A stretch of 24,408 nt of DNA from a virus. Lineage: Duplodnaviria; Caudoviricetes. Location of the stretch: IMG/VR virus record IMGVR_UViG_3300027753_000082, positions 1 to 24,408 of that record. One strand, written 5' to 3'. Below, piece after piece: positions 1-24,408 of this stretch. The position numbers and the translations under genes were made by a program. The notes beneath the pieces are model-generated. The model searched no databases and was not told the DNA's origin. It saw only the letters and a list, made by a program, of their open reading frames with translations. How positions within the stretch are numbered: position 1 is the first letter of the stretch; every line of letters begins with the position of its first letter.

Positions 1-619
1 AAGGGAGGTTAGTAGCAATTGAAGCCCTAACAGGGTCATGGTAATGGACACCTGAAGCAGCAAGAGTGTCTACGTATTGTTTTGTAGCGGCTCCTAGTGC
101 ATCCGTAGGGTCAGCATTAAGTATGAGACTCCCCGTCATGGTTCCGCCAGAACGCATCAAAGCCCCAGAGGAAGTTACATTAGCAGAGTCCGTTACATCC
201 GCATTAGTTTCTACAGTATCTAGCTTTGTACCATCAGCAGCTATATCACGACCATCAACAGTACCTGTTACGCTAACATTGGCAAATGTAACATCATCAT
301 TTGCAAAAGCAGCCCTAGCAGAAGGTAGTGTCATAAACACATCTTTAGCACCTGCAGAGAAGGTCTGAGCAGATGTGCCATTAGAGCCAGCTAAGACAGT
401 AGTACGTGTAAGAGTATTACCTGTGTTCCACGTACCTAGCCCTACTTCCCATTCATCTGTACCAGAGGTAGTATGCACAATAGCGTAGTAAGTAGTATCA
501 CCATTAGTCATGTAGGACTGAAAAGTATCAAAAGTAGCAGCTGCACCACCTAGTGTGATAGCTCCTGTACCTGTAGAGGTTGTACTCTCTTTGACACGAT
601 CTCTGATGATAAACGCCAT
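1..619 (-). CDS. Virion structural / tail-fibre-like protein, N-terminal part (runs off the window start)
   Basis: Not in the ORF track. ATG at 619, open to the window edge: MAFIIRDRVKESTTSTGTGAITLGGAAATFDTFQSY...WEVGLGTW...VDGRDIAADGTKLD...GGTMTGSLILNADPTDALGAATKQYVD. GGTMTG and AATKxYVD are typical of phage tail-fibre proteins. Lies downstream of the capsid gene. Confidence 0.8.
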   Translation of the reverse strand, partial: MAFIIRDRVKESTTSTGTGAITLGGAAATFDTFQSYMTNGDTTYYAIVHTTSGTDEWEVGLGTWNTGNTLTRTTVLAGSNGTSAQTFSAGAKDVFMTLPSARAAFANDDVTFANVSVTGTVDGRDIAADGTKLDTVETNADVTDSANVTSSGALMRSGGTMTGSLILNADPTDALGAATKQYVDTLAASGVHYHDPVRASIATNLP

Positions 620-643
620 TGTGCAATAACCTTATAGTTTATA

Positions 644-1081
644 TTAGCTGATACGGATTACAGCATTAGAAGCATCTGCTGTTGGGAATACAACAGTGAA
701 GTCACCGCTTGTAGAAGTAACAGTACTACCAAAGTTAAAAACAGCAATAGCTTTGTTACCCTGAGAAGTATTATAAATAATAGCACCATCAGCAGATATA
801 GTCAAGTTAGCAAATACTTCATCAGCAAAGTCTACGATAGCGGTGCTACCTGTTAGAGTGATTGCAGCAGAGTTTAACTCTTGGCCTGTAGCTGTGTAGT
901 TTGTACCTACAGCCTCATCTGTGTTGCCTGTGATGTCTGAGTAGTTAGTAGTAGCAGCACCGTAAGTACCACTAGGAGATTCCTTGATAAGCGCCACTTT
1001 GAGTGTATCTGTATCCAGGTCGTGAACACCCCCAAGAAGCTCTTGCTTGAAGCTGTTGCACATTGCAGTTGTAATAGCCAT
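644..1081 (-). CDS. Virion structural protein (145 aa, Ala/Thr/Gly-rich)
   Basis: AAGGA RBS upstream; MAITTAMCNSFKQELL...AVFNFG..TSTSGDFTVVFP; lies between the capsid gene and the tail-fibre-like gene. Confidence 0.75.
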   Translation of the reverse strand: MAITTAMCNSFKQELLGGVHDLDTDTLKVALIKESPSGTYGAATTNYSDITGNTDEAVGTNYTATGQELNSAAITLTGSTAIVDFADEVFANLTISADGAIIYNTSQGNKAIAVFNFGSTVTSTSGDFTVVFPTADASNAVIRIS

Positions 1082-1104
1082 CTTGAGATGTCCTTATATG
1101 AATG

Positions 1105-1138
1105 AAAAGCACAAAGGGGCTAGCACGAAGCCAGCCCC
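1105..1138 (-). terminator. Intrinsic terminator after the major capsid gene
   Basis: Minus strand GGGGCTGGC-TTCGT-GCTAGCCCC (9 bp, one G-U) followed by TTTGTGCTTTT, just after the capsid stop codon. Confidence 0.8.
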
Positions 1139-1151
1139 AATGTTAAGCTTA

Positions 1152-2225
1152 TTAAGCGAGGTTGTACTTAGCAGTTACAAGAGCTTCTGGACGAAGGATC
1201 TTGCGACCGTACAGATGCATACCACGGCAGATGTCAGCGAATGAATCTGGATCACGGTATGTTTCAGTCTTGTTGATTTGCTCAGCAGTTGCTACAGCAG
1301 AATCATGACCAGCTACAATAGCTCCGTAGTTGGCATTTTGGTTAGCTGTACCTGTTGTAGCAGCACCAGTACCCACTGCAGGCAAGTTACTTGAAGTGTA
1401 TACACGGAAACCGTGGAAGTTATTCAAGACCAAGCCGTTACGCAGTCCACCGGATTCACCGAAGTCTGAATTAAAGAGACGAGAATCTTCATCACGAAGT
1501 ACTTCCATGAACACTGGGTCAACTACCAGCCAACGACCTTGAGTGTCTACTTGCTGTTGATCAAGTAAACGGCCCATACGTGCAACCAACATTGCTGGTG
1601 ATACGTATGCTGTTGGAAGTGCAGTTGCACCTGGCAAACGAGCAGCCACTGGGATTGAATGTTCCCCAGCACTAGTAGTAGTAATGTTACCAAACGAACC
1701 TTTATTCAGCTTGTTAGCTGCAAGCAATTCGTCTGAACCCGCAGCAGTATTTGCTTTGGTTCCATTTACTGCATCGTTCACTGCACCTGCGTTAGCGTGG
1801 AGTGCAGTCTGTTTGTAGCCAGCTAAGTAGCCCAATACTTCTTGGTCATGCTGATCAGCCAAGCGGAAAGCCGCACGGTTTGTAGCAAGGTCCATGAAGT
1901 TGACATGGCTATGAGCCTCTTCGATGTCGTCCATTTTGAACGCAAAGTAGTTAGCTTTATCAATAACCAACGAGAAATCTGCATCAGCAAGATCTTGTGC
2001 AGCGATGGTAGTACCCCGTGCATAAGCTGAAACTGAAACTTCTGGCTCTTTGATAATTTTAACTGTATCACCTTGAGAAGCAATTTCCCCAAAATAATCA
2101 GAGTTAGTGATGTCACCGACTACGGTGGATTTACGGAAGGCAAGTTGTACCTTCTTCGAGTAGATAACGGAACTAAAGTTTCCGTTAGGCAGGTTAGTAT
2201 AACCTGATGCTTTTGCGAATGCCAT
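1152..2225 (-). CDS. Major capsid protein (357 aa)
   Basis: Start revised to ATG 2225 (AGGAG RBS; MAFAKASGYTNLPNGNFSSVIYSKK). Contains GEIASQGDTVKI, GRWLVVDP, GFRVYTSSNLP and FADICRGMHLYGRKILRPEAL, as in P22-coat-like capsid proteins. Follows the scaffold gene and precedes a terminator. Confidence 0.9.
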   Translation of the reverse strand: MAFAKASGYTNLPNGNFSSVIYSKKVQLAFRKSTVVGDITNSDYFGEIASQGDTVKIIKEPEVSVSAYARGTTIAAQDLADADFSLVIDKANYFAFKMDDIEEAHSHVNFMDLATNRAAFRLADQHDQEVLGYLAGYKQTALHANAGAVNDAVNGTKANTAAGSDELLAANKLNKGSFGNITTTSAGEHSIPVAARLPGATALPTAYVSPAMLVARMGRLLDQQQVDTQGRWLVVDPVFMEVLRDEDSRLFNSDFGESGGLRNGLVLNNFHGFRVYTSSNLPAVGTGAATTGTANQNANYGAIVAGHDSAVATAEQINKTETYRDPDSFADICRGMHLYGRKILRPEALVTAKYNLA

Positions 2226-2268
2226 TTTTCTTTCTCCTAGAATGCTTGGCTTAAAGATAGAGATATAC

Positions 2269-2477
2269 ACGAGTTTAAGGTATATACCTCAACTCATAGA
2301 AACTAAACAACAAGGCAAAGAGGCTGAACATTTTCTAGGGTGCGTTAAACTCGCAGTTGGCCAACCACAAGTCTTACGGGCCTATACTTACTCAGGTAGT
2401 TCTTATTCATATGTTAAGTTTTAGGGGTTGTTTGGCAAGAGAGGTAGTCCCCTAAGGGAGGCTCTTGTTCCTGCCAA
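2269..2477 (-). ncRNA. Structured 5' leader of the capsid mRNA (candidate cis-regulatory RNA)
   Basis: Three hairpin domains (2432-2477, 2318-2404, 2269-2297). Their many G-U pairs form only on the minus strand. They lie between a promoter and the capsid RBS. Confidence 0.6.
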
Positions 2478-2479
2478 TA

Positions 2480-2507
2480 GTTATACTCTGATAGAGATAG
2501 ATGTCAA
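2480..2507 (-). promoter_or_regulatory. Sigma70-like promoter for the capsid gene
   Basis: TTGACA-N16-TATAAC(TA) immediately after the scaffold stop codon. Confidence 0.75.
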
Positions 2508-2510
2508 CAC

Positions 2511-3410
2511 CTAACGTGCACTACCAGACATATCATAGATAAATTTACCAGTTCTCATAGCTTTGGTAATTTCATCTTGACGTTCTTCAAACTCATGCGA
2601 AGACATCTTTGATACTTCTGACTCAGAAATCTGACCTGTAGTATCACTTGCCTCCACAACAGCTTTAGAACCTTTGCTTACTAGGCCTGCTGCTTTCTTA
2701 GTAGAAACCTTTTTAGCAGTTTTAGTAAGACCTTTATCGGACTTATACAAGTCGATAACTCTGACGACAGAAGCGGGGTCATCTGCATTCTCGTAGATTG
2801 CATCCTGCACCCACTTAGGTTGTTCTTCTGCCCAATCATGAAACTCGTCTGACGCTTTTAGTTTATGGAAGTCAGGATGAGTTTCCATAATATCTGCTTC
2901 AGCTTTTTTACGTTCAGCTTCAGACTGTACTTTATCTAACTCTGATAGACGTGACTCTGCTTTTTGAAACATCTCTTGAGCTTTTTTAGCTGCAATTGTT
3001 TCTACAATGCCAGCTACATCTGGGTATTCAGTGGCCCATTTTTCAATGTCCTCATCAGACTTGGGTGCTCTAATACCTTCGCTATTCATACGGCTTTCAA
3101 GAACTTCTAATTTTTCTTCCCAATCTTTTTCTTTTTGCTGCATATGTCTACGCAGGTCACCGTATCGTTTCTTAAAAGATTTTTCTTCCTTAGATAGGTT
3201 AGACTCATCTTCCTCAGTTACTTCTTCATCTTGGGGTTCAGCCTCAGCTAATTGATCTTCCCCTTCAACTTCTTCACCACGAGCTTTAGCTTCTAGATTC
3301 GCAATCTCTTTTTCTTCCTGCTCCATCTGTGCTTTTTTACGAGCATGGTTAAATCCACGATCCACAAAACCTGCTGACTTTGGTGATTCAATTGTATTTG
3401 CTTCAGACAT
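2511..3410 (-). CDS. Capsid scaffolding protein (299 aa)
   Basis: Acidic, coiled-coil-like, directly upstream of the capsid gene; FKKRYGDLRRH, HPDF...FHDW; C-terminal MSSHEFEERQDEITKAMRTGK; AAGGA RBS. Confidence 0.8.
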   Translation of the reverse strand: MSEANTIESPKSAGFVDRGFNHARKKAQMEQEEKEIANLEAKARGEEVEGEDQLAEAEPQDEEVTEEDESNLSKEEKSFKKRYGDLRRHMQQKEKDWEEKLEVLESRMNSEGIRAPKSDEDIEKWATEYPDVAGIVETIAAKKAQEMFQKAESRLSELDKVQSEAERKKAEADIMETHPDFHKLKASDEFHDWAEEQPKWVQDAIYENADDPASVVRVIDLYKSDKGLTKTAKKVSTKKAAGLVSKGSKAVVEASDTTGQISESEVSKMSSHEFEERQDEITKAMRTGKFIYDMSGSAR

Positions 3411-3476
3411 TTTTACTTCCTTATGTTGGGGCTAGCAGTATTGCTAGGTCGCCTTATCGTTGTAGTAGTAGTATAG

Positions 3477-6400
3477 TTATTTCTTTTTACGTTTCTTTGT
3501 CATCAATCCGCCTTTGTAAACACCGTCTTCATCAGCGCCAAAGGTATCGCCTCCGTAGGTTCTCTCTGTTACGGTGTGACCACCTACATCTGTAGTTTGT
3601 TTCATAGCACTATCCATCATTTCCTGATGGGCAGTGTTATTATCATTATTGGCAAGAGAACTAGCAGTAACAACTGTAGGTTTTTTATTAGCCTTTTCAG
3701 CTTTGTATGCAGCTGCTTTATCTCTTGCTTCTTTAAGTTTTACAGGATCGGAAAGTCTAGCTCTTTGTTCTTTAGCTGTGCTGACACCCCTTTTACTAAT
3801 AGCTTCATCTGCACCTCTAATTGCTGCTAGATAGGCTTTTTCATCCCCATCAAACATCTTTAAATTCAGTCCAACATTAAAGTCTTTAGGTGAGAATGCT
3901 GCAATCTGCTGAGAAAAATCATTTATGCCACTAAGTCCACCAAAAGTGTTAGCAGCTTGAACGAGGAAGCTTGACTTACCGACAAGATCGTCTGCCTGTT
4001 TACGTAGTGTATCGGCAAGATCATCAAAGCCCCTAGCCTTAGCAACAAGAGCAGCAGATCTTACTTCAGAGATAGCTTTACCTTGTTGATATGCATTATA
4101 ACCACCAACAACCAAACCCAGTGGACCAGATACTAAGGCAGCACCAAGACCAAGTTTGTTCATAAGCGGATCTATTTTAGCCCCAGTTCCTATAGCGGCT
4201 AGCTCTTCTTCTGACATTTTAAAGTAGTCTACGTCAGGTTCTTCAAACTTAAACTCGGGAGTCTTTGGTGCAGCAACAGGCCCACTATCATCATTACTAA
4301 CTAAAACACAAGTTCCAGTTATAGGATCGTAACCCATACCCATAGCGGTACAAGCTTCTTGCGCATTCTTTGCTGGGGCTACCCCTACTGCTTCTACTGG
4401 GTCTACAGAGGTAACTGGCGCTGATGGTACCCCTGGACCTTGATAAGTATAAGAACCACCTGGTGTAGAATAATAATCTGGCAAACCTGTGCTATTACTT
4501 TGATAGTTAGTATTAAAACCACCATCAGCAAAAGCCTTAGAAGCCTCGGCTGGTGGGTTAGCTTTATCCATTTGCTGTGCTTGCATGGTTGGGTTAGTCC
4601 TGCTAACTTGGATACCACGTTTAGACAGCTCTTGAATTAGTTCAGGCTTCTGTTGTATAACCTCCATAACCCGACTGATAACTTGATCTACTCTGGTTGG
4701 ATCTGCGTAAGAAGCAGAAGGTTCAGTAACTGTACCGCCCTCAGCATACCCTACAATAAAACCACCTTGGTTCATTCTTTGATTAATTACCTTATCATTC
4801 TTAGCAGCGAATGCCATCTTATCCATCAGACCACCGTTAGCTACACCAGTAGCTAGCATTTGATCTAATTGAGCTAGGTCTTGATCTGTGATCTGATTAG
4901 CCATGGGGTCTAATATAGGCTCACCACCAATTCTGCCATTGGCTTCCATATTAACCAAGCCCATCTTAGCTTCGGCACGTAGATCTTCAAAGTACTTTAC
5001 ACCAAAGAAACGTACAACATCTGCTGGTACGACATACTCACCTTCAGAGAGTTGTGCTGGAATATCATCCCGTACTTCTTCTGCCAGTGAACCTGGAGGT
5101 ATCTCATTGCCAGATACCGGGTCACGTCTCATGCCATCATCGGCAATACCACCTTCATTGAAAAGCATTTCCATTTGATTACTCATGTCTACTACGCCTC
5201 CTTGGGCAAATCCTTGATCTGGTTCTTTATTTTTAAGAGATTTCATCATGGCTTTTGCTATACTATAGTCTTCTTCTCTAGTGTAGTCGGTAATAAAATC
5301 TATAGCCTCATTAAGATATTCTTGTTCAGACTCTGGAGTAAGTTTCCGATTAAGACCCAGTTTTTTAGACAACCTATTTAAAAAATTAGGTGGTTTTTTT
5401 ATTTTGTAATTAAACTCTACCCTATCTGGAAGTTGTTCTGCTCTTTCTTCAACAACAGACCTACCTTGTGTATCAGATGCCCTAGCTCCTACAATCCTAG
5501 CTTCAACTTCTTTACCAAACCTTAAGTAGTTTAAGTATAGCTCATCTTTTAGTTGTGCATACTTATACGCTAGTTTTTTAGAAACTTTTTTCGAGTTTGG
5601 ATTTTTTAATATTTCTTCTCCAAGAGCTAGCAACTCACCCCTAGTTTGTAAAAGTTTTTTATCTCTTTCTAAGTGTACTTCAAACATTTTATTTGCAGAA
5701 GAATCTTTTCTTGTCTTCTTAAGGACTTTTATATTTTCTACAGGATTATTAGCAATAAAATTCATGCCGGTTTCAATAGCATCCCGTGCTTGGACTGCAT
5801 GTTGTAACTCGTGAAAAAAGGTTGACCTAAATTGGGGACTGTTTACGCCCCCTTCAAAAAGTTCTGTGCTTATGCTTATACTATTATGTGAAGGAGAATA
5901 TAAACCAGAATAATTTGAATCATCCATAAAGTTTACAATAACATTTTTTATATCTGGGTATTGTTTAAATAATTCAGAATGACTTGGTATAAAATGTGTT
6001 AAACGAAAACCTTCACCGGACTTATTAGTAACTTGTTCTAAACTTTCCTTGGCTGTTAAACCATTTGCTTTTGCATAGTTTATAATTGGGTTTTCTATTT
6101 TTATATCTACATCAGGAATTTCAAATTTAAATTGGTTTGAAAAGCCTACAGAAGTCTCTGATCCAGGGCTAGCTGTAGCAACTCTGCCAGTTACTTCTTC
6201 TATTTTTTCAGGAGAAGCACCTTCAGATCTCATCTGTGCAGCTTTTTGTAGTGCACGATTTCTATAATCTTTTGCCCCCGGCCCACCAAAGATTCTCGTT
6301 GTATTAGAAGAATCTCCTGGAACCTTACCTACAGTAGATGCTACACCTGTGCCACCAGCTAACTCAAAGATATTACCTAGCGTGACATCTTCCATACCCT

Positions 6401-7670
6401 TGTTACCTGCGGCAAGATCACCAGGTATTTTAAAGGTTTCCCAAGCAGCACCCAAGGATTGTTTAAGGAAATCAATAGTTTGTTCTCTGGAAGGTGCTGT
6501 AGGGTTGTCTAAGTAATTTTTAACTGCAGGGATAATATCCTGTTGTATTTTTTCGTAGTTAGTTCTTTGATCATCTGCAGGTCTTACGAAGTAGGTTCTA
6601 CCAAATATAGTTTTGTATTGACGGTTACCTAACTCATCCTGAACGCCAGTCCACTTGTCACTTTCGCTTGCATCCATAGGTCTATCAAACACTGGTACAT
6701 CAGCAATTGATAATGCAGTAGGTTCTTCTTCAGCAACTTCTACAGGGTTTTCGTCTGCAAACTTTTTACCTTCTGCAGTCCAGCCAAGTGCTTCTTCAGT
6801 CTGTGAAGCTACGTCACCACCCTCGTTAAACAAACCATTTCCAGATAGCCATTTCCGAGTTTTTCTTTCCCACCAACCTCTTTTCTCTGAGGGTAATGTC
6901 TCACCTTGTTTTTCAAGCATATCTTCAGCTGCTTTAAAAATACCAGGGTAACCTGGAAAACTAGCTTCAAAGGAAGCTCTACCAGATAGGTTATCGCTAA
7001 CCCTGCCTTTTTTAAGGTACTCTTGTAAGCTGGCTCTAGAACTTACATCTTCTACGGCAGTTCTGGTACTATCCATACCCCCTAATGCAGTTCCAGCAGC
7101 AGGTATTAAGTGACCATGTATATCTACTTCAGCGTCCTTAGAAACATCATCTAACATTTCAGTTAGTTTTTCATTTGGACCTTTAGTTCTGTCTGTATCA
7201 GTTTGTATTGCATCTAAAAGTTTAACGGTATCTTTTCCGTACTTTTCTGTAAAAAATTCCCTGTCTTCATTTAGATACTCTATTACTTTTTCTATACCGC
7301 CGTGGGTATACTCATGAGACCATACAGGATTTTTAGCAGTGTTTGAGTTTACAACAACAGACCCTGGTTTAACTCTTCCTGCTACATCTGTGTACTCTAC
7401 ACCGCTGGCTGCCCCAGGCAGTGTCTCATCAATATACTCTTGTTCGGCATAGTAAGGATACCTAATACCTTCGTGTATATCTGGGCTATTATATCTAGGT
7501 CTACCAACAACAGATTGATCTGGCTCAAAACCAAGACGAGCTAAAGGATTCCATTTTAGTTGCTCATCCATATCAGCACGGAACTCTAGGTTCCCAAACT
7601 GCCGCACCTGATTTTCAACGCCTACTTGCTCTCGGCTCTTAGGACGCAAGGATTTTTTAGGAGCTACCAT
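3477..7670 (-). CDS. Large modular, probably virion-associated protein (1397 aa) with two zincin-like HExxH motifs
   Basis: Uninterrupted ORF between portal and scaffold. HEYTH at 7302-7316; HELQH at 5799-5813 with downstream EVEAR; DDIPAQLSEGEYVVPADVV motif in the C-terminal part; repeated xxGG linkers. Confidence 0.8.
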   Translation of the reverse strand: MVAPKKSLRPKSREQVGVENQVRQFGNLEFRADMDEQLKWNPLARLGFEPDQSVVGRPRYNSPDIHEGIRYPYYAEQEYIDETLPGAASGVEYTDVAGRVKPGSVVVNSNTAKNPVWSHEYTHGGIEKVIEYLNEDREFFTEKYGKDTVKLLDAIQTDTDRTKGPNEKLTEMLDDVSKDAEVDIHGHLIPAAGTALGGMDSTRTAVEDVSSRASLQEYLKKGRVSDNLSGRASFEASFPGYPGIFKAAEDMLEKQGETLPSEKRGWWERKTRKWLSGNGLFNEGGDVASQTEEALGWTAEGKKFADENPVEVAEEEPTALSIADVPVFDRPMDASESDKWTGVQDELGNRQYKTIFGRTYFVRPADDQRTNYEKIQQDIIPAVKNYLDNPTAPSREQTIDFLKQSLGAAWETFKIPGDLAAGNKGMEDVTLGNIFELAGGTGVASTVGKVPGDSSNTTRIFGGPGAKDYRNRALQKAAQMRSEGASPEKIEEVTGRVATASPGSETSVGFSNQFKFEIPDVDIKIENPIINYAKANGLTAKESLEQVTNKSGEGFRLTHFIPSHSELFKQYPDIKNVIVNFMDDSNYSGLYSPSHNSISISTELFEGGVNSPQFRSTFFHELQHAVQARDAIETGMNFIANNPVENIKVLKKTRKDSSANKMFEVHLERDKKLLQTRGELLALGEEILKNPNSKKVSKKLAYKYAQLKDELYLNYLRFGKEVEARIVGARASDTQGRSVVEERAEQLPDRVEFNYKIKKPPNFLNRLSKKLGLNRKLTPESEQEYLNEAIDFITDYTREEDYSIAKAMMKSLKNKEPDQGFAQGGVVDMSNQMEMLFNEGGIADDGMRRDPVSGNEIPPGSLAEEVRDDIPAQLSEGEYVVPADVVRFFGVKYFEDLRAEAKMGLVNMEANGRIGGEPILDPMANQITDQDLAQLDQMLATGVANGGLMDKMAFAAKNDKVINQRMNQGGFIVGYAEGGTVTEPSASYADPTRVDQVISRVMEVIQQKPELIQELSKRGIQVSRTNPTMQAQQMDKANPPAEASKAFADGGFNTNYQSNSTGLPDYYSTPGGSYTYQGPGVPSAPVTSVDPVEAVGVAPAKNAQEACTAMGMGYDPITGTCVLVSNDDSGPVAAPKTPEFKFEEPDVDYFKMSEEELAAIGTGAKIDPLMNKLGLGAALVSGPLGLVVGGYNAYQQGKAISEVRSAALVAKARGFDDLADTLRKQADDLVGKSSFLVQAANTFGGLSGINDFSQQIAAFSPKDFNVGLNLKMFDGDEKAYLAAIRGADEAISKRGVSTAKEQRARLSDPVKLKEARDKAAAYKAEKANKKPTVVTASSLANNDNNTAHQEMMDSAMKQTTDVGGHTVTERTYGGDTFGADEDGVYKGGLMTKKRKKK

Positions 7671-7854
7671 TTACTTTATCCCTAAGATACTTAAATTTAT
7701 TTAGGCAAGCTGCCTGACCTTGTAGCCTAAACAAATCTTCTACAGCAGTTGCTTGTTCCATCTGCCTATGCACATCATTTAAGCGTTCTTGTAGCTCTGC
7801 AAGAAAAGATTCCCACAGAGCTTTATCATTTACTAAAGGCTTTAGGTTGTGCAT
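7657..7854 (-). CDS. Small helical head-module protein (65 aa)
   Basis: Coupled to the portal stop (TAATG); LFRLQGQ..L..L pattern; overlaps the start of the next gene. Confidence 0.7.
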   Translation of the reverse strand: MHNLKPLVNDKALWESFLAELQERLNDVHRQMEQATAVEDLFRLQGQAACLNKFKYLRDKVNGSS

Positions 7855-9962
7855 TATTGTACTGGGCCTTGTCCTGTATTACCTGAGAAGCCTTGTTCTC
7901 CCGGCTGAGGGGCTGTACCGATACCTATGTTACCTCCACCGCCTCCGGCAGTATCAGTCACTCCTGGTGGCCCTCCTGCGCCCTGAGGGGCTTGTCCAGG
8001 TGGAGGTGCTGGGGGAGGGTTAGCCTCTTGGAACTTCTTGAGTATTTCTGCTTGTACCGCAGCATCACCCATAGAGTTTACTAGTTTGTCTGGATCAAGG
8101 TCCATAGACTTAGCAATCTCACGGATAATGTAGTCCATCTTAGCAAATGGTGCTAGTACCGGATTCTGTACTACTTGCAAGAACTGCATAAGTCTTTGAC
8201 TACGTACTTCATTAGCCATCAGACTTTCTGTGCCACGAGCTTTTACGTCAAGGTCACCCTTAATTTCTGGATCATAGTCAAACTGCATGTTAAAGTGAAA
8301 GAATGCTTTTGCCAATGGGCCTAGAAGATAATCATCTACGTTTTTAATTACATTTCTAATACTACCATTAGCTGCAGACATAAGCATGGAAATACCAGAG
8401 GCTGTCCTACCTACACCAGACACCCCTGTCTGACCGTGAGCAAACGAAGGAAAGCCAGTAGATTCGTCAGCAAGCACACGAGCCTTGTCGAACATTTGCA
8501 TGTTCTCGTTAGACACGTTGGGGAATTTAGTTCCGAAGATAGCTTGGCCAGGGGCACCCCCCTGACGACGAAAGACCTTGCCTGGATAGACACTTAAGTC
8601 TTGCCCCGGCACTAAGTTAGTTTCATCTACTTCAATTAACATATTACCAGATAGTGCAGCATTGTCAACAGCCATACGCATAAAGCCGTTCATCAATGTT
8701 TGAGTGTCATCCATGTTCTCCGCAAGGCCTACACCAAACATAGAGTACGGGTTTACTTCGTAGGGTACTGAGTAGTAAGGGATAATAGAAGGTGTAAATG
8801 GATTCATCACAAGACGTAGGACTTGACCGTTACAAACCCAGATGTTTACAGATACTTGATCTATATCCTTGAGTTCATCTGGTACGTCTACATCATGCCC
8901 TTCAAGTACTTCTGTATCCACGTTACCCCAGAACTCCAGAACCTCGAAACGCTCTGCATTAGATTCTTGGGAATCATCCTCCATGACCTGTTCCCACCAC
9001 TGTTTGACGTAGGATTCTCCCATGGCAACAGCGTTATCAATCGAGTTCTTACGGAAGAAAGGACGGTTCTTAAGGTTACGTAGCTGGGTACGAGACATTT
9101 TGTGGCGTTCAACCACGTACTCAGCTTCATCCATATTAGCTGCGTCTGGATCGGGATAAAAATTCCAAACAGAGACTGAAGATGTTTGCGGGACCGTCTT
9201 ATAAAGTGGTTCATATTCACCTCCATCAGACCAGTTAGGGTACTCTTTATCTACAGCAAATGGACCCTTCATAACCCCAGTGCCGAACAGGGCGCATTCA
9301 AATGCCGCTACACGTAACTGTTTGTTTGCGTTAGATTCTTCTAGCTGGTCATGGATTTTCTTTTCCATCTTCTTAGCTGAGATCATAGCTGGGTGTATGG
9401 TAACTTCTGTGGCTGTACCACCTGGGCCTTCTTTTAACTCTGTAATAACAGGAGAAAGTTTTTTCTCCATTCCCGCAAGTCTTTCACGCAGGTCAGAAGA
9501 AGTTTCACCAGGAAGTAATTTCATTTCTTCTGGAGAAAACTCAGCCTTAGCTTTTTGCATGTCAGTGTTAGTCTCAAAGTTTACCGATTCTGCAACACCC
9601 TCTGGTAAAGTAGTGGGGTCAATAGAAATGGGAAACTTTGTATTACCAAATAATACTTCTACAATTTGACCGTAAGCAGCAAGTACTTTTGTTTTAGTAA
9701 CTTTAACAAAGACTTGAGACTTTTCCGTAGAAGTAAACTGCACATCAGAACCATACAAACCACGGTAGTTTCGATAAGCTTTTACCCAACGCTCTTCTTC
9801 AGTTTCTCTGGAGGTAGATGCTTTTGAGTACCGATCTGTAACTAAAGAAACAATAGTTCCAACTACCGGATCAGAGTAACCACCTTCATCCATGTCCTCG
9901 ATAGCTCTAGATTCAGCTGAGTCCATAGCCATTTCGTTTTCAAAGATTTCGTCTTCTTCCAT
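7854..9962 (-). CDS. Portal protein (702 aa)
   Basis: Follows TerL. Size and motifs (ALFGTGVMKGP, SVWNFYPDP, FGVGLAENMDDTQ, DESTG, RTASGISMLM) fit P22-like portals; Pro/Gly-rich tail. Confidence 0.9.
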   Translation of the reverse strand: MEEDEIFENEMAMDSAESRAIEDMDEGGYSDPVVGTIVSLVTDRYSKASTSRETEEERWVKAYRNYRGLYGSDVQFTSTEKSQVFVKVTKTKVLAAYGQIVEVLFGNTKFPISIDPTTLPEGVAESVNFETNTDMQKAKAEFSPEEMKLLPGETSSDLRERLAGMEKKLSPVITELKEGPGGTATEVTIHPAMISAKKMEKKIHDQLEESNANKQLRVAAFECALFGTGVMKGPFAVDKEYPNWSDGGEYEPLYKTVPQTSSVSVWNFYPDPDAANMDEAEYVVERHKMSRTQLRNLKNRPFFRKNSIDNAVAMGESYVKQWWEQVMEDDSQESNAERFEVLEFWGNVDTEVLEGHDVDVPDELKDIDQVSVNIWVCNGQVLRLVMNPFTPSIIPYYSVPYEVNPYSMFGVGLAENMDDTQTLMNGFMRMAVDNAALSGNMLIEVDETNLVPGQDLSVYPGKVFRRQGGAPGQAIFGTKFPNVSNENMQMFDKARVLADESTGFPSFAHGQTGVSGVGRTASGISMLMSAANGSIRNVIKNVDDYLLGPLAKAFFHFNMQFDYDPEIKGDLDVKARGTESLMANEVRSQRLMQFLQVVQNPVLAPFAKMDYIIREIAKSMDLDPDKLVNSMGDAAVQAEILKKFQEANPPPAPPPGQAPQGAGGPPGVTDTAGGGGGNIGIGTAPQPGEQGFSGNTGQGPVQ

Positions 9963-9970
9963 GTTACTTC

Positions 9971-11491
9971 CTAATAGCCAAAGGTCGGGTCACTTACTTG
10001 AAAACCAGAGCCTGATGTTGGGTTGTAGTCAAATAAACTACTTCTTGGTCTTGTCATTACACCATAACGCAATGCATCGTATAGGTGATCTTCTGCGTGA
10101 GTATCTACGTCTTCTGGATTATTTTTATCCAATGGTATAGAAGGTAGTTGAGAAATTAAATTTCTGCAGCTGTTAAAAATAACTAACCTAGGTTGTTCAG
10201 TAAACTCATCTACTTGCAACCTTCTGTGTATTTCATTCTTACCGGATACACGGGAACCTTTAGATCTATCTGCAGGTCTCCATCTGCAACCCTTGACAAT
10301 CATTTGCTCTGCAAGTGAGGGTCCAGTATCTCCTCGTTTATGCCAGAGAGAACTATCGAGAACTCCGTAGCGTATTTTTTCTTCGGACTCTACATCCAGT
10401 ATCATGTCGGCTAGGTCAGTAGCTAGAACCTTTTGCACGTACATTTCTCTATAAACAATTAGTTGCTCATCAGGTGCAACGGCTATCCAGACTATCCCAC
10501 TGTAAGATCCATAACCGTAGTCAGCTGCTCTAAATTTAGGCCAGCTATGTGGTATATCAAATGGATCAACTACATGGATTTTGCGGTTAAACTCTGGGAA
10601 TGCCGCACCTTCATTAATATCCCAGTCACCTTCAAGTAGTTGTCTTCTTTGGTGTTCAGGTAGTGACAGAAGGTTAGCTTCGTACATTCCGTCATCAGCT
10701 AAGTAAGGATTATCAAACAATGTAGCTGGAATAAATCTTCTTTTAAATAGTGGTTGGCCTTCCCTAGTGTGACCCTTAGGCCAAGCTATAGTTTCACCAG
10801 TTTCAGGATCAGTAGCCCAAAAAGCTTTTCTTGGCGTACCGGGATCAATAAAGGTTTTCTTAACCCACTGATGTCCTGGACCTCCAGGGTTAGTAGTAGC
10901 CCTCATGTAAAGAGGTAACCCGCTAGCTTTAGTAGTACGTAGACGTGACCTCATATAATTCCATGGGTACGGGGTAGTCCACTGAGTAAGTTCGTCAAAT
11001 CCAATCCAGTTAAAGGCTTGCCCCTGATACCGCATAACGTCATCGTCACGATCAAGGTAGGACATCCAGAGTGTTGCTCCACTGGGAGCTACCCAAGTCT
11101 TATCTCTTTCCATAAACTTAATACCTGGTATTGCTCTGGGGTACAGTTGTTTACTTACGGATATAAGTTCTCTAAGTTCCTCCGTACTACGACGAACAAG
11201 AAGCATTTGAGCATTGGGGTTATTCAAATAGCGTACTGGGTCAGCAATCATAGCGTAAGACTTGCCGCCCCCAGCTGAGCCACCATACAAAACTTCCTGC
11301 TCAGTAGAGGCTAGAAACTCAGTTTGTGGGCCTGGATTAGGCTCAAACAAGATCTCCCTTTGAGCCGAAGCTATATCAATAGGTTCAGGTATAACTCTAG
11401 CTGGAACCTTCTCCGACTTGACGTCTTTTACCGAGTCTGTTGCTTTCGAGCTTTTCCGCTTTTTCTGCTGCCTCTTTGTACCTTTCGGCAT
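9971..11491 (-). CDS. terL: Terminase large subunit (start uncertain: ATG 11491 or TTG 11533)
   Basis: PNPGPQ, Walker A YGGSAGGGKS, Walker B WIGFDE, motif III ATTNPGG, nuclease acidic residues AADYG and EDHLYDALRY. Confidence 0.93.
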   Translation of the reverse strand: MPKGTKRQQKKRKSSKATDSVKDVKSEKVPARVIPEPIDIASAQREILFEPNPGPQTEFLASTEQEVLYGGSAGGGKSYAMIADPVRYLNNPNAQMLLVRRSTEELRELISVSKQLYPRAIPGIKFMERDKTWVAPSGATLWMSYLDRDDDVMRYQGQAFNWIGFDELTQWTTPYPWNYMRSRLRTTKASGLPLYMRATTNPGGPGHQWVKKTFIDPGTPRKAFWATDPETGETIAWPKGHTREGQPLFKRRFIPATLFDNPYLADDGMYEANLLSLPEHQRRQLLEGDWDINEGAAFPEFNRKIHVVDPFDIPHSWPKFRAADYGYGSYSGIVWIAVAPDEQLIVYREMYVQKVLATDLADMILDVESEEKIRYGVLDSSLWHKRGDTGPSLAEQMIVKGCRWRPADRSKGSRVSGKNEIHRRLQVDEFTEQPRLVIFNSCRNLISQLPSIPLDKNNPEDVDTHAEDHLYDALRYGVMTRPRSSLFDYNPTSGSGFQVSDPTFGY

Positions 11492-11807
11492 AGAAGCGTT
11501 GGATTGAAGCTGCTGCCTTACGTTTTTGCTCAATCTTAACCCTCTTAAACAAACCTACATGAGATATATATCTACCAGATGCTTCACTTAACCAAGCAGA
11601 TACTTCACGATAGCTGTATTGATTTAAGTGTCTCTTAGCTTGTTCAAAAAGCTCTAGCTCTTCTGGGATTGGTAGTAGTATATCAGTATCATTAGGGTCT
11701 TGTCTATACCCAAAAGGAAGTAGTCTTCCTACTCTGACTAACGGTACCCACTCCCATTCACCATCTACTTTTTCAGGTTTAGGTAGTTTCCAAGTTTTAG
11801 TTTTCAT
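11397..11807 (-). CDS. Putative DNA-binding protein resembling a stand-alone serine-recombinase 'recombinase' domain (136 aa)
   Basis: GRLLPFGY...PEE...SYREVSAWLSE..GRYISHVGL pattern; no catalytic resolvase domain; lies between TerS and TerL. Confidence 0.6.
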   Translation of the reverse strand: MKTKTWKLPKPEKVDGEWEWVPLVRVGRLLPFGYRQDPNDTDILLPIPEELELFEQAKRHLNQYSYREVSAWLSEASGRYISHVGLFKRVKIEQKRKAAASIQRFYAERYKEAAEKAEKLESNRLGKRRQVGEGSS

Positions 11808-12162
11808 TTTCTTTCGGAGGCAAAATAAACAAAGGACTATCTGCTTTCACTTCAATCTTGTCAGTCTTAACAAAACCTGCACGATCCATAAAGTCTTTTG
11901 CCGCTGCCATCTTCTCTTTGTTGCCCAAATCGGTGGGGGATCTCATTACTTGCATCATAGCCCAGGCTGCTGCTGGGCCACGAGTTGCGATAAAGTCTTT
12001 AGTTCTTTCTGCCACTTCATCTTTTAAAGCAGACATAAGAATAGTAGAGGACGTGCCTTCGGCATACCCTGCAAGCTTAATAGCTTTAACAGGGTTGCCT
12101 TCAGCTTCCTCAAACAATGCATTTAAAAATGCTTGTTGTTTTTCAGTTAGATTTCGGCCCAT
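11797..12162 (-). CDS. terS: Probable terminase small subunit (121 aa)
   Basis: N-terminal LTEKQQAFL...GNPVKAIKLAGYA HTH pattern and C-terminal AAKDFMDRAG..K are typical of TerS; upstream of TerL. Confidence 0.65.
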   Translation of the reverse strand: MGRNLTEKQQAFLNALFEEAEGNPVKAIKLAGYAEGTSSTILMSALKDEVAERTKDFIATRGPAAAWAMMQVMRSPTDLGNKEKMAAAKDFMDRAGFVKTDKIEVKADSPLFILPPKENEN

Positions 12163-12316
12163 ATACCCTTTGCCTTATTTCACCTGGAGTAATACCAATG
12201 TCACGCAAATCTTTTGTGGACATATTCTGTAGTAGCCAGTAGTCGGCTCTTCGTTGTTGACGTTCTACATGAAGACCCCATGCACGAGAAGCAAACTTTT
12301 TTACATTTTTAATCAT
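12143..12316 (-). CDS. DUF1127 (YjiS-like) small protein (57 aa)
   Basis: Not in the ORF track. MIKNVKKFASRAWGLHVERQQRRADYWLLQNMSTKDLRDIGITPGEIRQRVYGPKSN. The RR...L..MS...L.DIG.T..I signature matches DUF1127; AGGA RBS and its own promoter. Confidence 0.8.
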   Translation of the reverse strand: MIKNVKKFASRAWGLHVERQQRRADYWLLQNMSTKDLRDIGITPGEIRQRVYGPKSN

Positions 12317-12373
12317 TTTTCTATCCTAATTTAAGTGAACCCCTACTTGGGCTAGGATAGTTTTACATATATA

Positions 12374-12402
12374 GTTATATCACACCACAGTTAATATTGC
12401 AA
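12374..12402 (-). promoter_or_regulatory. Promoter upstream of the DUF1127/terminase genes
   Basis: TTGCAA-N17-TATAAC(TA); same -10 as at 2480 and 15574. Confidence 0.6.
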
Positions 12403-12453
12403 CCCCGCTATTACCCTACCGGGACAAAGGGTTTAATCACGGTTATGAGACAC

Positions 12454-12996
12454 CTATTTTTTACGGGTAGCCATGTATCGGTTGAAACTTCTTTCAGTTT
12501 GACCCATAGAAAGAGGTAACCCAGCAGCTTTCTTTTCTTCATTCGTCATGCCCTGAAACTTTTTAAAAGTAAGACTCGCATCAAGATTTTTATTTTTAAG
12601 GTACCCACTGCCATTCTTATTAGCCATACGCTTTTTACGAGCAGCGTTTGGTCCAGTATCCTTACGTGCTCTCTCTGCTAATTTAATTTCAGCATTTCTT
12701 TTTTTAACTTCAGCTGTTTCTTCAGCAGTAGCGGCTGGAGTAGATCCCGCATTATTAGGCCTAGCTCTGGGGCGCAGGGATTTCTTAGGTGCTGCTGTTT
12801 TTGTTGGAGCTTTCTTTAGATCCTCTGCATAAACTGCAGCCATTACTTTACCATTTTTATCGGTATAGTAAAGGGCACCAGCTTTTTTAGCAGCTGAAAT
12901 ACTTTTGTATTTGCTAGCCTTAGCCTTTTCTTTAGCTATAGTTGAACCCTTAGATTTTATCTTATTATTCAGATATGTACGAAGTGATACAGACAT
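12454..12996 (-). CDS. Lys/Ala-rich basic hypothetical protein (180 aa)
   Basis: Follows the upstream gene after 5 nt; AAGG RBS; contains APKKSLRPRARP. Confidence 0.7.
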   Translation of the reverse strand: MSVSLRTYLNNKIKSKGSTIAKEKAKASKYKSISAAKKAGALYYTDKNGKVMAAVYAEDLKKAPTKTAAPKKSLRPRARPNNAGSTPAATAEETAEVKKRNAEIKLAERARKDTGPNAARKKRMANKNGSGYLKNKNLDASLTFKKFQGMTNEEKKAAGLPLSMGQTERSFNRYMATRKK

Positions 12997-13001
12997 TGGT
13001 T

Positions 13002-13430
13002 TTACCTTTTACCTTGTGTTGCTTTCATGGAGGCCCCACAGTTAGAGACTGATCCCCCGTGGTTGTAGCCCATGGGTTTCTTTCTAGCTGTACCACCTTT
13101 GTACATACCAGTGTGATAACCTTTTCCACCACAGTGTGAACAGCCTTTACCCTTACATTTTGGACATCTTTTTTTACTAGCCATACCACCCTCTGATGCT
13201 CTAAATTTTGCAGTCTTCTCTGCAATTTTCTTTGGTTGTTTTACAAACTGCTTTCCTGAAGCAGTGCCTTTTCTTTTCGCAGCAGTTGTAGCTGCGTATT
13301 CTGAGGGAGATAGTGCTTCCCTTGCTTTCTTAGGTAGGTACCTCTCACCAGTCTTAGCGCTGGGCTTACCTGACTTAGTACCCCATTTTTCCTTAGTCCA
13401 GCTTTTAAGCGATTTTTGAGAGGCCTTCAT
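13002..13430 (-). CDS. Basic protein (142 aa) with a CxxCxGxG-type zinc-finger insert
   Basis: SLKSWTKEKWGTKSG...GERYLPKKA...KQFVKQP, then CPKCKGKGCSHCGGKG; ATGA overlap with the upstream gene. Confidence 0.75.
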   Translation of the reverse strand: MKASQKSLKSWTKEKWGTKSGKPSAKTGERYLPKKAREALSPSEYAATTAAKRKGTASGKQFVKQPKKIAEKTAKFRASEGGMASKKRCPKCKGKGCSHCGGKGYHTGMYKGGTARKKPMGYNHGGSVSNCGASMKATQGKR

Positions 13431-13612
13431 GAAGTGTAGCCTCCACCTTTTGCTTTGTATTGCTTAGCAACCATTTGGGCTTTTCTCGCAGACCATTCTC
13501 CAGGCTTGCCACCTTTTGAACTCGCCTTTGCTTGTGATACGAGTTTCTTACGCATAGTTGGTTTGGTGTAGTTACCAGCTGCATTTACATTAGACTTCTT
13601 TTTTTGTTGCAT
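13427..13612 (-). CDS. Small basic protein (61 aa), GGKPGEWSARKAQ family
   Basis: NYTKPTMRKKL...KGGKPGEWSARKAQMVAKQYKAKGGGY; coupled to both neighbours. Confidence 0.75.
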   Translation of the reverse strand: MQQKKKSNVNAAGNYTKPTMRKKLVSQAKASSKGGKPGEWSARKAQMVAKQYKAKGGGYTS

Positions 13613-13800
13613 TATGCAGACTCTCCAATTTTAAAGCAACCCCACTTAGAGTAACCGCCCTGACTTATAATATAGTTGTGGACTATTACTGCATCTTTTT
13701 CACAAGATTCTACTGTTGGAAATAGCTCAATGTTTTTAGCAAGTACCTGGCAAGAAGTAACATCAGGTTGATAGCATACTAACACAACAGCTAACCACAT
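13612..13800 (-). CDS. Small Cys-containing protein with hydrophobic N-terminus (62 aa)
   Basis: Start revised to ATG 13800 (TGATG coupling): MWLAVVLVC...C...C...C. Confidence 0.65.
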   Translation of the reverse strand: MWLAVVLVCYQPDVTSCQVLAKNIELFPTVESCEKDAVIVHNYIISQGGYSKWGCFKIGESA

Positions 13801-14096
13801 CACCACTTAACCTTATCAGCCCAGTAAGCTGCAGACATCTTACCCTTTTTAATATTCTTATCATGCCTAGCTTTAAAACTAGCACGTTTCTTTTTCATTT
13901 TTTCTGATTCGCCTGACTTAGGGCTACCTGCAGTAGAGGCACCTTTCTCACCAAACTTGATATACTTATACTTACCACCTTCAGAAGCCATAACATGATG
14001 AGACTTACCACTGTCATCCTTAAGACGCTGTGGTTTATTAACGCCTTTTAATCCAGCGCTTTTCATTTTAGTTTTGACTCTTTCGGGTATTGCCAT
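13800..14096 (-). CDS. Basic hypothetical phage protein (98 aa)
   Basis: AAGGA RBS; NKP..., KYIKFG, KRASFKARH, SAAYWADKVKW, a pattern I recognise from small phage proteins of unknown function. Confidence 0.75.
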   Translation of the reverse strand: MAIPERVKTKMKSAGLKGVNKPQRLKDDSGKSHHVMASEGGKYKYIKFGEKGASTAGSPKSGESEKMKKKRASFKARHDKNIKKGKMSAAYWADKVKW

Positions 14097-14192
14097 CTTG
14101 CTGTCCTTTAAAGCAGAGGGGAACGTGGGTGACTCACTCTTTACCCCTGCTATATCTAAAAACGTCTGAGTAATTAAATAACTATCACCAAA

Positions 14193-14645
14193 TTACATCA
14201 ACTCAAAATGAGGTCCATCAATAAATGGCCTTCTGCCCTGGGAACGTCTGAGGTCTACGTATGCCATCATAGCATCTTCTGCTGTACCTGGATAGTCTCT
14301 AATATCACCTTCAGACCATGCGGCACCCCACTTGATTGCTACACCAAGTTCTTTAGCTGCCTCTTTCATTGCATCACAAAGATCGTCGTATACGTTCAAC
14401 TCCCAGCAACCCTTACCATCTACGTAGGCCATGAGATCCACTGCACGGCCATCCAAGTGCTTGGACTTCATAGTCTGAGACTTACCTGCAGCCACCAACT
14501 TTTTTTGTTCTTCTATTGTACGTAATCCGTAGATAACTCCAAAGTCTACCTTAGTATTATGGATAGCAGCTTTTACTACAGCTACTAGATTTTCATCTAC
14601 ACCTTCCATCTTGGACAGGCTGCGGCTTGAAAGTTTAAATGTCAT
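14193..14645 (-). CDS. Endolysin, peptidase M15 (L-Ala-D-Glu peptidase-like), 150 aa
   Basis: Start revised to ATG 14645 (MTFKLSSRSLSKMEGV). GLRTIEEQ, SKHLDGRAVD (SxH-x6-D), IKWG, DGPHFEL. Confidence 0.9.
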   Translation of the reverse strand: MTFKLSSRSLSKMEGVDENLVAVVKAAIHNTKVDFGVIYGLRTIEEQKKLVAAGKSQTMKSKHLDGRAVDLMAYVDGKGCWELNVYDDLCDAMKEAAKELGVAIKWGAAWSEGDIRDYPGTAEDAMMAYVDLRRSQGRRPFIDGPHFELM

Positions 14646-14646
14646 G

Positions 14647-15003
14647 TTATTTCTTTCCTGTAAAGAATTTAGATACGGAACGCATACCAATGCTGGCACT
14701 AACAATACCGCCCAATGAGTACTGATACCAAGTAGGCATAGCCTCTAATGCTGTAAATCCAGCCTGTACTATTTCGTTACCCCAGTCACCACAGAATGCA
14801 AGTATAAGGGGTATACTGAATAGTAAAGTAATCCACTCATCTTTCCAAGAGTTCTGAGTAGCTCGGATCGCCTCAATGTCCCAGTCGATCTCACCAGTAG
14901 CTTGTTTTACTTTAATCTCTGCATTAGCTTTTTGAATAGCTACCTTACCGTCAAGGTAAGTTGTAGCTAAGCCACCCACTGCATTTAACAATTGACCTAT
15001 CAT
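14647..15003 (-). CDS. Holin-like membrane protein (118 aa)
   Basis: Hydrophobic segments, SWKDEW motif, G.RS..K basic C-terminus; immediately upstream of the endolysin. Confidence 0.65.
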   Translation of the reverse strand: MIGQLLNAVGGLATTYLDGKVAIQKANAEIKVKQATGEIDWDIEAIRATQNSWKDEWITLLFSIPLILAFCGDWGNEIVQAGFTALEAMPTWYQYSLGGIVSASIGMRSVSKFFTGKK

Positions 15004-15320
15004 TTACTTGAAGCCTTTTTAGCTAAGTTCGTGACACCCATGAAAACTGACACTACACCTGCTACAGATACAAAGTATACTGATGCCATACTTCCAATAA
15101 TAGTCGAGGCATTATCTAATCCCATTAAACCTGTCAGAACTACTCCAGAAGGATACAACAGCATTCCCCACAGTGCAAACCAAGCCATCTTCCTAGTCTG
15201 ATCCCTGTGTGCGTCTTCGTCTTCTATGCGTCTACGCTTGTCATCTAAAGCTAACTTGTCCCACTCCGTCTGATCAATACAGCCGCTACCGTCCACATCA
15301 ACTTTATCAAACTCAGTCAT
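15000..15320 (-). CDS. Two-TM membrane protein with N-terminal EF-hand loop (106 aa)
   Basis: DVDGSGCIDQTE at residues 8-19, then two hydrophobic stretches; within the lysis cassette. Confidence 0.7.
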   Translation of the reverse strand: MTEFDKVDVDGSGCIDQTEWDKLALDDKRRRIEDEDAHRDQTRKMAWFALWGMLLYPSGVVLTGLMGLDNASTIIGSMASVYFVSVAGVVSVFMGVTNLAKKASSK

Positions 15321-15568
15321 CCGTACTCTCTTTTTCGTCTGGGGTCTAGTACGTCCTTACGTTCTAGCATACCTTCTAAGTACATAGCTCTCTCAACATG
15401 ATCGAGAGTGTACTTAGTTCCTGTGTCCTGGTAGATTTTTTCCCTTACGTAGAATACATCTGATCTCGGTATGTGCACTCTACGTAGTCTAGCTTCGTGT
15501 TTGTCTGCAAGAGCTAAGTAAAATTCCTCTAAGACAGAATCAGAAGCAAACATTTTTGGCTTTGACAT
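15317..15568 (-). CDS. Hypothetical protein (83 aa), first gene of the leftward arm
   Basis: ATGA overlap with the next gene; promoter immediately upstream. Confidence 0.7.
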   Translation of the reverse strand: MSKPKMFASDSVLEEFYLALADKHEARLRRVHIPRSDVFYVREKIYQDTGTKYTLDHVERAMYLEGMLERKDVLDPRRKREYG

Positions 15569-15573
15569 GAGTA

Positions 15574-15601
15574 GTTATACCTTTTAATCCTAGGGCGTCA
15601 A
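15574..15601 (-). promoter_or_regulatory. Promoter of the leftward (lysis/packaging) operon
   Basis: TTGACG-N16-TATAAC(TA). Confidence 0.7.
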
Positions 15602-15644
15602 CCCTAAAGTGGGACGACAAAGAAAAATTCGTACATCCAGATTG

Positions 15645-15763
15645 TACTTTAGTATATACTAAAGTATTACTTTAGTATTATATTTAAATAATATATTAAG
15701 TATTAATAATAAGGTATGTACTTAAGTAATACTTAAGTTATTACTCTAGTATATACTTAAGTA
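15645..15763. repeat. AT-rich array of TACTWWAGTA-like 10-mers (array 1)
   Basis: Copies start at 15645, 15657, 15668, 15719, 15730, 15742 and 15754. Confidence 0.85.
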
Positions 15764-15764
15764 T

Positions 15765-15794
15765 ATTATATAGTACTTTCTGCCCGGCTGTCAA
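15765..15794 (-). promoter_or_regulatory. Promoter reading into array 1
   Basis: TTGACA followed after 16-18 nt by TATATAAT. Confidence 0.6.
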
Positions 15795-16214
15795 GGGGTA
15801 GCTAAAAATAAATATTACTTTTATTGACTAATGGTAGGCCACAACTGTCGCATTCCTGGTAACACCCCCGATCTTACCCCAGGATAGCGTGAGAGCTACG
15901 GAGAGGCCGTTCTAATGCGGGTAAAGTACTCTTGTGAGGCGACATACTCTGGCTATACTAACGTCATTCTACGGGTCTTACAGGAGATGTAACATTATAA
16001 CACTACTTATTAGTATAATCAAGCTATAAAATAGGGTTTTAGTGCCAAGATGCCGCAGTTTATGGTGTTATCTGGAAGTAGTTAACAGATTGTAAAATAC
16101 CCCCCGCTGTCATTGGGAGTATACGCATACGGGGCGGGGGTGGGTGGCCCATACCGGGGTGATAATAGGGCAGCACTACTGACCTACTGCGGGAAACATC
16201 AAGTTTTCTACAGG

Positions 16215-16859
16215 TAAACCACTGATATCATTGGATAATTTATACAATAGAGTATTATATAGGCGGCATTGTTCTTGATTTGTTCTGAATTATTGCAAAT
16301 GATAATCGTTCGCAAGTTGGAAGTAGAACACCAGGTACCCCAATAGGTCAGTAATCTTGACCTATACCCCTGTTCTCTTTTTGTTCTCGTCCCCCAATCT
16401 TATGGCAACAATAAGGCACATCGCCACAATCCCACCACAATTCCGTGAACAAAACCGAAACATCCTCTTAGACCCCGATTTTAGCCCCTCTCATTGCCCA
16501 AATGGTTTTTCCGGTACCTTACCCCATAAAATCTGTTGTTCTCTTTCCACCCTATCTTTGTTCTCCCTTTGTTCTTTTCACCGGGTATATACTATATAAT
16601 AGATAATATGTTCTCGTTTTGTTCTCTCTTTCGTTTCAGTTACTTGCGAATCACTCGCAACAAACTACCTAAGCTGTTGAAAACATTAGACAATCAATAT
16701 TAATTGGAATTAATTGCATTTTTATTACCTAATGAAAACAACAGGTTACAAGCTAACCCACTGAAACTATTAGCTAATTTAATTTAATCTTTTATTGTCG
16801 AATAAAAACAAATACTTAGAAGGGTTTTACAAATATTATCTAATAAAATCAGCTATTTA
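16215..16859. repeat. Six dispersed 20-bp repeats CNAATRNWWWCARNNNNTTA (IHF-site-like)
   Basis: 16215-34(-), 16670-89(-), 16729-48(+), 16754-73(-), 16799-818(+), 16840-59(+). Confidence 0.75.
16271..16624. promoter_or_regulatory. Cluster of alphaproteobacterial LexA (SOS) boxes GTTC-N7-GTTC
   Basis: Perfect copies at 16271-85, 16372-86, 16560-74 and 16610-24. Confidence 0.7.
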
Positions 16860-17312
16860 CCGGGCCTTTACATATCATTCCGCTTGTGGTCTTGATTGGT
16901 CACAGGGTTTAGACGGCGCTTAGGTGACCAGATAGGCCCAAAACGAACGTTATTTGAAAATTGAATAGTAGCCTCAATCTGGCCCTAGGAATTGACAACT
17001 CCGATCATGGGAAAATCAGATTAGCAATGTCTTGATTGGGGTGGTAATAATATTGCGAGCGGGTTCGATATCGTCCCCGTAGGTGACAACTTTCAAACAA
17101 AAAGCGGCCTAATCAATTCAGATATAAACACCAAAACACATGCGCCCATCATATAGGTGGCAGTCTATGTGCAAGTTGGTGTGTCCTGCGAAAGCTACCC
17201 CTTAGATTTATCAAGGGGAATTGTATCTAGTGAGGGACTGCATGTGCCAACATGCAAAGCACATCGCATGGTGTGGTGTGTTTTGTTGATTGGCAATAGA
17301 GGAGTTTTAGCC

Positions 17313-17825
17313 ATGACTGATCATGTAAAAAATTGGGTATCGAATGCACGGGGTGCGGAATATGGTTTCTTTAAGGCGGTGCAATATGCGCTTGAGCAAT
17401 TCGGTGAGAAAAACAATCTACCGCTGTATGCTCTATATGCCTTTACGAATGGCAAGAAGTATGGCTCGTATAAAATTGAAGATGGGTATTCCCTCAAGCA
17501 ATTCTCTGCACCTCTCAAGCGTATCTTGTCTGTCGCATTGGATGATGTGAAGCTGACATTTAAAGACGGCAAACCCGGTGTGAAGGTGGGTGAGAATGGT
17601 GGCCTTAATCTTGAGGGCTTGGAGAAGGTTTCTATGCTCGCTGCGTCTAATTGCGGCCTGCGTTCAACCGCCTTTGACGATGCCTTTCCTAAGCCTTTGA
17701 AGCCTATCAAATTGTTTGATGCGACTGCATGGGCTGAACGCAATGTGAAAGCTCAACCTGACCAGTTGGAAGCGATGATTGCAGCACTACAGGCCCAGCG
17801 CACAGGTTTGAAAGTTGCAGCATAA
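17313..17825 (+). CDS. Early hypothetical protein (170 aa)
   Basis: Start revised to ATG 17313 with GAGGAG RBS; first credible gene of the rightward arm. Confidence 0.75.
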   Translation: MTDHVKNWVSNARGAEYGFFKAVQYALEQFGEKNNLPLYALYAFTNGKKYGSYKIEDGYSLKQFSAPLKRILSVALDDVKLTFKDGKPGVKVGENGGLNLEGLEKVSMLAASNCGLRSTAFDDAFPKPLKPIKLFDATAWAERNVKAQPDQLEAMIAALQAQRTGLKVAA

Positions 17826-17852
17826 ATACCACAAAAGATATACAGTAGATCA

Positions 17853-17883
17853 GCACCTCATGTGAAAGCGTGGGGTGTTTTCT
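17853..17883 (+). terminator. Terminator-like hairpin
   Basis: GCACCTCATG-TGAAAG-CGTGGGGTGT followed by TTTCT. Confidence 0.5.
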
Positions 17884-17912
17884 TGTGCATATCTAACAAT
17901 GGAGGAACTGAT

Positions 17913-18200
17913 ATGAACATTGTAAAGAATCCCCACAAGTTTAAGCTAAACCCAATTGATGAGCGATACGTTTTATGTGGGTGGTATGAAGTTGAGTATG
18001 GTGCTGAACGTGTTTATGTGAAGGGTAAAGACCTTCGTGCCTGTGTGAATAAACTTGTGGAATCTGATGCTGACTTTGGTCACACTGATGCTGAGCTTGA
18101 GGGTGGGTACATCACAGCTGAGTATGATGTGACAAGTGAAGCTGTCTCCATGGCTTTGGAGATATCAATAGAAACTAATAGGAAAAGGGGTATCATATAA
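17913..18200 (+). CDS. Early hypothetical protein (95 aa)
   Basis: Start revised to ATG 17913 with GGAGG RBS. Confidence 0.7.
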   Translation: MNIVKNPHKFKLNPIDERYVLCGWYEVEYGAERVYVKGKDLRACVNKLVESDADFGHTDAELEGGYITAEYDVTSEAVSMALEISIETNRKRGII

Positions 18201-18312
18201 TGAATAGACGTAAGCGACAGCAAAGGTATGTTGTGTGGAATGTGGCGATAGGTTTCGTACTGTCGTCATCACTGTTCTTTTACTGGGGTTACATATATGG
18301 AGTGTCCCAGTT

Positions 18313-18432
18313 ATGAAATCTGTAAGGGTATATGTAGATGATGTGTTCCATTGTACTGTATTAGAAAGGGAGGTAGAGGGCATGCTTAGACACCTAAAGA
18401 GTGTCGGCATAGTCAACGTAACTGTACGATAG
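18313..18432 (+). CDS. Small hypothetical protein (39 aa)
   Basis: GGAG upstream of ATG 18313; MKSVRVYVDDVFHCTVLEREVEGMLRHLKSVGIVNVTVR. Confidence 0.5.
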   Translation: MKSVRVYVDDVFHCTVLEREVEGMLRHLKSVGIVNVTVR

Positions 18433-18508
18433 TATCAGCCTGCACACTTGAGGGTGTGTAGCGTGATACCATTGGGGTATCTAACAATTTATCTGAGGAG
18501 ATAAAATC

Positions 18509-18901
18509 ATGGCCAATACTACAGCAACTCGTGCAACTCGTTACAATCTTTCCGATGCAAAGTGGATGGAGATCTGCAAGTATTACAGCAATCATACTGC
18601 ATCTGTAACCTTGGAGCACTTTGATCTTGACATGGATAGTACTTGCCTTTCGCACCACTACAAACGTCTTGGGTTCTTGCCTAAGTCTGCTGCACGTAAC
18701 CCTGATCCATCCCGTGCAGTGGCCCCCAAGAAGCTGCCGAAAGGTAAGCTGAACCTTGTTGTAAAACGTGGTGGGTACATCATGAATGGTAAGGTAATGT
18801 CTGCCACTGAGTTTGGTAAGATTCGTGCTAAGTTAAAGGTAGGTGACACCTTCAAGACAGTCATCGTGACGGAACACAAGGTAGGTATCATTGATGCCTA
18901 A
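18509..18901 (+). CDS. Basic hypothetical protein, possible N-terminal HTH (130 aa)
   Basis: GAGGAG RBS; helical N-terminus ending LSHHYKRLGF, basic C-terminal half. Confidence 0.75.
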   Translation: MANTTATRATRYNLSDAKWMEICKYYSNHTASVTLEHFDLDMDSTCLSHHYKRLGFLPKSAARNPDPSRAVAPKKLPKGKLNLVVKRGGYIMNGKVMSATEFGKIRAKLKVGDTFKTVIVTEHKVGIIDA

Positions 18902-18908
18902 TCAAATT

Positions 18909-18942
18909 GCCCCATGCTTAATTGTGTGGGGCTTTATTTTTT
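18909..18942 (+). terminator. Intrinsic terminator
   Basis: GCCCCATGC-TTAATT-GTGTGGGGC followed by TTTATTTTTT. Confidence 0.75.
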
Positions 18943-18954
18943 GGAGTAAGTGAA

Positions 18955-20580
18955 ATGAAATATTCTTTAGTGGCAGTAAATGTGTCACCCGATTGGAGCC
19001 TCTCTGAGTATGTAACAAATTTTGCTACCTACGATGTGGAAAATGAGGGGAACTCACCAGTCATCACAGAAAAATCAGCTGACCTAATAGGTGGGTTTGT
19101 TGTCCTAGATAACGGCAAGAAATACTGGCTTCACCGACCGGATGAATCTGGTTTTATAGTCAGAAAGACGTTGGCTGTTGACGAGTCAGAGCTTGATCCT
19201 GTTATCAAGTCTTGGGGTTCATGGTCAGGGATACCCAATGGTGGTACATCCGATGATACGTTGTTTAATTGGATTGTAAACTACATTGTAAACCATAGTG
19301 TGTTCGGTCTGACTGACCCCAATTTGTTTGATTGGGACCGCAGGTTACGTGCCTTCTCACCCATTCGATCTAAGGTATCTCCCGGCAAGATCAGTATCTA
19401 TAGAGATTTGAGTATGCGTATTCAGGATCGTCACACTATGATGAAACCTGGACGTGCATTCACTGCCATGTTCCCTGAGGTTGAACACAAGCAAGTCATC
19501 ATGTTCGTTGATAGTTTCTTAAATATGTTCTGCAAGCGTGAGTTGACTCTATGTGTATCAAAGGAACGCAAAGACTTCCACCTGGCGTACTCGGGTGATC
19601 AAGCTCCTATGGAGAACATTGATACCACATGGACTCGCAAGTCATCTGCATCTAGCTGCATGCGGTATGACTTTGCTCACCTCAAGTGCCACCCAGCAGA
19701 AGCCTATGCTAGTGGTGACTTCGAGGTCATCACAGTATTTGATAGTGACATGCGTGTCGCTGCTAGGTGTGTCGTATATGTCGCACATCATAGTGGTGTA
19801 CCTCAAGCTGGTCCTATCTATGGTGTATCAGAACAAGCACTTGACACTGTGCACGATCATCTGATAGTTAGAGATGCAGAGTTTCGTAACCCCGATTGGG
19901 TTGGTGCTAGACTGCTTGCATTACCAGAGGATGAATACGAAGATCCACCCAGCAACTTTGTAGGGCCTTACCTAGACGTAGAGCCACGCACTCTTGACCT
20001 TACCTGTGATAATAAGTACCTTATTCAGGATCATGGTGGTGAGATAGATGCAAGCAACTACCAAGGTATCATATCATCTGTTGGACTTCAGTGTACCTGT
20101 TGTGGTGACAGAATTTCTGAGGACTATGCAAATTACTCAGAGTATTACGAGGGTGATTGTTGTGAGGATTGTTACAACGAGAACCATTTTTATTGCGAGT
20201 ATGCAGAGGAGTCTTACCATGTCAACGATCAACGCACTGCCTATACTATCGACAGTGGGGGTAAAAGGGAAGAACTAACAGTATCATCTTGGGCTTGTGA
20301 GAATGGTGATATGTTCGTCGGGTGTAGTGATCGAAAGTATTGGCACATAGACGATGTTGAATACTGTGAGGATGAGGATGAGTGGATCTCACCTGACTCT
20401 ATAGAGGATTACTTTCGGTCCGACTGGGATGGTGAGTGGTACAATAACGACAAGTTGTGCACAACAACAGATGATCAGTCAGTCACATATCAGGAGTTGA
20501 AAGACTCTGAAGGACAGTGGAAAACCAACTCACAAGGTGAGTGGTATGAAGAAGAGGAAGAAGAACAATGTATAGCTTAA
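18955..20580 (+). CDS. Hypothetical protein (541 aa) with SCM/PYLD core and acidic Cys-rich C-terminal repeats
   Basis: Start revised to ATG 18955 (GGAG RBS). MKPGR, SSCMR, ARCVV, GPIYG, GPYLD; then CTCC, CCEDC, YCEY, YCED repeats. Confidence 0.75.
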   Translation: MKYSLVAVNVSPDWSLSEYVTNFATYDVENEGNSPVITEKSADLIGGFVVLDNGKKYWLHRPDESGFIVRKTLAVDESELDPVIKSWGSWSGIPNGGTSDDTLFNWIVNYIVNHSVFGLTDPNLFDWDRRLRAFSPIRSKVSPGKISIYRDLSMRIQDRHTMMKPGRAFTAMFPEVEHKQVIMFVDSFLNMFCKRELTLCVSKERKDFHLAYSGDQAPMENIDTTWTRKSSASSCMRYDFAHLKCHPAEAYASGDFEVITVFDSDMRVAARCVVYVAHHSGVPQAGPIYGVSEQALDTVHDHLIVRDAEFRNPDWVGARLLALPEDEYEDPPSNFVGPYLDVEPRTLDLTCDNKYLIQDHGGEIDASNYQGIISSVGLQCTCCGDRISEDYANYSEYYEGDCCEDCYNENHFYCEYAEESYHVNDQRTAYTIDSGGKREELTVSSWACENGDMFVGCSDRKYWHIDDVEYCEDEDEWISPDSIEDYFRSDWDGEWYNNDKLCTTTDDQSVTYQELKDSEGQWKTNSQGEWYEEEEEEQCIA

Positions 20581-21521
20581 TTGAAATGCTACGATACAAA
20601 CGACCTGAAGGTAGTGACACGCAGAGAGAGTTCTGTCAAAGGTTCCTTGAACCTATGTTTGGTTTACCTGACAGGCACGGCAACTATGTACTTAGCCTAG
20701 GGGAGAACCCTAACTTGTGCTTCACTGCGCACCATGACACAGTGCACAAGACCGAAGGCATGCAGAAGTTACTGGTGATCAACGATGTAATCTCTGTTGC
20801 AGATCCTTTGACATCAAGCTGTCTGGGTGCTGACTGTACTACTGGCATATGGCTAATCCTTAATATGATAGAGGCTGGTGTTGATGGTGTCTATGTAATC
20901 CATGCGGCAGAAGAGGTTGGCTGTAAGGGTAGCCGGGCTTTGGTAGATGACAAGCCACTGTGGTTGAATAGTATTGATGCTGTTATCTCCTTTGATAGGT
21001 ATGGTGACACGTCTGTAATCACACATCAGATGGGTGTTCGCACTGCATCAAATGAATTTGCTAAGTCCTTTGCTGAAGCTCTTGATATGCCTCAGCTTGT
21101 TGGTGACAGTGGTGGTTCATACACTGACAGTAACGAATACATCCACGTTGTGCAAGAGTGTACTAACATTAGTGTCGGTTATTATGGTCAGCATGGTGTA
21201 AATGAGACACAAGATATAAAATATGCAGAGTATCTTGCGACAGCACTTGTGTGTGCTGACTGGGATAAGATAGTATTCCAACGTGACCCTTCGATAGTCG
21301 AAGACACATGGGATATGAGCAGCTATGGATACCGCAGTACATCTGACGAAAACAATATAGCTGCTATCAAAGATCTAATCCAAGACCACCCGCAGAAAAT
21401 AGCTGAGTTCCTAGATGATTTAGGTATCAACTACTATGCCTTAGTAGAGGAGGCTCACATTGATGACAGTAAATATTTCCAAGACGATGTTAACTACGAT
21501 AAGTATCGGTATGCATACTGA
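20568..21521 (+). CDS. Zn-dependent hydrolase, peptidase M28/M20/M42 clan (317 aa)
   Basis: AHHDTV (HxD), LGADCTTG, AAEEVGCKGS, ISFDR, TD, NISVGYYGQH...E: full set of clan MH metal ligands. Confidence 0.85.
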   Translation: MYSLIEMLRYKRPEGSDTQREFCQRFLEPMFGLPDRHGNYVLSLGENPNLCFTAHHDTVHKTEGMQKLLVINDVISVADPLTSSCLGADCTTGIWLILNMIEAGVDGVYVIHAAEEVGCKGSRALVDDKPLWLNSIDAVISFDRYGDTSVITHQMGVRTASNEFAKSFAEALDMPQLVGDSGGSYTDSNEYIHVVQECTNISVGYYGQHGVNETQDIKYAEYLATALVCADWDKIVFQRDPSIVEDTWDMSSYGYRSTSDENNIAAIKDLIQDHPQKIAEFLDDLGINYYALVEEAHIDDSKYFQDDVNYDKYRYAY

Positions 21522-21534
21522 CAATATGTCGCAC

Positions 21535-21565
21535 TTGACAGAATCTTCAAGCTGAGATATACAAT
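21535..21565 (+). promoter_or_regulatory. Promoter reading into array 2 and the tRNA
   Basis: TTGACA-N17-TATACAAT. Confidence 0.65.
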
Positions 21566-21566
21566 A

Positions 21567-21640
21567 TACTTAAGTATTACTTAGAAGATATACTTTATTA
21601 TATATCTTAAATAGATAATTACTTAAGTATTACTTTAGTA
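21567..21640. repeat. AT-rich array of TACTWWAGTA-like 10-mers (array 2)
   Basis: Copies at 21567, 21620 and 21631; degenerate copies at 21578 and 21591. Confidence 0.8.
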
Positions 21641-21641
21641 C

Positions 21642-21718
21642 CCATCCTTAGCTCAACTGGATAGAGCAACTGCCTTCTAAGCAGTAGGTTGCAGGTTCGA
21701 GTCCTGCAGGGTGGGCCA
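21642..21718 (+). tRNA. tRNA-Arg (anticodon TCT)
   Basis: Acceptor CCATCCT/AGGGTGG, D-arm GCTC..TGGATA GAGC, anticodon arm ACTGC-CTTCTAA-GCAGT, T-arm GCAGG-TTCGAGT-CCTGC, discriminator G, encoded CCA. Confidence 0.95.
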
Positions 21719-21729
21719 GGGAGTCTCTG

Positions 21730-21777
21730 ATGGATGATCCACATGATGACTGCACACATTGGATAGGAAAGATATGA
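21730..21777 (+). CDS. Putative 15-aa micro-ORF MDDPHDDCTHWIGKI
   Basis: GGGAG RBS 6 nt upstream; the stop overlaps the recombinase start (ATGA). Confidence 0.45.
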   Translation: MDDPHDDCTHWIGKI

Positions 21778-22658
21778 AATATAAAGATGCTGTAGATAAA
21801 TACTTTAAGACAAGACAATTTGCTTCACTCTCTACCTCATCTCAGAAAGGTTACGAAGCCTGCCTCACTTCCTTTGGTCGTATGTTTATTATGGGTAGAA
21901 GATTAAGTGGTACGAACATACAGAAGATTAATGTATTGCTATGCACTGAGATGTACGATACGTGGGAGTCAGTTACCTCCACATCAAATGCAAACCACAA
22001 CGCTAGAGTCTTCTCTGTCTTGATGAATTACTTAGTGTCGCTAGATGTACTACCAGCCAACCCGATGGCCAGAGTTAAGAAGAGAACAAGTATACCAAGG
22101 TCTGTCGTATGGACACACGAACAAGTGATAGACTTTCTTGATACTGCCTTCACTAAATTTGAGTGGAGGAATATAGGATTGATAGTCTTGATGTGCTATG
22201 AGTGGGGTCAACGTCCTATCGACATAAGAAATCTGAAGTGGGATGATGTGGATTTAGATAGCCGTATAGTTAAGATAACACAGAGCAAACGTGGTGCAAC
22301 AGTGGAGTTACCTGTACCAGATAATATCTTTAACATGCTATCTGTTCAGATAAAAGACTGGGACTTCCAACCCTACGTAGTACCCTACCACAGAGCTTCA
22401 GATGGTTCTTATAGACCACTAACGGTTCACAACATGACCTCACTACTGTCCGAGGTTAAGGCCACTGCAGGGCTACCTGATGATCTAAGGGTGGGTGATC
22501 TACGGAAGACTGCGATAGTACAGATGATTGAAAGTGGTGTGGATCACCTTGCAATTCAATCTGTGTCGGGTCATAAGAGTGTGTCGAGTCTTAATCCGTA
22601 CAACAAATTTAGTTTAAAGACAGCTAAGCTGGCACTGGGCCAGAGGCAGAGAGAATAA
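21774..22658 (+). CDS. Tyrosine recombinase / integrase family protein (294 aa)
   Basis: Start revised to ATG 21774. SAM-like N-domain ending ANPM; GQRPIDIRNLKWDDVD (R), QSKRG (K), GDLRKT (R), SGH (H), LNPY (Y). Confidence 0.9.
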   Translation: MKYKDAVDKYFKTRQFASLSTSSQKGYEACLTSFGRMFIMGRRLSGTNIQKINVLLCTEMYDTWESVTSTSNANHNARVFSVLMNYLVSLDVLPANPMARVKKRTSIPRSVVWTHEQVIDFLDTAFTKFEWRNIGLIVLMCYEWGQRPIDIRNLKWDDVDLDSRIVKITQSKRGATVELPVPDNIFNMLSVQIKDWDFQPYVVPYHRASDGSYRPLTVHNMTSLLSEVKATAGLPDDLRVGDLRKTAIVQMIESGVDHLAIQSVSGHKSVSSLNPYNKFSLKTAKLALGQRQRE

Positions 22659-22671
22659 TGGGGGTACAGGT

Positions 22672-22848
22672 ATGAATACTGTATGGTTACTAATATGGTT
22701 TGTCGTTTCTTCTGACCAAGGCGTAAGGTATTACCACCTAGGTATGTATGACAACGAGACCTTATGTAAGGCAGCACTAAAGGATGCATCAGTTATGGTA
22801 AACGATAAGAATGAAACAGTGGAATGTATAGGGGTAAATAATGATTAA
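22672..22848 (+). CDS. Small protein with hydrophobic N-terminus (58 aa)
   Basis: Not in the ORF track; MNTVWLLIWFVVSSDQGVRYYHLGMYDNETLCKAALKDASVMVNDKNETVECIGVNND fills the gap between the recombinase and thyX. Confidence 0.65.
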   Translation: MNTVWLLIWFVVSSDQGVRYYHLGMYDNETLCKAALKDASVMVNDKNETVECIGVNND

Positions 22849-23494
22849 GGTAACATACATCGACCACATGGGTAAGGATCTAACTGTAGCCAACGCTGCC
22901 CGTGTGTCATTTGGTAAGACAAGTGAGATGGAAGATGATCCGTGGGGTCCACCACTACTCAAAGCTAAAGACAATAAGCTCATCCGTTACCTTGCAAGAG
23001 AAAAACATATCTCTCCATTCGGACATTGCTTTGCCAGCTTCCACGTCAAGGCTCCGATATTTGTAGCACGGCAGCTAGTCAAGCATAAGTTCTTGAGATG
23101 GAACGAAATATCTAGGCGCTACGTTGATGAAGAGCCTGAGTTCTACGAACCTATGGCATGGCGTGGACGTAGTGCTGATAAAAAGCAAGGGTCTGAGGGG
23201 CTTGTCAACATCACCGTAGATCAGGAGACACAATGGGCACGACATCTAGCGACATACATGGTCCTATTGGATGAAGGGGTATGTCCAGAGCAAGCACGTA
23301 TGGTACTGCCTCAGTCTATGATGACTGAGTGGTACTGGTCAGGTAGCCTTGATGCCTTTGCTGATATGTGCAACTTACGCTGTAAGTCTGACACACAAGC
23401 AGAAACACGAGAGGTAGCAAAGCAGATTGACCTCAAGATGATCCAGCTATTTCCCGTATCATGGGATGCACTAACGGATAATAGTGATGACTGA
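22841..23494 (+). CDS. thyX: Flavin-dependent thymidylate synthase
   Basis: VANAARVSF, HISPFGH, APIFVARQLVKH, WNEISRRY, EQARMVLP, LRCKSDTQAETR. Confidence 0.93.
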   Translation: MIKVTYIDHMGKDLTVANAARVSFGKTSEMEDDPWGPPLLKAKDNKLIRYLAREKHISPFGHCFASFHVKAPIFVARQLVKHKFLRWNEISRRYVDEEPEFYEPMAWRGRSADKKQGSEGLVNITVDQETQWARHLATYMVLLDEGVCPEQARMVLPQSMMTEWYWSGSLDAFADMCNLRCKSDTQAETREVAKQIDLKMIQLFPVSWDALTDNSDD

Positions 23495-23663
23495 GTATGT
23501 AAATGAACCCGTCAAGATAACTGACATAACTGAGCATGAGGACGGTAGTGCCACGTTGCAGGTAGAGTGTGACCCTAAGACCTTTGCTGCCATCTTTAAC
23601 GTAGGCTTTGTGTCCCTGATTAAGACTGGCCTATACTGGGAGACAGACAATGACAGACAATGA
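23487..23663 (+). CDS. Hypothetical protein (58 aa)
   Basis: Not in the ORF track; MTEYVNEPVKITDITEHEDGSATLQVECD...; overlaps the thyX stop. Confidence 0.65.
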   Translation: MTEYVNEPVKITDITEHEDGSATLQVECDPKTFAAIFNVGFVSLIKTGLYWETDNDRQ

Positions 23664-23772
23664 GTGGCCCTTAGAAGCTGACTTCACAGACATTAGACCA
23701 ATGACACCAGAAGAGCGCAAGGCTGCTGAAGAACGTGACGAAAAGAATGGTAAGAGTAATGATAAAGAGTGA
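23650..23772 (+). CDS. Hypothetical protein (40 aa)
   Basis: GGAG RBS; MTDNEWPLEADFTDIRPMTPEERKAAEERDEKNGKSNDKE; tiles between its neighbours. Confidence 0.55.
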   Translation: MTDNEWPLEADFTDIRPMTPEERKAAEERDEKNGKSNDKE

Positions 23773-24070
23773 ATGGAATCGCCTGATAAAAGAACGTGAA
23801 GACTTTAAGGAGAGTGTATTGGCAGAGCATACATCGGATCTAGTGAATGAACCTAAGCACTACGCACGTTGGTCCATTGAGCCTATCACATACATCATGC
23901 GCAATGGCTTTGAGTTCTGGCGTGGCAACATCGTTAAGTATGCCAGCCGTGCAGGTTATAAAATGTACGAAGGTAAGACACAGGTTGAGTCCGAGATCCT
24001 TGACTTAGAGAAAGTTCAACGCTATTGTCAAATGAGAATCAATCAACTAAACGGAGAGGAAAAGTTATGA
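23759..24070 (+). CDS. DUF3310 / T7 gp1.7-like protein (putative nucleotide kinase)
   Basis: DLVNEPKHY, IEPI, FWRGNIVKYASRAGYK, DLEK...Y; near thyX; start likely ATG 23759. Confidence 0.8.
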   Translation: MIKSEWNRLIKEREDFKESVLAEHTSDLVNEPKHYARWSIEPITYIMRNGFEFWRGNIVKYASRAGYKMYEGKTQVESEILDLEKVQRYCQMRINQLNGEEKL

Positions 24071-24198
24071 TACCTATAGGTCAGCTTAGACTATTACTCA
24101 CAAAGGCTGGACTCGAATATACTATTACCCGTATTGATGGTAACGTGGCTCACGTAAACATCCTTGTAGCGGAGGTTAAGGGGGATGTACACAGTTGA
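24067..24198 (+). CDS. Hypothetical protein (43 aa)
   Basis: GAGGA RBS, ATGA overlap; MIPIGQLRLLLTKAGLEYTITRIDGNVAHVNILVAEVKGDVHS. Confidence 0.6.
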   Translation: MIPIGQLRLLLTKAGLEYTITRIDGNVAHVNILVAEVKGDVHS

Positions 24199-24408
24199 GT
24201 TTAACTATGACACGACAACCATAGTAAGTATGGATGACCATGATAGTTTCAATGATGTTGAGGTGACGTTAGCTGACAATGGATTAGTTTTAATGGCTCA
24301 GTATGATGATGACGCTGGAAGTTCAGACATGATAATGATAAGTCACCAGCAACTTATGGATATTGTTACCTCTATGAATAGTCCAGAAGGCTTGTTTAAA
24401 ATTGAAAT
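24185..24408 (+). CDS. Acidic hypothetical protein (runs off the window end)
   Basis: GGAGG upstream; MYTVEFNYDTTTIVSMDDHDSFNDVEV... open to the window edge. Confidence 0.65.
   Translation, partial: MYTVEFNYDTTTIVSMDDHDSFNDVEVTLADNGLVLMAQYDDDAGSSDMIMISHQQLMDIVTSMNSPEGLFKIE

Follow-up and report, generated by a model that had tools for sequence, protein, structure and literature searches.

Several phages are known to be controlled by host regulators, among them LexA in GIL01 and others, CtrA in alphaproteobacterial phages, and Spo0A in phi29 (PMC9437464 and PMC4551915, in the parts available; phage use of LexA, CtrA, and Spo0A sites also appears in the accessible part of PMC6182141). We analyzed a locus in a stretch of 24,408 nucleotides from the viral record IMGVR_UViG_3300027753_000082, referred to as the window, that resembles these host-regulator-controlled phage promoters in that its non-coding DNA, upstream of early genes, carries exact motifs of host operators. 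Unlike the GIL01, CtrA, and Spo0A cases, in which one regulator acts at a defined promoter, the array described here contains sites for several regulators in free number and spacing, which lie mostly off clear promoters and are exchanged among close relatives. In a LexA-controlled prophage switch of the GIL01 type, boxes co-occur with lysogeny genes and overlap a defined lytic or antirepressor promoter; here, the boxes do not go along with lysogeny genes, and promoter scans gave weak candidates and no canonical promoter.

Packaging sites offer a second comparison. IHF assists packaging at P1 pac (PMC10028697) and at lambda cosB (PMC9611059), and general background on pac sites is given in PMC9611059 and PMC5615212, all as far as the accessible sections go. 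Similar to these sites, the array side has an IHF-type site in fixed geometry by a conserved, GC-rich, probable pac element, and some roseophage relatives have TGATCA-containing repeats; unlike them, it has LexA and metal-repressor arrays, none of which are described in the available parts of those papers, and its cut is putative. The injection stop region of T5 is likewise a motif-dense non-coding stretch near early genes for which host-protein binding has been proposed, and has ordered DnaA boxes (10.1101/866236, in the portion available). The roseophage arrays, in contrast, have none of these boxes and vary in order and content. Finally, operators on multicopy DNA can titrate their repressors, as in the Fur titration assay and lac operator titration; the physical mechanism that we propose is the same, although those systems are laboratory constructs. 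A search of openly licensed papers and preprints returned no account of the roseophage array and none of a phage that titrates repressors in nature, and the words "non-coding", "repressor", and "terminal repeat" do not occur in PMC8528129. The present case adds a slot with exchangeable contents that occurs throughout the family, is linked to a conserved element, and is represented in cultured phages.

The site array between the late and early genes

By its sequence, the window phage is an HMO-2011/CRP-9-like roseophage, a podovirus, with a TerL that matches those of CRP-13 and CRP-9 at 82% and that of HMO-2011 at approximately 71%. The late block (capsid, portal, terminase, and lysis genes) runs leftwards, up to 15568, and the early block (early genes, tRNA-Arg, integrase, and thyX) runs rightwards from 17313, which is the layout of the HMO-2011-related roseophages of the CRP-9/CRP-13 lineage. 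The host probably belongs to the Rhodobacteraceae, judging from these relatives and from the motifs. A bacterial genome scan for the host gave 3 uninformative metagenome-bin matches, plasmids searched with Mur box 1 yielded matches at chance level only, BLASTN with the array region matched no cultured phage, and the first early protein matched no known family. Elsewhere in the window, at 21642-22658, a tRNA-Arg(TCT) lies immediately 5' of the tyrosine integrase, a possible attachment site, and positions 15000-15320 (minus strand) encode a small membrane protein with an EF-hand-like loop at its start. On the late side of the gap, a promoter-like TTGACG-16-TATAAC (15565-15600, minus strand), conserved in relatives, stops a few bases short of the ATG (15568) that opens the last late gene, a position that suggests a leaderless mRNA of this gene. 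A perfect TTGACA-18-TATAAT promoter (15765-15794, minus strand) points towards the late genes; neither a LexA nor a Mur box lies nearby. Positions 15640-15780 hold very AT-rich short palindromic repeats of the TACTTAAGTA type, which expand and contract among relatives and have similar counterparts in CRP-9 as well as in CRP-13.

The array occupies the late/early intergenic gap directly past a core element of approximately 85 bp (16076..16160). As the original prediction stated, LexA-, IHF-, and Fur/Mur-type boxes and an extra palindrome are interleaved here, with 15568 and 17313 as the nearest credible start codons, and their counts far exceed those of composition-preserving shuffles, the comparison that had been proposed as a check. 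Against 500 dinucleotide shuffles, positions 16161-16900 contain 4 LexA boxes (0.02 by shuffles), 2 Mur-type boxes at 16299 and 16644 (0.03), 2 copies of AGGTCAG-N5-CTGACCT (0.002, the pattern being derived from the same data) and, using a pattern that we take to describe IHF sites, 2 strict IHF-type sites at 16215 and 16847 (0.13), or 7 against 2.5 when 1 mismatch is allowed. Over the whole window, perfect matches to GTTC-N7-GTTC occur only at 16271, 16372, 16560, and 16610, that is, 4 where 0.58 are expected, and 0 of 100 shuffles reached 4. An origin of the array by chance was rejected because the shuffle counts lie far below the observed ones.

The GTTC-N7-GTTC direct repeat is the alphaproteobacterial LexA motif (PMC8565304, in the part available). 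The 4 perfect boxes lie on the plus strand at 16271..16285, 16372..16386, 16560..16574 (a tandem pair in some relatives), and 16610..16624, and a further box with 1 mismatch, perfect in L002, L003, L004, L005, and L009, lies on the minus strand at 16447..16461. The Mur-type boxes were found at 16299..16315, kept in close relatives, and at 16644..16660, where relatives vary but stay within the Mur pattern. By eye, both sites share 15 of 19 positions with individual predicted Rhodobacteraceae Mur boxes (PMC1698941 Table S4), and the Mur pattern was drawn up after both the phage sites and the Table S4 sites had been viewed. Predicted Mur sites number 1 to 3 per Rhodobacteraceae genome (PMC1698941 Table S4), where they precede sitABCD, a predicted Mn transporter, or irr, so that the 2 phage boxes rival the host regulon. 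Beyond them, an AT-rich tract (16670..16859) contains five IHF-type sites by the pattern used above, a strict one at 16847 and four with 1 mismatch. Judging from the sequence matches, LexA, Mur, and IHF of the host presumably bind these array sites. At 16420-16445, GCCACAAT occurs twice as a direct repeat with an 11-bp period that is kept in close relatives, and could be a response-regulator site.

The boxes are maintained, as the original prediction had asked of relatives. Close relatives (64-86% identity) retain 4 to 6 LexA boxes, with tandem overlapped or inverted arrangements, and across six relatives the differing positions amounted to 5/192 in the LexA half-sites, 26/168 in the spacers, and 524/2411 in the surrounding DNA. 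This indicates that the half-sites are under selection and that the spacers drift. The DNA is also non-coding, as claimed: the two short ORFs inside the array have no PHROG match and are hit by frame-breaking indels in relatives. Rfam gave only 2 sub-threshold matches, both outside the array, and a coding region or a known RNA was thus discarded. In Vibrio phage CHOED, an 11-bp tandem repeat yields 3 false alpha-LexA boxes; such an artefact was dismissed for the window, since its boxes are dispersed and differ in their spacers.

The extra palindrome, TAGGTCAG-N5-CTGACCTA, was located by pattern scan at 16166..16186 (1 mismatch) and at 16344..16364, and is possibly a bacterial operator without a name. 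Perfect copies were detected at 118 metagenome loci, 0 of them with the core element. Several of the 83 ORFs neighbouring the first 80 of these loci encode glutamine amidotransferases or aminotransferases, and no regulon emerged from this set; in L243, L290, L302, and other metagenome contigs, a perfect palindrome lies directly 5' of class I glutamine amidotransferase/aminotransferase genes. An Iron-Rhodo or IscR box was rejected by eye, as the halves are reversed relative to the CTGAC-N7-GTCAG type in Table S7 and in the available part of Table S2.

A conserved core element next to an exchangeable slot

To the left, the array is bounded by the core, a conserved cis element upstream of the packaging genes. 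The core HMM, trained on 29 of 83 sequences, matched 73 of the 83, and the 10 without a match all have at most 446 bp upstream, too short to reach the core. Of a further 13 cultured phages, 10 have the element, HMO-2011 and HTVC103P among them. Approximately 70 bp past its TGGCCC, an IHF-type site (16215..16227, minus strand, by the pattern assumed above) keeps its position in most lineages, as judged by eye. Thus, of the several-regulator array that had been predicted, the boxes are real, but this IHF site belongs to a family-wide fixed module next to the probable pac element and not to the variable array. A TAYACAAT element (16239..16249, plus strand), located approximately 96 to 99 bp past TGGCCC and conserved by eye, may be either the pac cut position or a -10-like box.

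The phage phiM6 provides the comparison for a packaging function. PhageTerm puts its pac cut in the equivalent gap (PMC6256558, in the part available), and phiM6 has a comparable GC-rich stretch with TGGCCC, 65 bp to the inside of the predicted cut, and TACAAT directly outside it. This likeness was established by eye and by gene order and is not significant by HMM or weight matrix: the core models left the phiM6 element undetected and ranked the RHph_N3_19 counterpart top in its genome at only 5.3 bits. From the phiM6 comparison, the core is likely the pac recognition element, with statistically weak homology, and is a candidate pac site for the whole family. If it is pac, packaging would proceed towards the late genes and the array would lie on the non-packaged side of the cut. 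No depth doubling indicative of a long terminal repeat over the array was seen in the contigs of 4 runs, a weak result since contig depth is flat. Of 56 loci, 19 have a contig end on the array side and 2 have one on the late side; the ends form no sharp peak, and hypervariability would account for them just as well as a terminus. In CHOED, Aeromonas phage 1233, and Slicky01 (L358, L359, and L360, respectively), a GC-rich stretch of the late/early gap that ends in TGTCCC or CGTCCC resembles the end of the core by eye and is not detected by the HMM. As regards a change of boxes with host class, three gammaproteobacterial relatives have no HMM-detectable core, and the motif matches in them come from a scan of 16 patterns in 7 gaps.

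When dyads were counted de novo in 39 non-redundant arrays, LexA and the Mur core emerged, together with a palindrome that we take to be Zur-like and several further palindromes without an assignment. Next, the sequences that extend 550 bp or more past the core, 102 in total, were pooled into 57 non-redundant arrays, and shorter ones were dropped. At least 1 of ten motif types occurs in 43 of the 57, in 31 combinations, and none in 14. Relative to shuffle means, we counted 39 LexA boxes in 17 arrays (0.85 by shuffling), 12 Mur boxes in 8 (1.0), 10 Zur-like palindromes in 9 (0.2), 26 copies of TGTGATCACA in 15 (0.05), 42 of GTTTAA-N2-TTAAAC in 15 (0.65), 54 of TATTCA-N6-TGAATA in 22 (6.1), 21 of the palindrome of the window in 13 (0.15), and 30 IHF sites in 24 (6.5). 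TGATTCG, presumably a GcrA-like GANTC site, was enriched as well (32 versus 3, with six copies in CRP-207). DnaA-like boxes, in contrast, were depleted (0 versus 13.1 expected), and CtrA sites numbered 0 versus 1.6 expected. In 18 arrays added after the motif patterns had been fixed, enrichment was replicated for LexA (11 versus 0.2), GTTTAA (27 versus 0.2), TGTGATCACA (9 versus 0), TATTCA (11 versus 1.6), and the palindrome (5 versus 0), but not for Mur (2, in 1 of the 18 arrays, versus 0.5); in these arrays, the Zur-like palindrome gave 2 matches and three rarer motifs gave 0.

In a tree with 50 TerS rows, repertoires differ among three phages whose TerS is identical, and motifs reappear across distant clades; recognition of the motifs by TerS was discarded on these identical proteins with different repertoires. 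Of 127 sites in 31 gaps, the 40% of the gap nearest the core holds 101 and the 40% nearest the first gene holds 6; the median distance from that gene is 812 bp. In L021, L061, and L062, the slot is filled approximately 250 to 350 bp after the core by tandem 14-bp repeats of the CATTATCTCTTATA type. The gaps of three pelagiphages and of HMO-2011 contain no LexA box. Altogether, these results show that the family trait is an exchangeable non-coding slot of operator-like sites tied to the conserved core; the mix of LexA and Mur that had been reported is present in the window and is specific to its clade.

Proposed titration of host repressors and its alternatives

We favour, with a probability of roughly 40%, the explanation that this non-coding slot by the likely pac element serves as a sink that needs no protein and titrates host repressors while the phage DNA is replicated. 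With one genome copy, the array sites would be occupied by host repressors, and after replication they would outnumber them. SOS genes would then be derepressed, including RecA, which would be useful for recombining a terminally redundant genome, and so would the sitABCD manganese uptake operon: in a host with 1 to 3 Mur sites, a replicating genome with 2 to 4 would titrate Mur, if Mur binds. In other lineages, the regulators titrated would be different ones. The slot may be located here simply because no other non-coding DNA from the pac module to the early promoter and leader is free of constraint. The free number, spacing, orientation, and identity of the sites, together with their distance from genes and their independence of the integrase, fit a sink better than a switch. 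The distance from the start codons, which the original prediction had treated as a telling sign, is less so than claimed because early leaders of these phages run to several hundred bases. A boxA-like motif at 16948..16967 (plus strand, outside 16200..16900), identified by a consensus that we assume to be correct, suggests an antiterminated early leader downstream of the array; such motifs were found on the plus strand in 10 of 33 lineages and on the minus strand in 1. The leader region itself (16900-17320), which has a boxA-like start, folds better than shuffles (z -2.4) and is partly conserved in relatives.

Several findings point away from titration, and some of them suit a reading that we hold tentatively, namely that host LexA and Mur are borrowed as repressors that, placed at weak rightward promoters of the array or downstream of them, damp early transcription. 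DNA damage or manganese shortage might then lead to lytic growth or prophage induction, which is an equally tentative proposal. Nearly all LexA boxes lie on the early side of the core (39, against 1 late-side box), a bias for which titration has no need, and Mur has 0 sites on the late side; TGTGATCACA and the Zur-like palindrome occur also there (11 and 5, respectively). The -10-like element TATACTATATAAT (16588..16600, plus strand) lies between LexA boxes 3 and 4 as part of a possible LexA-controlled promoter without a clear -35. It is found beside LexA or LexA-like boxes in L009, L024, and L080, and between LexA boxes in the window, L024, and L080, but the spacing around it is not kept. The best promoter candidate of the window has its -35 inside LexA box 1 and its -10 inside Mur box 1. 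However, a simple scan called no sigma70-like promoter, TATACTATATAAT included, on the plus strand of 16000-17400, and although 22 of the 127 sites overlap the best-scoring promoter against 11 expected, by a rough scoring of our own that is partly circular, 105 are clear of it. Beside canonical promoters, phiM6 has a LexA box with 1 mismatch just after the promoter, and Slicky01 has a gamma-type SOS-like box that abuts the -35; both of these count against titration.

The window phage carries an integrase, and no repressor was recognised among the scanned proteins, which cover approximately 45% of the genome; both facts are compatible with borrowed repressors. An integrase was found in 9 of 9 near-complete viral records, with a LexA box in the gap of 4 of them; among the cultured integrase-bearing phages, 0 of 9 have a LexA box in the gap, and CRP-9 has two LexA boxes and no integrase match. 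The LexA boxes therefore do not track the integrase, and this independence, like the free exchange of regulator identity, argues against borrowed repressors. There is precedent for phage control by LexA, CtrA, and Spo0A (PMC9437464) and for LexA plus Fur at the colicin Ib promoter (PMC4675545), and CRP-3 is a demonstrated lysogen (PMC6918029), each according to the sections accessible. Titration is compatible with this reading because it would also release promoters inside the array. Further points against titration are that 14 of the 57 arrays have none of the ten motif types and that Mur was not replicated in the held-out set. In addition, LexA autoregulation would buffer the titration of LexA, and infection by itself can induce SOS. 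The three pelagiphages without a LexA box also count against it, as a SAR11 host carries lexA (PMC12753301, in the part available).

A role at the packaging end is unlikely. In such a role, host proteins bound past the pac cut would gate the assembly of terminase until they are outnumbered by genomes, or would shield the free non-packaged end; either way, any tight binder would suffice. Indifference to regulator identity fits such a role, and so do the crowding of sites near the core, with LexA box 1 located 28 bp from the candidate cut, the fixed geometry of the IHF site, as at P1 pac (PMC10028697, in the part available), and the phiM6 cut in the equivalent gap. The pac assignment, however, relies on one PhageTerm prediction in a distant phage whose element the core model misses, with the 5.3-bit match in RHph_N3_19, and the arrays without any of the ten types also speak against it. 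A further point against it is that RecBCD-type enzymes evict bound proteins. Very improbable is a DNA-entry platform like the T5 injection stop region, on which host proteins would catch the entering DNA and ratchet or pause it: packaging leftwards from pac would make the array enter early, just before the early genes, and the T5 region is likewise motif-dense and non-coding (10.1101/866236, in the portion available), but with headful packaging, the array would not keep a constant distance from the entering end, and an origin or T5-type platform was rejected by the lack, in 57 arrays, of the DnaA-like boxes that are the T5 hallmark.

Returning to titration of host repressors, CRP-9 with its 2 LexA boxes and CRP-13 with none grow on one host strain, FZCC0023, a contrast that makes the question of titration or transcription directly testable. 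Should the array gate early transcription, this would account for how members with an integrase may sense the state of the host. The motif vocabulary of the slot could, in addition, help to assign hosts. Several HMO-2011-related phages are in culture, and the group, an abundant one among marine phages, infects bacteria that abound in the ocean. We put forward, with some reserve, that these phages may carry auxiliary operators instead of auxiliary genes, that is, a swapped modular DNA cassette by the packaging site that would reprogram the host purely by titration; as a comparably speculative extension, the regulons concerned would be SOS, manganese and zinc uptake, and others, and the carriers a globally abundant marine phage family. 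If the array titrates, these phages would redirect host metabolism by non-coding DNA, which gene-based surveys miss.
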